NCBI GenBank assembly: GCA_963788655.1
Contig: CAWBHS010000027.1
Coordinates: forward strand, 41,645-105,644
Origin: an uncultured Verrucomicrobiae bacterium
Lineage (GTDB): Bacteria; Verrucomicrobiota; Verrucomicrobiia; Limisphaerales; JAFGQR01
DNA length: 64,000 nt
Direction: 5' to 3'
The notes under the pieces: model-generated
Seen by the model: the letters and a program-made list of their open reading frames with translations, nothing else
Told to the model about the DNA's origin: nothing
Databases searched by the model: none
In this document: positions 1 to 64,000 of the stretch, piece by piece
Numbering within the stretch: position 1 is the first letter of the stretch
Layout: each line of letters opens with the position of its first letter
Program-made: the position numbers and the translations under genes

Positions 1-189
1 GAACGGCAATTGGCCGGCGCCGTCCGTGCCTTGCAAGCGGTATTGGCGGACGACGGTTGGCCGGGACGTTCGCCCGCGGCGTCACGACGATCACGACGGC
101 GGACGCCGGCACGCAGAACCAAGGCGGTTTCCCGGAAACGTCCGGCAACGTCCAACCCGACGGAGCCGCTCCCGCCTATTTCCGCATGA
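1..189 (+). CDS. 3' end of an unidentified gene (partial)
   Basis: Frame 1 is open from the window edge (ERQLAGAVRALQAVLADDGW...PPISA*). Its TGA overlaps the rsmA ATG (ATGA), which suggests translational coupling. Confidence 0.5.
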   Translation, partial: ERQLAGAVRALQAVLADDGWPGRSPAASRRSRRRTPARRTKAVSRKRPATSNPTEPLPPISA

Positions 190-1007
190 AGCTGTCGGAG
201 ATGAAGCAACTGCTGGTGGCCGGCCAGATTCAGTTGACCAAGTCTCTGGGCCAAAATTTTTTGCATGACCTCAACCAACTGCGCCGCATCGTCGAAACGG
301 CCGGGGTGACGCCAACGGATTGCGTGTTGGAGATTGGTCCGGGGCTGGGACCGCTGACAGAGGTGCTCCTGGCGCGGGCGAAACACGTGCTGGCCATCGA
401 AAAAGACCAGCGGTTGGTGGCGTTGCTCCGAAAACGATTCCGCGAGGCGCAGAATTTCACGTTGATCCATGCCGACGCGGTAGATTACCTGCAACAGAAG
501 CCGCAGGATTGGCGCGAGTGGAAACTGGTCGCGAACCTGCCGTATTCGGCGGCAACCTCCATCCTGACCACTCTCGTGACAACCGAGCACGGTCCCCGTT
601 TGATGGTAGTTACCGTGCAATGGGAGGTGGCGCAGCGATTGACCGCCGCGGCGGGCGCGATGGATTACGGCGTGTTGACGCTGCTGGTGCAACTTCGATA
701 TGAGCCGCAAGGATGGTTCAAGATTCCCCGGCCGTGTTTTTTTCCCGAGCCGGAAGTGGATTCGGCCGTCATCACGTTGCGGCGCCGGACGCAACCGCTG
801 TTGTCGCCCGCCGAAGCCATAACTTTTGAACGCATCGTGCGGCTGAGTTTTTCACAGCGAAGGAAGATGATGATGAAATTGCTCAAGACCGAATGGCCAA
901 CCGAGCAATTGGTCCACGAGTTTCAAACCGTTGAACTCTCGGAGCAAGCCCGCGCGGAACAGGTAAGCCTGCAGCAGTTTGTTGCCCTGGCGAAACGGTT
1001 GGCTTAG
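186..1007 (+). CDS. rsmA: 16S rRNA adenine dimethyltransferase RsmA/KsgA
   Basis: Motifs KSLGQNFL, VLEIGPGLGPLT, AIEKD, VANLPY, FFPEPEVDSAV, FSQRRKM. Start placed at ATG 186 (MKLSEMKQLL). Confidence 0.96.
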   Translation: MKLSEMKQLLVAGQIQLTKSLGQNFLHDLNQLRRIVETAGVTPTDCVLEIGPGLGPLTEVLLARAKHVLAIEKDQRLVALLRKRFREAQNFTLIHADAVDYLQQKPQDWREWKLVANLPYSAATSILTTLVTTEHGPRLMVVTVQWEVAQRLTAAAGAMDYGVLTLLVQLRYEPQGWFKIPRPCFFPEPEVDSAVITLRRRTQPLLSPAEAITFERIVRLSFSQRRKMMMKLLKTEWPTEQLVHEFQTVELSEQARAEQVSLQQFVALAKRLA

Positions 1008-1080
1008 CGCAATCACGGAAGTCGGAGCCGACGCGATGAAGTTCTGACCTTATTAGTCTCTCGCACCCCGGGAACTCGGC

Positions 1081-1152
1081 GTAGCGGTGTCTCAGGAAAG
1101 CGCCGCATCTTGAGCAAAGAGAGTCTGCGGCACTCTGCCGAGACGCTGCTAC
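1081..1152. repeat. GTAG-type REP/REPIN-like palindromic element
   Basis: GTAGCGGTGTCTC...GAGACGCTGCTAC imperfect inverted arms in intergenic DNA. Confidence 0.7.
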
Positions 1153-1337
1153 GCCTTATCCCCACTTAACCACCAAAGCTGGCCACCGTCCGTCAGGCTT
1201 CAGTTTCGTTCCTTTGAATTTCGGACTTCATTCGGATCTCGGATTTCAGATTTTGGGTTGGTCCCAGCTCGACCGCGCGGGACACCAGAATGGTCGTGAC
1301 CTATGGTCAGGCCCCGCGAATACTGGCCGGCGACTGA

Positions 1338-1850
1338 ATGAACGAAGAAATCTTTGATGTCGTCAATGAACGCGACGAAGTGATCGGCCAGCAAACCCGC
1401 CGCGAAGTGCATCGCTTGGGCCTCAAGCATCGGGCGGTTCATATTTTGGTGTTTAACCGCAACGGCGACCTCTTTCTGCAAAAGCGTTCGATGCAGAAAG
1501 ACAATCATCCCGGTGTTTGGGATTCGTCCGCCTCCGGCCATGTGGACGCGGGAGAAGACTATGACGCCGCCGCAATTCGGGAATTGCGGGAGGAGCTGGG
1601 AGTGCAGGTGCCGGCCCCACTCGAACGGTTATTCAAAATTGATTCCTGCGAGGCGACCGGCCGCGAATTTGTTTGGGTTTACCGCTGGGCCGCGGAAGGT
1701 CCGTTGGTGCTCCACCCCGAGGAAATCGAGCGGGGCGAATGGTTCAGTCCGAACAACGTCAGCCATTGGCTGGCCGAGCGGCCCCAGGATTTTGCCCCGG
1801 CATTTCCAGTAATTTGGAAGCGGCTACAAGCCAGGCTGGCAAGCCCTTGA
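1338..1850 (+). CDS. NUDIX hydrolase (YfcD/IDI-like)
   Basis: HRAVHILVFN...LQKRS and Nudix box GHVDAGEDYDAAAIRELREELG. Confidence 0.92.
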   Translation: MNEEIFDVVNERDEVIGQQTRREVHRLGLKHRAVHILVFNRNGDLFLQKRSMQKDNHPGVWDSSASGHVDAGEDYDAAAIRELREELGVQVPAPLERLFKIDSCEATGREFVWVYRWAAEGPLVLHPEEIERGEWFSPNNVSHWLAERPQDFAPAFPVIWKRLQARLASP

Positions 1851-1885
1851 TCGCATCCGCTTGCACAATTGGTTCCTGGAGGCGC

Positions 1886-2485
1886 TTATGACCGTTCACG
1901 AAAATCAAGCTGATTCACCAAGGCGCCGTAACCGCGCTTCTGCAGTCGCCGAAGCGATTCTTTGAAAGCGGTAATTTCCGCGAGTTGAATTTTAAGCCAC
2001 TTCTCGTCCGCCTCATCGAACGTATCGAGTTTCAGGATATCCTCGTAATAACGTTTCGCGGACATGATCGGGCGGGCGAGATCAATGATCGTCAGCTCGC
2101 TTCCGGAATCTGAGGTGGAGTAGTTGATTCCGTAGTAGCGCTTGTGCTGCGGCAAGAACAGGAAACCCTTGCGCTTGCCTTTGAATTCGCTTTCACACCG
2201 TTTGAACGCTTCGACACTCAGACGCCCGGGGATAATAATCTGAACCAGTGTTTTCTCTGATTGAAACTGGCCCGCGGATTTGAATTGCGGCGGGTCGCAG
2301 CCTTCCACCGCGGAGTAGAGCTCAAATTGCTCCCGGTCGATGGCGGAGGAGACGGGGTCCAGGAAATTGTAAAAGTAGCCGACCGCGAGGCCCACTCCCA
2401 CGACGTCCGTGTCCTGTTTATTAAGGCCATCAAAAAACTTTTCGACGGCCTTGATGCCGATTGCTGTCGCGATTTGTTCCCACAT
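1886..2485 (-). CDS. Stand-alone prokaryotic STING-domain protein (~199 aa)
   Basis: GLAVGYFYNFLDPV, VQIIIPGRL, KRYYGINY, LTIIDL and EITAFKESL follow the order of the conserved bacterial STING blocks. The likely start MWEQ at 2485 leaves only ~27 aa before the STING helix. Confidence 0.82.
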   Translation of the reverse strand: MWEQIATAIGIKAVEKFFDGLNKQDTDVVGVGLAVGYFYNFLDPVSSAIDREQFELYSAVEGCDPPQFKSAGQFQSEKTLVQIIIPGRLSVEAFKRCESEFKGKRKGFLFLPQHKRYYGINYSTSDSGSELTIIDLARPIMSAKRYYEDILKLDTFDEADEKWLKIQLAEITAFKESLRRLQKRGYGALVNQLDFRERS

Positions 2486-2795
2486 AGCTAGGTTGTCAAT
2501 TATTCTCCGGTTGTCTGAATTAATGCCCGGCACCGACCGGGACGCCTGCTCCGGATCGTCCCCCCACTCGGCGGGTCACCGGCGCAACCACGGGCTTGAA
2601 CATCCACCATCGAAACGGGAACTGCCAATCCAAAAGTGCCGTCCGGGCTGAATGCCGGCTGACGGCACGAGTCCACCGAAGCGGGTGCCTTCCAAGACAA
2701 ACCTTGACCGACAAGGGCTGAAGTGAAATGAATTTCCTCTCGCTAAAAACAGTCTTTAGCTGACACAACGAATAACATTAGATGCATGCTTTGAT

Positions 2796-3647
2796 ATGAA
2801 ACAAAAACTCATTTCCCACCTCACCCGTTCGCTGCTTGGTCTGATTGCCGGGGCATTGGCCCTGCCAGCCGTGGCGGCGGAACCCAAGAAACTCCTGCTG
2901 GTGACCACCACCACCGGATTCCGACACAGCTCGATTCCCACGGCGGAAAAGGTCATCCAGCAACTCGCAGCGGAAGACGGATCGTTCACCGTGGACTTGG
3001 TGCAACAACCAAAGGGCAACAGCAGAGATCCCGAGTTCCAGGACAAGATGAAGCAGGCGCTCAGCAAACTCAGCCCGGACAATCTCGCCAAATACGATGG
3101 GGTGATTTTCGCCAACACCACCGGGGATTTGCCGCTGCCCGATCCCGATGGATTTGTGAAATGGATCGAATCCGGCAAGGCCTTCATCGGCATGCACAGC
3201 GCCAGCGACACGTTCCATAACTTCCGGCCGTACATCGAAATGTTGGGCGGAGAATTCAAAGGCCACGGGGCCCAGGCCACAGTCGATTGCATCAACGAAG
3301 ATCAACAATGCGCCTGCTGTCGGCATCTCGGTTCTTCCTGGACCGTGCATGATGAGATTTACCTGATTAAAAGCTTCGAGCGCTCCAACGTCCACATGCT
3401 GCTGGGCCTGGACAAGGAACCCAACAAAAAGACGCCCGGATACTTCCCCGTTTCCTGGTGCAAGAACGCGGGCAAAGGCCGGGTGTTCTATACCTCGCTG
3501 GGCCATCGCGAAGACGTGTGGGATGACAAATATCCGAACCGGCAGAATTCGCCCGAAGTGGCCAAAGCGTATCAGCAGCACATCTTGAACGGTATCAAAT
3601 GGGCCTTGGGCCTCGTGCCGGGAAGTGCGACCCCGCAAGCGAAGTAA
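2796..3647 (+). CDS. Secreted ThuA-domain (class I glutamine amidotransferase-like) protein
   Basis: Signal peptide; TTTGFRHSSI, FANTTGDLP, FIGMHSASDT, GKGRVFYTSLGHRE. Confidence 0.9.
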   Translation: MKQKLISHLTRSLLGLIAGALALPAVAAEPKKLLLVTTTTGFRHSSIPTAEKVIQQLAAEDGSFTVDLVQQPKGNSRDPEFQDKMKQALSKLSPDNLAKYDGVIFANTTGDLPLPDPDGFVKWIESGKAFIGMHSASDTFHNFRPYIEMLGGEFKGHGAQATVDCINEDQQCACCRHLGSSWTVHDEIYLIKSFERSNVHMLLGLDKEPNKKTPGYFPVSWCKNAGKGRVFYTSLGHREDVWDDKYPNRQNSPEVAKAYQQHILNGIKWALGLVPGSATPQAK

Positions 3648-3704
3648 CTGGAGGCGATGAATCGTGAACATCGTTTGACATTCAAACTGATAGCGAACCT
3701 GACC

Positions 3705-4325
3705 ATGAAAAAGATCACTCTGTTACTCACCGGATTATTGCTGTGTGGCGCGGCGGCAGTTTGGGCCGCGAACGAACCGGGATTTGTGCCGCTGTTTAAT
3801 GGCAAAGACCTGACCGGTTGGAAACTGCGTAATCCCAACGGACACAATTCCTGGACCGTCGAACCGGGTGGGGTTCTCCAGAACACCGTCCACAAGGGCG
3901 AGCACGGCACCGACCTGGTGACGGAGAAGAAATTCTGGAACTTCACCGTCCGTTACGAATTCAAAGTACCCGATGGCTCGAACAGCGGTTTCTATCTGCG
4001 TGGCCGTCATGAAATCCAAATCCTCGGCGATTACCGGAGCGGCAAGGCCGGCACGGGTGGCAACGGCGCCATTTATGCCTTCAAGGCGCCCGATGTCTTT
4101 GCCTCGAAGCCGGGAGACCAATGGCAAACCGTCGAGGCAACCATGATCGGCAACAAAATCACGGTGACTTTGAACGGCAAAAAGATTCACGACAATGTGG
4201 TGTGCGATCGAGCAACCGGGTCGGAGATCGACCGCAACGTCACGGAGCCGGGGCCAATCTTCCTCCAGGGCGACCATGGCACCGTCGCCTTCCGTAACAT
4301 GCGCATCAAAGTCCTATCGCCTTAG
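3705..4325 (+). CDS. Secreted DUF1080 (3-keto-disaccharide hydrolase-like) protein
   Basis: Signal peptide; LFNGKDLTGW, NSGFYLRG, EIQI, GPIFLQGDHGTVAFRNMRIK. Confidence 0.92.
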   Translation: MKKITLLLTGLLLCGAAAVWAANEPGFVPLFNGKDLTGWKLRNPNGHNSWTVEPGGVLQNTVHKGEHGTDLVTEKKFWNFTVRYEFKVPDGSNSGFYLRGRHEIQILGDYRSGKAGTGGNGAIYAFKAPDVFASKPGDQWQTVEATMIGNKITVTLNGKKIHDNVVCDRATGSEIDRNVTEPGPIFLQGDHGTVAFRNMRIKVLSP

Positions 4326-4334
4326 GCCGCCGGC

Positions 4335-4388
4335 AGGTGAATGTTCCACCGGAGCGGGACTTTCACCCTCCGGTGGGCATTCTTCACC
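4335..4388. terminator. Long hairpin between convergent DUF1080 and ribF genes
   Basis: GGTGAA..CCACCGGAG-loop-CTCCGGTGG..TTCACC inverted repeat. Confidence 0.5.
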
Positions 4389-4489
4389 ACCGCACCAACG
4401 CCGCCATTCTTGTCGGCCGGGACGTTGATGCGCCCGGCGACCTTACCAGAATGTCGGCGCTTCGTCTTTAATCGTCGCAAGCGCGCCCG

Positions 4490-5416
4490 CTACCCAAATC
4501 GTTGCCGCGCCGATTCAATGTCGCGGGCAATTTGGACTTTCAACGCATCCAATGAAGCGAACTTCTGTTCGTCGCGTAACTTGTCCACGAAGGTCAGTTC
4601 CAGTTCCTGCCCGTAAAGGTCACCTGGAAATCGAGCAAATGGGCTTCGACCCGCAATTGGGGCTCGGGGTGCGCAAGGGTAGGCCGGTACCCGACGTTGA
4701 GCACCGCCCGGTAGGTGCGGCCGGCAGCGCTGGCATGCACGGCATAAACTCCGTTGGGCGGCAAGGCGAGCCCTGTGGTAGCGAGATTGGCCGTGGGGAA
4801 TCCCAGTTGACGCCCAACCTGATCGCCTTGGACCACCCGTCCGGCCAGCGAATACGCCCGCCCCAACATCTGACTGGCGGCATCCAATTGCCCCAGCCGA
4901 ATCGCCTCGCGAATCCGGGTGCTGCGAATGGCCTGGCCTTCAAGCGACACGGCCGACAGACTATGGACTTGGAAGTGAAACTCTTGGCCAAACTGCTTCA
5001 GCAACGCCACGTTGCCGCTGCGTTTGTGGCCGAAATGAAAATCGCTGCCCACGCACACGCTTTGTAGTCGCCCGAGATCACCCACCAAAGCCACGCACAA
5101 ACTCCTCGCCGGATTGGCGGCTGAGTTCTGGGGTAAAGGCGAGCAGCAAGGTGGCGTCTACTTCCAGCGAAGCGATGGCCCGCAGCTTTTGGGGGAGGGA
5201 ATAAATCAGGCGCGGCACGCGCGCGGGGGCGACTACTGCATTAGGATGGCGGTCGAACGTGACCACCACGCTGAGGCCCTCGTGCTGTTTGGCGTCAGCC
5301 ATCGTGGTGCGGATGATTTGCTGGTGACCCAAATGCACGCCATCGAAGAAGCCGATGGCCAGGCACACCCGTCGTCCGTGGGGCCGCAGTTCGGTGGCCG
5401 CATGAACGGTTCTCAT
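4490..5416 (-). CDS. ribF: Bifunctional riboflavin kinase/FAD synthetase (two apparent frameshifts)
   Basis: IGFFDGVHLGHQ in 5078-5416; VGSDFHFG, GRQLGFPTANL, NVGYRPT and VEAHLLDF in 4594-5100; C-terminus DLYGQELELTFVDKLRDEQKFASLDALKVQIARD in a third frame, stop at 4490. Confidence 0.93.
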
Positions 5417-5417
5417 G

Positions 5418-6129
5418 TCAGCCGACCAGTTGCAAAAACGGCACCACCCGTTTTTCGAATTCGTCCGGGTTCAGTCGGATCAATTGCTCCAATTCAATGG
5501 CGTCCTTGATTTCGAAGCGTCCGGAGGCCAGCCGGCGCAAGTGGGCCAGGTGCGCGCCGCAGCCAACTTTCTGGCCCAGTTCGTGAGCCAGACTGCGGAC
5601 GTAGGTGCCCTTGGTGCAAGCGATACGGAACCACCCCAGCGGTTCGACGTAATCGGTGAACGCAAATTTGTAGATATGAATGAGCCGGGCCTTCCGCTCC
5701 ACTTCGAGTCCGCGGCGCGCCAGTTTGTAGAGGGGCACCCCATCTTTCTTCACCGCCGAAACCATGGGGGGCGTTTGCATTTGGTCGCCCACGAACGCGG
5801 CTGCCATTTCGTTGAGTTGGTTCACGGTCAACGGGGGCACCGGTTGGGTGGCAATGACTTCGCCTTCGACGTCGTAGCTGTTGGTGGTCACCCCGAACCG
5901 GATGGCGCCGGCATACACTTTGTCATCCGCCATCAGTTTCTCGGAGAGCCGGGTGGCCCGCCCCATCACGATGATCAACAAGCCGGTGGCATTGGGATCC
6001 AACGTGCCGCAATGGCCGGCTTTGCGCACGCCAAACCGGCTGCGCACGATGTCCACTACGTCGTGGGACGTGGGACCGAGCCGGCTTGTCGATGAGCAAG
6101 GCGCCATCCAGCGGATCGAAAACTTCCAT
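5418..6129 (-). CDS. truB: tRNA pseudouridine-55 synthase (frameshift near the 5' end)
   Basis: LDGALLIDKP then, after a frameshift, TSHDVV...KAGHCGTLDPNATG, QTPPMVSAVK, CTKGTYVRSLA. Confidence 0.94.
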
Positions 6130-6132
6130 GGG

Positions 6133-7113
6133 CTAGGGGGCGGAGTTGAGGGCTCGTTTAAGGGCGCTGAGCATGTTGCGTTGAATGGTGATTGGTTTGC
6201 CGGCGATCCGGACGCCCGCCGCGGCCGCATGACCACCGCCGCCAAATTGGGCGGCAATTTTCCCCACGTTCACGCGCGGGCTTTTGGAACGGAGGCTCAC
6301 GCGCGTCAGGTCAGGCGTCAGTTCTTCAAAGACACAGGCCACCACCACCGGCTCGATGGCGCGGAGGTGGTCGATCAGACCCTCGGTATCGGCGGAGGTG
6401 GCGCCGGTACGAGTAAAATCGGCTTTGCGGAGCCAGAAATAGGCGATCTGGTTGAGGTGTTTCAGCCGGAAATCATTGTAGATATGTTTGAGCAACCGCA
6501 CCCGCGAAAGCGGAAAAGATTGATAAACTTCCTGACAGATTCGGGCCAGGTTGGCCCCGCGTTTGACCAACTCGCCGGCGACCACGTAGGTGGTGGGAGT
6601 GGTCGTGGGATACTGAAAGGAACCGGTATCGGTGGACACAGCCGTAAACAGGCAATCGGCAATCGCGGGCGTGATCGGCCACCGGGCTGCCTTCAGCAGG
6701 TAGTAAATCAGCTCGCCGGTCGAGGGCGCCTTGCCTTGAACCCAGTTCAAATCCGCATACCGGGTATTGCTGGCGTGGTGATCGATGTTGATAAACAAAT
6801 GGCGGTCCTGAATACACGATCCCACGGTGCCCAAACGTTCCAAGCTGGCGGCGTCGGTGGCGATGACGCAATCGAACGCCTGGCCCGGCTGGGGCGGTTG
6901 GATGAGCTTTTGCGAATCGAGGAAAGCCAGTTTGTGCGGCACCGAATCCTCGTTCCAGCAGGTGACACGTTTGCCTTCGCTTTGCAGCGCCCGGGCCAGA
7001 CCAAGCTGAGAACCGATGCAATCGCCGTCGGGCCGGACGTGGCCCACAATGCAAACGCGCTCGCTGGCGCGGATACCCTCGAGGATGCGCTGGACAATTT
7101 TCGCGGACTTCAT
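6133..7113 (-). CDS. nrnA: DHH/DHHA1 phosphoesterase (NrnA-like nanoRNase/pAp phosphatase)
   Basis: HVRPDGDCIGS, INIDHH, TDTGSF, GGGGHAAAAG; usual position between rbfA and truB. Confidence 0.9.
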   Translation of the reverse strand: MKSAKIVQRILEGIRASERVCIVGHVRPDGDCIGSQLGLARALQSEGKRVTCWNEDSVPHKLAFLDSQKLIQPPQPGQAFDCVIATDAASLERLGTVGSCIQDRHLFINIDHHASNTRYADLNWVQGKAPSTGELIYYLLKAARWPITPAIADCLFTAVSTDTGSFQYPTTTPTTYVVAGELVKRGANLARICQEVYQSFPLSRVRLLKHIYNDFRLKHLNQIAYFWLRKADFTRTGATSADTEGLIDHLRAIEPVVVACVFEELTPDLTRVSLRSKSPRVNVGKIAAQFGGGGHAAAAGVRIAGKPITIQRNMLSALKRALNSAP

Positions 7114-7469
7114 GTTTCCTCCGGCAGGCTCCGTTCGAGCTCGGCAATGATTTCCAGCACGCGGTTGCCGCGCATAACGGAATCGTCCACAACGAAACGG
7201 AGGCGGGGGATGTATTTCAGAATCACGGCCTTGGCGAGATGGTCCTGGATGCGCGGGCGGTGGTTTTGCAGGAGTTGAAGCCCCTTTTTTTGCTGTTCCG
7301 GCGAGCCCATGATGCTGATGAAGACGCTGGCCTGACGCAGGTCGCCCGAAACCTCCACGTCATTGACGGTGACCAACCCGGCCTCGTCGATCGGAATTTC
7401 GCGGCGGATGGCTTCGCCGATTTCGCGCTTCAACAGTTCGCGCACACGCAGAAGTCGATGGGAGGACAT
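7110..7469 (-). CDS. rbfA: Ribosome-binding factor A
   Basis: LVTVNDVEVSGDLRQASVFIS, KYIPRLRFVVDDS; downstream of infB. Confidence 0.96.
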   Translation of the reverse strand: MSSHRLLRVRELLKREIGEAIRREIPIDEAGLVTVNDVEVSGDLRQASVFISIMGSPEQQKKGLQLLQNHRPRIQDHLAKAVILKYIPRLRFVVDDSVMRGNRVLEIIAELERSLPEET

Positions 7470-7502
7470 AGGCGGTGGAGGGAAGTTGTTTGCGCAATAG
7501 CC

Positions 7503-10145
7503 TCACAGAGTCGCGGCCATCTTCTCCAGGGTATAGCACTCGATGGAATCCCCGATTTGAAACTCGTTGAAACCATCCAGGCGAATGCCGCACTCCATGC
7601 CCGCGCGCACTTCGTTGACTTCATCCTGAAAGCGCCGGAGGGATTGGGTCTGGCCTTCGAACAGCAGGTTCTTGCGGCGCATGACGCGCACTTTGCCCCG
7701 GGACACCCGGCCACTGGCCACCATGCAACCAGCCACGTTGCCGCCTTTGGACAGTGCGAAGACCTTGCGCACTTCGGCCGCGCCGGTGACCACTTCCTTG
7801 AGAATCGGTTCCAGCAACCCGGTCAACGCATCGCGCACTTCATCGATCAATTCGTAGATAATGGAGTAGAGCTTGATCTGCACGCCCTCGCGTTTGGCCT
7901 GTTCGGCGGCCACGGGATCCACCCGCGTATGAAACCCGAGAATGACCGCGTTCGAGGAACTGGCCAGGACGATGTCGTCCTTGGTGATGGTGCCCACGGC
8001 GCTGTGCAAGATCTTCAAATCAACTTTGTCAGACTCGAATTTGTTGAGCGCATCAACAATGGCTTCCTCGGACCCTTGCGTATCGGTTTTGACGATCAGC
8101 CGCAACACCTTGCCCTCCTTCGCCGCCAGGGTGGTGTAAATGGTTTCCAGTGAAACTTTGGGGCCGGCCTGTTCGCGGTTGCTGGCCTTGGCCTGTTCGA
8201 CGCGTTTTCCGGCCTCTTCGCGGGCGCTCTTTTCGTTCTTCCAAACGGTGAATTCCAACCCGGCTTCCGGCACTCCATTGAGACCCAAAATCCGGACGGC
8301 CTGGGCCGGACCGGCTTCCTTCAGGCGTTTGCCATCTTCATTAATCAGGGCCCGCACCCGGCCATAATACTGATCGCACAATAACACGTCGCTGACGTGC
8401 AACGTCCCCTTGCGCACCAGCACCGTGGCCACCGGTCCGCCGGGTTCGATGCCGGACTCGATCACGTTGCCCTTGGCGGCGCGGACGGGATTGGCTTTGA
8501 GTTCCAGAAGTTCAGCCTGCAGCAGAATCATCTCGAGGAGCTTGTCCACGCCCTGTTTCTCCTTCGCCGAAACGTCCACAAAAATAGTGTCCCCACCCCA
8601 GTCGTCCGGCGCCAACCCTTTTTCATTGAGTTGCTGCCGTACTTTCAGCGGGTCGGCATTCGGATGATCGCACTTGTTGACTGCCACGATGATCGGCACG
8701 CCGGCGGCTTTGGCATGATTGAGCGCCTCCATGGTCTGGGGCATGACCCCGTCGTTGGCGGCCACCACCAGGATGACAATGTCGGTGACGTTGGCGCCGC
8801 GGGCCCGCATGGCACTGAAGGCCGCATGACCCGGAGTATCCAGGAAGGTGATTTGTTGCAGCTCCTTCTTCCGTCCCGGGTGCGGGAAAGCAATGGTATA
8901 GGCGCCGATGTGCTGGGTGATGCTCCCGGCTTCGCCGGCCACTACGTTGGACTCCCGGATGACATCGAGCAGGGTCGTCTTGCCGTGATCCACGTGCCCC
9001 ATGATGGTGACCACCGGCGGGCGCGGTTGCATGTCCTCCGGCTTGTCTTCTTCGTCCAGTTCGACGACGCGAACCTGTGGGCGGATTTGCTGGGTGGCGT
9101 CCCGCCGACGTTTTTCCACTTCAAACTTCGCGCCGAAGCAGGCGCAGAGCCGGGTGGCCACCGTTTCATCAATGGACTGGTTGGCCGTGGCCCACACGTT
9201 CATGCCGACCAATTCGGCGATGACCTGGTGCGGCTTCTTGTTCAGTTGTTCTGCCAGGTCACGGACGATGATTGGAGGTTTCATCGTGATGACTTGGGCG
9301 TCTTCGGGCAGCACAATTTTCGGGGCAGTGGCCGCGGGAACGGCGGGACGGGAAGATGGCTGGGACGGGCGCCCCGGCATCCCGGCTCCCGGCTGGGATC
9401 GCTGATCCGGTCGGCCGCGCACGCCCCGTTGTCCCCGCTGGTCAAACCGGCCGCGCTGAGTCTCTCGGCCTTGCGGTCCGCGGGCGGCGGTTTTCGGCGG
9501 TTCCGTCTTTTCCGCGGAACGCGGCGTGGGTTTGGGCGGAAGTTGGATAAAACCTACCTTGTCGCCAACGCGCGGCGGGGGCGGCTCGGGTGGTGGCGCC
9601 TCGACGGCAGCGGGCTCAGATTCAGGGATGGTCGTGGGCGGGGCCGGTTCTTCCGCCAGCGGTGCGGGTTCATCCGGTTCGAGTTCGGTGGCGGGCTCAA
9701 GTTCTGGCCCCTCCGCGGGCAACGCAATGATCTCCGGCACCTTGACTTGGTCCTGCGGAAGCACACCGGGAGCGGCTGGCTCAGCGGTTTCGGTTACTGA
9801 ATCAGCGGGCACGTTCGCTGGCGGGGGCGGCGCGATTTCTGGTGCCGTGATGATCATGATTTCTGGGACCGCTTCCGACTTTTCTTCAGGTTTGGCTTCG
9901 GCGGCCGGGGAGGAAGTGGTTCCGGAAATGTCGGGGGCCGGCTCGGCGGTTACTGGTTGCTTCCCCTTAGGCAGGGCGGTCCCGCACTCTTCCAAGATCT
10001 TGTCGGTCAGGTATTCGGCGGTGATTTTATCGAGGGTGCTGGAGGCAACCCGGGCGCCGGCAATGCCCAGTTCTTTGGCTTTGGCAAGCACGTGTTTGCT
10101 TTCCCAGCCAACTTTCTTTGCTATTTCGTAAATGCGAACGGGCAT
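7503..10145 (-). CDS. infB: Translation initiation factor IF-2
   Basis: [59 protein letters not shown]; long Pro/Glu-rich N-terminal linker. Confidence 0.98.
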
Positions 10146-10227
10146 AAATTCTCTCTACCATCCATCGCTGCGGCATGGCGTTCATAACGACACAACGAAG
10201 AGAGCAGTTTTTACCAAAATCATATCC

Positions 10228-11508
10228 TTAAGCAACTGGAGACTCACCAATTTTAATGGTTCTCCGGCCGGCTTCGTCTCGGGCGGCCTGCAATACCTGC
10301 TCGGAAACCGGGCCAATTTCAGGCACATCTTCCAAATCCGACAAGTCCGCCTGCAGGAGCGCCTCGAGGCTGGTCCAGCCATGGTGAACCAAAACATCCG
10401 CCTGTTCCGGCGTGATGCCTGGAATATCCGCCAAGGACTGCACGGCATGAGCCAGTTTGTCTTCAAATCCTTCGCTCACGGTTTGCTCGGCCTCAATATC
10501 CACCTGCCACCCCGTGAGCTTGGCCGTTAAGCGCGCGTTCTGACCGCGCTTGCCAATGGCCAGCGAGAGCTGGTCCGGCGTGACAATAATGCGGGCGCGA
10601 CGCCGTTTTTCGTCAATATCAAATGATTTCAATTTGGCCGGTGCCAGCGAATTGGCCAACAACACGGTAATGTCTTGATCCCAACGGATGATGTCCACTT
10701 TCTCGTTGTTGAGTTCGCGAACAATGTTTTTGACCCGTTGCCCGCGAAGTCCGACGCAGGCGCCCACCGGATCGACTTTGTTGTCTCGGGTCCAGACGCC
10801 GAGTTTGGTTCGGAAACCCGGTTCACGCGCGATGGATTTGATTTCAATCGTGCCATCGCTGACTTCAGACACTTCGAGTTGAAAGAGCTTCTTCACGAAA
10901 TTGGGGTCGGCGCGGGAGAGAATGATCTCCGGGCCGTGGGGACCGCTTTCCGTGACTTCCTTGACGTAGCAACGAATCCGTTCACCGATTTGATATTCCT
11001 CGGTGGGCACGCGCTCGCGGTTGGGCAACAGCGCGTCATAGCGCCCCAGGTCCACCGTAACGTCGGACTTCTCGAAGCGCCGGACCACCCCGTGAACGAT
11101 ATCGCCAACGCGGTCTTTAAACTCGGAAAATATCAGTTGCTTTTCCGCCCGGCGAATGTGCTGCAAGAGGGATTGTTTGGCGTAGGTTGAGGCAATGCGC
11201 CCAAAATCCGCGGGCGTTACTTCGACCTCGAGTTCATCGCCCAGTTTGGCCTCCGGTTTGATGCGCCGGCCATCGAACAGGGAAATTTGGTCATGCTTGG
11301 ACTCGACTTTTTCGACGACGATCAGCTTGGCAAAAGCTTTGATTTCCCCGGTTTTGGGATCCATTTCACAACGCAGTTCCCGCGCGGGCCCGATGGCTTT
11401 CTTGGCCGCCGAGGTAAGCGCCTCCTGGACGGCACCAATGAGCTTCTCCATTGGGATGCCTTTCTCTCGCACCCAATACTCCAGCACTGTTAATAAGTCC
11501 GCATTCAT
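10228..11508 (-). CDS. nusA: Transcription termination/antitermination factor NusA
   Basis: FGRIAS, S1 domain, AREPGFRTK, DPVGACVGLRGQRV, LSLAIGKRGQNARL. Start placed at MNADLLTVLE. Confidence 0.97.
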   Translation of the reverse strand: MNADLLTVLEYWVREKGIPMEKLIGAVQEALTSAAKKAIGPARELRCEMDPKTGEIKAFAKLIVVEKVESKHDQISLFDGRRIKPEAKLGDELEVEVTPADFGRIASTYAKQSLLQHIRRAEKQLIFSEFKDRVGDIVHGVVRRFEKSDVTVDLGRYDALLPNRERVPTEEYQIGERIRCYVKEVTESGPHGPEIILSRADPNFVKKLFQLEVSEVSDGTIEIKSIAREPGFRTKLGVWTRDNKVDPVGACVGLRGQRVKNIVRELNNEKVDIIRWDQDITVLLANSLAPAKLKSFDIDEKRRRARIIVTPDQLSLAIGKRGQNARLTAKLTGWQVDIEAEQTVSEGFEDKLAHAVQSLADIPGITPEQADVLVHHGWTSLEALLQADLSDLEDVPEIGPVSEQVLQAARDEAGRRTIKIGESPVA

Positions 11509-11541
11509 AAAGCAACAATCGCCTGCCTCCCACGAGGGGAA

Positions 11542-11570
11542 CAAAAAAGCCGGCAGAATAATCTCCGACT
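11542..11570 (-). terminator. Terminator-like hairpin in the nusA leader (candidate attenuator)
   Basis: Minus strand reads AGTCGGAGA-TTA-TTCTGCCGGCT followed by TTTTT, ~35 nt upstream of the nusA start. Confidence 0.6.
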
Positions 11571-11612
11571 TCGCGCGTGGGCCTTGAAGGCCATCTTTAC
11601 CATTCTGTTCAA

Positions 11613-11642
11613 ACCATAATTGCAACCTGCCCGACGAGTCAA
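11613..11642 (-). promoter_or_regulatory. Candidate sigma-70 promoter of the nusA-infB operon
   Basis: Minus strand reads TTGACT-N18-TATGGT, upstream of the leader hairpin. Confidence 0.45.
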
Positions 11643-11999
11643 GAATCAAGCTGACAGTATTTTCAACAAAAAAGTGACTTCGATTAAGAATTCCTCGCCC
11701 GATGATCCTTGCTCAGAACGGCTGGCAGTAATTTGCAAAAGATTGTTCCACAAGCACTTCCAAAGTGCGTCCAGGGAGCCTTGAAATTCACCGACGCGCG
11801 CAAGTAGAAGTAAACCAACACGTTACTGTTTGCCCTCCTTATCCAAGCATGAATATGGAATGCGTCGGTGCAGCAGTGCCGGAACGCCAACATCCTGGAC
11901 CAAGGAATCGTGCCCCCCCCGGCCGAGCCGATCAGAATGTCGGCGCTCGGCGCGCTCCCTGAGTTGTGACGTTGCCGGGGTGGGATCGGTGCGGGTTGA

Positions 12000-13235
12000 T
12001 CAAGACCGCCAAGGCAAACCGCGGTCAGGCTTAATCAATTTGCCGCCGGCGAGAATCTGGAATCGTTCTCCCCGCCATACGACTCGATTGCCAATGAAGG
12101 CCAGTCCCCAAATCAAGAATTGGAGCAGGTCTTTAATCGGGACCAACCCGAAATACCGGACATGGGCTGACGAACGGGTCAACCGAGCTTCAAGGTGCAG
12201 CGCGGTCAAGATGCGCACCAGCAGACAGACTCCCAGCCCGAGCGCCAACCAACTACCGGCTACCGGCTGCGAGAGAACCTCCACAGACGCGCGCTGAAAC
12301 TGCAGGAAATTCGGCCAATGGAACGGGTAAGTTTGGCCCACCGCCCACCAAGCCAGTGGCCAGATGGTGCCGTTGCTCAAGATGCTGAAGAAATAGGGAA
12401 CGGGCTGACAAGCCCGGATCGTTCGAGCCCAGCGGAGTTGATGCGACCAGACCTCCCGCCACCCCATCGGCACGCTCCGGCACTCGACCACCACCGGGCA
12501 AAGTTCGATGCATGCGCCGGTGGCGGCGACGCGCTGCCCTAGTTGATAATCGTCGGCCAGGTAATCGACCAGGCTGGCGAAGCCGCCGATGGGTTTGAGT
12601 TGGGTCTGGGTGGTAGCCATCACCGCGCCCAGCGCAAAGTCCAATGGTTTTAGGCTGCGCGCCTGCAGGACCTGGCTCCAAAAATCAGCATTCACCGCGA
12701 TGGCCTCCCAGCGCATTGCCACGTTGGCGGGATTGGCAATCTGATAGAAGCAATTGACCAGCCCCACCTTGCTGTCCGCCAACGGCGAAACCACCTGGCG
12801 CAACAAGTCTGTTGGCACCCACACGTCGGCGTCGCTGATAACCAAGGTTTCGTGTTTGATCAGCGGTTCCAGTTGAATCAGCGTGGACACCTTGGCATTG
12901 GGTCCAAGCGGCTCAGGACAGACGACCAATTGCGCGTCAGCTTCCGGATAGCGGGTTAGAAGCTGGCGGACGAGATCGCCGACCGGATCTTGCGCCGAGG
13001 CAACTCCGAACAGGAATTGCACGGGCGCGGGATACGTCTGCTTCAACCAACTTTCCAGGCAAGCAGCGGTTTCAGGATCGCAGCCTTTGAGGGGCTTCAA
13101 CACCGTCACCGGCGGAGCGGCAGCAAGTTCTTCGTCGCGGTGGTGCAGGCGAAATCGCCAGGTTACCGTCCATTGCCACAATCCTAGTCCCAGACTAAGC
13201 AGGGCCAGGAAGGTCAGCGGAAGGGTCAAGAACAT
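12000..13235 (-). CDS. hpnI: HpnI-like / ceramide glucosyltransferase-family glycosyltransferase (GT21)
   Basis: VTVLKPLKG, GPNAKV, ISDADV, GGFASLVDYLADDYQLG, HQLRWARTIR; transmembrane segments at both ends. Confidence 0.85.
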   Translation of the reverse strand: MFLTLPLTFLALLSLGLGLWQWTVTWRFRLHHRDEELAAAPPVTVLKPLKGCDPETAACLESWLKQTYPAPVQFLFGVASAQDPVGDLVRQLLTRYPEADAQLVVCPEPLGPNAKVSTLIQLEPLIKHETLVISDADVWVPTDLLRQVVSPLADSKVGLVNCFYQIANPANVAMRWEAIAVNADFWSQVLQARSLKPLDFALGAVMATTQTQLKPIGGFASLVDYLADDYQLGQRVAATGACIELCPVVVECRSVPMGWREVWSHQLRWARTIRACQPVPYFFSILSNGTIWPLAWWAVGQTYPFHWPNFLQFQRASVEVLSQPVAGSWLALGLGVCLLVRILTALHLEARLTRSSAHVRYFGLVPIKDLLQFLIWGLAFIGNRVVWRGERFQILAGGKLIKPDRGLPWRS

Positions 13236-13300
13236 GAGAGCATTTCAACAAATGGTCGCCGATAGGTTAGTCCGGAGTCGCATGGTTCCCTCGGTTCGTA

Positions 13301-14520
13301 CTACAGTTGGTCCACAGTAATAACGCGCAGGATTTCTTCCAACGTCGTCTGGCCCGCAAAGACGCGTTGGAGACCGTTCTGCCACATCGTTTGCATGCCT
13401 TGCTGGATGGCCACTTGCTGGAGTTGGCGGGTGGGGAGTTTTTGCAGCACCGCATCCCGAAACACTTCGTTGACGACCAATAGTTCGGTGACTGCGGTTC
13501 GTTCGGCGAAGCCGGTCCGCACGCACCCCGGGCAACCGACGCCGCGCTTGAATTCCACGCCAGCAGGCAATTCTTCTCCGAGGCAGACTCAACAGGTTTG
13601 GATCCGGTAAATACGCTTCGAGGCAATGGGGGCAGTTCTGGCGGATCAAACGAATGCCGAGCACCCCAATGATGCTGGAAGCCAGCAGGAAGGGCTCGAT
13701 TTCCATGTTGATCAACCGGGCAAAGACACCGGCCGCAATTCCGCTGTGAATGGTGCTGATGATCAAGTGACCCGTCAGGCCAGCTTGCACCGCAATGTTG
13801 GCCGTCTCCGGATCCCGGATTTCGCCCACCATGATCACTTGCGGATCCTGGCGCATCAAGCGAACGCAGCGCCTTGGCGTAAGTAAAATCCTGCGCCAAG
13901 TTGATCTGCGATTGACTGACCATGGGCAGGTTATACTCAACCGGATCCTCCACGGTGCTCACGCTGATCGCTGGCCCGGCATTGTGAACGATGTGGGTCA
14001 GGGCGGCGTAAATGGCCGTGGTTTTTCCCGATCCCGTCGGACCGGTCAGGAGCAGTAATCCGCTCGGGTGGGCCAGCAACTTCGACAACGTTTGATGCGT
14101 GGTCACGTCCAGACCCAGTTGCGCCAGATCGAAGCTACGGTTGGTCGGATCAAACAAACGAACCACGATCTTTTCACCGCGCACCGTGGGAAAAACCGAA
14201 ACCCGCAATTCGACGCCGCCAAGTTCCGGCCCCACGGAAGCATGTCCTTCCTGCGGCAAGCCGGTCTGGTAACTGACCAGGTTGGCAATGACCTTGAACC
14301 GACCCGCAACCTTGTCCAGGAGTTCCAGGGGCAGATGCACCAATTCGGTCAAGACACCGTTCAAGCGAATGCGGACGACAATCGAGCTCTCCCACGCCTC
14401 GATATGTATGTCGCTGGCCCCTGCCGTGATGGCATCGGCCAGCAGACAGTTCACCAGCACACCAATCTCAATCGCGTGTTCCGCGGATTCGGATTGCAGA
14501 TACTGGAGCGTTTGGTTCAT
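13301..14520 (-). CDS. GspE/PulE/PilB-family secretion ATPase (two apparent frameshifts)
   Basis: ASDIHIE, Walker A GPTGSGKTT, TVEDPVEY; RQDPQVIMVGEIRD and CPHC in a second frame; GCPGC...TTLEEILRV in a third frame. Confidence 0.9.
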
Positions 14521-14801
14521 GGCCGGCGATGGCGGGGCCACGGTAAGATTGGCTGAAGAATTAAAAAGTTGAAGGGGTGAAGCGGTAAAAACGTTGTGCG
14601 GTGTTCGCAAACCTTGAAAGACAGCCTTGGCGACGAGGCTCCGGACGCAGCGCGAGAACGAGCCGTTACTGAAAAGTGACTCGCCCTCGAATCTGCCCAA
14701 GCCTCATTCGTCCATCCACACGTATCCATTTGTGCCACTATCTCACAAAAACTGTGCAACCACGGCCACGCACCAGCCCTTCAACCATTCAACTCGTCCC
14801 G

Positions 14802-15842
14802 TCACCTCTTGCCCTCGCCGTCCAGTTCGCGGAGGCGGATTTCCAATTGCTTGACGCGACGCATCAATTCCGGCAAGTGCTGCACCGCCAGAACTTGGCG
14901 CTTCGCCGGGCGATCCGATTGCGCGGGGATACCGAACCATTTCTCGCCGTCAGGAATGCTGTGCATGACCCCGGACTTGGCGGCGATGGTCACTCGACTG
15001 CCAATTTTCAAATGGCCCGCCAATCCCACCTGGCCCGCCAGCGTCACATAGTCGCCCAGCGTAGTGCTGCCGGCGATGCCGACCTGTGAAACGATGATGC
15101 AATGCTCACCGATGGTGACGTTGTGGGCGATCATTACCAGGTTGTCGATCTTGGTGCCCTTGCCGATTACGGTCGAACCCAGCGCGCCGCGATCCACCGT
15201 CACATTCGCGCCGATCTCGACGTCGTCATGCACGACGACGTTGCCGACTTGCGGCACTTTAACGTGGCGGCCTTGGTCAAACACATAGCCAAACCCGTCG
15301 GAGCCCAACACCGATCCGGCATGGATGCACACTCGGTTGCCCACCTGAGTACGGGCGTACAGGACGACGTTGGGAAACAGGTGCGTGTCCGCCCCCAGCC
15401 GGCAATCTTCACCGAGGTGATTGCCGCCTTCCAAAATACAGCGTGGCCCGATCTCGACTCCCGCGCCGATCACGCAAAACGAACCGATGCACGCGGTCGG
15501 ATCAATCTTCGCGCCGGCATCCACCACCGCGGACGGATGCACACCCGGCGCAAAACTTGGTTCCGGAAAAAACAATGGCAGCACCTGGGCAAAAGCCACC
15601 CGCGCGTTGGGCACGCGAATGAGCGTTTTCTTAACGGAACTGAAATCGCCGGCCACCAAAATGGCCGAAGCGGCGCTTGCCTCCGCGAGGGCAAAGTAAC
15701 TCTCGTTCTCGGCAAAGGTCAGATCGCCCGGTTGGCTGGTATCGGCAGGCGAAAAGCCCGTCAATTTCACCGTCCCGTCGCCCACGACTTTCCCTCCCAG
15801 TTTTTCAGCAATTCCTGCGGCAGTGTATGGCATAAGGTTCAT
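14802..15842 (-). CDS. lpxD: UDP-3-O-(3-hydroxyacyl)glucosamine N-acyltransferase
   Basis: Hexapeptide repeats, GSDGFGY, VEIGANVTVDRG, TKIDNLVMIAHNV. The start may be 15833. Confidence 0.96.
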   Translation of the reverse strand: MNLMPYTAAGIAEKLGGKVVGDGTVKLTGFSPADTSQPGDLTFAENESYFALAEASAASAILVAGDFSSVKKTLIRVPNARVAFAQVLPLFFPEPSFAPGVHPSAVVDAGAKIDPTACIGSFCVIGAGVEIGPRCILEGGNHLGEDCRLGADTHLFPNVVLYARTQVGNRVCIHAGSVLGSDGFGYVFDQGRHVKVPQVGNVVVHDDVEIGANVTVDRGALGSTVIGKGTKIDNLVMIAHNVTIGEHCIIVSQVGIAGSTTLGDYVTLAGQVGLAGHLKIGSRVTIAAKSGVMHSIPDGEKWFGIPAQSDRPAKRQVLAVQHLPELMRRVKQLEIRLRELDGEGKR

Positions 15843-15941
15843 TCCGATTCAGGTAAAACTTGAAAGCTATGGACGTTGGCTAACCAGTCACCGCTCTTCA
15901 CCCCAACCGGCTCCTCCCAGCGACTTGTTGCTGCCATTCCA

Positions 15942-16304
15942 TCAAACGCCGCGTTCGGTGATGACGACGTTCTTTTCACCCAGCACGATGACGTGGGGCT
16001 GCCAGGTTCTGGCGGCCACTTCCTCCACCTCGGTGTAGCTCATGATCGTGAGCAAATCCCCGGCCCGGCCCAAGCGGGCGGTGGCGCCGTTGAGCACAAT
16101 GGCAGCGGAACCCCGTTCGCCCGGGATGGCGTAAGTTTCGAAACGGGCGCCATTCGCCATGTTTCCGCACAGAATTCGCTCATAAGGAAACAGGCCGACC
16201 CGGCTCATGAAGTCGGCATCAATCGTCAGGCTGCCTTCGTAGTTCACATTGGCAGCCGTCACGCGCGCCCGATGGATTTTAGATTTCAGTAAATGGACCA
16301 ACAT
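15942..16304 (-). CDS. panD: Aspartate 1-decarboxylase
   Basis: LKSKIHRARVT, YEGSLTID (self-cleavage GS), NGARFETY, LNGATAR. Confidence 0.96.
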   Translation of the reverse strand: MLVHLLKSKIHRARVTAANVNYEGSLTIDADFMSRVGLFPYERILCGNMANGARFETYAIPGERGSAAIVLNGATARLGRAGDLLTIMSYTEVEEVAARTWQPHVIVLGEKNVVITERGV

Positions 16305-16432
16305 AAGGGTCAAGTCGCCGGCGACTCGTTGTCGGGACGAATAATAAGTTCAATAGCCGCCAATTCAACACCTTCTTTTTCCGCCACGTGCGGCCGGCAT
16401 CTTGCCGGCGGTTTGGCACGACGGGTCCGAGT

Positions 16433-16557
16433 AAATGACCACTGTTCAATAGCCCAAGGGCCAATACCCATCACCAACGGGCGGGCGATGCGATGATTGG
16501 TTGGGCATTCGGGAGGTGGTCATTCTCTGGGCGTTGGTCATTGGCAATTGATCATTT
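16433..16557. repeat. Inverted blocks of degenerate heptamer tandem repeats
   Basis: AATGACC/AATAGCC/AATACCC-type units facing TTGGGCA/TTGGTCA/TTGATCA units. Confidence 0.55.
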
Positions 16558-16776
16558 CTTCCCCCCGGCCAGTTCCTTCGGTCGCCGCGCTTGCATTCGG
16601 TTCTGTCGGCGGGACGCCGGTAACACGCTGCCCCATCCCTTGTCCACCCTCGCACAAAAACGCTTGAACCAACCCAGCTTTGCTTTAGTCTCCCCGCCCA
16701 GAATTCATCGACCGGGAAAACCCGACAGGGTTTCCATGGAACAAACGAATATTGAATCAGCTAAACAACAGAATCT

Positions 16777-17967
16777 ATGTCCAATAAACCTCTCAATGTC
16801 GGTCTGGTCGGCGGTGGCAAAGGCGCTTTCATCGTTCACCCCCATCAAAAAGCTATTCATTTTGACGGTACCCGTCGCGTCACGGCGGGCGCGTTGTTCC
16901 CCGATCCCAAGATCGCCCTCGAGGAAGCCGCCAACTGGCCCTACCCCATCAAGGGTTACGGTTCCTACGACGAAATGATCGGCGCCCAGGCCAGCCTGCC
17001 CGCGGACGAAAAACTCGATTACATCCTCATCGTCACGCCCAACTTCGTGCATTTCGATCCGGCCATGAAGGCGTTGGACGCCGGCATTCCCGTGTTCTGC
17101 GAGAAGCCGCTGACCGTTACCCTCGAGGAAGCTGAAAAAATCGTGAAGAAGGTCAAGGAGAAGAAAATCCCCTTTGGGGTGGCGCACACGTATCTTGGCC
17201 ATTGGACCAGCCGGTTCAGCCGGTACATCGTGCGCGCCGGCTTGCTGGGCGAGGTCCGCTGGGTGGACGCCTATTATATTCAGGGCTGGCTGGCCACCAA
17301 ACTCGAAGACACCGGCCAGCAACAGGCCTCCTGGCGCGTCGATCCCAAGAAAGCCGGCGGCTCGGGTTGCGGTGGCGACATTGGCACGCACGCACTCATG
17401 CAGCTTCGCTATGTGACCGGACTGGAAGTCGAAGAACTTTCGGCGAACCTGGAAGTCTTCGTGAAGGGCCGCCCGATTGACGACCATTTCACGGCCTATT
17501 GTCACCTGAACAACGGCGCGCGCGCGCTGGTCCGCGCCTCGCAAATTGCCGTCGGCCATTTGAACGACCTCGGCATGGAAGTTAACGGCACCAAGGGCAC
17601 CTTGCGCTGGCGACAGGAAGATCCGGAAGTGGTCACCATTTCATTGATGGGCCAACCGGATCGCGTTTATTACCGCGGCGCCGTTGCACCGGGCGATGGT
17701 TTCCTGCCCCAGGACGTGCCCGCCGACCTCATGGCCGAACCGACCGTCCCAGCGGGGCACCCCGAGGCGTTCCACGATGCGTTTGCGCGCCTGCACCGTT
17801 GCTTCGAGGCGGACGTGCGCAAATACAAGGCCGGGCAGCCGTTCGCATGCGACGGGTCGAAATACGCCAACGTCGAAGACGGCTGGATGGGCATGGCCTT
17901 CATCCAGACGGCCGTCGAATCCAGCTCGAAGAAAGGCACGTGGACACCGATGCCCAAGCTGGGCTAA
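16777..17967 (+). CDS. Gfo/Idh/MocA-family oxidoreductase
   Basis: [45 protein letters not shown]. Confidence 0.93.
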
Positions 17968-18051
17968 GACCTCGGAGTGGAGAATGACGCGTGGAAACGT
18001 GCGCTTTCAACTCTGGCGGAATTACACCTTAAACGCCTCAATTCAATGGCA

Positions 18052-18085
18052 GCAGGGCGGCGCCGTGGTGCCGCCCTGTTCTTTT
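18052..18085 (+). terminator. Intrinsic terminator
   Basis: GCAGGGCGGC-loop-GCCGCCCTGT followed by TCTTTT after the oxidoreductase. Confidence 0.7.
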
Positions 18086-18099
18086 GGAACAACGCCAGA

Positions 18100-18252
18100 C
18101 TAGAACAACGGATACAGCAACGGTGCCAACGGCGAAGACGCGCTGAAGACCAGGAAGAGGCCAAGGAGCAACAGGAGAACCACCAGCGGCACCAGCCACC
18201 ATTTCTTTTCCTGTCGCAGGAATAGCAGAAACTCTTTGAAGATTTCCCACAT
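18100..18252 (-). CDS. Small membrane protein, DUF5989-like (50 aa; below the ORF-track cutoff)
   Basis: Translated by hand: MWEIFKEFLLFLRQEKKWWLVPLVVLLLLLGLFLVFSASSPLAPLLYPLF*. It carries the KKWWL.P and AP..Y.LF signature. Confidence 0.82.
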   Translation of the reverse strand: MWEIFKEFLLFLRQEKKWWLVPLVVLLLLLGLFLVFSASSPLAPLLYPLF

Positions 18253-18459
18253 GCGTTGCCGGGATTCGTAGCCGATTGTAGGAGCAATGGCAAATGGAAA
18301 GGAGGGGGAGCCGGGATGTTAAGATGCTGGATGCCGGATGCCAGATAGCTGAAGGTGAATGCTCGTTCATGAGTGGGGCTGTGAAGGTGGCTGGCTCCCG
18401 CGGGAAATGATTGACTTCGGAAAGGCGATGCGGAATCAAGGGCTATGATCGGTCGCCTT

Positions 18460-19148
18460 TCGTGACTTGCCTGATGCTGGGGTTATTCCAGCGCTTCCAC
18501 CCTCTTCGCGGACCCGCCACCACACGGCAGTTTGATCGATCCCGGATTCGAAGCCGCGAAACTGACCGACCCGTGGCGGACCTGGATCTACCATGACGGC
18601 ACCGCGCTGCTCATTTGCTTCGATACGCCGATCGCGTCGCAGGGAAAACAACCACGCCTGGTCGGAGGATTGACCCGGCGGACATGGCCGTTGGCCAAGT
18701 GATCGCCCTGCCCCCGGCCTCCGGCTGACGGGCCAAGTGCCGCGTGAAAACCGAGAAACTCACTGCGGGTGGTCGCACCGACATCGGCAGCGCGCTGCAC
18801 ATTCAGACAACCAATGGAGCGACGCTGGCGCGCGGGCCGAGCACGTTTGGCACGCCACCGTGGAAGCAGACTGAAGCGGTTTTCCGGGTTCCTTCAGAAG
18901 GGCGGGTCAACGTGGTGCTCTTCTTCATTGGCTATGGCCAAGGCACCGGCAAAGTCTGGTTCGACGACGTGCGACTGGAGCAAATCCGCGCCGCTGGCCA
19001 TCCGGAAATTGAGATCACAGCCGAGCACCTCACTCAACGATCCATCGACGCTAAGCAAGGCGGCCAATTCATCGAACCGCTCTGCGGCCTGATTCCGCGC
19101 GAAGCTGCGTTCAACCGCGCATTTCAAGTCGGGCGTCTGCGCGGCTGA
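18460..19148 (+). pseudogene. Remnant of a carbohydrate-binding module plus the start of a GH51-like arabinofuranosidase
   Basis: CBM4/9-like VKTEKL...GTGKVWFDDVRLE followed by IDAKQGGQFIEPLC, then an abrupt stop; the 5' part is frameshifted. Confidence 0.5.
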
Positions 19149-19200
19149 GGGTAACGGCGCGCCAATTGCACTTGAATGCTGCGCGGCAGCCGCCATCCAA

Positions 19201-20382
19201 TCAGTACACGTCCCGCAAGTAGCGCTTTTCGGCTTTCATCAGTGTCTGGTTCACGTATTCGGCGGCGCCTTCGGGAGTCATGCCGCCTTGTTCCTGGGCA
19301 ATTTCAATCAGGGCTTGATGCACGTCCTTGGCCATGCGCCGGGCATCACCGCAGACGTAAAAGCAGGCGCCGTTTTGAAGCCAGGACCAGAATTCCTTGG
19401 CGTTCTCTTTCAAACGGTGCTGCACATAAATCTTTTCCGTTTGATCACGCGAAAACGCCAAATCCAACCGGTGCAGGGCGCCGGACTTGTGGTAGTTCAG
19501 CCATTCGTTGCCGTACAGGAAATCGCAGGACTGGCGTTGTTCACCGAAAATCAGCCAGTGCCGGCCCGTGGCGCCACGATGCACCCGTTCCTGGAGGAAC
19601 GCCCGGTAAGGGGCGATCCCCGTTCCGGCGCCCAGCATGATTATGTCGGTGGCACCATCTTCGGGTAGCCGAAACGTTTTGGACGGTTGCACGTACACGG
19701 GGATGTTGGGCAGGCGGATGTTGCTGTGATCGGCAAAAAAGCCGGAACAGAACCCAGTCTTTTGCCGTCCGTGCGTTTCGTAGCGCACGACGGCAATGCA
19801 CAGGTGAACTTCGTTCGGGTACAGCGTTTGCGAGGAGGCGATGGAATAGAGCCGGGGGGTCACCGGCGACAATTGCGCCAGAAAAGCCTGGGGCGATTCA
19901 AACCGGGCTTCATCGAACTCCCGCAAAATGTCCACATAATCACGGGAGAAAATGTATTCCCCCATCAGCGTTTCGGTGTCCACGAGTTCCATCAACCGAT
20001 TGCGCTGCTCGCCTTGGGGAATGATCGCGCTGAGGCCGAACATGATTTTGCGATTGGCCCGATTCAACACGTAATTGTGCAACAGGGCCTCGCGGAACGG
20101 CACCGTCTGGCCTTCCGGATTGGTGACCGACGCCTGGGGAGCGAAACCCAATTCCTGGATCAGTTCGTCCACCAACGGCGGCGCATTATTGGCGAAGGCT
20201 CCCAGGGAATCGCCCGGTTGGTACGTGAGCCCACTGGCCGAGATGTTCAACACAAAGTGCCGGGTATCCTTCTCCGAACCCTCGCTCGTCAACAAGCGAT
20301 GCTCGGTCAGGTGCGCCATAAACGGGTTCTTTCGCGAATAAGTCATTTGCGGTTTCAAGGGTGCCATCGGTTTGTCTGTCAT
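19201..20382 (-). CDS. Sulfite reductase flavoprotein-like FAD/NADPH module (CysJ-like, no flavodoxin domain)
   Basis: YSRKNPF, PRLYSIASS, GFCSG, MLGAGTGIAPYRAF, AFSRDQ..KIYVQ, YVCGDA, RYLRDVY. Confidence 0.88.
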   Translation of the reverse strand: MTDKPMAPLKPQMTYSRKNPFMAHLTEHRLLTSEGSEKDTRHFVLNISASGLTYQPGDSLGAFANNAPPLVDELIQELGFAPQASVTNPEGQTVPFREALLHNYVLNRANRKIMFGLSAIIPQGEQRNRLMELVDTETLMGEYIFSRDYVDILREFDEARFESPQAFLAQLSPVTPRLYSIASSQTLYPNEVHLCIAVVRYETHGRQKTGFCSGFFADHSNIRLPNIPVYVQPSKTFRLPEDGATDIIMLGAGTGIAPYRAFLQERVHRGATGRHWLIFGEQRQSCDFLYGNEWLNYHKSGALHRLDLAFSRDQTEKIYVQHRLKENAKEFWSWLQNGACFYVCGDARRMAKDVHQALIEIAQEQGGMTPEGAAEYVNQTLMKAEKRYLRDVY

Positions 20383-20680
20383 AATTGGTCGCTATCGCAA
20401 GAATGACCCAATCTAACGAGTTTTTCCGGGAGCGCAATGCGGCAGAGGTAAAATCCAAAACGCGGAATCCAAAAGCCAATAGCCAGAACGGCAAAGGGGG
20501 GCCTGGACCAGCTTGCGGAGGACAGTCATCCGGCGGAGCGAACCGGTTCGTCCAAGCACGCGTTCGCGCTTCGGATTAGCCGTATCCAAAATCGCGAAGC
20601 CTGGGGTATTACGCCGGCTTGCTTCCGCTTTCGACAGTCTGCGGAATGAACCAACGGCTGGTTGGTTTTGCGGCGAATGT

Positions 20681-21142
20681 TTAACTCGTGAAACTAACGA
20701 TTCGTGGTTGGACGAGACGCTCGAAATCGCGGTAGTCCATTTGGATCAGTTCGGTGTGCGTGCCGGCATTGAAGGCGATCGTGGGTTTCCCGGCCAGGCT
20801 GGCTTCGGCATACGTCTCGAGGCCGTACAGATTGCCGAAGGGAGGCATGGCGCCGATTTCGCAATCCGGGAACGCATCATTGAACTCCGGTTCCGTGGCA
20901 AACTCGACGCGGTCTTCCCCGGTGATTTCCCGCAGATCCTGGATGATCACCTTGCGCGGCGCCGGCAGAACGGCCATGCACAATCTTCCGTTGATTTTTA
21001 CCATGACCGTCTTTGCCAGTTCCTTGCCGGAGATGTGGCTGGAAGCCGCGACTTCCTGGGCGGTGTAGGCGGCGGAATGTTTGACGGTGACGTACTTAAT
21101 TTGGTTTCGGTCCAAAAATGCTTTCACTTTTGTTGCCGGCAT
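20681..21142 (-). CDS. YbaK/EbsC aminoacyl-tRNA deacylase-family protein
   Basis: LAKTVMVK, FPDCEIGAMPPFGNLYG, FNAGTH. Confidence 0.9.
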   Translation of the reverse strand: MPATKVKAFLDRNQIKYVTVKHSAAYTAQEVAASSHISGKELAKTVMVKINGRLCMAVLPAPRKVIIQDLREITGEDRVEFATEPEFNDAFPDCEIGAMPPFGNLYGLETYAEASLAGKPTIAFNAGTHTELIQMDYRDFERLVQPRIVSFTS

Positions 21143-21372
21143 ATCGGTCTCCTTCTCGTTAAAGGTTTCACTGCGAAAACTTCACTCTGAAAACTTAAGC
21201 CGCCCACGCCATCCTTCAAGCTCGGCACACCCGATATTTCATCCAGCTACAGGCAATGTCCTGAGCGGTTCATGGCCCGCAACTGAATTGGGTCGGCTTG
21301 GCCAGCGCTTGGCCCTGAAGTAGAAGAATCCTTTGGCACGACGGGGGTTCTCCCCTAAGCTAGCCGGAACGT

Positions 21373-22236
21373 ATGCGAGTGATTGGTCATCTGGCGAATG
21401 AGCGGAACGCGGCTTTGTTCAGCGATTACCTGGTCGTCCAGGGAATCGCGAATGAAGTGGAAGCCGATAAAGAAGGCTGGGCGATCTGGATTCATTCGGA
21501 AGACGAAATGGAACGAGCCCACGGGCTGTTGCAGCGCTTCCGGACCAACCCGGACGATCCCACCGTTCAAAAATACGCCCGCAAGGCCCAACTCCTGAAA
21601 GAGCAACATCAGCAGGAAGCCGAAGCCGCCGAAAAACGGCAATACACGCGCCGCCAGTTGTTTCCCCGGACGAGAGCATACGCGGTTGGCCCGGTGACGG
21701 TCAGCCTCATTGTGATTTGTGCGGTGGTGGCGATTCTCTCCGATTTCGGTAAGAATGAAGCGGTTCTCCAATACTTGTTCCTCAGCCTGCCGGAAGTCAG
21801 CCGGGGTGAAGTGTGGCGCCTGTTGACGCCCATCGTGGTGCATTTCGGGATTCTGCACCTGGCGTTCAACATGCTTTGGCTGTTCGACCTGGGCACCATG
21901 ATCGAACGCTGTCAGGGCACCGGCAAATTCGTGTTGCTGGTGGTGGTCTTGGGAGTGCTTTCCAACGTCGGGGAATATCTGATGAGCGGACCATTCTTCG
22001 GCGGGATGTCCGGAGTGGTTTACGGGCTGTTGGGGTACATCTGGATGAAAGGCAAATTTGATCCCCTGTCGGGCTTGATCCTGCATCCGCAAACAGTGGC
22101 GATGATGCTGGTTTGGTTCTTCCTCTGTCTGAGCGGCCTGATGGGGCACATTGCGAACACCGCTCACGCTGTCGGGCTCGTGCTGGGCATTGTCTGGGGC
22201 TACTTGTCCAGTCAACTGGCCAGTCACCGTCGCTAA
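21373..22236 (+). CDS. glpG: Rhomboid intramembrane serine protease (GlpG-like)
   Basis: GlpG-like soluble N-domain, WRLLTP, HLAFNMLW, catalytic GMSG, and ANTAH. Confidence 0.9.
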   Translation: MRVIGHLANERNAALFSDYLVVQGIANEVEADKEGWAIWIHSEDEMERAHGLLQRFRTNPDDPTVQKYARKAQLLKEQHQQEAEAAEKRQYTRRQLFPRTRAYAVGPVTVSLIVICAVVAILSDFGKNEAVLQYLFLSLPEVSRGEVWRLLTPIVVHFGILHLAFNMLWLFDLGTMIERCQGTGKFVLLVVVLGVLSNVGEYLMSGPFFGGMSGVVYGLLGYIWMKGKFDPLSGLILHPQTVAMMLVWFFLCLSGLMGHIANTAHAVGLVLGIVWGYLSSQLASHRR

Positions 22237-22435
22237 TCGGGGCCGCAGGCCAGCCCTTCTTCCGGGCTGCTCAGTTTAGCAACTCCGTTGGCCTTGGTTG
22301 TGCTTGTCTGCCTTCGGAAGGGCGAATTGAAACTCGTCCTCGCGAAGTCTTGATTTGAATCTCGTGGTCCAAATATCGATGAAAAACGGAAATCTGACGC
22401 AGGGATGTGTAATCTCCTGTTTGAATCAACCCACC

Positions 22436-23704
22436 ATGAAACAACACGTCCAACGGGCGCGCATTGCCCTGCTGGTGTGTAGCAGTGCCCTCGCAATTAC
22501 CCTGACCAGCGGAGGCCTGAAGGCCCAGACGACCGGGCAGAACTCGGCAGATGCTGCCGCCGTCGCTGTGGAAGGGATGGGCCAATCGGCCCCAGAATCC
22601 AGCCTCTCACTCCCCAATTTCCTGAAGGTCGGCCCCTTCGAATTGCGCCCCTATTTTGCGGGCAGCATGTTGTACGATGACAACATCCGCATCCAATCAC
22701 ACCAACCAGTCCACGACGTGGTATGGACCTTGTCGCCGGGAATCACGATCGGTGGCGGCCAATACGAGGATGCCGCCGGCACGTTCCTGACGCTCGATTA
22801 CCGGCCGGACATTGTGCTCTATACGGACCACGACGAGTTCAACTCCGTAGATCATTGGGTGAATTTCCGCGGTCAACGGCACTGGGAAAAACTGACCTTG
22901 GGGATCGGGCAAGCCTTCCAATCCGGCACCGGCGGTTACACCGAGGCCTTGAACCGCGTGGAACGGTCGGTCTATGTGACCACCGCCCGGGCCATTTACG
23001 AATACAGTGACAAAACCTCCTTCGAAGTCGATGGCCTGCAAAACATCAGCGACTACGACAACAGCGAGTCCCAACGGCTCATCAGCTACAACCAATGGGA
23101 ACTGCAAACCTGGGGCAACTACCAGGCCACGCCCAAAATCAATGTCGGGCTGGGTGGGGCGTTTGGCTGGCGCGACGTGCAACTGGCCGACAACCAGACC
23201 TATCAACAAGCCCTGGTCCGCGGCATTTATACGCTGACCGCTAAAACGCGTTTGAATGCCAGCCTGGGCATGCAATTTGAACAATACCAGGGTGGCGGCA
23301 GCCGGGGACCCCAATTGGTCTTTGAAGTTGGCGGCGCGTATAAGCCCTGGGTCCGCACAACCTTCACCTTGGACGCCTACCGCCGCACTCAAAACTCGGT
23401 GGTGCAGGCCGGCCAGAACTACACGCTCACCGGTGTCCGCGCCGCGGTACGCCAACAAATCCGGGATCGGATCTTCGTCACCCTCTCTGGCGGGTACGAG
23501 CAATCCGATTACTACGCTACTACCTCATCCCACCCGCCTGACCGCCGCGACGATTACTTCTTTGTTGGACCTGCGCTGGATTACTCGATCACGGAACGTT
23601 GGTTCCTGGGCGCGTTTTACCGGTACCGCAACAATGACTCGACACACAACCCCAATGATTTTAGTAATAACCAAGTTGGCATTAGAACCTTGTTCCGCTA
23701 TTAG
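22436..23704 (+). CDS. Outer-membrane beta-barrel protein (polysaccharide-locus porin type)
   Basis: Signal peptide, YDDNI motif, alternating amphipathic strands, C-terminal aromatic residue; lies upstream of nucleotide-sugar genes. Confidence 0.8.
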   Translation: MKQHVQRARIALLVCSSALAITLTSGGLKAQTTGQNSADAAAVAVEGMGQSAPESSLSLPNFLKVGPFELRPYFAGSMLYDDNIRIQSHQPVHDVVWTLSPGITIGGGQYEDAAGTFLTLDYRPDIVLYTDHDEFNSVDHWVNFRGQRHWEKLTLGIGQAFQSGTGGYTEALNRVERSVYVTTARAIYEYSDKTSFEVDGLQNISDYDNSESQRLISYNQWELQTWGNYQATPKINVGLGGAFGWRDVQLADNQTYQQALVRGIYTLTAKTRLNASLGMQFEQYQGGGSRGPQLVFEVGGAYKPWVRTTFTLDAYRRTQNSVVQAGQNYTLTGVRAAVRQQIRDRIFVTLSGGYEQSDYYATTSSHPPDRRDDYFFVGPALDYSITERWFLGAFYRYRNNDSTHNPNDFSNNQVGIRTLFRY

Positions 23705-23846
23705 TCGCCTTGGGAACCAGACTGAACGCTAAAACCGCCAACCCGTCTTGTGTCACCGCCACCTTCGTGGCGGTGTTCGCTTGGGTCCGGGCCGGCCGCG
23801 TGGCCGGATCCCCGACGCGGGGTTGGGCGCAGGAAAGGAATCATTT

Positions 23847-25133
23847 ATGACCACAGCCATTATCGGACTCGGATATGTTGGATTGCCGTTGGCGCTCCAG
23901 TTTGCCCGCTCGGGCGTGAAAGTGTTGGGGCTGGACATTGATCCGGCCAAAGTGAACGACTGCCTCGCCGGGCAGAGTTACATTCAACACATCCCCAGCG
24001 CGGCCATTCAGGAGCAAGTGCAAAACGGCAATTTCACCGCCTCCACCGAATTCGTCCGGGTGAAAGAAGTCGAGGCGATCATTATTTGCGTACCCACCCC
24101 ACTGAACAAAAACCGCGAGCCGGACATTTCCTACATTGAAAAGACCGGCGCGGCCATTGCCCCGCACCTCCCAAAAGGCGCGCTGGTGGTGCTGGAGTCC
24201 ACCACCTATCCCGGTACCACGGACGAAAATTTACGCGACGTTCTGGAACGTGGTTCCGGTCTGAAAGCCGGCACCGATTTCCATCTGGCCTTTTCCCCGG
24301 AACGCGAAGATCCGGGCAATCCGGACAGCAAAGTGGCGTCCATACCTAAAGTGATGGGCGGTTACACCCCGGCCTGTTGCGAGCAGGCGGTGGCGCTTTA
24401 CCGCCAGGCCATCAAGACGGTCATCCCGGTTTCCAATTGCCGCACCGCCGAGGCGACCAAGCTATTGGAAAACATTTTCCGGAGCGTCAACATTGCTTTG
24501 GTCAATGAACTCAAGGTCGTTTATGCGGCGATGGGCATCGACGTTTGGGAAGTCATCAACGCCGCCAAAACAAAGCCCTTCGGTTATATGCCCTTTTATC
24601 CGGGGCCGGGGCTGGGCGGCCATTGCATCCCGATTGACCCGTTTTATCTGACGTGGAAAGCGCGTGAGTATGGACAGCACACCCGTTTCATCGAACTGGC
24701 CGGGGAGATCAATACGTCCATGCCCAAGTACGTCGTCAGCCGGGTGGCGGAGGCCCTGAACTCCAAGCGCCAGGCGCTCAACGGCAGCCGCATTCTGCTG
24801 CTGGGCCTGGCTTACAAAGCCGACGTGGACGATCTGCGCGAGTCGCCCACATTCATCTTGTTGGATCTGCTGAAGCGGCTGGGAGCCGAAGTAGCCTATT
24901 ACGATCCGCACATTCCCGTCATCCAACCCACCCGCGAACACGGCGAATGGACCGGCACCAAATCGGTTTCCTGGGATCAGAAAACCATCAACTCCTTCGA
25001 CGCCGTTGTGATCGCCACAGCCCACCAAGCCGTCAATTACCGGGAACTGGCCGACTGGTCGGATTGCATCGTGGACACTCGCAACGCCATGGCGGGCGCG
25101 AATTGCCGGCCGAACACGCTTTGGAAAGCCTGA
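23847..25133 (+). CDS. UDP-N-acetylhexosamine 6-dehydrogenase (WbpA/WecC family)
   Basis: IGLGYVGLPLA, ICVPTP, LESTTYPGTT, FSPEREDPGN, GGHCIPIDP, DLRESP. Confidence 0.93.
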   Translation: MTTAIIGLGYVGLPLALQFARSGVKVLGLDIDPAKVNDCLAGQSYIQHIPSAAIQEQVQNGNFTASTEFVRVKEVEAIIICVPTPLNKNREPDISYIEKTGAAIAPHLPKGALVVLESTTYPGTTDENLRDVLERGSGLKAGTDFHLAFSPEREDPGNPDSKVASIPKVMGGYTPACCEQAVALYRQAIKTVIPVSNCRTAEATKLLENIFRSVNIALVNELKVVYAAMGIDVWEVINAAKTKPFGYMPFYPGPGLGGHCIPIDPFYLTWKAREYGQHTRFIELAGEINTSMPKYVVSRVAEALNSKRQALNGSRILLLGLAYKADVDDLRESPTFILLDLLKRLGAEVAYYDPHIPVIQPTREHGEWTGTKSVSWDQKTINSFDAVVIATAHQAVNYRELADWSDCIVDTRNAMAGANCRPNTLWKA

Positions 25134-25161
25134 GAGTCTATTTTAAGACTCCAGCTTCCTT

Positions 25162-25248
25162 GTAGCAGCCGACGTAAGAAGTGCTCAAGATTCCCCGCAG
25201 ACCTCACTACTCACGGACTAGAATGAGCCTCCTCAGGTCGCCTGATAC
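25162..25248. repeat. Degenerate GTAG-type REP-like element
   Basis: GTAGCAGCCGACGTAAGAAGTGCTC...GAGCCTCCTCAGGTCGCCTGATAC; same family as 29101 and 39062. Confidence 0.55.
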
Positions 25249-25340
25249 CATTTCTTAAACCGGCTTTGAGTCGGGAAAGAAAGTTCGACTTGCGCCGCCG
25301 GGTCCGCTAAGACACTGCTTGTTTTAGGTTGCAACAAGTC

Positions 25341-26369
25341 ATGACTGCTTACGACAAAATCCGCACTGAATTGACGGCGTCGCCCCGTATTTGGTTGGTC
25401 ACCGGGGTTGCCGGATTCATTGGTTCCAATTTGCTCGAACAACTCCTGCGCTGGGACCAAACTGTTACCGGCTTGGACAGTTTCGCCACTGGCCACCGGA
25501 AGAATCTCGAACAGGTCCGCGACGCGGTTACTTCCGAACAATGGTCCCGCTTCACCATCGTTGAAGGCGACATCCGCGGCCTCAAGGTTTGTCAGCAAGC
25601 GTGCCATGGCGTGGACTACGTACTACATCAGGCCGCATTGGGCTCAGTGCCACGTTCCATTGAGGATCCGCTGACCGCCACCGAGGTCAATGTGAACGGC
25701 ACCATCAATGTGCTGCTGGCCGCGCGCGACCAGCGCGTGAAACGGCTGGTGTATGCCTCGAGCAGTTCCGTCTATGGCGATGATCCGGAACTGCCCAAAG
25801 TGGAATCCCGGCTCGGCGCTCCGCTGTCGCCATACGCGGCCACCAAGCTGGTGGACGAAATTTACGCCGGCATTTTTGCGCGCTGTTACGGTGTCGAAAC
25901 GGTGGGCTTGCGCTATTTCAATGTGTTCGGTCCGCGGCAGGACCCGGAAGGCCCGTACGCTGCCGTGATTCCCAAGTGGATTGCGGCGTTGATTAAGAAT
26001 GAGCCGGTGGTGATCAACGGCGACGGCGAAACCAGCCGCGATTTTTGCTACGTGGCCAACGTGGTCCAGGCCAACTTGCTCGCGGCCACCACCGCCACCA
26101 CTGAAGCAGTCAACCAAGTCTATAACGTGGCCATGAACGAGCGGACCACCCTGAATGATTTGTACGGCCTGCTGCGCGATCTGTTGTCGCCCAGCCACCC
26201 GGAGATCAAAACGCGCCAGCCCGTTTACCAGGATTTTCGAACCGGCGACGTGCGGCATTCGCAAGCGGACATTTCGCAGGCGCAACGTTTGTTGGGCTAC
26301 GCCCCGACGCACCGGATCGGGCAGGGATTGGAAACCGCGTTGCAATGGTACCAGCAAAACGTGGTGTGA
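25341..26369 (+). CDS. UDP-GlcNAc(A) 4-epimerase (WbpP/TviC family SDR)
   Basis: [50 protein letters not shown]. Confidence 0.93.
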
Positions 26370-26373
26370 TCAG

Positions 26374-27379
26374 ATGAATAATCCAGGAAACCAAAGCCGA
26401 TTGGCTGAACGTCGCGCGCGCGGCGGTACGGTGCGAAATGGAATGTCTGCAAATCGCCGCCGGCCGGCTCGATGACAGCCTGGTCCGTGCGGTGGAAATC
26501 ATTCTGGCCAATCCGGGCAAAGTCGTGGTGAGCGGCCTGGGCAAGTCGGGTTTGGTCGGACAAAAAATCGCCGCCACGCTCTGCAGCACGGGCACACCGG
26601 CGGTGTTCTTACACCCGGCGGATGCCTTGCACGGCGACTTGGGCGTCTATGCGCCCGGCGATGCGACGCTGTTGATTTCGAACAGCGGGGCCACGGCTGA
26701 ATTGATGCGGCTGGTTCCGTTGTTGCGCCAGTTCCGCTCCCCGCTCATTGGCATTCTCGGCAACTTGAAAGGACCGCTCGCCCCCCAAATGGACGCCGTC
26801 CTGGACGGCTCGGTGGCTCGGGAAGCCGATCCCTCAAACATTGCGCCGACGAGCAGTGCGGTGGTGGCCATGGCCCTGGGCGACGCGCTGGCCTCGGCCT
26901 TGATCCGGGCTCGAAATTTCACGTTGGACGATTACGCGCGCTACCATCCCGCCGGCCAACTGGGCCGCAATTTACTTTTGACGGTCGCCGATGTCATGCA
27001 CGGGGAAAACACGGTGGCTTGGGTGCAGGCGGATGAGCCGGTGAAGAAAGTCGTGCTGGCCATGACCTCGCACCCACTCGGCGCCGCTTGTGTCATCGAC
27101 GATAGCGGCCGACTCGAAGGACTGATCACCGACGGCGATCTGCGCCGGGCGCTGCAAGTTCATGACGATATTCGCCCGCTGAAAGCCCGTGACATCATGA
27201 CCGCCCACCCGACGACCATTTCACCGGCAGCGCGCCTGCGCGAAGCGCTCGACTTGATGGAAGACCGGCCTTCCCAAATCTCGGTATTGCCCGTTGCCGA
27301 GCCTGAAGGACGCTGCCTGGGATTGCTCCGCATTCACGACATTTACACCGGCTCGACTGACGTGCCGACGGGAAGTTGA
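26374..27379 (+). CDS. KpsF/GutQ arabinose-5-phosphate isomerase (SIS + CBS); probable 1-nt indel at the 5' end
   Basis: GLGKSG, STGTPAVFLHPADALHGDLG, APTSS, HPAGQLG and a CBS pair. The upstream in-frame WLNVARAAVRCE segment lacks an in-frame start; ATG at 26374. Confidence 0.9.
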
Positions 27380-27403
27380 TTGGTATTAAACGTTTAAACG
27401 CTT

Positions 27404-28504
27404 ATGTCGAACATTCTGCTGGATGGAATTGTGGGGGCCCGCCCGAACATGATGAAAATGGCGCCACTGGCTCGCGCGCTCGCCGCTGACGGAACCTTTA
27501 ACCTGCGGCTGATTCACACCGGCCAACACTACGACGAGCAAATGTCCGATGTGTTCTTCACGGAACTGGGGCTGCCCAAACCGGCCTTTAATTTGAAGGT
27601 GGGTTCCGGATCCCACGGCGCCCAAACCGCCCGCATTCTCGAAGGCTACGAACAAATCCTGTTGTCGGAAAAACGTCCGCGCGGCGTCATCGTGGTGGGC
27701 GATGTGACCTCCACGATGGCCTGCACCCTGGCGGCGGCCAAGTTGTGCCTCCCGGTGGCGCACGTCGAAGCTGGCCTGCGCAGTGGCGATCGCACGATGC
27801 CGGAGGAAATCAATCGCATCGTCACAGATGCGCTGGCCGATGTGTTGTTGGTGTCCGATCCCGAGGGCCTGATGCACCTGGCGCGCGAGGGGCAGCCCCG
27901 CGAAAAGATCACCCTGGTGGGAAACATCATGATGGATACCCTCCACCGCGAACTGCCTTATGCGGGACAATCAACCCTGTTGAACGACCTCGGTTTGGCC
28001 CCGCAAAGCTACGCCTATTTGACGCTCCACCGCCCGTCGAACGTGGATGATCCGGCGGTGTTGCGGCGGTTGGTGCGGTTGCTGGAGGAATTCTCGCGCG
28101 AGGTGCCGTTGGTGTTTTCACTCCACCCGCGCACCCGGGAACGGTTGGCGCAAGCCGCCCTCGAGTTGCCGGAGGGCGAACGATTCCGCGTCATTAAACC
28201 GCTCGCGTATCGAGATAATCTACGGATGATTCAATGCGCCCAAATCGTATTAACCGATTCCGGTGGCATCCAGGAGGAAACCTCCGTGTTGAATGTGCCG
28301 TGCATGACGCTGCGTCCCAGCACCGAGCGACCCATCACCGTGTCCTTGGGCAGCAGCGAACTGGTGGGCAATGATGAGACAAAGATCCGCAACGCCTGGC
28401 AACGGTTCCGTTCCGGCCAATGGAAACAAGCCAGTCCCATTCCGCTCTGGGACGGCCACACCGCCGAACGCATCGTGAAACGATTGCGGGAAGCGTGGGC
28501 GTGA
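27404..28504 (+). CDS. wecB: UDP-GlcNAc 2-epimerase (non-hydrolysing)
   Basis: GARPN, HTGQHYD, HVEAGLRS, PEEINR, TLHRPSNVD, TDSGGIQEE, LWDGH. Confidence 0.93.
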   Translation: MSNILLDGIVGARPNMMKMAPLARALAADGTFNLRLIHTGQHYDEQMSDVFFTELGLPKPAFNLKVGSGSHGAQTARILEGYEQILLSEKRPRGVIVVGDVTSTMACTLAAAKLCLPVAHVEAGLRSGDRTMPEEINRIVTDALADVLLVSDPEGLMHLAREGQPREKITLVGNIMMDTLHRELPYAGQSTLLNDLGLAPQSYAYLTLHRPSNVDDPAVLRRLVRLLEEFSREVPLVFSLHPRTRERLAQAALELPEGERFRVIKPLAYRDNLRMIQCAQIVLTDSGGIQEETSVLNVPCMTLRPSTERPITVSLGSSELVGNDETKIRNAWQRFRSGQWKQASPIPLWDGHTAERIVKRLREAWA

Positions 28505-28567
28505 GGGGTGATCGTGGGGGAGGGCTGGTGAAGGATTGAAGAGTAAAGCGCCATGCCGGGTGCGCTG

Positions 28568-28930
28568 CTGCATTGATCGCGCCACACCGTTACGAACGAT
28601 GGCAGCTCTTCCGTCACGCCCCGTAAGCGCCGAACGTGCTCCCTCTCCCCAAGGGAGAGGGCCGGGGTGAGGGGGAAGGAGCCAAGCGGTCGCCTGGGCC
28701 CTCTGAAAATTGCGGACGGCAATCACTACCTAATGCGAATTGGCTGCGCAGATTGAACGCACTCTTTCCCCTCACCCTAACCCTCTCCTCAGGGAGAGGG
28801 AACAGCCGGTGGATGCCCATGGGAATTCGAATGGGCCAGCGGCACTTGCCGCGGCTGCACAGATCGCGTAACCCCGCTACGAACGATGGCAGCCCAGTCT
28901 CCGCACCCCGCAAGCGCCGAACGTGCTCCC
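28568..28930. repeat. Composite repeat: two ~75-bp direct repeats flanking an inverted pair of CCCTCTCC-GGAGAGGG hairpin units
   Basis: CTGCA..GATCGCG..TACGAACGATGGCAGC..CCCCGYAAGCGCCGAACGTGCTCCC at ~28568 and ~28855; CCCTCTCCCCAAGGGAGAGGG..GGGTGAGGGG and CCCCTCACCC..CCCTCTCCTCAGGGAGAGGG between them. Confidence 0.75.
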
Positions 28931-28947
28931 TTTACACGAACCGCGCG

Positions 28948-29054
28948 GTAGCGGCGTTCGCGCTGCGAGCGCATGGCCTCGCAGCGCGAAGCCAACCACC
29001 TCGGTCGCGCTCTGACTTGCGCCTGGTCCGCCGCGTTCTCACGAACGCAGCCAC
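28948..29054. repeat. GTAG-type REP-like element
   Basis: GTAGCGGCGTTCG...CGAACGCAGCCAC inverted arms. Confidence 0.55.
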
Positions 29055-29100
29055 CCTCCAATTGAATCGTTTCCCCAGCCGGAATCTTTCACACGCAATG

Positions 29101-29167
29101 GTAGCCGCCAACGTGAGGAGGCGGACCGGAAGCCTCTTCCCGTGCTCCGCCCCACGTCGGCGGCTAC
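29101..29167. repeat. GTAG-type REP-like element
   Basis: GTAGCCGCCAACGTG...CACGTCGGCGGCTAC inverted arms. Confidence 0.75.
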
Positions 29168-29204
29168 AGGCTGGTGGCGCTTTAAGCGGCGTGAAGAATC
29201 CGGG

Positions 29205-30540
29205 TTAAGTAGCTTCCGACGATGCCCGCGCTGAATTCCGCGCGGCTTTCAATTTGATGCCTTCGTCCACAATGCAGGCGGTCACCATGTCAGCCGTGAC
29301 GTTCAAGGTGGTCCGCGCCATGTCGAGCAACCGATCGACGCCCAAGATCAAGGCGATGCCTTCGGGCGGGATATGGAAGCTGGCCATCAATCCCACCATC
29401 ACGGGCAGCGACGCGCCGGGAATGCCCGCCACGGCGACGGCGCTGAAGACGGTGAGGAGCAAGAGCGTCAATTGGCTCCCGAGCGACAAGTGGACACCAA
29501 ACACCTGGGCGACGAACAACACGACGCAGCCTTCGTAAAGCGCGGTGCCGCTCATGTTGGTGGTGGCGCCCAACGGCAGAACAAAGCCCGCCGTGCTGGC
29601 GGAAACGCCCAGCGTTCTCCCGGCTGACCTGGAGGCTGGTGGGCAGCGTGGCGTTGCTGGAACTGGTCGAGAACGCGGTGACCAATACCGTGCGGATGGC
29701 TTTGAAAAACTCGAAGGGCGACCGGCGGGTCAGCAGTTTCAACAACATGGACATGGTTCCAAACAAATGCACGAGAATGCCGCCCAATACCACCACCACA
29801 AACAGCAGCACCGCTTGCAAAACGTCCGTGCCCACGCGAATGACCAGACTGGCCATCAGGGCGGCGACCGCGTAGGGCGCCAACTGCATGGCGAAATGGA
29901 CGATGCGGGTCATCAGTTCGTTGCCGATTTCCAGGCCGTCCATGAACCGGCGGCGGTGGTCCGCGGGCAATTGCGTGCCGGCGGCGCCCACGAAAACGGC
30001 AAACAGGATCAGTGGGAGAATCTGGAAATCGGCCACCGCCCCGAGCAGGTTGCGCGGCATGAACATTTCGACCAGGCGATTGAACGTGAGGCGGGGTTGC
30101 TCCGCGGCCTTTGCCTGCGCCATGTCGGCATCGCTGCGGTACTTCTCGATCAATTGGGCCTTCGTTTCGGGCGTCAGGCGGTATCCCGGTTGGACGGTGT
30201 TCATGATCAACAGTCCCAATGCCACGCCAATGGACATGTTGACGCCGAACAACAGAAAGGTGCGACCGGCCAACGGCCCCAATCGATCCAGGCGCCCCAG
30301 TTGGACCACGCCGAAAGTCAGCGACGTGAAAATCAGCGGCACGACCACAAAGAACAGCATGCGCAAAAACACCTGGCCGAACGGATCAAGCACTTCGGCA
30401 GACAACCACTGTAAGCCGGCCATAACCGACTCCTGGGCGTGAAAGATCACCCGCGCCAGGAGGCCGATTCCCAATCCCAGGGCCATGCCCCAGACGATCC
30501 GCACGCCCAAGCGATCCCCAGATTTTTTGGTGGTGGTCAC
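29205..30540 (-). CDS. Dicarboxylate/amino acid:cation symporter (GltP/DctA family; one frameshift ~29610)
   Basis: FLRMLFFVVVPLIF, AFSTSSSNATLP, then GATTNMSGTALY, AGIPGAS and DRLLDMARTTLNV in a second frame. GTG start assumed. Confidence 0.92.
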
Positions 30541-30633
30541 GGGTGGGCAGGCTAATGAAACTCTCCGGACCTGACCATTCAATTCCACCACCAATGAGGG
30601 ACCGCGGTGGGGATCAGACCGAAAGGTGGTCCG

Positions 30634-30668
30634 AAAATAAAAGAAGGGCACCGTATCACCGGTGCCCT
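30634..30668 (-). terminator. Intrinsic terminator
   Basis: Minus strand reads AGGGCACCG-GTGATA-CGGTGCCCT-TCTTTTATTTT after the H-X9-DG fragment. Confidence 0.75.
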
Positions 30669-30699
30669 GGTTCAATACGAAGCGTTCGCGAAGGGACGG

Positions 30700-31005
30700 T
30701 TATGGATTCTGAATGTGATTGTTCCCGTTGGCGTCGCCCGAGCTCTCGATTTGCCGTTGCCGGGCGCTATCCGACGTCTGGATGGCGCTGCCGTCAGCCA
30801 GGCCGAGATTGCCCGCGTCGCTGTGGATGCTCGAACTCCACCGATAATCGCCGCTGTTGCCGGCCAGCAACTCCGTCGCGTTGGCGTCCACCGTTCTGCA
30901 ATTGGCAGTGCCGGGTTGTGATCCGTCCGGTTTCACAATATTGCGGTCGCCGGACAAGATGGTTTGCGGCCGGGAAGGAATAATCCAAGTCACATCGCCC
31001 GGCAA
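30700..31005 (-). pseudogene. 3' remnant of a prepilin-associated H-X9-DG protein
   Basis: ILSGDRN...WSSSIHSDAGNLGLADGS (H-X9-DG); no N-terminal prepilin/N-methylation signal in frame upstream. Confidence 0.65.
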
Positions 31006-31105
31006 TTTTGGCGGCGAGATTCAGTCAGGTATTACTTCGTCAAACAACCTGGATTAATCGCCCCTCGACTCTTGATTCTTGAGCGGGCTAAGCCGTGACT
31101 ATTCA

Positions 31106-31237
31106 GTAGGACAGGCGTCCCGCCTGTCCCGAACAAGTGCAAACCAACAACTTGGAGCACGGCGCCGCGAGTATTTCTATGTCACCAAACGTGAGGATGC
31201 CTTGGGCTATTCGAGACAGGCGAGACGCCTGTCCTAC
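31106..31237. repeat. GTAG-type REPIN-like element
   Basis: GTAGGACAGGCGTCCCGCCTGTC...GACAGGCGAGACGCCTGTCCTAC; each arm is itself palindromic. Confidence 0.8.
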
Positions 31238-31283
31238 CACGCCGAACTGCCTCATCGCAGCACCAGCTACTGAATTGATACGG

Positions 31284-31643
31284 CTACGCCCGGGCACGGC
31301 GTTTCGGCTTGGTTTGCTTCTGATTGCGGGGGCGCGTCTGCTTCCGGGGAGTTTTGGCGGCAGGCTTCTGCTTTCGTGCCGCTGTCCTTTTCGCTGTCGG
31401 CGGTGGCGCTGAAGTTGCGGTTCGGGTTTTCTTTTGGATCACCTGGCGCATTTGTTCGACTTTGCGGTCCACTTCGGTCCGCGCCCGCTGAAGGCTTTCC
31501 TGCGTGACGTTGATGGCGTCGGTCAGGAAACCGCATCCCTGCCGGATGCGCCGGCTATAGCTGCCTTCTTTCAGCGTGATGCCCTTCGCTTTCAGAAAAG
31601 CGCTCAGGTTTCGGTATAGTTCGTCTTGCTTTAGCTGTTTCAT
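31284..31643 (-). CDS. Hypothetical protein with coiled coil and Lys/Arg-rich tail
   Basis: 119-aa ORF with ATG start, helical N-domain and basic low-complexity C-terminus. Confidence 0.65.
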   Translation of the reverse strand: MKQLKQDELYRNLSAFLKAKGITLKEGSYSRRIRQGCGFLTDAINVTQESLQRARTEVDRKVEQMRQVIQKKTRTATSAPPPTAKRTAARKQKPAAKTPRKQTRPRNQKQTKPKRRARA

Positions 31644-31769
31644 AAGCCTGTGCGATACGCCTGTGCGTTGTCAGGACCAATCATGGCAAAAAGATGGAAC
31701 TTGGACAATGATCAGATTGGGAAAGGATTTTTGACTTTATTTTATTAGCCCACATGACATCATCCGGTC

Positions 31770-33683
31770 ATGGGCAAGAAGCGGCGCATCCAGGTTCGCT
31801 CACCATCGCCCCCGGCGGCTTCCAGCGCAGGAACGTTGCCGCGGGCTGCGCCCCAATATCATACCCGCCTCTTTGGTTCCGCGAAGTATCGCCGGCGCTT
31901 GCGGCTGTTGCTCGTGTTCTTGGTGCCGTTGCTCATGCTGGGGGGCAGCGAGTTGGTGTTGCGCGTGCTCGGCTATGGAGTGCCCCTGAATTTCTTTGTG
32001 CCCATGCCGGACGGCCAAACGCTGACCACCAACCGGCGTTTTGGCTGGCGGTTCATGGACCGCGACACTGCCACGCAACCATATCCAGCCCTGATGGACG
32101 CCAAGAAGAAACCCGGCACCCGCCGTATCTTTATCCTGGGCGAGTCGGCCGCCGTCGGCACGCCGGCGCCCGCGTTTGGTTTTGGCCGCATACTCGAGAT
32201 CATGCTTGAGGAACAATTTCCCGGACAACGGTTCGAAGTGGTCAATGCCGCGATGCGAGGAATCAATTCCCATGTCATCCTACCGATCAGCCGTGAGTGC
32301 CGCCGTTATGAGCCGGATTTGTTTTTGTTGTACATGGGGAACAACGAAGCGGTGGGATTGCACGCCCCGGTTCCCGGTGAATTCAATCTCACCCCCTACC
32401 CGAGTTTGATCCACCTCCGGCAGACGTTGAAAGAAACGCGGCTCGGCCAGTTGCTGGGCGACATGGTGCGCGGCCTGAAAAAGAAAGCCCAGCGTCCCGA
32501 GCAAGACATGGAGTATTTCCGTGCTCATTGCCTCCTGTCGGACGCCCCGGAGCGGCAACCAGTGTATGAAAACTTCCGCGCCAATCTCCAGGAAATTATC
32601 CGGACCGCGCGGCGCGCCCACGCCAGCGTCGTCGTCTCGACCGTAGCAGTGAATCTCGCTGATTTTCCTCCACTCGAATCGCAGCACCGCCCGGGACTCT
32701 CCTCGAACCAACTGACCCAATGGGGCACGGTCTATTCCCAAGGCACCAATGCCGAAGCCCACGGGCTGACCCAGGAAGCCATCACCCATTACCGGGCGGC
32801 GCTGGCCGTGGACGACCATTTTGCGGAGCTGCACTATCGGTTGGCACGCTGTTGCGTCACGGCTGGCGACAGCTCAGGCGCAGCCCAGCATTTCGCACTG
32901 GCGCGCGACTGGGATGCACTGTCGTTTCGGACGGACAGCCGGCTCAACCAAATCACGCGTGACGTTGCCACACAGCACGCTGATGCCACCGTAGTGCTGG
33001 TGGACGCCGAAAAGGCCTTTGCCGCGGCGGCCCCAAAAAATTGTGGTGTGCCGGGAAAACAGTATTTCAACGATCATGTGCATCTGTCCTTTGCCGGCGA
33101 TTACCTGCTGGCCCGCACGGCTCTGCCCGCCGTTATCAAGGCCTTGGGCATTGCCCGGACGGGTGGCGATAAAGGGACCAAGTCTCGCGCGGTGCCGTCG
33201 TTGGAGGAATGTGCGCAGCATTTGGCGTTTACGGAATGGGATGACATCAGCGTGGCTTCGGCCATGGTGCGGTCGCAGGCCAAGGCGCCGTTCCTGGATC
33301 AATTGGAGCATGCCCAAACTCAGGCGCAAGCCAATGCGGCGTTGCGGCAACGCATCGATATGTTCCAAAAGCAAAACGGCCCGGCTAAAGCCATCTCTAT
33401 TTACCAGGCCGCCCTGGATCGGCGTCCTAACGATTGGCAGATTCTTATGAACTACGGCACGCTGCTGAGTGATTTCCGCGACCATGCCGCCGCCGCGCAA
33501 GCCTTCGCGAAAGCAACTGAGCGGATGCCGACCTTCATGTCGTTGCGTCTGTTGCTGGTGAAAAGCCTCTGGACCTCGGGACAGCGGCGAGCCGCACAAC
33601 GCGAGTTGCAAGCGGCCCTGAAGATCGACCCCCATTACCCGCCGGCCCAAGAGGCGATGCGGATGATGGGGGTATCGCGGTGA
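31770..33683 (+). CDS. Membrane-anchored SGNH-hydrolase-like protein with TPR repeats
   Basis: N-terminal TM; RIFILGESAA, YMGNNE, FNDHVH (SGNH-like blocks); TPR motifs. Confidence 0.8.
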   Translation: MGKKRRIQVRSPSPPAASSAGTLPRAAPQYHTRLFGSAKYRRRLRLLLVFLVPLLMLGGSELVLRVLGYGVPLNFFVPMPDGQTLTTNRRFGWRFMDRDTATQPYPALMDAKKKPGTRRIFILGESAAVGTPAPAFGFGRILEIMLEEQFPGQRFEVVNAAMRGINSHVILPISRECRRYEPDLFLLYMGNNEAVGLHAPVPGEFNLTPYPSLIHLRQTLKETRLGQLLGDMVRGLKKKAQRPEQDMEYFRAHCLLSDAPERQPVYENFRANLQEIIRTARRAHASVVVSTVAVNLADFPPLESQHRPGLSSNQLTQWGTVYSQGTNAEAHGLTQEAITHYRAALAVDDHFAELHYRLARCCVTAGDSSGAAQHFALARDWDALSFRTDSRLNQITRDVATQHADATVVLVDAEKAFAAAAPKNCGVPGKQYFNDHVHLSFAGDYLLARTALPAVIKALGIARTGGDKGTKSRAVPSLEECAQHLAFTEWDDISVASAMVRSQAKAPFLDQLEHAQTQAQANAALRQRIDMFQKQNGPAKAISIYQAALDRRPNDWQILMNYGTLLSDFRDHAAAAQAFAKATERMPTFMSLRLLLVKSLWTSGQRRAAQRELQAALKIDPHYPPAQEAMRMMGVSR

Positions 33684-33759
33684 AGTCGAAGCAGTTGAGG
33701 GTTGAGTGCAATGCCATGAGGAAACCCCGGAATGTGGCCAAGCCGGACCTCATGTATTC

Positions 33760-34323
33760 TTAAATGCGTTTCGACTTCGGAGGCCTGAGTTCTTTCTCGA
33801 TCTTGGTGGCGTTCGATTTATCATCAACAATGAAAGTACTTTTATTGATCTTCCCTGATTCCGGATCTTGTAATTTAAGTGTTATTTTCCGGTTCTTCCG
33901 AGTTACATTCCCAATCGCTGACCGGTCGATGGTCAATGTGCAATCCGAGGCACACAAATAATGCACGACCAGGAATGCAGGAATTATTCCCAAGCCGAAC
34001 CCGAACAGGAACAATGGCACGAACGTTATTAGCACAAATATGCCCACGCAGGCCACCTCTGACCAACGCTGCTTGCCGTAATAAATGATCTCGTCCTCGA
34101 TTATAGTGACCGTTCCATTTCGGACGAAACGGAACGGGTCACGGAGAAAGGCAGTCCGGAATGTCACGTCAAATCGCAAACTTTTGCTTTCTGCTTGCCA
34201 GCCAACCGGACGCTGCTTCAGCGGCTTTGCCGATAGCTCGCGATGCGCGAAGGGCTTCTTGCAATCACAACAAAGGATGGAGTCATCCTCGTTGTCCCGC
34301 CAACAGAAAGAGCAGGTCTTCAT
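33760..34323 (-). CDS. Hypothetical zinc-ribbon membrane protein
   Basis: MKTCSFC...CCDC zinc ribbon and a double-TM hairpin; visibly more AT-rich than its neighbours. Confidence 0.6.
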   Translation of the reverse strand: MKTCSFCWRDNEDDSILCCDCKKPFAHRELSAKPLKQRPVGWQAESKSLRFDVTFRTAFLRDPFRFVRNGTVTIIEDEIIYYGKQRWSEVACVGIFVLITFVPLFLFGFGLGIIPAFLVVHYLCASDCTLTIDRSAIGNVTRKNRKITLKLQDPESGKINKSTFIVDDKSNATKIEKELRPPKSKRI

Positions 34324-34570
34324 AATGGCTTCTCGTTGATCAAGGATTGAGTAGCAAAATAGACTGGAAAAGTCCAGCTCAAAACGGTGACAGGAATCGA
34401 AGCGGGTTGGGACGCACACACAGAAGTTCACCGTCCAAACCCGCCGCCCTCTCACACGAGAAGGACCTGGATTCTTGTTCTTCAATTCATTTTACATGGA
34501 GCACGGCCTGTTCGGACTTACCCGAGCAGGCCGTGCATGTCGTGTTTAACCCATCAAAGCGCTCATTGTC

Positions 34571-37064
34571 TTAGTCCACGGAAATAGCCCGGTAAAAGCG
34601 CCGTGGCTGGCCGGCAGCCGATTGATCAACATACCAGTGTGGGCTTGCTGTCAGGGTTATCGTCTCCAATTCCGTCCAACCGCTTGGGTTGTTTAGATCG
34701 GTGGTGAATTCAATTCGGTAGTTCACCCCGGCAGCACCTGTGAGTTTGAGGCCCGGCATCAGGTACATTTCCAGGACTGACACATTGAAGGGCTCGCTGA
34801 TCGCCGAACCGAAACCGTTCACGACAACACGATAGGCCCCAGCATTCTCAGCGGTGAGATTTTCGAGGACCAATATCCCATTCGTCGCACCGACGATGTC
34901 GATGCCATTGAACTGCCATTGAAAGGCAAATGGACCGCTGCCGGTCATGCCGGCGTTCAGTGTGACGGTTTCGCCCGAGGAGACGGTCCGGCTCACTGGC
35001 TGTTCCGTGAAGGTTGGCGGCAGCATGAACAGGTCGGCAGGCCCTTGTTTATTTGCAGGCCCTTGAGTCAGCGCCACCTTGCCCGATCCATCAGGCCGCA
35101 TAGCCCAGACTTGGTTTTGGCATAGGAAGAGAATGAATTTGCCATCCGGCGTCCAGGTCGGCGTTCCGCAGTCCCAGGGCCATTCGGTCGTGATGTTGAC
35201 CGGATTGCCACCATCAATGTTCATAGTCCAAATGTCACCGTTGCCGCTGAAAACAATCCGGCTGTTATCCGGCGAAATATCGGAGTGGGTGAACGCCGCC
35301 CCGCTGGGCCGGAACCATGCCGTCAAGTTCGTCAGCACGCCGGTGATTACGTCGTACAGAAACTCATCGCTCTGATAGGTTGGCACCGCCCAATTCGAGC
35401 CGATGACATACCGGCCGTCCCGCGACGCACGCGTATGGGATAAACGAAACGGCAAGTTGGTCAGGACTGAGCCATCGGGATGAAGTAATCGCACGTAGCC
35501 GTAAACCGGATGACACACAATCCAGTCGCTGTTCGTCGGAGCGTGCGGCCACACCATGTCTTGGGATCCGTCCGTCAGGAATCTCAGGTCGCTGCCGTCC
35601 GGTTTGATCAGACAGACTCTCGCTCCGAAGGCTGGGCCACCCGTAAACAAAATATCACTACCGTTTGAGAACCAACTTGGCTGAGTGGCTGCACCCGCGC
35701 TGGCGGCGGGGATATTCGGAACAGTGTTACTTTCACCCGTCAAAAGGTTCCACACCACCAGTTCATATTGGTCAGTACCTGAATAACAGAACACCTTCTG
35801 GACGAGGTGGAGACTGAATCCAAGCCAGGCTGATGGCGCCGATAAGGCCGGGAACCGCTTGAAGCACAGTGCCGTTCAATGCACTGTACAGATTCACCGT
35901 GCCCGCATTGTTGACCAGCAGGTCATCGTAGCCGTCACCATCCTGATCCGGAACGGCAATGCCGATGTCGTCAGAGTTTGGGACAGGAATCGCATCCCAA
36001 ATCGTGCTGCCGGTTTGCAGATCCAGACAAACTGAACGGTCCTGATGACGCCAGCCCGAAAGCACGTAATAACCCGTGGAAGTTGGAACCAGCCCTAATA
36101 TTGTTTGGTTGTTGTAGGCCGAGTTACAAGACCATATTACCTGCCCGTCGATGCCCCGATAGCGGCGAATGCCGCCGGCACCGGACGAACCTTGGGCGGC
36201 GACCAGGAAATCCGACGTTCCAGGAACCGGACGGATCCCCAGCACGTCGAATGCGCTGAAATGCTGCTGCCAGACAATTTCCCCGGCAGTACCGTCGAGC
36301 ATAAGCACGCGATCGTCGTAACAGCATTGCCCCACAGCGTAGTCTGCCTTGCCGTCGCCGGTCACATCGGGAACCGCGATCCCACCCCGGCTGATCTGGG
36401 GATTCTGCCAGAGGACTGTGGTCCCATCGAGACCACTCAGACAAATGAGTCCGCCGCCTCCGGCACCCAGGTATTGTGAGCGGACGATGACATCGTAAAT
36501 CCCGTCCCCATCGACATCCGGAACAAATCCGGAAGCCCAGTAATCACCCGTTGGAGATGTATAATCCCAGATCGTCTGGCCGCTCTCTCCATCCACACAC
36601 AGCACATGACTCGAACCACTGCCTGAATTGTCCCTCCGGCAGATCAGGATGTCGGACGCGGACGTTCCGCCAACATTCGGAGGACCTTCCGGGAATTGTG
36701 TCGTGTCCGTATAGATCGTGTGATGGAGCACGGCATCCAAGTGACCGTAGGCCGGGAATCCTGCAATCTGCCATTTCAAGACTCCCGAGTTCCCGCTCAA
36801 GCAGTAAGTCACCGTCACGGCATTGCTGGCGCAGATGATGAGGACATCGTAATCCCCGTTGCCATTCGGAAATACCTGGGCATCTTGACCGATATTGCCA
36901 CTCGGGCAGTTCCAATTCCAATTGGTCCGACTGGCCAGGACATCCGTGGACTGGGCGCTGGACTGGCTGAGCGTTAGTACGTTGCCGCTATTTGACGCTG
37001 CATCCGCTTGGAGCAGCGTCGCCACGGCCAGGCCTATAGCGGTTATTAATTGACTTCGTTTCAT
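34571..37064 (-). CDS. Secreted FG-GAP/PQQ-like propeller + TolB-like propeller + Ig-domain protein (frameshift ~35790)
   Basis: Signal peptide MKRSQLITAIG; DVDGDGIYD, DVTGDGKAD and DQDGDGYDD repeats; PD40-like SPDNSRIVF and WTPDGK; Ig domain FQWQFNG..AGAYRV; C-terminal FYRA. Confidence 0.82.
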
Positions 37065-37198
37065 TGGTTTCGCCTTTCTTGTTTCAGGGTATTTTGGTTG
37101 ACCGAAGCTGCGGAAAACTGGCGCCAGCCAGCGCGACCCCGGCGACAACAACTCCCCAAATCTTTTTCAGTTGCGAAAGTTGCTGTTTTCATGTTCAC

Positions 37199-37232
37199 CT
37201 TCCTTTACGGGAACCTGAATGCGTTCATGCAG
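37199..37232 (-). promoter_or_regulatory. Candidate ECF-type promoter motif (copy 1)
   Basis: Minus strand reads CTGCATGA-N18-AAAGGAAG; matches the copy at 46667-46699. Confidence 0.4.
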
Positions 37233-37303
37233 ATGTTGCAAAATACTTTAAGCCCCACTGCCAAGCGTGTGATCACGAGCGCAGAAAGATTTGCGGCCAA
37301 CCT

Positions 37304-38122
37304 ATGAAAGCAGAGAGCCCTGGACAGAACGCAGCGTATCCCCCCACCCGCTGGACCCTTGTTTTCCGCGCGCAAGATTTGGAAAAAACGCAGGGCCGTG
37401 ACGCCTTGGGCGAAATCTATGAAAAATACCGCGAACCTCTGCTCGCGCATTTGCGTTGGCGGTTTCCCTATTGGCAGGATCGCGTGGAAGATTGGTTCCA
37501 GAGTTTCGTCGAGAAGAAAATCCTCGAGTACAAGCTGCTTGAACATGCGGACAGAAATCGCGGCCGGTTTCGCACCTTCCTGCTGAACGCGCTCGACAAT
37601 TTCGTTTTTGAAATATTGGAGAAAGCGAACGCCGCCAAGCGAACGCCGAAAGGTGGTTTTGTTTTTGTGGACCACCCGGATTATCAGGAGCCGGCGGATC
37701 CGAAATCGTTGCGCTCCGATCCCGGCGATGTCGAGTGGGCACGCGAGGTTCTTGCTCAGGCCGTTGGAAGAACCCAGAAATTTTACGAAACGAAGGGCGA
37801 TGGGAAGAAATGGTGCGTATTCTATCTGAGCCGACTGAAACCAATGTTTACCGGCGAGAAAAGTCCCGCTTACGAGGATATCGCCGTAGAATGCGGCATG
37901 CCAGTTGCAAACGTTAACGCGGTAATCTTCAATGTAGTGAGGAAACTCAAGACGGAACTACACTCAGTCGTCGGAGAATACGCCGAAGGTGATGAAGCCA
38001 GACTGGAGGAAATCCAGCATTTGATCGACATTCTCGGGGACGCGGATCAAGGGGACGATTCAGCCGAGAAAGAACGCAAAGATCCCGAAGATGGAAACCA
38101 GGACAAGAAACTCACCGATTAA
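37304..38122 (+). CDS. ECF sigma-70 factor with C-terminal extension (PVC kinase-associated type)
   Basis: PPTRWTLV, YREPL, EDWFQSF, RGRFRTFL, AAKR.P.GG, D.EWA, and region 4 YEDIAVECGM. Confidence 0.85.
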   Translation: MKAESPGQNAAYPPTRWTLVFRAQDLEKTQGRDALGEIYEKYREPLLAHLRWRFPYWQDRVEDWFQSFVEKKILEYKLLEHADRNRGRFRTFLLNALDNFVFEILEKANAAKRTPKGGFVFVDHPDYQEPADPKSLRSDPGDVEWAREVLAQAVGRTQKFYETKGDGKKWCVFYLSRLKPMFTGEKSPAYEDIAVECGMPVANVNAVIFNVVRKLKTELHSVVGEYAEGDEARLEEIQHLIDILGDADQGDDSAEKERKDPEDGNQDKKLTD

Positions 38123-38169
38123 ACTGCTCGATCAAGGCCGCTGTAACTCCTTATCTATCTGCGTTCTTT

Positions 38170-38972
38170 GCTCGCAGCCCATAAGGCTGCCAGTCCAGCC
38201 GGTGGAAGTCCGGCGATGGTAAATGACGATGAACCATCCAGTGATAACCGACATGAGATTTCGGGGTGACCCGGCTCATGCAAGCTCGGTAGTAAACGTC
38301 CTGACCGGAGCAGGGCCAGCAACCTCTCCAGGCCGTAGCATCAAGCGAACGCTGCAGCTTCGTTACGCAACCCACGCGATCCGGAATCGTGGGACTTGTG
38401 GTGGTCGAGCCGGTGCAAAGACGGCGAAGACAGAATCCACGACGAAGGCATCGTCGAGTGCAGTCGTGGGCGCCACCGGAGTACGGGCGACGGCATGGGA
38501 GGAACGGACTGGCAGAGTAAATTGGGGACCCGCTACGGTTGGCGGGATGGACCCGCAATCCGACGGAATAATCCATAAGCCGTGGGATGGCCGTCAGAGG
38601 CGCAGATGTGGCCATAGTAAGCAACGATCCGGTCGGACAATACAACCGACTGGGGAGCCAAGGGCCACTGGATCCGCGGTTCAGGTCAGAAATCATCGGT
38701 GCCGCTTGGACGCAAGTCCGACTACGGATAAAACGCCGGGGATGGAGATACGAACAGTGACGGCCTATAAGCCGGCGTGGAGACGCTGGCGAAGGTGGCC
38801 GTGGCGTGAAGCGGGTTTGAAGCCGTACTGGGGAAAACCCACCGTACGGAATTTTAGAGGGGGTGGAGGAAACGAAATGCATGGCCTGGTAGCCGTTTGC
38901 CACGATGCCCGAAAGGGCCGATACCTTGGAAGTTACTGGCCTAAACATGTTCGCGCCTCCGCTCTACTCGAT
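38170..38972 (+). ncRNA. ORF-less group II intron (~800 nt)
   Basis: Domain V AAGCCGTACTGGGGAAAACCCACCGTACGGAATT at 38820-38853 (AGC triad); long domain VI GAGGGGGTGGAGG...CCTCCGCTCTACTCGAT with a bulged A and AY end; domain I-like 5' part GCAGCCCATAAGGCTGC..GCCGGTGGAAGTCCGGC; no RT ORF. The 5' boundary is uncertain by a few nt. Confidence 0.85.
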
Positions 38973-39134
38973 GGCCACATTCGGGGCATGATCAAGAAAA
39001 AGTAACTGTCGGCTGCATAAAAACCACACAAATCCCGTAAACAATAAGAATGGCAATCCCCGTAGCAGCCGAGGTAACGAGGCTCTAACTTAATTCTCTC
39101 AACCCTCAACCATGAACCCTCAACCGCCGCCAAA

Positions 39135-39662
39135 ATGAACGATTCATCCCAGGAAATCCTCAAAGCCCCGGCCAAGCGTTTGTCTCAAATCATGAAGCTG
39201 GGCTTGGACCAAACTGGCCAGCTAACACCAGACGACTTGCGCTCCGTCTTGGAAGCCCAACTTGATTCCCCTATCCACGAGGTTATTGGACTGACGGCTC
39301 AAGCGTTAGAGCGCAACATGCAGGACACCGGCATTACTGCCGAAGATTTGCCTGGCACATTGCGTGAACTGATGCAACAGCAACACCCTCCATTGCCATT
39401 ACTCGAATTAGTGAAAGACTTCGCCAAGCGATGCCGGGAACAAGTGGACCATCCGGTGCCTTCGGAGGTTGCCACGCTGCTTTACTATCTCTGTATTGCA
39501 GTTGCTTTGAACCGGCACAACAAGCAGATCGCCCGATTAAGTGCAGTAAAAATAAAGGATGGTTTCAACTGGGTGCAGGCACAACCGTGGATCGACAATG
39601 ACCTCAAGCAGTACTTTGCAGGAGAAAATCGCGGCAGTAGCCGTGGTAGTGACACTTATTAA
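39135..39662 (+). CDS. Hypothetical all-alpha protein co-oriented with the ECF sigma
   Basis: 175-aa ORF; PPLPLLELVKDFAK..EVATLLYY..IA..L.....WV..QPW. Confidence 0.75.
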   Translation: MNDSSQEILKAPAKRLSQIMKLGLDQTGQLTPDDLRSVLEAQLDSPIHEVIGLTAQALERNMQDTGITAEDLPGTLRELMQQQHPPLPLLELVKDFAKRCREQVDHPVPSEVATLLYYLCIAVALNRHNKQIARLSAVKIKDGFNWVQAQPWIDNDLKQYFAGENRGSSRGSDTY

Positions 39663-39877
39663 TTCTCAATTTACTTTGCTGAGCACCAGTTTGCCTGGTT
39701 AACAACTCTTGCTGTCGGTGGCCAAGCAGAGTAGCACTTCGGGCACCGCCTCCCAAGGAAAAGGAAGACCTGCGCTTTATCAATTGGAGCTGAAACCGTT
39801 TTGTACGGTTCACGCCATTTCAAGCCACCTTCTTTGCCGGTGGGTTCTGACTTCGTTGGCACAAGGTCGCGTCGGCC

Positions 39878-42800
39878 TTACGGAATCAAGCGAGCCCGGT
39901 AAAAGGCGCCTGCTTTGTCGGGAGCGTTGGTAATGACGAAGCGCAGCCAACCGTCCTGCGGAACTATGTTGGTGCTCCCCGACACCCAGTGGAGAAGGTT
40001 GGTGCTTTTCTCGAGGGCGTAGCGTTGGCCGGCGGAACCCAGATAGGTGATGAACACGCCAGAATTGGTGGTGTTCAAGTCAACTGCTCTCGGAGATAGA
40101 CCCGTGTAAGTATAATATTCCAGGACGCTGGTGATGTGGTTGCAGGTGATCGTCAACGGCCGTTCGGCGGGCGCTAAATACCCCGGAATCGTACGGAACG
40201 CCAGATGGTAATTGGCCCCAACAGCCGGAAGTCCATAGGTCACCGTATCACTGAAATACGTCTGATTGGAATCTTCCGTGATACGCCAGCCCGCGCCCGC
40301 CGCCACAGCTTCCGGCGGACTGACGAAGACGTAAAACCCGCCCATTGGGTAATAATCGCATTCAACGGGAAATGGTATGGACACTCCATCTCCCAAACGG
40401 ATAACCCCGCCGCTGCCGCCAACGGGCACATAAACCTGCAAATCGTATTCACTCCCCGGACCATGCAGATCAGGACTGTAGGAACTGATGCGCAAGTAGT
40501 ACATGCCCGGCAGGAATCCGCTTTGCCCCGTCTTCAAGTCCACAATCAGTCGCTCCGTTATGTTTGAACCCGTCCCGCCTAATGGATCGTCCATGGAATC
40601 GACCCACACCAGACGACCGTTCGAGTGCTCATAATAGAGGTCAAGCACCAGGTCGCTATTGGTTCCCCTTTGCGTGGCGTCCAGATTGAATATCCATCCG
40701 GTGGGCGCATAGAACTTCACCCAGTCCTCGTCCGTGGAGGAATGGAAGTTGTGCCGCTGAGTCTCGTTCACATTAATGACTCTGGCTTGAGACGCGCTGT
40801 CGTCCACCTCATATGCGTCGGTAACGGTAATGGCCGATTGCGCTGGGCCGGACACCAAGCCGGTCTGGTTGCTGGCAAAAAAGGTGCAGGCGTACGTTCC
40901 CGGCATGGTAAAATTGGCGTAGGCAACCTGAAAACGGTTCGCCGGGGAATTCCAGGTCAGAGTGATTTGCGGCAGCTCGCCCTGACCGTCATAATCCGGC
41001 GGGGTGATGACGCACCAAACGTTGGAGCCACCCACCACCCCGGAAGCCCAAAGTTCCACCGGCATCCCGGCCACAACGGTTTGGTCGGGCATCACTTCGC
41101 TGATGAGCGGCAAATCGTCCCCGGTGACGAACGCGGCACCCAAGTAGCGGTGAGGGGCCAGCCTGCCATCCGAACCTTTCTGGTTGGCAATTCCGTCCCC
41201 GTTGTCGTCCAGTTGGGCCGCTTGCCGCACCTGTCCACTGGCAAACCGGACAGCGTCCCGCGCGGAAGTGAAAGCAGTGCCCAGGCTGTGACCATTCAAG
41301 ATGCTGTTGAGGAAAAACTGCGAAAAACTGATCAACCCGGCCGCGCCAAAGATACTCGGGCTGCCACTCGCGGTGCTGGCGATCACAATGCGTTCCCGTC
41401 CACTGGGCGCGGCCAGGTCCTTCACATAGTCGCCACTGCCGTCAAAATCCAGCATCACATTGACGCTCCGATTGGAAACTTGGAAGTGGTCGATCCAGAG
41501 GTCGAGTTGCGTCGCGGTCAGGGTTTGTTCAGGATTGAGTTGAAAATGCCCGTTCGTGGTCGCTCCCAGGCAATAAACCGTGAGCTTATCGGCGGTATCC
41601 GCCCAATTCGTGATTGCGAATCCCAGACTTTCCAGGCTGGGCAAACCCGCGACATTGTTGGTTCCGTCATCCAGGTCCTCCAACTCCACCGTGCTCAGGA
41701 CTTTGAGGTGATCCGCGGGCAGGCGTCGCAGGCGCAAGGTATGCCAGGCGTAACGTTCCAAGGCATTGAATGAAGCCCAGGAGGTCTCGTTGGTGTTCCC
41801 GGCAACGACCACGATGGCGCGTTCATCGAATCCGGTCTGGGTAATGAACGCTTGCCGCGGCAACGAGACGCTCTGCCGGACATCGCGGGCATAGTAGATC
41901 AGTTTGTAGGTCCCGGCTTGGATGAATCCGTCATAGGTGCCTTCGTAACGTCGGTTCAGGCTGTTGAACAGCAGTTCGACCTGCGGAACATCCTGGACGG
42001 GCTGGGAGGGATCAGGATCAAAACCGGGTGGCACAATCACACACCAAACCCGCTCGATGGCCGCCGGGCCTGAGACGTCGGCCGCCCAGAGTGTGCTAAC
42101 CGAAGTCGAGGTCAGCGTTTGATTCTCGCTGATGCGGCCAATCTGGGGAATGTCCACCCCAGCCACAGTCGATGCCCCCACGCTCACTAAAGTGGCATCT
42201 TGCCCATCCACTCCTTGGTGGAAAAGTCCGTCCCCCGTGTCATCGAGCAAGGCTTGTTGATAAATGCCAACCGCATTGGCCGCAAGTTGGAAGCAATCGT
42301 TCAGGTTCAAGCCTTGCAAGGCCCCACTCCAGAATGCATCCGAAAAGCTCACCAAGCCGTCTGCCAAAAAATAGGCTGGTTCATCGGCGGCACAAGCGGC
42401 GATAACGATTCGTTTTGCCGGGCCTGAGTTGGTGAGTTCACCCAGGAAGCTTCCCGAGTAGCAGCAGTCGATGACGACCGTCACGTCCATTGGGTAAGCG
42501 TCTTGCAGGGCGTCCAGCCGAGATATCCAGTTGAGCCGCCGTCAGCACCTCCGTCTCGTTCAACCGGAAGGTTGGTTGCCCGGAAGGTTTCTCGCCATGA
42601 TCCACCAAATACACGATCAATTGGCTGGCATTACCCACCCAGTTGGTGAAGGTCTGCGCCGCATTGGCCCAGGTCGTGGCCAGGGCCACGTCGTTGGTCA
42701 ATCCGTCGCCGTCCACATCCGTGTTAGTCACCGGGCTGAGGTATTGGATATCGGCTTTTCTGAATCCGCGATACCGCAATGTGTTATAGGCCAGGTCGGC

Positions 42801-45800
42801 CAGGTAGTCTGTCGCGTCCCACATGACATCGTAGATGGTCTTCCGGCCAGCAATAATGATGGCTTTGCCGGTCCGGGTGACCTCGTTGGAATCCGACCAC
42901 GTTCACGTAGGCTCGGCCGATCAATCCGTTGGCGTTCCGCGCCTCGATAATGTCCAGCGTTGAAACGCGTCCTCCGTTGACGATCAAGGACCAGGCGTTC
43001 AAGGTTCCAACATCTTGCGGAGCCTCGTCGCGCACGATCAGTTTCCAGGTTCCTTGAACGCTTTGGCCGTTGAAATCCGCAAGGGTTCCCGGCCCGTCCG
43101 GAGGCACTCCCATCTGATCATCGTAGGTCCGATAAACGTTGTCCGCATCGCCACCGCTCCTGTTGTGCAGGCGCACAGTGGTTCCCTGGGGTGATACCAA
43201 ATCGACGGTCAAATCCTCCCGATACGTGTGGGAAATGCTCAAGGACACGTTAAGATCCGTCACAATGATCGAGGAATTGACGACGAGAACATTGGTGATT
43301 CCAGACGGTGAGGACGATGAGTAATCCGGGATCGTCAGTGCCAGGTTCTCGCGAGAGAACTCATCCCCAGCGGGTAACGCTTGTCCAGCGACGTATTGGC
43401 CAGTGTTCGGCTCGATAACCGCACCTGACGCATTATGGACGAAATACCACAGGTAGGGTGGCGATCCGCCGGCGGCCGAGAACATCTTCGCTTCGCCTTC
43501 CGTCATAGTTGAGGTGGGGGAGTCAGCTCCAGTCCTGGGAAACATTGCGCCAGAGGTTCACCCCACCGTTCTGCTCACCGACGAACAGGTCCGCATACCC
43601 GTCCCCATCGATATCCGCGAAGACAGGCTGACTGTTCCAACCGACATCGATGTCGTTAAAAGTCTGGGTTACGAGCTGGAAGTTTGGAACGTCGGCACTG
43701 CCCACATTTCGGTAGAACCAGATCTTCCCATGTTCGTTGCCGACAAACAGATCCTGATCCCCATCCGCGTCGATGTCCCAGAAGGTGGGTGCGGCATCGT
43801 AGCCGACGTCAACGCCCATCCAGTTGGTAACTCCAGTGCCCACGCGGCATTCGCCGGAGTTCCGATGTTGGCGTAGTAGGTCAAATGGCCGTAGCGATCC
43901 CCGGTGACCAGGTCGAAAGTTCCATTGCCATTCAGATCACAGAAGGTCGGAGCCACAAACGTGCCGATGTTGATATTCGCGTATGTGCCAGTCTGTAGTG
44001 ACCACGCCGGCTGCCCTGCGGAACTGTTGGTAAAGCAGCCTATTCGGCCTGAGGAATCGCCGAGAAACAGTTCCTGTTTCCCATCGGCATTGATATCGCA
44101 AAGTGCGGCGGTGAGAACGCGATAGAAATACCACTGGCCCTCAGATGAGTAGCGGTTGAAAGCAAAGGTCTCATAGAGGTAGGTTGTCGGGAAATTTAAT
44201 AGCGCAACCATAGGACTTCCTTGATTTCGGTAGAAGTGGCCAAATCCAGTTTCATCCACCGTGAGCAGGTCCACGGTGCCATCATTATTCATATCCGCAA
44301 CACAAATCCCGCCGCCTTTGACGACAGAAGAGTAACTTCCCGAAGTGCCACTTTCAATTCCGAGCATGTGATGATCAGCATAAGCCGAGTCGAACATTGG
44401 GGAAGTGGTCGTTCCGGTGTTCAGGAAGGAATGCACGTTTCCGGCATAGTCACCGACCAGAAGGTCGAGCTTTCCATCTCCGTTGATATCGCCAACGGTC
44501 GGATGGGCATATTCGCCAACCTGGATGCCACTGAAATTATCGACCGGTGCGCCCCAGAACGGTCGCGGCGGGCGTGCCCAAGTTGGGCACGTACGTCAAG
44601 GTGCCAACCGCTTTCCCGACGATCAGGTCCAACGTGCCATTCCCATCCATGTCGCCGAAGACGGGTGAAAGGTCAGAGGTGGTCAAGCCGGCGTAATTCA
44701 TTTGGGCAGGGCGGAAAGCCGGGTTGGCAGGCGTGCCCGAGTTGGTGAAACAGGAAATGCCGTTGCTTTCACTGCCGATATAGAGCTCCGGTTTCCCATC
44801 GGCATCGAGGTCGGCGAAAGCAAGTTGGGCAAGATTCCCGACGCCATTGGTTCCGGTCGTAATACCGCCCAAATGGTCATCCACCAACTGCCAAAGAATC
44901 TGATCTCCTTCCAAGCCGCGATTGCGATAATATTCAGTCACATTGCTGTAAAACGTGACCACGCACATCTCGTTGGTTCCGTCGCCGTCCAGGTCTGCAA
45001 AACGAGGACAGGAATAATCGGAGGTCCGATAAAATTCATAACCCACTTTTTGGGCCCAAAGCCGGCGACCGTTCAGGTCAAAGGCATACAGCATTCCCTT
45101 GCCCTCAAACGAGCCGACGATGATCTCTTTTTCACCGTCGCCGTCCAGGTCGGCGGCTTCCACACAATTCGCTCTTCCGCTATTGATCGGGAAAGCGCGC
45201 TGAAGATGGCCGTCCTGCGGATCCCGCATTTCGACCCGGTTGGCATCCAGCGCAAGGAGAATATTAGTGCCCTGGTTCAGGCCCAAGTCACGTACCACCA
45301 TGCTCCGAATCTGGGCCGGAAGATCGACAAACCAGTTGGTGGAAAAACCGCCAGTTGGAGTCCAGGAGTACCGGATCAGGCGGTTGGACGAAGTAGTCAA
45401 GAGGTCGTGGCCTGCTCCGTTTGGTAGAAATTGCATCGATTGGCAACCGGCATCCAGAAAATCAACTTCCTGCCCCGTTTCGTCCAGGAGCAGGATCCGC
45501 CCCTGCAATAGGGCGGCAATTTGCGTGGTTCCGTCAGACGCCAGATTCACCGCTTTGATCGATGTAATTCCGTTGGCCGGGCCATGACGCTGGTCATCGA
45601 GGATGAACTGCCAGCGGCTTTGTCCGGCAAAGGTGACCGCCTCAACCAACCCTGGTCTTGCCGTACCAAGACAGTCTCCAAGCAGTGTGCCTCCAGCAAC
45701 CAGGTAACTATTACTTTGGCCTGCATGGACAACATCCGCTGACGAGAATGTGTTGGGCCCAACCGTCCAAATCGTGTCGCCAGTGCTGGGATTGAGCAAC

Positions 45801-46607
45801 CGAAGCCCTTCGCCGCCGCAGAAGACCAAGGCGTCCTTTACGGCATCGTTATTGGTGTCGATCGCGAAAGGACTGGATCCTTGCGCACTCATGCCGTACA
45901 CGGGGTGGATCAACTGATAATAAAGATGGGAACCCAAGGAATAGTTATTTTCGTGGATGTGGGAAGGTGCTTCCCCCCAGATGTTGGTACCAGCAAAGCG
46001 AGCAATGAACCCTGATTGAGGGCAATCGGCGGGGCTGAAATCATTGTTAATGCCGGCAAGAAAGATGTCGTCGGCCCCCGTGCCATCCATGTCCTCCACC
46101 ACTGGTTGCATCACCCCGCCCGGATTCCAGGTACGATCCCAGGAGCATCCCATTCGTGCCTTTGTACAGCGCCATAAGTCCAGGGAACCAGCCATACGGG
46201 GTGCATTGGACGAGCAATTCCTCGGCACCGTCCCCGTCGAGGTCGCAGGGAGTTACATTCGCGGGATTCATTCGGGCACCCGGCGCCATGTTGTTGTAAT
46301 CCTCGGAGACCAGGCTCCAAACCGGGACTTGCGGGGTGCCGGTATTGCGGAAATAAAACACGGCCCCACCATTTCCCCGACCGGCGTTGCCCACAAACAA
46401 GTCGAGTCGCCCGTCGTTGTCGATGTCCACCAAAGTTGGCGAAGCCTGCCCCATCCCTCCTTCAAACAACGGCCGGCGCGTTCCCCCTGACAATCCTTCG
46501 TAAACCCGCTCCCACGAGGGATCGGTGGCTGCACGTGTCTCAACCACGCCCGTCGCCCCAAGTGCCAGAATGCTTGCCCAAGTGAGAATTGCACGAACTG
46601 ATTTCAT
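39878..46607 (-). CDS. Giant secreted protein (~2,200 aa): FG-GAP repeats + proprotein-convertase P-domain + tandem C13/caspase-fold peptidase domains (several frameshifts)
   Basis: Signal peptide at 46607; many DxDGDGxxDL repeats across consecutive ORFs; HTYREDL..L.SPQGT..GTWKL..D...DVGTLNAWSL (P-domain); YLVDHG and IDCCYSG dyad; C-terminal FYRARL. Confidence 0.8.
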
Positions 46608-46666
46608 AAGCCCAATTGGTTTTCTAAGGTTTTCTAAGGTTCAACCAAAGCAATCGTTTCCCAATG

Positions 46667-46699
46667 CTTCCTTTCATGGAGGGTGCGCGCATCATACAG
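46667..46699 (-). promoter_or_regulatory. Candidate ECF-type promoter motif (copy 2)
   Basis: Minus strand reads CTGTATGA-N17-AAAGGAAG, ~60 nt upstream of the giant protein start. Confidence 0.4.
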
Positions 46700-46827
46700 G
46701 TTTCTACCCTATTGGCCAGTCCAAAAGTGGTGTTCCACGGCAGCAGCGGTTGTTGCCCGACGACGCCGACATCGCCAAGGCTCGGCGTGCGTCTCTTGAA
46801 AGTATGGAAATCCCGTTGCATCGCAGC

Positions 46828-49800
46828 TCAGAGATTCAACGTAAGGCGCGCATAGAACACCCGTCCGCGGGGGATACTCGGGGTGGTAGTTGAGCGGGCT
46901 GAAACTGTAATCCTGGTTCAACAGATTCATGAGTCCCAGAGTGAGATCACCGCGGCGATGAGGGAAACGGTAGCCGACAAACACGTTCAGCAATTGAAAA
47001 TCATCGCCCGGCGGTCCAGCCTTCGAACCATCAAGCTGCTGCAGGATTTCCCAAAAACCTCCACGGGCAAAAATACCGGACTGATCGTACCAGGTAGCCG
47101 TCAGCCCCCACTGATGCCAATCCGCCTCGGAGCGGATTGTGCGCTGGTAAGTGGGCGTAGCCGGAATGTCCGGTCGCGTCTGCTCGAGTTCGGATCGGGT
47201 GAATTGATACTCCGCGCCCAAAGCCCATTGGCGTCCCACGGTCTGGTTCAGAATGGCCCGCGCGTTGAACTCGCGGTAATTCAGGATTTCGCTGGTGCTA
47301 GCCTGTTCCGTGGTGCTTGGGAGGAAGTTGGCATGGAAGAGCCCCACTGCCTGATCCACCTTCTCCCGAAGGACTTCCCCTTGCAGGCTCAACCAGGCAT
47401 TTTTCCAGGGCCGGAGGTCGAACGCACCCCCGATAAGCTCATACCGGGGCGCTTCCACCGAACCCACGATGGACTCCGAGATCAGGGAGCGGAAGGACTG
47501 ATTGAACCCGGCGAGCTGGGTCGGTTCTAGCCGAACGCTGCCATCGTAACTCACTCCGCCGACGCCTTGGGCATAAGCGGTTCGGGCACGCAATCCGGAG
47601 GTAATGTCCCACAGCACGGCGCCCTTGGGGGAAACCTGGGACTGTTCCGACTGCTTGTTGTTCAGCGGTGGCCGGCGATAGTTGGCCGGATAGGTCAAGT
47701 CGTCGTAGGCCAGCCCACCGATGAGCATGAGGCCGTCCACGATTTCCCAGTGATGATAAGTGTAGAGCGAGAGCCGCTGGAAGTCCGTGTCAGTGGCAGA
47801 AGTTTCCGGCAGAGTCCACGGGAGTGAAGTTTGGGCGGGGTTGTCCAGCGACGCAATCGCTTCAAAGTGACCATCCTGATAGCGGGCACCGAGGATGTCC
47901 GTGTGGCGCTCGCGCTGGAACACCTGGTTCAGCTCGGCGGTGTAAGTAACGAACTTGCTTTGATAATTAACGTCAAACGGAATTGCCCGGGGATCGATCA
48001 TGTTGGGGGGATTAACGGTTGCGATGATCTGGCCGGCGGCCGTATCGCTCAACTTCTGATCATTCACCAACCGGCCGCCCAGGAACAGCGTATGAATGCC
48101 GGGGGACCATTCGTGATGCCAGCCGGCAAGGAGCATAGGCGCCTGCGTTTCTGAATAGTCAAAGTCCGGGCGAGCGAAACTAGCGTCGTAATACTGAAAA
48201 TTGTCGCCGGCCTGGTAATCCTGGTATTTGATCAGGGCGAGGGCGGAGTCGTTGGGAGTCACCTGGTATTTAAGCTGACTGTACCACTCGAGGCGGTTGA
48301 GTTCATTGTTGGGCCGCACGCCCTCGTTGTGCTGCCAGTCGAGGTCCAGTGAATAGCTGAAAGGGCCCACCGCTCCATATTGGGACGCGCGTTCGCGGTA
48401 TTGCCCATCGGTGCGCAGCTCGGAGGTTGTGGTCAGCCCCAACCGGTCGTGCGCAAAAAGCCGGGCATACTCCTGCTGGGAAACATTGGCCGAAATCGTG
48501 GGCACCCCTGGCGGGGCCTGTAAGTTGGCCAGCAGCAATTCGTTAAACCAGGGGGTTTCGTAACGCAGGTTGAACCGGGTGGGATCGCGCAGCGCATCGT
48601 AGCTTTGCGCCAGGAACAGGTGGGCCGAGTAGTTGGCATAGTCGTATTCCGTTGCACGGGCAGCCTCCCGCAGGCTGACATCATACAAACCCGCATCCCG
48701 GTAAATGGAAGCCAGATTGGCGCTCCTAACCGCCTGGTCCTGATCGAGGAGCAAGTGCGACCTGAAAAGGACACGGTTGGTATTCAGATCCTTTGACCGT
48801 CCGAGGTCGCTGATGGCTTCGTTGATGCGATTCTGTTCCTGTCGAAGCAAAGCCAGGTAAAGCCATGGCGTCGGATCTGCGGGATCCAGTTTGCTCGCGT
48901 AATTCAATTCCTTCTCGGCCAACCGGAGATCCCCAGCTTCGGTATATCCCTTGCCGAGATAGCTGCGTAGCAGAGCACGATCCGGCTCCAAGCCGGCTGC
49001 TGCTTGCAGATCCGCCAGCCACGCTTCCTGTCGGGGTGACGATCCGGCCTCGTGCGCTTGGAACCAGCCAAGACGACGCTCGCACAGGCCGCGGCCGAGC
49101 CAGGCGTTGCCGAGCGCGGAGTCCAACTGTATGGCCTCATTGAAGCAGCGGAGAGCATCCTTGATGTGGTTGTCGGCAGCCAGGAGAAAGCCCTTCAGCG
49201 CGTGCGCCTGCGCATTGCGTGGCGCGAACCGCAAGGCTTTTTCGACCGCCTCGCGAGCCGCCCGTGTATGGCCAAATCCAAATTCCAGCTCGGCCACCCG
49301 GGCCCACCCAAAGCCGAACCGAGGGGATTGCGCCACCGCCTCGCGGGCATCGCGCAAGGCCTGTTTGAGGTCATGCGCCGACTGATGCTGGTAGGAAAGA
49401 GCCAGCCATTCACTTGCGGAGCGTGATGCCGCGACAATCGCTGGAATCCCAACTCTCGAACCGCTCGGAATGTCTTTTCGCGACACGGCGGCAATCACGG
49501 TACGCAGTGCAATCGCGGCGGATAACGGCTGAGATAGCTTGCGCAACTGGGCCTCGGCTTCATCAACACTTCCCACCGCCAAGTGCAGCGCGGCCAGCAG
49601 CACCCGCTGGGCATCAGTGGTTGCCGGGCGCAACGTTGGATACCCTGGCCACGCTTTCAAGGCGCTCAGCAAGTCGCCCGCGCGATACGCATTCAGGCTC
49701 GCCTCTAGCAACGCCTGATCTTCCGGCAGTAGGCCAATTTCATCAGGATCCAGCACGCCGGGGTAATGAATCCACCATTGGACGATGTTCGTGGCCTGGA

Positions 49801-50519
49801 GCACCGGATGCACTTCAATAAGGAGACCTGGAACAACGATGCCCTGCTGTCCGCTACGAACCGTCTGGGTGTCCACGTCGTTGCTTACCTCAACCTCACC
49901 GTCAAACATAACAAACTCGGTGTGATCCTTTTCCACCACCACCAGAAATTCCGTTCCGTGTGGCGTGGCACGCGAGTGTGGTGTCTCGATGAGTGCTTGC
50001 GGAGATGGCAGCCGGCTGGAAACGCGCAGTTGTCCTTCCGTCACATATACGATGGGCTCGTTGGTGTTGGCGTTCGGGAAGCGAATCGCTCGCGGGTATG
50101 GCCGGCGACCGGGAACGCGCGCTTGTCTTCCAGTCATATAGACGACGAGTTCATTGGTGTCGGCGGACGGAATGTGAATCTCCAGCGTGGTCAACTGCTT
50201 GAGCATCAGTAGATTCTCGTCCAGGAATTTCACGGCGGCCCGGCTGTGCGCCAGCGTGCGCAGGGAGTCGCCGTTGATCAATTCCTTCACGGGCTTGGCT
50301 TCCGACTCGACGGTCAGACGTTGATGCCGGGCATGACCTTCTCGCTCGGGACATCTGGCCTGCCTGTTCACTGATCTCCACCTCATTGATGCTCACGGCG
50401 GCCCCATAGGTGTCCGGCGGCAGGCGCACCGCGGCGCATAGCAGGAGAACGCCGGCGAGTTTGACGGCTCCGGGCGCCCACCTGGGGGTGGGCATCTGTC
50501 GTCGCTGGTGAGAGTTCAT
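46828..50519 (-). CDS. FecR-domain + TPR + TonB-dependent-receptor-like beta-barrel protein (frameshifts ~50360 and ~46870)
   Basis: Signal peptide; ETPHSRATPHGTEF..FDGEVEV (FecR); multiple TPRs; barrel ending GLMNLLNQDY..RVFYARLTLNL*. Confidence 0.85.
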
Positions 50520-50539
50520 GGATTCCCCTCCGTCGGCTC

Positions 50540-51359
50540 AATTGTCGGCATCCAGAGTGGACCCCAGCAGATCTTTCACCCAAGGGCAAGGTTACCGTCC
50601 TCCTCGTCAGCCATCAGTTTCTTATACAGGCCGGTGAACTGGTCAGCCGGTACAGATTCGAAATCTTGCTGGTTGATCAGCCTGAGCCCACCCAGGGCTT
50701 CGGCCAGTTCGGGCAACCATGGGGGAACCGCCTGTTGGACGATCTCCAGCGGCCAAAGAATCCCTTCATCCGTGATCACCCCTTTACCATCAGGCGCAAA
50801 AAGATCGAGGCAATCGGCAACCGCGACGTGCGCCAATCGCAAATGGGATTCCCGTTCTTGCATCCCAGACGCAGGAAATTGCGGTTGACCGTGCTGGTGA
50901 CCAGGCGCAGTTCATCCGGACTGAACCGGGCGCAATTCACCACTCGTCATGGACCATCGGTTCACCACCGGGGCCAATGAATGGGTGTCCCGGATCCGCA
51001 CCCTTTTACCCGAAGTGGTCGCGATCAATGGCCGTTTGGGCTGGCGTCGAGGAACAGCCCCGGAATCACGGTGAGTCCTCTCCAGGGCCCGCATAAGCCG
51101 TTCCGGGGCTCCGCTCCGTCGCGGATCCGCCGGTGGATCATTCAAGCGTTGATAGGGAATAGGAACTGTCCAAGTAAACAGGCCGGGTCCGTTCGGCTCG
51201 GTGACGGCCAAGAGGAAGCTGTCCTTTTCGGCCGAACTGCAAGCGGTGGACCCAGCGTGGTGTGGACCGGCCTAGAACCACGTGGCTGAGCGGAATCCGC
51301 TGCCGGTGGCCCACAGGCGCAGGTTCCCGCTACGGGTAGCCGTGACCACAACCTGGCTA
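50540..51359 (-). pseudogene. 3' remnant of a WD40-repeat protein, 5'-truncated and heavily frameshifted
   Basis: NSQVVVTATRSGNLRLW, NCARFSPDELRLVTS and WDARTG pieces in shifting frames; C-terminal VPPWLPELAEALGG. Confidence 0.6.
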
Positions 51360-53004
51360 TTAGTCCCTTACCGGGAAAATCCTGTGCAAGAGGCGCAACC
51401 TATTTGAGGGTTTATGCGCTGGCGTTGGCCAACCCTGGGACGAGCAGGTGTTCCTTGAGTTTGAGTCCCACCAGCACCGCGCGCCGTCCCAGTTCCGTCA
51501 GGTAATACTTGTAGGTCTTGCCGGCTTTTTTGATTAATCCGTGCAGCCGCAGCCGCTTGAGGATTCGCCCGATCTGGCCGCTGCTCTTTCCCGGCAGCAC
51601 CGCTTGCAGCCGCCGGTTGCTCATCCCGCTGATTTGATACTCGCCGCGCACGATCCCCAGCAGCACCGTCAGATCGTGCCCGAGGAAAAAGTTGAACCCG
51701 CGCCAACTCCGCTCCCGTTCATCCGTCACTGGCCGGCTGATTTTATCCAAGTTGGTCGGCCCGCCGCTGCGGTCTTCCAACTCTCCGATAAACTCCAGAT
51801 ACCTTGCACAGCCGGCCCGCATCAACCCGGCCAGATCGCCCAGGCTGAAGATCGATTTCTTTAGGTCCGCCACCCGATAGTCGCTGCTGCCATCCCGATG
51901 TTCCACCTTGCGGTGGTGTCGATAGAAGCTCACGTCGTTGCTCACGCATTCCAGGCGCAGCACGCGTCCGGCCTGGTCATACATCTTGATCGCCTGCCGG
52001 TTGAGCTGGTGTTTGATGCGCGTGCCTTCGACGCGCGTATGAAAGTCGCTCTGCGCCTCAGCCTCCGGACTGAGCCGCTTATTCAGGAACCGGGCGATGT
52101 CCGGTGCCTTCACCGTGAAGATGGCCTGCCGGCTGATCTCCTGGTAAACCGGACGCAGGGCGGCGGCGCGCTTGAACACCACGTCCAGCGCATACTCCAC
52201 CTGCATGAGACTCCAGTGGTAGCCGCCGCGAAACTGTTTGACCACCGGGCAAAACTCCTCGGCCAGGGCGTGCAGGCGGGCCGCCAACACTCTTGATCTC
52301 GAAGCCCTCGACCAACGCCTGGGCCTTCGCCCAATCCCTGCAGGAGACAAACGTATTGTCGGCCAGCTCATGGGGGATGGCCGTGCGTGCGCAATTGATT
52401 GGCCAGCCAGGCGTGCTGGTTGAAGTAAACTTGCAGCCGGAAGGGCAGCCAGGTGGGCACGCGCATGTAACCCAGGCCCAACTGCTCGTCGATAAAATAG
52501 AAGTAGTAGTGCAGGCACCGTCCGCCCGTGAGCTTGAGTCCCGTCGCGCCCGGTCTTCTGGTCGTGCCAGGGCTTGAAACATTTGCACGATTCCATGGCG
52601 GAGAAGATGTGGACCAAGCCGGGATGCCGTCCGCGCTGTTCAAGAATCTCAGCGACCCGCGCTTCCTTGCGCAGCCCCTTACGTTCCAAATACTGGATTT
52701 CCAGACCGGCCTGACGGGCCAGCAGGATGGCGTTATCGCGCACCTGATCGCGCAAGGGTTCGGCGAAGACGCCCAGATCAAAGCAGCGGATATTCAGATG
52801 CCGAAGCTGGGCCGTCATGGCGTCGGGATGCCCCACATCGACGAGCATACCAGTGACAATGAGACGGTCGTAGCAGCCGAGCGTCCCCTCGATATCTTTG
52901 GCGTAACGGTCCAGCAGTTTGGATTGGAGATCACTGCCCGCTTTGATCGGTGCATTCATGCACCAACTTTACCCAAACTCTTGGTTCCGGCTACGCCGGG
53001 TTAG
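51360..53004 (-). mobile_element. IS-like element without TIRs, bounded by TTAG at both ends, with a terminal hairpin
   Basis: TTAG at 51360-51363 and 53001-53004; hairpin CCGGC-TAC-GCCGG directly inside the right TTAG; single ORF; abuts the WD40 remnant. Confidence 0.65.
51412..52959 (-). CDS. Putative non-DDE transposase/Rep-like protein with C-terminal winged HTH (compensating frameshifts ~52290-52550)
   Basis: GTLGCYDRL; CLHYYFYFID..LGLGYMRVPTWLPFRLQVYFNQH (alternate frame); QVEYALDVVF, IKMYDQ, LRLECVSND; wHTH LKRLRLHGLIKK...YKYYLTELG. Confidence 0.7.
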   Translation of the reverse strand: MNAPIKAGSDLQSKLLDRYAKDIEGTLGCYDRLIVTGMLVDVGHPDAMTAQLRHLNIRCFDLGVFAEPLRDQVRDNAILLARQAGLEIQYLERKGLRKEARVAEILEQRGRHPGLVHIFSAMESCKCFKPWHDQKTGRDGTQAHGRTVPALLLLFYRRAVGPGLHARAHLAALPAASLLQPARLAGQSIAHARPSPMSWPTIRLSPAGIGRRPRRWSRASRSRVLAARLHALAEEFCPVVKQFRGGYHWSLMQVEYALDVVFKRAAALRPVYQEISRQAIFTVKAPDIARFLNKRLSPEAEAQSDFHTRVEGTRIKHQLNRQAIKMYDQAGRVLRLECVSNDVSFYRHHRKVEHRDGSSDYRVADLKKSIFSLGDLAGLMRAGCARYLEFIGELEDRSGGPTNLDKISRPVTDERERSWRGFNFFLGHDLTVLLGIVRGEYQISGMSNRRLQAVLPGKSSGQIGRILKRLRLHGLIKKAGKTYKYYLTELGRRAVLVGLKLKEHLLVPGLANASA

Positions 53005-53022
53005 GATGACCAGCCGTGGAAG

Positions 53023-55377
53023 CTAATCTACTTTCGAGAGCACGAAAACCCGCGAGGCAAATGGGGGAATAATGCCAGAAAGCGTCAATTCGGCCTGTTC
53101 TCCGGTCAGCAGGTCGGTCGCTGCTTGGCCCCGCATGTCCTCGGGAATCTCGTACTGAAAACGCTTTTTCTCGGAGGCGTTGATGACGACGAAATAGGGG
53201 CCGTAGCGCAGCGTGTTCAGCCCCAGCGCTCCGCCTTGGGTGTCCACACAGATGGCCGTGACCAACCGGTTGATGGTGGGCGTCGTATACTCGAGACGAA
53301 CCACGCCGTTCGCTGTGCCTTTCGCCCAATCCCGGCCAAACCGGCTTTCCCAGTTCAGCGACGCGAACAGTCTCGCGTCCCCATGCCGCAAGGCGACGAG
53401 GCCCAGGTATTCATCCACCAACGCACTGTCTTCTCCCCGTTCGTCCGGCAACCGGTAATCCGTGGTTGGCAGGCTGGAGGCGCCGTCATCCTGGGCGTCA
53501 TTGGCCTTGGCCACCGCCAGCATGACCCGATCCCACAGGCCGCCCACCGATCTGAAGTTAAGACTCTCCAGTTTGTCCTGGGCGCGGCCATGTTCTTCCC
53601 GAAGCTCGAAATAGCGGATCGCAGCCGGTATCCGAAGCTCCTTGGCGGCATATTTCGAGAGAAAGTAACGTTCAAGCCCAGGAAAACCCCTCATGATGCG
53701 CGCACTGATCCATTCCGTATTGCGGAGTGTCCGGTAGCCCTCCGAATCATTGTCCAGGTAAACGAAGTGCGCGTATGACTCGAAAGCGGTCCGTGCCTTC
53801 TGCTCGATCTGGGGATAGCGCGTCAACTCCGCCACCTTGACCAACTGCAGCCCACCTTTGCCGTAGTTGGCGTCGTATCCGTCCTCCAGCGGCATTCCAT
53901 CCGGCGAATAGGAATAGGTGTCCCAGATGGGATTCCGGCGAATGCCCACGGCGATTTCAGCCAGCTCCTCCATCTGCCGGGCATGCGGCTTCGCCCACCG
54001 CGGATCGATGATCTTGATGACCTGGTAAACCGAGTTCAGAGCCAGAACATTGTGGATCATCTGATTGGCAATCGAACACTTCGCAACCTGCTTGGAATAA
54101 AGATCAAAACTGCGGCGCGCCATCCGGGTGTAGGCTTCGCGTCGGCTGACTTCGGGCGTGCTTGCATCCAGATCGTCATCGATGGATGCTTCCAAAAATC
54201 CCCCCTGGTCGAGATCCGGCAGCACCATCCTGAAACCATCCCAGAAGAATCGTTGTCCGACTTCAAGGCCAGGACTGAAGTTACTGCGATTGGGACCTCC
54301 CAGCCAAGTCGGCCAATTCACATCTTTGCCCGGCAGCGGACGCCCCATGAAGCCACCGCTATTGCCCTGGGCGCGACTGTAGAAATCAAATGCCGCAACA
54401 ATCCGTTCCAGCATTTCCCTATCCTGGTGGTAATCGGACCATTCCGCACAATAGGCGTGCGCAAACACCTCGATGAATCGCAAAGCAAGCATCTGGGAAT
54501 CGCCCTGACGAATATAGTGACCGCCCCAGCGTTTGATATCCTCCTTCAATACTTCATGGTCTTCCGTATAGGGGCCGCTCGGCGTGAACGAACCACGGCC
54601 CCGTCCCAAAAGGGCTCCCTTGGCCCACGACGGGACATTCTTCGCTTTCGCTGCTTCCCACCGCTCTCCGAACATTTGAAACTGCTTGGCTTTGCGAAAG
54701 CCGGCGTTGGCCTGCGCCTTCCAATGCTCGAAGCGATCCTTGGCCGACACCGTTTTCCCTTCCCGCGGCGGCCCCAGTTCGAACGGCTGGCCCTGAATCT
54801 CTCCGGCCGGCGGCTCAAAATAAGGCTCAAGATGCGTGTAGGCGCCATACACGTCGAGTCCGGGCGCGCGCCCTTTGTATAGAAGTCGAAGACGCACGGT
54901 GAATATCGCACGGGTCATCTTGAGCGGGATGGGATGGGTGGCGTAATAGAAACGACCGGGAAAGGCTCTCGCTTCCGTTTGTCGGACGATTTCACCCTTG
55001 CGGGGATGGTGGCTCGGTTTCAGCGGACCGTCCTGCCGTGCAATCGCGTCAAAGGGAGCATCGCCATGTTCAGGGTCGTGCAACACCAGTGAGCTTCCCG
55101 CGGAGCCGGAACTTCCCCAGACCTTCACCGTAAGATAATTCTGCTTCTTCGGATGACAGCCGAGTTCGAAATCGACGTGCTGATCATCGTCGGTAAAGCG
55201 AATAAACGGCTCCGCCAGGCCGAGTTCCTTACCGTCACTCGGGTTCAGATCGCTAAAACTACACTGACCCAGGATCGAGGATTCAGCTAAAGCGAGTTTT
55301 GGCGCGATCCAGAATGTGAACAGGGCCGCGGCCAAAACCGAAGCGCGCATTTTCCATTGGGCGGAGCGGGATTTCAT
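53023..55377 (-). CDS. Large secreted hypothetical protein (possible carbohydrate-active/lyase-like)
   Basis: Intact ~785-aa ORF with a signal peptide (ASVLAAALFTFWIAPKLALA); no family recognised with confidence. Confidence 0.75.
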   Translation of the reverse strand: MKSRSAQWKMRASVLAAALFTFWIAPKLALAESSILGQCSFSDLNPSDGKELGLAEPFIRFTDDDQHVDFELGCHPKKQNYLTVKVWGSSGSAGSSLVLHDPEHGDAPFDAIARQDGPLKPSHHPRKGEIVRQTEARAFPGRFYYATHPIPLKMTRAIFTVRLRLLYKGRAPGLDVYGAYTHLEPYFEPPAGEIQGQPFELGPPREGKTVSAKDRFEHWKAQANAGFRKAKQFQMFGERWEAAKAKNVPSWAKGALLGRGRGSFTPSGPYTEDHEVLKEDIKRWGGHYIRQGDSQMLALRFIEVFAHAYCAEWSDYHQDREMLERIVAAFDFYSRAQGNSGGFMGRPLPGKDVNWPTWLGGPNRSNFSPGLEVGQRFFWDGFRMVLPDLDQGGFLEASIDDDLDASTPEVSRREAYTRMARRSFDLYSKQVAKCSIANQMIHNVLALNSVYQVIKIIDPRWAKPHARQMEELAEIAVGIRRNPIWDTYSYSPDGMPLEDGYDANYGKGGLQLVKVAELTRYPQIEQKARTAFESYAHFVYLDNDSEGYRTLRNTEWISARIMRGFPGLERYFLSKYAAKELRIPAAIRYFELREEHGRAQDKLESLNFRSVGGLWDRVMLAVAKANDAQDDGASSLPTTDYRLPDERGEDSALVDEYLGLVALRHGDARLFASLNWESRFGRDWAKGTANGVVRLEYTTPTINRLVTAICVDTQGGALGLNTLRYGPYFVVINASEKKRFQYEIPEDMRGQAATDLLTGEQAELTLSGIIPPFASRVFVLSKVD

Positions 55378-55411
55378 CGGTCTGTTAAGTATCGATCCGA
55401 GGGGAACGCGC

Positions 55412-55585
55412 TCACCAGGAGTTGGCGGGACTGATATCCCACGCATCCAGCGACCGCACGTTCACGCTGCCACCGCGCGCGACGAGCGCGACGCCCAGAC
55501 TGTCGGCGCGCGACGGGTAGATGCCCACGGGCAGGATGAGGATTGCCGAAAGCAGCAAGAGCGTTGGAACGAGGTGGCGTTTCAT
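55412..55585 (-). pseudogene. Signal peptide fused to the extreme C-terminus of a GH32-like enzyme (internal deletion remnant)
   Basis: Translated by hand: [57 protein letters not shown]. Confidence 0.55.
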
Positions 55586-55937
55586 GATGTGCCGCCTACG
55601 GTGCAGGATGGCGAACTCCGCGTCGAGGATTTAAGATCCCAGCCCCGGTCGGCCACCTGGGACTTGGTGCTTACGAACCCATCCGGCTCGGCTGCTGATC
55701 CTTCCTGCGTGCAGCGGCGCATTGCCGGAGCCGAAACCTATATTCTCTCTGGCCAGGAGAAATACGCGAATGTGCTGAAATGAAAAGGAATGTCTGGAAC
55801 ACCAGTCCGCTGGTTAACATCATCGGCGATGTGCCCAGCGAAACTCGGATGCCGCCAGTGGGTGGTTCGTCGATTCAAATTCCGAAAAACGGCAACTGGG
55901 CGTGGCCGATCCAGCGCAGTTCTGATAGAGAACCAAC

Positions 55938-56843
55938 ATGAAAAGTTCAACACGTTGCACGATGAGCCTAAACTCAAAGTCACGACCATGGCTGCCGTCG
56001 GTTCTTTACAACGGCATCAGTGTCAGCGAAACGGCCCGCAAGACGTTTCTGCTCCGCAATGAATTTGATCATGTGGATAACCCGATCATGGACCGTGGCT
56101 CGCAAACGCTGCTTCAGGGCAACAAGCTGAGTGGCCCAAAAAAGGGAAATAGCGAGCCACCCGCGTTGGCCGACGGACGCAACGAACGCAGCCTGCCCGC
56201 GTGGCGGCCAAAAGGCTGGACGCCTGATCCATCGGCGCAATTACCACCCCTATTCCATGACGTGCTGGCTCTGAAAGTTTTGGTTTCGCAACCCGTGTAT
56301 TGCTACGCGCACGACAGCCAGAGCGAAGCGGGCCAGGCCGAGTGCGCCTCCAACCTGAAGAACCTGTTCGACCTCATCAAGGGGTACGACGCCAAGCACG
56401 GCCACCTGCCCAAGGCCGCGTTTTTCCCAGAGCAGCCCTTGACGAGCCCCGACAGCCTGTGCGCGCTTTTGATCGGCTTCCTCGCCTCCACCGGGGCAGA
56501 GAGTCGGGGTGAGGGGGCAACGGAAATCACCGGCCAGAAAAAGGCGGCACTGTTCACCTGCCCAACCTGCAGCCCGGACCTGCAGGCTTTCGGTTTGAAC
56601 TATGTCTGGAACCAACAGCTCAATGGCGAACGGCTCGCCGACATCGAAGATCCTGCAAACACCTGGCTGCTGATGGACTTCGTGGGCGCGCACGATTGGA
56701 TGGTCAACAACGGGTATTGCGGCCACCGGCGCGGGGTGGACATCCTCTACGCCGACGGCACTGTGAAATGGAGCCGTCCCTTTTCGACCGAGGCCTGGAA
56801 CCAAGATGCCCCCCAGGGATGGTTGAAGTGGGCCCTGGAGTGA
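55938..56843 (+). CDS. H-X9-DG domain protein lacking a prepilin leader (probable 5'-truncated or chimeric gene)
   Basis: CASNLKNL, LFTCP, NYVWN, HRRGVDILYADGTV. Confidence 0.65.
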   Translation: MKSSTRCTMSLNSKSRPWLPSVLYNGISVSETARKTFLLRNEFDHVDNPIMDRGSQTLLQGNKLSGPKKGNSEPPALADGRNERSLPAWRPKGWTPDPSAQLPPLFHDVLALKVLVSQPVYCYAHDSQSEAGQAECASNLKNLFDLIKGYDAKHGHLPKAAFFPEQPLTSPDSLCALLIGFLASTGAESRGEGATEITGQKKAALFTCPTCSPDLQAFGLNYVWNQQLNGERLADIEDPANTWLLMDFVGAHDWMVNNGYCGHRRGVDILYADGTVKWSRPFSTEAWNQDAPQGWLKWALE

Positions 56844-56890
56844 ATTGATAAAGTTTTCGGAATGCATTGCTCGAATAGCCAGAGACATTT

Positions 56891-58303
56891 ATGAACGCCA
56901 ATCGTAACAATTTCCGAAAGCCGAGGCTGTCCCATCCGCTTTACTTGCTTGCCGTCGCCGTCACATTCGCCGTGCCGCTTCTCGCCAAGGCCGAGCCCAT
57001 CCAACTGAAAGTGGACTTCTCGAAGCCGGATGGCCACTGGAACATGCCGGCGCTGGCGCTGGGCCAGGGCGGTCTGCAAAGCGACCCGATGATCAAACCG
57101 CACATCAAGGAGATTCGCCAACTTCGGCCCCGGACGATCCGGCTGTTTTTGAGCGAATACTACCGAATCTATCCCGACCATGACACCTACGACTGGACCC
57201 GGCTCGACCGCGAGTTGCGGACCGTCCGCGCCACGGGGGCGCGTCCGGCTTTGGCGCTGGCGATGAAACCGCCCGTGCTCTATCCCAAGGTGGACCACTT
57301 CATTGTGCATCCGAACAACTACGACGAGTGGGAACGGTTGTGCGAAGCTTTGGCGCGGCACTGCCGGGAAGCCGGATTTGAAGTCGCGGTCTGGGAGGTC
57401 TGCAACGAACCGGACATTGGCGAAGGGGGCGGCACGCCGCACTATTTCAAGAGCGCGGAGGACTACAACCGGTTCTACACGCACACCGTCAATGGCGTGC
57501 TCCGGGGCGATCCGAATGCCAAAGTGGGCGGGCCGACGGTGGCCAATGCGGACAGCTTCCTGGTTGAAGGGCTCATTGGTCATTGCGCCACCAATCATGT
57601 GCCGCTCGATGTTCTGTCCTGGCATCTTTACTCAGATTCGCCCGCAGCGCATGCCGGCAACATCGCCAAGCAACGCGCCCGGCTGGCCAAGTTTCCGCAA
57701 CTGAAGGACGTCAAGCTCTTCATCTCGGAGTGGAACATGGACCTGATGCGGCCCAATCTGGCGCCGGGATTCCAGCCCTGCTTCGTGCTCGAGACGATGC
57801 GTCGCTTCGCCGAGGAGGGACTCGACATGGCGGCTTACTATCACATTCGCGATTGCTTTGTAGATCCGGCCGACTTTGACTGGATGTCGCCGGGCGGACG
57901 GCGGTTCATGGCCCATTGGTGGAACACCATGCCGCAATATAGCGCCCTCTTCGATCATCACGGACGGGTGCGTCCGGCCTATTATGTGTTCCGGTTTCTC
58001 GGGCAGCTCGATGGATCGCGCTTTACGGTGGACGGAGAGCGCGATGGCATCCGGGCCATCGCGGGTGATGGCAACGGCTACAAGCATCTCATTGTTTGGC
58101 GCTATGGTGAAGGGGGTGATGAAGAAGTTGAAGTGCGGCTGCAGATTTCAGAAGTTCCGGGACGAAACAGTCGCATCGCGCGGCTCGATCCAGTCGCACC
58201 CGTCAACAACATCCAGGTGATCCACTTTGGCCGGTCGGATGAGCTGAGAAAAGTCCGATTAAAACTGAAAGCGTGGGATGTCCGGTGGATTGAGATTGAA
58301 TGA
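56891..58303 (+). CDS. Secreted glycoside hydrolase, GH39-like
   Basis: Signal peptide; YDWTRLD, WEVCNEPD (acid/base), KVGGP, LDVLSWHLY, FISEWN (nucleophile). Confidence 0.85.
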   Translation: MNANRNNFRKPRLSHPLYLLAVAVTFAVPLLAKAEPIQLKVDFSKPDGHWNMPALALGQGGLQSDPMIKPHIKEIRQLRPRTIRLFLSEYYRIYPDHDTYDWTRLDRELRTVRATGARPALALAMKPPVLYPKVDHFIVHPNNYDEWERLCEALARHCREAGFEVAVWEVCNEPDIGEGGGTPHYFKSAEDYNRFYTHTVNGVLRGDPNAKVGGPTVANADSFLVEGLIGHCATNHVPLDVLSWHLYSDSPAAHAGNIAKQRARLAKFPQLKDVKLFISEWNMDLMRPNLAPGFQPCFVLETMRRFAEEGLDMAAYYHIRDCFVDPADFDWMSPGGRRFMAHWWNTMPQYSALFDHHGRVRPAYYVFRFLGQLDGSRFTVDGERDGIRAIAGDGNGYKHLIVWRYGEGGDEEVEVRLQISEVPGRNSRIARLDPVAPVNNIQVIHFGRSDELRKVRLKLKAWDVRWIEIE

Positions 58304-60377
58304 AACCAAAAACTCTAATGTGGAAAACGTGTCGGCTCGGGAAAACCGCGGCAACGTTATGGGTTTGCCTCGCCATTCAGCATGGCCTGGCATCGGCAGC
58401 TCCGTCGGACGAAGTCAGAAGATTGGCCGAGGAAGTCAAAGATCAGGGCTGGATCGCCTACGGGGCCCGGTCAGAAAAGGGTGATTGGGACTTGTTCCTT
58501 TGCCGCCCCGATGGATCGGGCATTCGGCCATTAACGCAGACCCCGGAGTTTAACGAGTTTTCGCCGCAGTATTCGCGGGATGGCCGCAAGCTGCTTTATC
58601 GACGACTCCCGCGCAGTGAAACCATTGACAACAATCATCATGGCACTCAAGGCGAGTTGGTGCTGGCCCGAAGTGACGGCAAGGAACCCGTGGTATGCTG
58701 GGCAAGCCGGGAGAGTATCCGTGGGCCAGTTGGAATCCCGACGCCACGCAAATCGCCTGCCTGTCGATCAAGGGCATCACGCCTGATCGATGTGGCCAGC
58801 CGGAAAGTCGTGCGGTCATTTCCGCGGAAAGGCTTCTTTCAGCAGTTGGTCTGGTCGCCCGACGGGCAATGGCTGGCGGGAGTGGCCAACTCGTTTGGCG
58901 CCAGTTGGAGCATTGCCCGGATGAGCGTGGCGACGGTGAAGCCAGCGCCGTGAATCGCGTGGACTGTTGCACGCCGGATTGGTTTCCGGATTCCGAACGC
59001 ATCATTTTTTCCTGGCGCCCGCCCGGCCAAAAAGCCAACCAAGGTTACGGATGGACACAGTTGTGGATGGCGGATGCCGACAGGCGAAACCCGGCAACTG
59101 GTTTATGGCGAGGACGGTCGGCATGTGTATGGCGGACATGATTTCCCCAGACGGCCGGTATGTGCTCTTCACCGGAAACATGCAGGAGGATGGCGATCCG
59201 GGAAACGCCGGAGCGCCCATGGGCCTGATGCGGTTGAGCGATGCGCCGATCATTGGTGGCGAGAGCCGGGAATTGCGCCGCATTGCATCCGCAAGGTGAA
59301 CGACGGCCCGGTGCTTGATCTTGCCAGCGGGCTGGGAACCGTGCTGGACCTTCAGCGAGATGCCGGACAGCAGGCGATCGCGTCCGCTCGGTCCGATCCG
59401 GGACCGATCCGGCGATATCCGGCTGCCGGCACTCAGAACGCCGCCGAATTGCACGACCACGGCTGGCTGGTCTTCAGCGCCAAGACCGCAGCGCGGCGAC
59501 TGGGATCTTGTTCCTCATGCGGCCGGATGGCTCGGACTCGCCGCAAGGTGACGCGACACGCCTGAGTTCAACGAAGCTGGGCGCGCGCTTTTCGCCGGAA
59601 GGAACGCGACTTGCTCTACTACCGCATGCCGCAGGAACGAGACCGTGGATAACAACACCTATGGCACCTTCGAATTGGTTCTCGCCAAGGCGGACGGCAC
59701 GGAATCCGGTGGATTTGGACGGAATACTTCCCTGGGCCCCTGGGGCCCGGACGGAAAGCGAATGGCCTGCCTCGAACCGAAGGGAATTCAAATCGTTGAC
59801 CTGGCGACGCAGATCGATCGTCCGCCAATGCCACGCAAGGGAATCGTGCAGCCAATTGGTGTGGTCGCCGGACGGCAAACGGTTCGTCGGCACCGCCAAT
59901 GGACTGGGGCCGTACTGGAACATCGGCTGCCTGGATCTTGGCTTGGGCGAGATCCGGGCGGTGAGCGAAACGGACCGCTACAACTGCACCCCGGACTGGA
60001 CGCCCGATTCGCAGCACGTGGTATATGCGCGGGGCATCATTCCGGAAAAGGGCGGGCGAGGCGGAACTGTGGGTGGCCTCGGCTGATGGACACAAGAGAA
60101 GCGCCTGCTTTATGCCGAGACCGGACGCCACATCTACGGCGCCTGCGCCTCGCCGGATGGCCAAGTACGTGCTGTTTACCCGCAGCGTCGAGGATCTCGG
60201 CAGGGTGGACAAATCACGGGCACCACCATGTCCATCATCCGTTGGGCGGATGCGCCCATGGTCGGCGATGAAGTGCAGACGCTGCGCCGAGGTTGCCCAA
60301 TGCCAGCCGGCGGTCCCCGCCTGGACTTGGGCCAGGGCTGGGAACCGCATTGGACCGCGAAGGAGATCGCGAAATGA
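58300..60377 (+). CDS. Secreted tandem TolB-like (PD40) beta-propeller protein (many frameshifts)
   Basis: GDWDLFL.RPDGS, QLVWSPDG, CTPDW and GWEP.WT each occur twice. Confidence 0.7.
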
Positions 60378-60852
60378 AACCCATTCAGAGCCCTGTTCCT
60401 GCTCATGGGTGTGGTCGGAACTTACTTGTTGTGTTCCTGCGGGGATCATTCTTCGAACCGCAGTCGCAACGCCTGATCCGCACTTGGCCACCAACGGCAC
60501 CGTCGAAGTCACCGCGCGACTGGTGAGGTGCCGGAAGGCGCCATCTTCAAACGCGACCTTTACAATTACGCGACCATCCTCAAGTACCAGGTGCTTAAGG
60601 TTCATCGCGGCGAAGTGGACGCGCAAGACCATCTTTGTGGGCCACTACAACCCGTGGAAATCCGCGGAGCGAAGCGGCAGACAAGCGGGTCAAGGGCATT
60701 GGCGGCAATTGAAACGGTTTGAGGCCGGGCAGGTTCATCATCTGGCGTTGGAAGTGCCGATCGACGATTTCTACATGGGCGGCATCGTGAACAAGTATTT
60801 CGGGCAGGACACCGGCCCGCTGTATTGGGCGGTGTGGACGGACGCGGAATGA
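60374..60852 (+). CDS. Hypothetical exported protein (frameshifted)
   Basis: Pieces GTVEVTARL, PEGAIFKRDLYNYATILKYQVLKVHRG and IFVGHYNPWK..YWAVWTD; the ATG overlaps the upstream stop. Confidence 0.55.
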
Positions 60853-60855
60853 CGA

Positions 60856-62303
60856 ATGGTCTTCACCACGCACATCTTTGTCTTCTATTTTCTGCCGCGG
60901 TGCTGGCGGTCTATTACGCGGTGCCGGCGGTGATCGACGCGCCTGGGGGGAATGGCTGAGACCCAGTCGCGGGCCCGCAATTTCTGGCTGCTCCTGATGA
61001 GCTACGTGTTCTACGGGTGGTGGAATCCCTGGTTCATCCTGCTGATGCTCTTTGTCTCCGTGGCAAATTATGTCGCAGGTCAATTCATCAGCCGACCCGG
61101 CGCCACGCTCGCGCAGCGTCGGTTCTGGCTGATCCTGGCCCTCGTGGTCAGCCTGGGCACGCTGGTGTTCTTCAAGTATTTCATGTTCTTCCAGACCAAT
61201 CTGAACCAGGCGTTGGGTTGGTTCGGCGGCGAGGGCGTCACGCTGCTTGCACATCCTCCTGCCGGTGGGCATCTCGTTCTACACGTTCCAGGCAGTCAGT
61301 TACAGCGTGGATGTCTATCGCGGCGACGCTCCACCGGCGCGATCCTTGATGGACTTCGCCTGTTACATCGCGTTGTTCCCGCAACTGATCGCCGGTCCCA
61401 TCATCCGTTATCACACGATGGCCAGCCAACTGGTCGAACCGGTCGCACACCTGGGAGCGGTTCGCCTCCGGGGCCGCGCTGTTTGTGCTGGGGTTTTCCA
61501 AGAAAATCCTGCTGGCCAATCCGATCGGGGGAATCGCCGACGCCGCGTTCGCGGCCGGAATCCCTGACCGCGCTGGACGCCTGGTTCGGCGTGACGGCCT
61601 ATGCCTTCCAGATCTACTTCGACTTCTCGGGCTACTCGGACATGGCGGTGGGACTGGGGCGCATGCTTGGCTTCGAGTTTATCAAGAATTTCAACGCCCC
61701 CTATCGCGCCGAGAGCATCACGGACTTCTGGCGTCGCTGGCACATTTCGTTGAGCACGTTCTTGCGCGATTACCTCTACATTCCCCTGGGCGGCAACCGC
61801 CGGGGAACGCGGCGGACCTATGTGAACCTGACCATCGTCATGCTGCTGGGCGGGTTGTGGCACGGCGCCAACTGGACGTTCATTGTCTGGGGCGCCTATC
61901 ACGGTCTGCTGCTGGCCTTGGAACGCTGGCTGGGCAAGCAGAGCCTTTATCATCGCCTGCCGCAGCCCATGCGCATCGGGATGACGTTCGTGCTGGTGCT
62001 GTTTTCCTGGGTGCTGTTCCGCGCCGAAACCCTGGGCGATGCCGTGCGGTATTTCGGAATGATGTTCGGCGCGGGCGAACTGAACGTCGGCATCCGCTCT
62101 TGATCGCCGCCCAGCTGTACACCCGGGGCAACCTGATCCTGATGGCGCTGGCTGCCTGGCTGGCCGTCATCCCGCTGCAAGCCCACGATTGGAGCGAGCG
62201 GATCACCTGGCCCAAGGCGCTGGCGGTGGGGCCGGCCTTTGCCGTCGCGCTGATGGCCATGTTCGCGCAGGCGTTCAATCCGTTCCTCTATTTCCAGTTT
62301 TGA
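60856..62303 (+). CDS. algI: MBOAT O-acyltransferase, AlgI-like (frameshifted)
   Basis: [70 protein letters not shown]. Confidence 0.9.
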
Positions 62304-62314
62304 ACCGCGATGCC

Positions 62315-63479
62315 ATGAACCACCGCGAGCCCACATCTTTTCACCACGTTGACTCTTCGCCGGTATTGTTCTGAGTGCCGGTGGCATTCAGCTTGTGGTG
62401 GAGTTGCGCACGAGGAGAAAGACCGCAACGTGCTGGAACTGTTCACGCGAACGCCCACCGTTGCCCATCTGCGGGCATACGAACAAAACCTGGAGGACGA
62501 CGAGTTGGCTGGCCAGGCACCTGCGTCCCTGGATGCAGTATGCTCAATATGTTCGTGCTCAAGGATGCCGGGGAAAAAGCGCTGCGGGGCCCCAACGGAT
62601 GGTTCTTCTACAAGCCGGGCGTCGAATACCTTACTCAACGCCAGGCCCGTTCAAACGACTGCGGAAGATCCCGTGGCGGCCATTTGTGATTTCCGTGATC
62701 AACTGGCGCGCGCGCGGCATTCACCTGCTCGTCGTGCCCGCGCCCAACAAGGAGAGCGTGTATCCGGAACAATTGTCGCGACGCGCGCCGCACAACTTCC
62801 CGTGGCGCTTTGTGAACAAACCCAATCGCTCTTGCAGCGATCTGAAAGCCGCCGACGTTGAAGTCGTGAATCTGTTCGAGCTGTACGCCGAGCGACAAAT
62901 CAGCTGCTTCCAACACCGTCCCGAGTCGCCTTGTATTTGACGCAGGACAGTCATTGGTCGCCGGCCGGATTGGAGCTGCGCGGCCCAAGCCATCGCCCAA
63001 CGCATCTCGTCCAGCGAGGATTGGATCCAACCGGGCCGGACGGCGTACCAGACCGACGCCGCTCCAACTGCAGCGTCTCGGTGATGTCGTCCGCATGCTG
63101 AACGTGCCGCGCATTGAGAGAACACCTGCGACCGGAACGGGCCCACTGTGTGCAAGTCGTCAGTGCCGAACCAACCAACTCCTATCAAGACGATCCCCAG
63201 TCGGAGGTTCTCGTGCTCGGCGACAGTTTCCTGCGGATCTTCCAGCAGGATGAACCGGGCGCCGCCGGATTCATTGCGCATCTGGCCCGGCAGCTTGGAC
63301 AACCGGTGGCCTCGATCGTCAATGACGGCGGCGCCTCAACACTGGTGCGTCAGGAGCTTTATCGGCGGCCCGACACTGCTCGAGAACAAGAAAGTCGTCA
63401 TCTGGGAATTTGTGGAACGCGACATCCGCTTCGGCACGGAAGGCTGGCAGATAGTGCCCTTGCCAGGCATGGAAACTAA
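62315..63479 (+). CDS. AlgJ/AlgX-like SGNH O-acetyltransferase (frameshifted)
   Basis: GPNGWFFY, LLVVPAPNKESVYPEQL, QDSHWSP, VLVLGDSFL, VVIWEFVERD in successive frames. Confidence 0.8.
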
Positions 63480-64000
63480 CCAGCTTCAGACCGCTTCGAG
63501 AAGAACAACCAACCTCGTCCTCCCGTTACGCCCATGTGGGCCCACAGCCACACTTTGCGTCAGTCTGGCCAGCCTTTCGCTTTTCCTCTTCGAACGGCCA
63601 TTGGATACCGTGGCACTTGAGGAGCCACTTACTCAATCCGTGAAGCCTGTTGCCTCTGCTTCCCTTCCGACTCCACAGACCCGCTTGCGTCTTTCCTGGG
63701 GCCACCAGTCCGCGTTGGTAGCCGGCCGTTTCATCTCGCATTCGCGGCCAGCAACGTTGTGGTGAACCCGGTGCGCCCTGTGGACTTCGAACCGGGTAAC
63801 GTGATTCAAATCAGGTTTGTGCTTCACGCGCTGCAGCCGGCGACGTGGATGCGCTGATCTGGAGCTTTCCTGGAGTCAGCCACGGGAAAGACCGCGCAAA
63901 GTGCATTCCATTGGCAATACCTGCTCGATCACGGCTCAGTCGGACAGGTCGCCCGGCTGAAGGACGATCCCGGTTTGCAGCCCGATGCGCCGGTGCTGAC
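63469..64000 (+). CDS. Possible 5' part of a further exported protein (partial, frameshifted)
   Basis: ATG at 63469 overlaps the AlgJ end; hydrophobic stretch, RLRLSWGH, AAAGDVDAL. Confidence 0.3.

Follow-up and report, generated by a model that had tools for sequence, protein, structure and literature searches.

The window analyzed here, a 64,000-nucleotide stretch of DNA from an uncultured Verrucomicrobiae bacterium, encodes a solitary STING protein in which a cyclic dinucleotide (CDN) receptor domain is combined with a 19-residue helix at the N-terminus and a short, conserved tail at the C-terminus. Studies of bacterial STING have dealt with TIR or transmembrane (TM) fusions encoded beside a c-di-GMP-making CD-NTase. 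By computation, largely on metagenome-assembled genomes, the protein was found to have the STING fold, a conserved ligand pocket, a predicted dimer, and no other domains, to be encoded on its own, and to be under purifying selection. It belongs to a family of equally short proteins, some of which are the sole effector candidate in CBASS operons. Our best reading, to which we give about an even chance, is that it is an intact, selected, minimal CBASS-type STING effector, now solitary, whose output is assembly.

The STING Gene and Its Surroundings

The STING reading frame (Table 1) runs on the reverse strand from an ATG at 2485 to a stop codon at 1886-1888, 199 codons plus the stop, and its product begins with MWEQIATAIG. 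An upstream GTG at 2533 is a possible alternative start that would add 16 amino acids, but the ATG is favored, since homologues begin at the methionine of MWE. The possibility that an upstream domain was lost through an assembly error was rejected on comparative grounds, because the start is common to the homologues. Three public DNA sequencing runs (one study, a small share) carry sequence from the STING region, while none of the RNA runs among the public runs does; contigs of the DNA runs span 1659-1919 and 2249-2399, not the 5' end of the gene, and are uninformative on start and expression.

An earlier note, made from the letters of the window, had placed the gene alone between a NUDIX and a ThuA gene, with no CD-NTase, Cap2/3, or TIR gene in the 64 kb. 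The placement was confirmed, with the NUDIX gene convergent and the ThuA gene divergent, and a PADLOC search of 61 window ORFs (E <= 1e-6) gave three matches (STING, a generic methyltransferase, and a weak NUDIX match) and none to cyclase, E1/E2/JAB, or TIR models. As a partner, the NUDIX neighbor was rejected: NUDIX is absent from the other loci scanned, and its own PADLOC match (PDC-S07) is weak. The surroundings are of a housekeeping kind, since the frames beyond NUDIX and ThuA are rsmA-like, ribF, truB, nrnA-like, rbfA, and infB. The GC content of the STING gene, 50-55% compared with 56-63% nearby, is mildly low and not decisive. Synteny with a genome of the same genus was uninformative, because there the flanks of the locus fall on four different contigs. 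A consensus promoter scan found no site in the divergent intergenic region on the STING strand, and the promoter and terminator scan at the STING locus gave nothing useful.

Table 1. Coordinates of the short STING gene, its parts, and its neighbors in the window.
Feature	Position	Strand	Evidence
Short STING gene, complete, 199 aa	1886..2485	-	ORF and translation; Pfam PF20300; 84 same-length homologues
N-terminal helix, residues 2-19, not TM	2429..2482	-	AF2; hydropathy; dimer model
Low-confidence linker, residues 20-29	2399..2428	-	pLDDT <50 at residues 20-25; alignment length varies
STING cyclic-dinucleotide-binding domain, residues 30-186, from helix 1 to the last long helix	1928..2398	-	Pfam, profile, Foldseek
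Lid motif R116-Y117-Y118 (RxY class)	2132..2140	-	R116 and Y118 invariant in 30 members; aligned to R-x-Y of 7ebl
Conserved C-terminal tail, residues 187-199, beyond Pfam domain	1889..1927	-	Conservation; AF2 strand 193-198
NUDIX gene, convergent with STING gene	1338-1850	+	ORF list, Pfam
ThuA gene, divergent from STING gene	2796-3647	+	ORF list, Pfam
Divergent intergenic region STING/ThuA, 310 bp	2486..2795	.	Sequence; promoter presumed there (inference only)

Fold and Predicted Dimer

The window protein was confirmed as a true STING-fold protein. Every motif block by which the earlier note had recognized it is present in the 199-aa translation, and the Pfam prok_STING profile (PF20300), proposed there as a check, matched well above its cut-off (E 7.3e-11, 42.7 bits compared with 27.1). 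The match spans residues 31-178 and profile positions 3-136 of 137, leaving about 29 residues N-terminal to the domain, and a PF20300 scan of the whole genome returned this gene as its one match. A profile of 30 family members matched the solved bacterial STINGs 8hwi (2.4e-6), 7ebl (4.7e-6), and 8hwj (1.3e-4), and further 9lmq (6.9e-4), 8hy9 (9.8e-4), and 6wt5 (1.4e-3). The PADLOC TIR-STING effector model was matched solely by its C-terminal STING half, and the NCBIfam Cap12 model reached 17.7 bits, compared with a cut-off of 450. A search of the ESM Atlas yielded just unnamed clusters and chance-level rows.

Structure prediction, another check that had been proposed, gave the same answer. The AlphaFold2 monomer model (mean pLDDT 86.1, pTM 0.81) had as its top Foldseek matches in the PDB bacterial STINGs throughout (probability 1.00, E 3e-7 to 3e-4), followed by animal STINGs; the target-normalized TM score was 0.68-0.76 for bacterial chains consisting of the STING domain only. 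When two copies were modeled together with c-di-GMP, the homodimer prediction scored 0.81, compared with 0.00 for the best of three controls. In the calibration of the tool, the mark was reached by 20 of 30 proteins solved as one-chain pairs and by one of 23 solved as single chains, counts that apply only roughly to the STING run, because a small molecule was included and the alignment was custom-made. The dimer runs agreed in at least 96% of their contacts, with a partner pLDDT of at least 81, and the contacts with the lowest errors across the copies are 32-32, 33-32, and 29-32. The prediction is therefore of a homodimer with helix 1 at its core, a pass that may in part reflect the solved STING dimers that exist.

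Ligand Pocket and C-Terminal Tail

The 30-member alignment contains 28 invariant columns, among them Y37, N40, and F41 of helix 1, R116 and Y118 of the lid, and D135. The pocket positions F41, R116, Y118, and D135 align to pocket residues of 7ebl, 8hwi, and 8hwj. According to one published paper, an R-x-Y/F lid is the mark of the c-di-GMP class, the base is held in a stack of Arg, Tyr, guanine, and Phe, and a conserved Asp reads guanine N2; one solved bacterial STING binds c-di-AMP (PMC10739871). Judged by its residues, the pocket of the window STING is of the c-di-GMP type and is conserved. Conservation extends past the Pfam domain: Y186, G187, L189, V190, N191, L193, and F195 are nearly invariant in the same alignment, and AF2 places a strand at residues 193-198 of the tail (pLDDT about 89).

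The N-Terminal Helix

In the AF2 model, a helix at residues 2-19 (pLDDT about 65) is followed by a disordered linker and, from residue 30, by helix 1. The N-terminus had been described from the sequence as amphipathic, and an effector acting through a short amphipathic helix had been suggested. The hydrophobic moment of the helix is 0.27, a value matched or exceeded in 597 of 2000 shuffles, so that the helix is not measurably amphipathic; together with the clasp role in the dimer model described below, this weakens the suggestion.

The helix does not have the hydrophobicity of a TM segment either. None of 82 family members reaches a Kyte-Doolittle mean of 1.6 over 19 residues at the N-terminus (maximum 1.51); P0068, which is without the motif used to locate helix 1, was omitted from this count. 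Four relatives (P0090, P0099, P0104, and P0114) have the same helix preceded by a TM-like stretch of moderate hydrophobicity (Kyte-Doolittle 1.5-1.7) plus a linker, which suggests that the helix is not itself a membrane anchor.

The dimer model points to a different function. Residues 9-17 contact residues 169-177 and 28-31 of the partner at the lowest expected errors, and the contacted positions on the partner's last helix include the invariant A173 and F174. Within the helix itself, F18 is invariant, and G10, K12, A13, V14, and F17 are majority residues. We read the N-terminal helix, as modeled, as a putative inter-subunit clasp on the last helix of the partner.

A Conserved Family of Short STINGs

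A word-indexed protein search gave 84 homologues at E <= 0.001 among 206 candidates, at 43-100% identity. All 84 match PF20300, nearly all are 192-213 aa long, and they start and end as the window STING does. Some family members are already auto-annotated as "STING domain-containing protein". Nei-Gojobori dN/dS values were 0.10 (L030 compared with L002), 0.13 (window compared with L031), and 0.14 (L003 compared with L004); four pairs with saturated dS and one nearly identical pair (L004 and L033) were set aside. Thus, the short STING is under purifying selection. The earlier note had allowed that close homologues might all be full-length CBASS effectors, which would make the window protein a truncated relic; the homologues turned out to share its short architecture, and with 84 of them and dN/dS of 0.10-0.14, the identity of a truncated relic was rejected. 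Two loci need separate mention: metagenome locus L066 holds a truncated copy matching residues 131-198 only, and in L052 a 171-aa ORF overlapping the STING start was rejected as a gene, as it turned out to be no more than the antisense image of a genuine divergent gene.

Searches for an output module agreed with the original claim that there is no effector domain. Pfam, NCBIfam, and hydropathy revealed neither a TIR nor a TM nor any other output domain in the window STING, and no fused STING form was found at 432-2000 aa. The exhaustive representative search, which had no length limit and alone covered 349-432 aa, returned 80 hits; apart from two long proteins with weak, short stretches resembling chance matches, none exceeds 264 aa.

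Remote relatives at 26-33% identity carry a single clear TM segment at the N-terminus (mean Kyte-Doolittle 1.9-2.6). For an unrooted tree, 79 sequences were assembled, 12 without the anchoring motif were dropped, and 67 STING domains were kept. A branch with 95/96 support separates 20 rows (19 TM and one truncated) from 47 rows, of which 41 are short, five are longer without a clear TM segment, and one has a TM segment. Short STINGs are therefore a distinct clade, lying across a well-supported split from the single-TM STINGs.

Cyclase Linkage

In the collection of genome contigs, 18 loci encode a relative of the window STING, and 134 ORFs within 4.5 kb of these were scanned with Pfam. A SMODS cyclase domain lies beside STING in two of the 18. 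In L017, the order is short STING, cyclase (5.3e-81), and E2 (1.2e-50), with a PDC-S02 nuclease just upstream; in L011, the short STING is followed by the cyclase (3.1e-64), both arrangements being called by PADLOC. The L011 protein (P0065) belongs to the core family, and that of L017 to a separate subgroup of the short-STING side. At both loci, STING stands in the place of the effector, and no further gene is annotated as a CBASS effector, although the PDC-S02 nuclease of L017 could be the real effector. Two members in the effector position of CBASS operons suggest that the family is at root of a CBASS effector type.

Elsewhere, the gene is mostly solitary. Whole-genome scans found SMODS in four of the 18 homologue-carrying genomes and not in the other 14; the cyclases of two of these genomes (G005 and G006) are unlinked to STING, and each adjoins its own 2TM effector. 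From 44 metagenome loci, four duplicating genome loci were dropped and 40 kept, only 12 of them with flanks of 1.5 kb or longer on each side; no SMODS was found in 146 ORFs (at least 120 aa) from 35 of the 40. When the ORFs lying within 4 kb at the 18 genome loci and in the window were compared all against all, no common neighbor emerged.

The window genome is a bin of 8.96 Mb in 115 contigs, 86.4% complete and 5.6% contaminated. The search for a CD-NTase in the whole genome, which the earlier note had called for, found none in this bin: there was no SMODS domain, no match to the cyclase proteins of L017 or L011, and no match to the PADLOC cyclase models PDLC00780 and PDLC00769. The PDLC00780 null is weak, since no control genome matched either, and the PF21654 profile was uninformative, having matched nothing in the genomes searched, controls included. 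Mobile elements are often lost from bins; given this and the completeness and contamination of the bin, a CD-NTase could still exist in the organism. The neighborhoods of homologues thus bear out in part what had been expected from the window: most members are solitary, but L011 and L017 lie in CBASS operons. With a cyclase at the one locus and a cyclase and E2 at the other, the suggestion that STING acts outside canonical CBASS stays unproven.

Distribution and Possible Ligand Sources

The short-STING family was found in none of 40 relatives of the host, of which one belongs to its genus and 39 to its order. Among 401 genomes sampled evenly across the phylum, five have prok_STING, the window genome included; one of these (G310) is the same genome as G005, which carries locus L006. 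The other four STING genomes of the sample are 98-99% complete and encode one TIR-STING, two TM-STINGs, and one short STING; SMODS is absent from three of the four and GGDEF from all four. Family members in different phyla are 45-89% identical. A phage or plasmid origin was rejected, there being no relative in IMG/VR viral contigs, GenBank phages, or PLSDB plasmids.

GGDEF, as a possible source of c-di-GMP, is present in four of the 18 homologue-carrying genomes (absent from 14) and in two of 20 relatives. The window bin has two strong GGDEF hits, both on contig C90, whose tetranucleotide distance from the genome mean puts it at rank 92 of 93; as a composition outlier, C90 may not belong to the organism. 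Given these two genes, an endogenous source of c-di-GMP in the host is possible. DAC, the c-di-AMP synthase domain, is present in 13 of 19 genomes searched, the window genome among them.

Discussion

The nearest known proteins are the TM-STING CBASS effectors (Cap13) of Flavobacteriaceae and Capnocytophaga. They resemble the short STINGs in size (about 200-260 aa), in having a module N-terminal to helix 1, and in their pocket motifs, and they are the closest found by sequence (26-33% identity), all of those relatives having a clear single TM segment. Unlike them, short STINGs have no TM segment (none of the 82 N-termini at the threshold), fall on the other side of the 95/96-support branch, and are mostly solitary, not in a CBASS operon. 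TIR-STINGs (Cap12; Sphingobacterium faecium, Larkinella, Epilithonimonas, and Riemerella) share with the window protein the STING fold, the dimer (which is predicted for the short form), the RxY lid, the guanine-reading Asp, and the aromatic residue of helix 1. They differ from it in that the window STING has no TIR domain (29 preceding residues and no TIR Pfam hit) and no adjacent cyclase, and falls far below the NCBIfam Cap12 cut-off. A CD-NTase beside STING, the feature of a CBASS operon that the window lacks, is present at two of 18 homologue loci.

In the accessible part of a published paper, most bacterial STINGs are described as TIR fusions, some Flavobacteriaceae STINGs as TM fusions with two predicted helices and unclear function, and others as fusions to a deoxyribohydrolase, an alpha/beta-hydrolase, or a trypsin; a form without a fused domain is not mentioned in that part (PMC10732462). 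Bacterial STINGs that are solitary or have no effector were found described nowhere in the literature searched; as subscription journals were mostly outside its coverage, this is weak evidence of their not being in print.

For ligand identity, oligomerization, toxicity, and ligand source, we infer the following course of events. The short STING would form the usual STING homodimer, clasped by each N-terminal helix packed on the last helix of the partner, and would bind a 3'3' CDN of the c-di-GMP class via F41, R116-x-Y118, and D135. The lid would then close, and dimers would stack into oligomers as in other bacterial STINGs, for which ligand-driven filament formation is described as a strictly conserved activation step (PMC9402430). 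Assembly itself would be the growth-arresting output, perhaps with release of the clasp helices. Since the STING gene is alone in the window genome, the activating signal would come from an unlinked cyclase, either on DNA missing from the bin or brought by an invading element. Several observations speak against this reading: a link of the family to CBASS is seen at only two of 18 genomic loci, there is no recognizable output device, the candidate helix is buried according to the dimer prediction, and a lethal effector would be hard to reconcile with constant exposure to c-di-GMP.

Host-made CDNs suggest another role, that of a non-lethal housekeeping receptor or buffer, for c-di-AMP made via DAC or for c-di-GMP made via the two GGDEF proteins, that modulates some process through protein contacts of its helix and tail. 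DAC is present in the window genome and most genomes searched, a solved bacterial STING does bind c-di-AMP (PMC10739871), and the bin has its two strong GGDEF hits; moreover, the gene lies among housekeeping genes, not in a defense island, and the conservation of helix and tail exceeds what a simple membrane anchor needs. We nevertheless consider this role unlikely. The gene occurs patchily (in none of 40 relatives, with any STING in only five of 401 genomes of the phylum sample), identity of 45-89% across phyla resembles that of an accessory, transferred gene, and two members lie in CBASS operons. The RxY and Asp pocket is tied to c-di-GMP, GGDEF is absent from 14 of 18 host genomes, and both GGDEF genes of the bin lie on the composition outlier C90.

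A receptor with an intact pocket and no output domain could also be a CDN sink, the dimer only sequestering c-di-GMP-class signals and so setting the threshold of another system or blunting the CBASS-like signaling of a competitor or mobile element. Two host genomes, G005 and G006, hold a self-contained CBASS of cyclase and 2TM effector elsewhere, whose signal STING could buffer. The phage CDN sponges Acb2, Tad1, and Tad2 are likewise small CDN-binding proteins without an enzymatic domain (PMC10680739), binding by the window STING being predicted; their folds are unrelated, however, and short STINGs are absent from the phage, viral, and plasmid collections searched, where known sponges live. 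With no cyclase to buffer in 14 of 18 host genomes, and with STING in the effector position of L011 and L017, where no other CBASS effector is annotated, a sink is quite improbable. That the gene is a functionless remnant of a decayed CBASS operon, still open by chance, agrees with the failure to find a cyclase in the window genome and with the truncated copy at L066, but is very hard to credit in view of dN/dS of 0.10-0.14 between solitary copies, 28 invariant columns that include the pocket residues, and 84 intact homologues with the same start and end.

Beside the minimal CBASS-type effector that we prefer, a broader view would take in several kinds of solitary STING (the short form, and TM- and TIR-STINGs in the same class) of bacteria without CD-NTase or c-di-GMP signaling. 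They may be stand-alone sensors of foreign c-di-GMP-class signals from invaders, with oligomerization alone as the output of the short form, and a prokaryotic counterpart, possibly a forerunner, of the cyclase-independent STINGs of unicellular eukaryotes; we put this forward tentatively and think it rather improbable. Stand-alone c-di-GMP-binding STINGs occur in eukaryotes without cGLRs (bioRxiv 10.1101/2025.09.04.674280), and STINGs of choanoflagellates and other unicellular eukaryotes, whose genomes likewise have no detectable cGAS-like enzyme, have kept bacterial-type c-di-GMP binding and are proposed sensors of foreign CDNs (10.1101/2025.09.04.674280; PMC10732462). Those proteins are eukaryotic and have four N-terminal TM helices, whereas the window STING is bacterial, soluble by prediction, and without a known downstream pathway.

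A conserved clade without an output module would mean either that the STING domain can be an effector by assembly, or that the signal is handed on to an as yet unknown component. Members are solitary for the most part, and in most host genomes there is no recognizable source of c-di-GMP. Two testable questions follow: how such a protein acts without an output module, and what its ligand is where there is neither a CD-NTase nor credible c-di-GMP synthesis. The loci L011 and L017 are ready-made two- and three-gene systems for tests of mechanism. The question of what a cyclase-less STING senses thereby moves into bacteria, where it is testable with simple genetics, and it has a bearing on the way in which STING could have reached eukaryotes without its cyclase.

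Gene neighbours of short STINGs

The ThuA-family and 3-keto-disaccharide hydrolase proteins encoded beside the short STING gene of the window have signal-peptide-like N-termini, and the gene pair appears to belong to ordinary sugar metabolism. Of the 40 metagenome loci analysed, 15 encode a conserved protein of ~150 amino acids 32–323 nt upstream of the short STING (four examples are listed in the table), the number of independent cases being lower than 15, because several of the contigs are near-identical. Depending on the locus, its gene is either divergent from the short STING gene or co-directional with it, and the wider gene context varies as well. The protein has no Pfam match; judging from its sequence, the N-terminus resembles a signal peptide or lipobox. 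It was found neither in the genome of the window nor in any of the 18 genomes that encode a STING homologue. Three loci contain two STING genes each, and no cyclase was present among their scanned ORFs.

Cyclases in genomes and loci with short STINGs

Self-contained CBASS systems of two genes were found in two genomes, G005 and G006, each of which also carries a solitary short STING elsewhere. PADLOC model PDLC00769 was matched both by the G006 cyclase and by the cyclase adjacent to the short STING of locus L011. Directly upstream of the STING–cyclase–E2 operon of locus L017, and on the same strand, lies a nuclease gene, which might belong to this STING–cyclase–E2 system or act in defence on its own.

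Both GGDEF genes of the window's own bin, G000, are located on a single 197-kb contig, C90, which is an outlier in tetranucleotide composition: it ranks 92 of 93 and takes the most extreme position on principal component 1. Because C90 stands out in this way, and because the bin amounts to 8.96 Mb, compared with 5.3 Mb in a genome of the same genus, the bin may consist partly of foreign DNA.

Features of STING-encoding and related loci
Feature	Location	Strand	Remarks
ThuA-family and 3-keto-disaccharide hydrolase genes	window 2796-4325	+	tandem
~150-aa upstream protein	L045:254-742	-	alignment A3
~150-aa upstream protein	L052:4451-4900	-	alignment A3
~150-aa upstream protein	L056:4190-4678	+	alignment A3
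~150-aa upstream protein	L057:102-587	+	alignment A3
Two STING genes	L057:898-1455 and 1574-2161		
Two STING genes	L068:2620-3309 and 4090-4524		
Two STING genes	L071:4374-4754 and 4950-5453		
Two-gene CBASS	L020 (G005:C2)		cyclase, 2TM effector
Two-gene CBASS	L021 (G006:C302)		cyclase, 2TM effector
DUF1016_N plus SNase nuclease	L017:2613-3551	+	matches PADLOC candidate system PDC-S02
GGDEF matches	G000 contig C90: 13761-14234 and 92330-92806		
TM-STING, 209 aa	L078:2338-2964	-	hydrophobic N-terminal segment; G223
TM-STING, <=332 aa, start uncertain	L079:5413-6408	+	hydrophobic N-terminal segment; G139
TIR-STING, complete, 311 aa	L080:5227-6159	+	CAP12-PCTIR_TIR and prok_STING matches; G160

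Solitary TM-STINGs and TIR-STING

Whole-genome searches revealed neither SMODS (cyclase) nor GGDEF domains in G223 and G139, two genomes of the same class (both 99% complete) that encode TM-STINGs. The TM-type STING relative of locus L019 is solitary too. A TIR-STING, surrounded by kdsA, lptC, and lptB-like genes, is encoded in a further genome of this class (G160, 99% complete), across the whole of which SMODS and GGDEF domains were likewise not found. Such a solitary NADase effector of the Cap12 type is a puzzle no smaller than that posed by the short STING.

Follow-up and report, generated by a model that had tools for sequence, protein, structure and literature searches.

To our knowledge, the only settings in which Rep_trans enzymes have been found are conjugation and the replication of plasmids and phages. 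Previous studies, in their sections on transposons with tyrosine-nuclease, single-strand or rolling-circle chemistry, present all of these (IS200/IS605, IS91/ISCR, Helitrons and Replitrons) as users of HUH enzymes (10.1101/2022.12.15.520654, PMC10288648, PMC5714925), and no Rep_trans protein serving as a transposase is reported in the corresponding parts of PMC13107129 and PMC5714925. Passages of PMC13107129 describe Rep-Arvir, a protein whose Rep_trans kinship is invisible to sequence searches and which is often annotated as a regulator. In the 64,000-nucleotide window analysed here (the whole stretch of DNA, from an uncultured Verrucomicrobiae bacterium), we characterized an element at 51361..53001 of the minus strand. 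We put the probability at roughly 0.55 that it is one decayed copy of a bacterial insertion sequence from a large family that has not been described before and that includes miniature non-autonomous derivatives, the estimate covering jointly the family, its putative Rep_trans-type enzyme and the mechanism proposed below. No description of such a family was found in the literature searched, which did not extend to ISfinder and subscription journals.

The element measures 1,641 bp, from the A before a hairpin to a terminal ..GGGACTA, as delimited by a three-copy alignment and by BLAST against its own genome. That genome holds exactly 3 copies, the window copy on contig C27, one on C7 at 99% and one on C100 at 96% (BLAST), and the ends of all three coincide within 1-3 nt of 51360/53004 (alignment and BLAST). 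A sequence-only reading had described an unclassified IS-like mobile element bounded by TTAG; the two copies found besides that of the window, whose ends map to the TTAG positions, and the multi-copy relatives in other genomes bear this out, and the element is real and mobile. In gene orientation, with slashes marking the junctions, its anatomy is flank ..CCTA / A-CCCGG-loop-CCGGAACCAA .. gene .. GGTAAGGGACTA / N, and its cargo is a single gene for a protein of ~515 aa with a C-terminal winged helix. A promoter scan found none.

TTAG stands at 51360-51363 and at 53001-53004, and the copy ends map there as first read; the true common core, however, is CTA (TAG on the plus strand), not TTAG. CTA was present at both junctions in 60 distinct insertions. 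Since the core is CTA, and the fourth junction base is the element's own at the gene-upstream end and the flank's at the other end, the element is taken to span 51361..53001; the span 51360-53004, as first given, includes the ambiguous core bases in addition. The target is (C/T)CCTA: insertion was always in one orientation and directly 3' of this sequence, with ACTA as the far end of the element, and flank positions -5..-1 read C58 C59 T58 A60 A60 in 60 distinct flanks from other genomes. In the window, the target pentamer TCCTA (TAGGA on the plus strand) lies in the flank at 53002..53006 of the minus strand and abuts the gene-upstream (left) end, as it does in 3/3 own copies. The conserved left end (A-CCCGG-loop-CCGGAACCAA.., 52976..53001, minus strand), whose motif was present in 66/80 related loci and in short derivatives, includes the hairpin CCGGC-TAC-GCCGG at 52987-52999, which had been noticed just inside the right TTAG and proved to be conserved at this one end. 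A folding energy of -13.8 kcal/mol (z -3.4) was obtained for the 71 nt of the left end; the hairpin stem is constant and the loop variable, and there is therefore no covariation. The conserved right end (..GCACAGGATTTTCCCGGTAAGGGACTA, last letters ACTA; 51361..51388, minus strand), defined by the own-copy alignment, related loci and short derivatives, was located in 44 of the 66 loci and is conserved in sequence and not as a hairpin (folding z -0.9), and the base after it varied (A33 C5 G2 T3, n=43), also from one identical copy to the next. The ends differ from each other, each being conserved over about 26 nt, and among the 25 longest of 96 inverted pairs none joined both termini, in agreement with the earlier observation that terminal inverted repeats are absent.

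Such ends recall the IS200/IS605 elements (TnpA, Y1 HUH; IS608, ISDra2), which likewise have no inverted repeats, unlike ends, small size and miniatures. In both, insertion occurs in one orientation directly 3' of a constant target of 4-5 nt next to the left end, and the right terminus carries a short sequence resembling that target. Both also have a hairpin close to an end, although the present family conserves only the left one. In contrast to IS200/IS605, the family has no HUH/Y1 domain (PF01797 unmatched in Pfam and NCBIfam scans) and its protein is about three times larger and carries a winged helix; moreover, in the one 7-copy genome, the copies on one contig of 3.1 Mb switch orientation back and forth within 100 kb and show no orientation bias, whereas IS200/IS605 elements typically show strand bias. 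With IS91/ISCR (Y2 HUH) the family has in common that one end adjoins a tetranucleotide target and that inverted repeats and a classical duplication are absent; it differs in matching no HUH motif or Y2 transposase model and in having one invariant candidate tyrosine strand rather than a Y-x3-Y helix.

CTA at both junctions fits either a cut 3' of CTA without duplication or a 3-bp CTA target duplication. The latter would be produced by staggered cuts of an insertion sequence with an unrecognised enzyme, either from a known class (e.g. a strongly diverged DDE enzyme of the RNase-H-like type) or with an entirely unknown fold, an explanation that we consider unlikely: CTA flanks every insertion, as a 3-bp duplication would give, and the lack of orientation bias among the 7 copies of one contig is in keeping with it, but cut-and-paste enzymes normally bind two like ends, and here the ends are unlike and without terminal inverted repeats. 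Alternatively, a novel recombinase acting like that of IS110/IS1111, or like tyrosine or serine recombinases, could recombine a circle with a CCTA site, the crossover falling in the 3-nt core CTA. Such a site-specific integrating element would account for the strictly specific target without inverted repeats and for one core at both junctions and in right-end/left-end junctions, of which two loci gave an example (right end abutting left end with a single CTAA); IS110/IS1111 (DEDD, bridge/seek RNA) are indeed similar in lacking inverted repeats, inserting site-specifically and leaving a short core at both junctions. The family nevertheless has no DEDD domains, and no integrase or resolvase model matched it either (Pfam/NCBIfam; homologues and 89 divergent members). 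Its non-coding ends are tens of nt long, with 42 nt from the left terminus to the ATG in the window copy, and no Rfam match was found within the element. One universal target, identical across clades with about 50% protein identity, stands against the element-specific RNA-programmed targets of IS110/IS1111, each RNA-guided element choosing its own site as described in part of PMC11187229, and we regard integration by a novel recombinase as improbable.

Non-coding miniatures were found in 31 metagenome stretches at 22 distinct sites, were 119-139 bp long and had both ends as in the full element; 18/22 distinct sites placed them directly after CCTA. The miniature pattern was found 0 times in 5 genomes carrying the full element, and Rfam gave only sub-threshold chance matches for the miniatures.

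At the window insertion site, the sequence-only reading had reconstructed a clean insertion into a WD40 gene. This was not supported, the supposed remnant being a 28-aa fragment without a Pfam match and its upstream continuation just another reading frame over the 3'-terminal part of the 807-aa gene. A 91%-identical paralogous locus (C75) reads uninterrupted (..CATACTAAT..) at the window insertion position and has only one flank in common with the window locus. The flanks showed no synteny in 30 relatives of the own genome, and the flanks of a Paraburkholderia plasmid copy matched another plasmid up to 130 nt short of the insertion, so that no empty site was seen among the close relatives and the plasmid compared; a circle junction or a single-stranded intermediate was not observed either.

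The gene for the ~515-aa enzyme occupies 51412..52959 of the minus strand, where an open frame exists as first reported; the gene is not intact, its frame being broken by three single-base insertions. Extra single bases near 52546, 52379 and 52292 delimit an out-of-frame stretch (52292..52546, minus strand; residues ~138-223) that spans the invariant Y152, Y154, G161, P172, N180 and N201, and the true peptide of the window copy passes through the other two frames there. Relatives on metagenome contigs have one base fewer at each of the three points, and the window ORF is open solely by accident. The C7 and C100 copies are frame-broken too, at different places; the window copy and its two sisters, as assembled, are unable to make the enzyme. 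Metagenome contigs related to the element (4 runs) had coverage restricted to 51360..53005-53009 and confirm only the element boundaries and the three indels, the window locus itself being found in no sequencing run (best share 0.14).

Among 89 divergent members, D31, R32, Y152, Y154, E254, Y326, R334 and E336 (numbering of the family protein P0002) were invariant and K324, K328 and G311 near-invariant (>=90% of the 89 members), and these residues were kept in actinobacterial and Burkholderia homologues of 24-29% identity. QVEYALD, IKMYDQ and LRLE, which had been likened to Rep_trans catalytic motifs, were all recovered, each on family-invariant residues: QVEYALD (52183..52203, minus strand) contains E254, invariant with the distant clade included, and D258, not kept in that clade, and IKMYDQ..LRLE (51949..51990, minus strand) corresponds to K-x-Y326-x-K followed by R334-x-E336, which could supply the catalytic tyrosine strand and the third metal ligand. 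In addition, the N-terminal CYDRL (52861..52875, minus strand), with the invariant D31-R32, is a candidate equivalent of Rep_trans motif N'. Set against the motif consensus printed in sections of PMC5714925 and PMC4797284, which the real Rep_trans proteins examined display, the invariant residues appear at the motif level to match four of the five Rep_trans motifs, in the same succession: N' (D), III (YxK) and IV (RxE) fit and motif I fits loosely, as Q-x-E and not R-x-D, while motif II (T/SxY/ExG) fits poorly and motif III is without the trailing E of YxKxxE. At the level of sequence, the three candidate acidic ligands, D31(-R32), E254 and R334-x-E336, stand in the right order, with motif I deviating. 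The conserved acidic residues (D31, E123, E254, E336) would also suit a divergent DDE enzyme or another fold, whereas the invariant tyrosine in K-x-Y-x-K beside R-x-E argues against that explanation.

Profile comparison by hhalign placed two segments above all controls, family residues 1-70 against the Rep_trans N-terminus (17.5 versus 5.4-9.0 for 10 controls) and residues 235-350 against the Rep_trans catalytic strands (23.3 versus 8.1-14.8 for 7 controls), and both alignments set the named motifs onto each other; hhalign also placed KMYDK on RIYDK. The segment P-values are optimistic because the segments were picked after the motifs had been seen. By these matches and the three named motifs, the proposed likeness was partly supported; against it stand whole-length hhalign (probability 1.6%, E 0.032), the core alone (probability 4%, score 25.9 versus 13.2-21.0 for 9 nulls), the middle Rep_trans block (RxExNP), which gave no signal, and the Pfam model PF02486, which matched none of 7 intact homologues at E<=5, none of the 89 members at E<=1 and nothing at E<=10 in the own genome, whose copies are frame-broken. 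An identical search detected true Rep_trans proteins in 2/151 same-phylum genomes, and a broader Rep_trans alignment gained just 7 sequences. Compared with Rep_trans initiators and MOBT relaxases (RepC/RepD, RepSTK1, ICEBs1 NicK), the family agrees in which residues are conserved and in how they follow one another (D(R) near the N-terminus, an acidic residue within an alternating strand, G..(K/R)-x-Y-x-K and then (L/W)-R-x-E), in the two segment-wise matches and in a hairpin at the presumed nick region, and differs in escaping the Pfam model, in its motif I, in an insert of ~80 residues between motif blocks and in a Tyr-to-RxE spacing of 8 residues versus 15-22. Rep-Arvir (RepSNJ2, DUF7845/PF25227) joins a Rep_trans-like catalytic domain to a MarR-like winged helix, the combination that is proposed for the family, and so shows that such fusions exist; it is, in contrast, an archaeal replication initiator of viruses and plasmids, and PF25227 matched no family protein in Pfam scans.

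The protein family comprises 9,814 representatives at E<=0.001. Apart from the C-terminal winged helix, the 89 divergent members matched no Pfam or NCBIfam family, and 0/89 matched any IS transposase model, which speaks against a divergent enzyme of a known transposase class; the earlier statement that no DDE, HUH or recombinase motif was recognisable is consistent with these scans. The Protein Atlas gave only unnamed 'hypothetical' clusters, with no named one for residues 1-420, and a PDB sequence search returned only MarR-type winged-helix chains and noise. The MarR/ArsR-like winged helix-turn-helix lies C-terminally at 51475..51582 of the minus strand (Pfam HVO_A0261_N in 37/89, HTH_45 in 14/89 and MarR in 5/89; PDB MarR 3bj6_A, E 0.013), after the motifs as predicted. 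One homologue passes the HTH_5 cut-off and one relative is annotated 'ArsR family transcriptional regulator', an instance of the mislabelling that had been foreseen. These two records would favour an ordinary ArsR/MarR-type transcription factor gene in repeated DNA, to which we assign a negligible probability: the winged helix makes up only the last ~70 of ~515 residues, and the unit is multi-copy with fixed ends, a fixed target and miniature derivatives. A stand-alone ArsR/MarR regulator was rejected, being contradicted by the copy and end structure: the element is multi-copy and carries no gene other than this one.

Relatives are encoded by at least 562 of the 600 scanned stretches listed (species-representative genomes) and occur under no fewer than 13 phylum labels, and a genome often has several identical copies; several genomes had 3-7 copies with identical scores, and the frame was open for >=470 aa in 73/80 loci. 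On a tree the 13 phylum labels needed 23 changes against a minimum of 12, and in its own phylum the element was present in only 4/201 genomes. Many family members lie on contigs of 1.6-2.3 kb, which, with the Rep_trans-like motifs, the hairpin beside the putative nick site and the Rep-Arvir precedent of an initiator with a winged helix, could indicate an integrating minimal rolling-circle replicon (plasmid or satellite), with the protein serving primarily as replication initiator and the hairpin end as origin; copies in chromosomes would then be integrated forms. We judge this very improbable: the short contigs examined have chromosomal flanks on both sides, and each of the two right-end/left-end junctions comes from a tandem insertion and not from a wrapped circle. 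Moreover, multiple identical chromosomal copies occupy different CCTA sites, relatives were present in 0/63 viral contig candidates, phage records gave no match to the family, and in plasmid records the element occurs as an insertion inside very large plasmids.

Returning to a Rep_trans-type transposase, we propose that the N-terminal ~430 residues form a tyrosine nuclease of the pT181 RepC/RepD kind (TBP-like fold), and not an HUH, DDE, DEDD or recombinase enzyme. Tyr326 in K-x-Y-x-K would be the nucleophile, D31, E254 and E336 would hold the metal, and the winged helix would read the conserved ends. The enzyme, probably dimeric, would cut 3' of CTA at two points on one strand, where the flank meets the left end and at the right terminus, and would keep its bond to the 5' phosphate. 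This would free an intermediate, single-stranded or circular, with the junction ..GGGACTA-ACCCGG.., which would be rejoined 3' of a target CCTA, by a route resembling IS200/IS605 peel-and-paste or, with replication, IS91 rolling-circle transposition. We see even odds that a Rep_trans/TBP-fold tyrosine nuclease drives this family, which would make it the first such transposon group and an HUH-independent second invention of transposition by a single-strand or rolling-circle route, with its own miniatures and with CCTA as a universal target of 4-5 nt. It would then occur across most bacterial phyla, hidden under labels such as 'hypothetical protein' or 'ArsR/MarR regulator'. If so, a large, phylum-spanning IS family with a Rep_trans-like enzyme would constitute a new transposase class, explain thousands of mislabelled 'regulators', possibly be the source of the enzyme that abundant CCTA-targeting miniature repeats lack, and represent a small single-protein, sequence-specific DNA insertion system with a defined 4-5-nt target. 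Whatever the fold, current annotation pipelines fail to recognise what is a very abundant family of insertion sequences. A further likeness to IS91/ISCR was seen on a Burkholderia plasmid, where a duplicated unit of 7,458 bp, possibly a read-through product, starts with CTAA and a homologue of the gene and carries passenger genes.

The element occupies window 51361..53001 on the minus strand. As the sequence-only reading had claimed, one ORF of 515 aa (51412..52959, minus strand, read from the window sequence) is bracketed by TTAG at 51360 and 53001, the GC hairpin CCGGC-TAC-GCCGG lies at 52987-52999, and no inverted repeat joining the two termini was found in the window copy. The search for further genomic copies with coinciding ends, proposed in the same reading, returned exactly three copies in the own assembly (8.96 Mb, 115 contigs), namely the window copy on contig C27 and two others, on C7 (99%) and C100 (96%), with no solo element ends; aligned together with their flanks, all three start and end at the same bases. 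Moreover, coverage by related-element contigs from four metagenome runs was limited to 51360..53005-53009.

Relative to homologues, the window copy has one extra base at each of three places (near 52546, 52379 and 52292); these throw residues ~138-223 out of frame before the frame is restored, and the copy's true peptide, ..CLHYYFYFIDEQLGLGYMRVPTWLPFRLQVYFN.., was found in the other frames. The C7 and C100 copies are also broken, at other places. Window 51361-53001 differed from the C7 copy by 5 indel events and 7 substitutions and from the C100 copy by 22 and 49, single-base indels being unusually frequent relative to substitutions among the three copies, and the genes flanking the element were intact. 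The indel excess may reflect natural decay or, with equal likelihood, errors in the consensus of repeated DNA.

Conserved blocks of 1,633-1,702 bp were delimited from genomes carrying 5, 6, 3, 2 and 2 identical copies. In gene orientation, the left flank of every element closes in (C/T)CCTA and is followed by A-CCCGG-(3-5 nt)-CCGGAACCAA(A/G)... and then the gene, after which the right side closes in ...GGTAAGGGACTA (or ..AGAGGTACTA), followed by N. The left-end motif was present in 66 of 80 loci, and in 60 distinct flanks the five bases before the left end were C58, C59, T58, A60 and A60. The right end could be placed in 44 of the 66 loci; the base following ACTA (A33, C5, G2, T3 in 43 distinct flanks) varies even between otherwise identical copies, and therefore the repeated core is CTA. 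Thus the ends do fall at the TTAG positions proposed earlier, but the repeat is shorter than TTAG, and the A following CTA at the left junction is part of the element. In two loci, the left end abuts the right end of a second copy (..GGGACTA-ACCCGG..), and at one of them (L078) that second copy differs in sequence. No A occurs at position -5 outside these two loci, which show that an ACTA terminus can itself be a target. Some insertions sit in short tandem arrays that include the target, such as CTACATCCTAA repeated beside the C100 copy and CTAATAC-type repeats in the flanks of the Sedimentisphaerales copies (L042-L044). CCCTAA/TCCTAA, the target favoured by the element, is also the repeat unit on the C-strand of eukaryotic telomeres, most likely by coincidence.

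Contig C75 carries a 3,029-bp paralogous segment, 91% identical to window 53001-56005 and including an 807-aa gene of unknown family, in which ..CATACTAAT.. is uninterrupted; therefore CTA pre-exists in the target. The similarity breaks off no more than a few bases from the insertion point. C75 was rejected as a clean empty site, its other flank being different. The segment may represent a gene paralogue, or it may come from another strain binned together with this one, contamination being 5.6%. Past the insertion point, C75 has a convergent apiosidase-like gene.

A metagenome pattern search built from the two end motifs recovered miniature elements of 119-139 bp in 31 stretches representing 22 distinct sites, which share the left end (hairpin included) and the right end with the full element. 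CCTA precedes 18 of the 22 sites, and the base after the right end is variable. No miniature elements were found in five genomes carrying the full element. At least 12 of the 31 rows have a second repeat of ~150 nt directly after the right end (L109, L111, L114, L115, L117-L119, L121-L123, L125, L130, L131 and L133), opening with a hairpin (CTTTTTCCGCG..CGCGGAAAAAG) and closing in ..GCGCTAAGCGCCTA before variable flank; L109 and L120 have a common upstream flank and the second repeat in one only. This repeat may be another small element using CTA sites.

Relatives of the enzyme numbered at least 4,737 among 8,000 scored candidates, most on contigs of 1.6-2.3 kb, and among 1.84 billion representatives searched by profile, 9,814 matched at E<=0.001, of which 1,169 reached E<=1e-30. 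At least 562 of 600 pattern matches in species-representative genomes encode relatives, and an open frame of 470 aa or more is present at 73 of 80 loci. Host labels include Verrucomicrobiota, Acidobacteriota, Nitrospirota, Planctomycetota, Chloroflexota, Gemmatimonadota, Pseudomonadota, Bacteroidota and others; of 201 genomes from the phylum that the window comes from, just 4 carry the family. A quick tree required 23 changes for 13 phylum labels (minimum 12), and differently labelled bins contain near-identical proteins, a scatter to which mis-binning may add. None of 63 candidates from viral contigs proved to be a relative, phage records gave no match, and full-text literature searches yielded no earlier description of this insertion sequence family.

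None of 120 relatives among the matches listed had a Pfam domain, and wherever a source names the listed relatives the name is 'hypothetical protein'. The predicted mislabelling as regulators was seen once, in a Paraburkholderia plasmid homologue whose C-terminal helix passes HTH_5 and which is accordingly annotated 'ArsR family transcriptional regulator'. The Mycobacterium riyadhense plasmid locus L098 has two adjacent genes (538 and 553 aa) for distant homologues, the second without Y152, Y154 and E123, and IS4 transposase genes adjoin them. Among 89 members at 25-47% identity, Pfam/NCBIfam matches were confined to a C-terminal MarR/ArsR-like winged helix (HVO_A0261_N in 37, HTH_45 in 14; PDB chain 3bj6_A at E 0.013), and none matched any IS transposase model. 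D31, R32, G114, Y152, Y154, G161, P172, N180, N201, E254, Y326, R334 and E336 are invariant, and K98, E123, R166, G311, K324, K328 and R349 are at least 90% conserved. Rhodococcus, Burkholderia and Mycobacterium plasmid homologues (24-29% identity) keep D31-R32, E254, K-x-Y326-x-K and R334-x-E336, but not D258.

In Rep_trans proteins, the nucleophile is reported to be a Tyr (RepD Y191) between R189 and K193 and preceded by T-x-Y-x-G, with three carboxylates (D46, D142, E214) on separate strands of a TBP-like sheet (PMC4797284), and the motifs are given as N' (D), I (RxD), II (T/SxY/ExG), III (YxKxxE) and IV (W/LxRxE) (PMC5714925). Two genuine members read SIDRITLL, RIDIAID, RIYDK and WRIELE; the family has CYDRLIIT, QVEYALD, KMYDK and LRIE in the same order. 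The whole-length hhalign probability was 1.6%, while the core scored 25.9 (13.2-21.0 in 9 nulls), residues 1-70 against the Rep_trans N-terminus 17.5 (5.4-9.0 in 10 controls) and residues 235-350 against the catalytic strands 23.3 (8.1-14.8 in 7 controls); the middle block gave no signal. The motif echo noticed earlier is partly upheld by motif order and segment scores, but the Pfam Rep_trans model matched in no family search, and profile comparison lends the likeness modest statistical support. The archaeal Rep-Arvir, described as a Rep_trans-like domain plus MarR-like helix whose tie to Rep_trans is detectable by structure only (PMC13107129), is a precedent for the architecture proposed here.

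Insertion is orientation-specific, 3' of CCTA, by an element with one protein, and in the miniature elements two unlike conserved ends of ~26 nt each suffice. We infer that a predicted dimeric tyrosine nuclease would cut one strand at the two junctions, 3' of CTA, carry it as a 5'-phosphotyrosine intermediate and re-ligate it at a new CCTA, via peel-and-paste or rolling circle. Alternatively, to judge from sequence, an unknown cut-and-paste enzyme with a 3-bp target duplication may be at work. Seven copies on one contig alternate in orientation, which argues against a strictly lagging-strand, IS200/IS605-like mode. Burkholderia sp. YI23 plasmid CP003090.1 has two 100%-identical 7,458-bp units (L101/L102). 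Each opens with CTAACGAGG.. (CTAA), 156 nt before the gene of a homologue at 29% identity, goes on to include passenger genes and has a right end (..GGAACGGGG) unlike ACTA. This single case gives a hint that the right end may be read through; the units may reflect read-through/one-ended transposition or plain segmental duplication. Elsewhere in the window, 46709-50386 (minus strand) encodes a 1,225-aa protein with FecR, TPR and TonB-dependent-receptor-like barrel domains.
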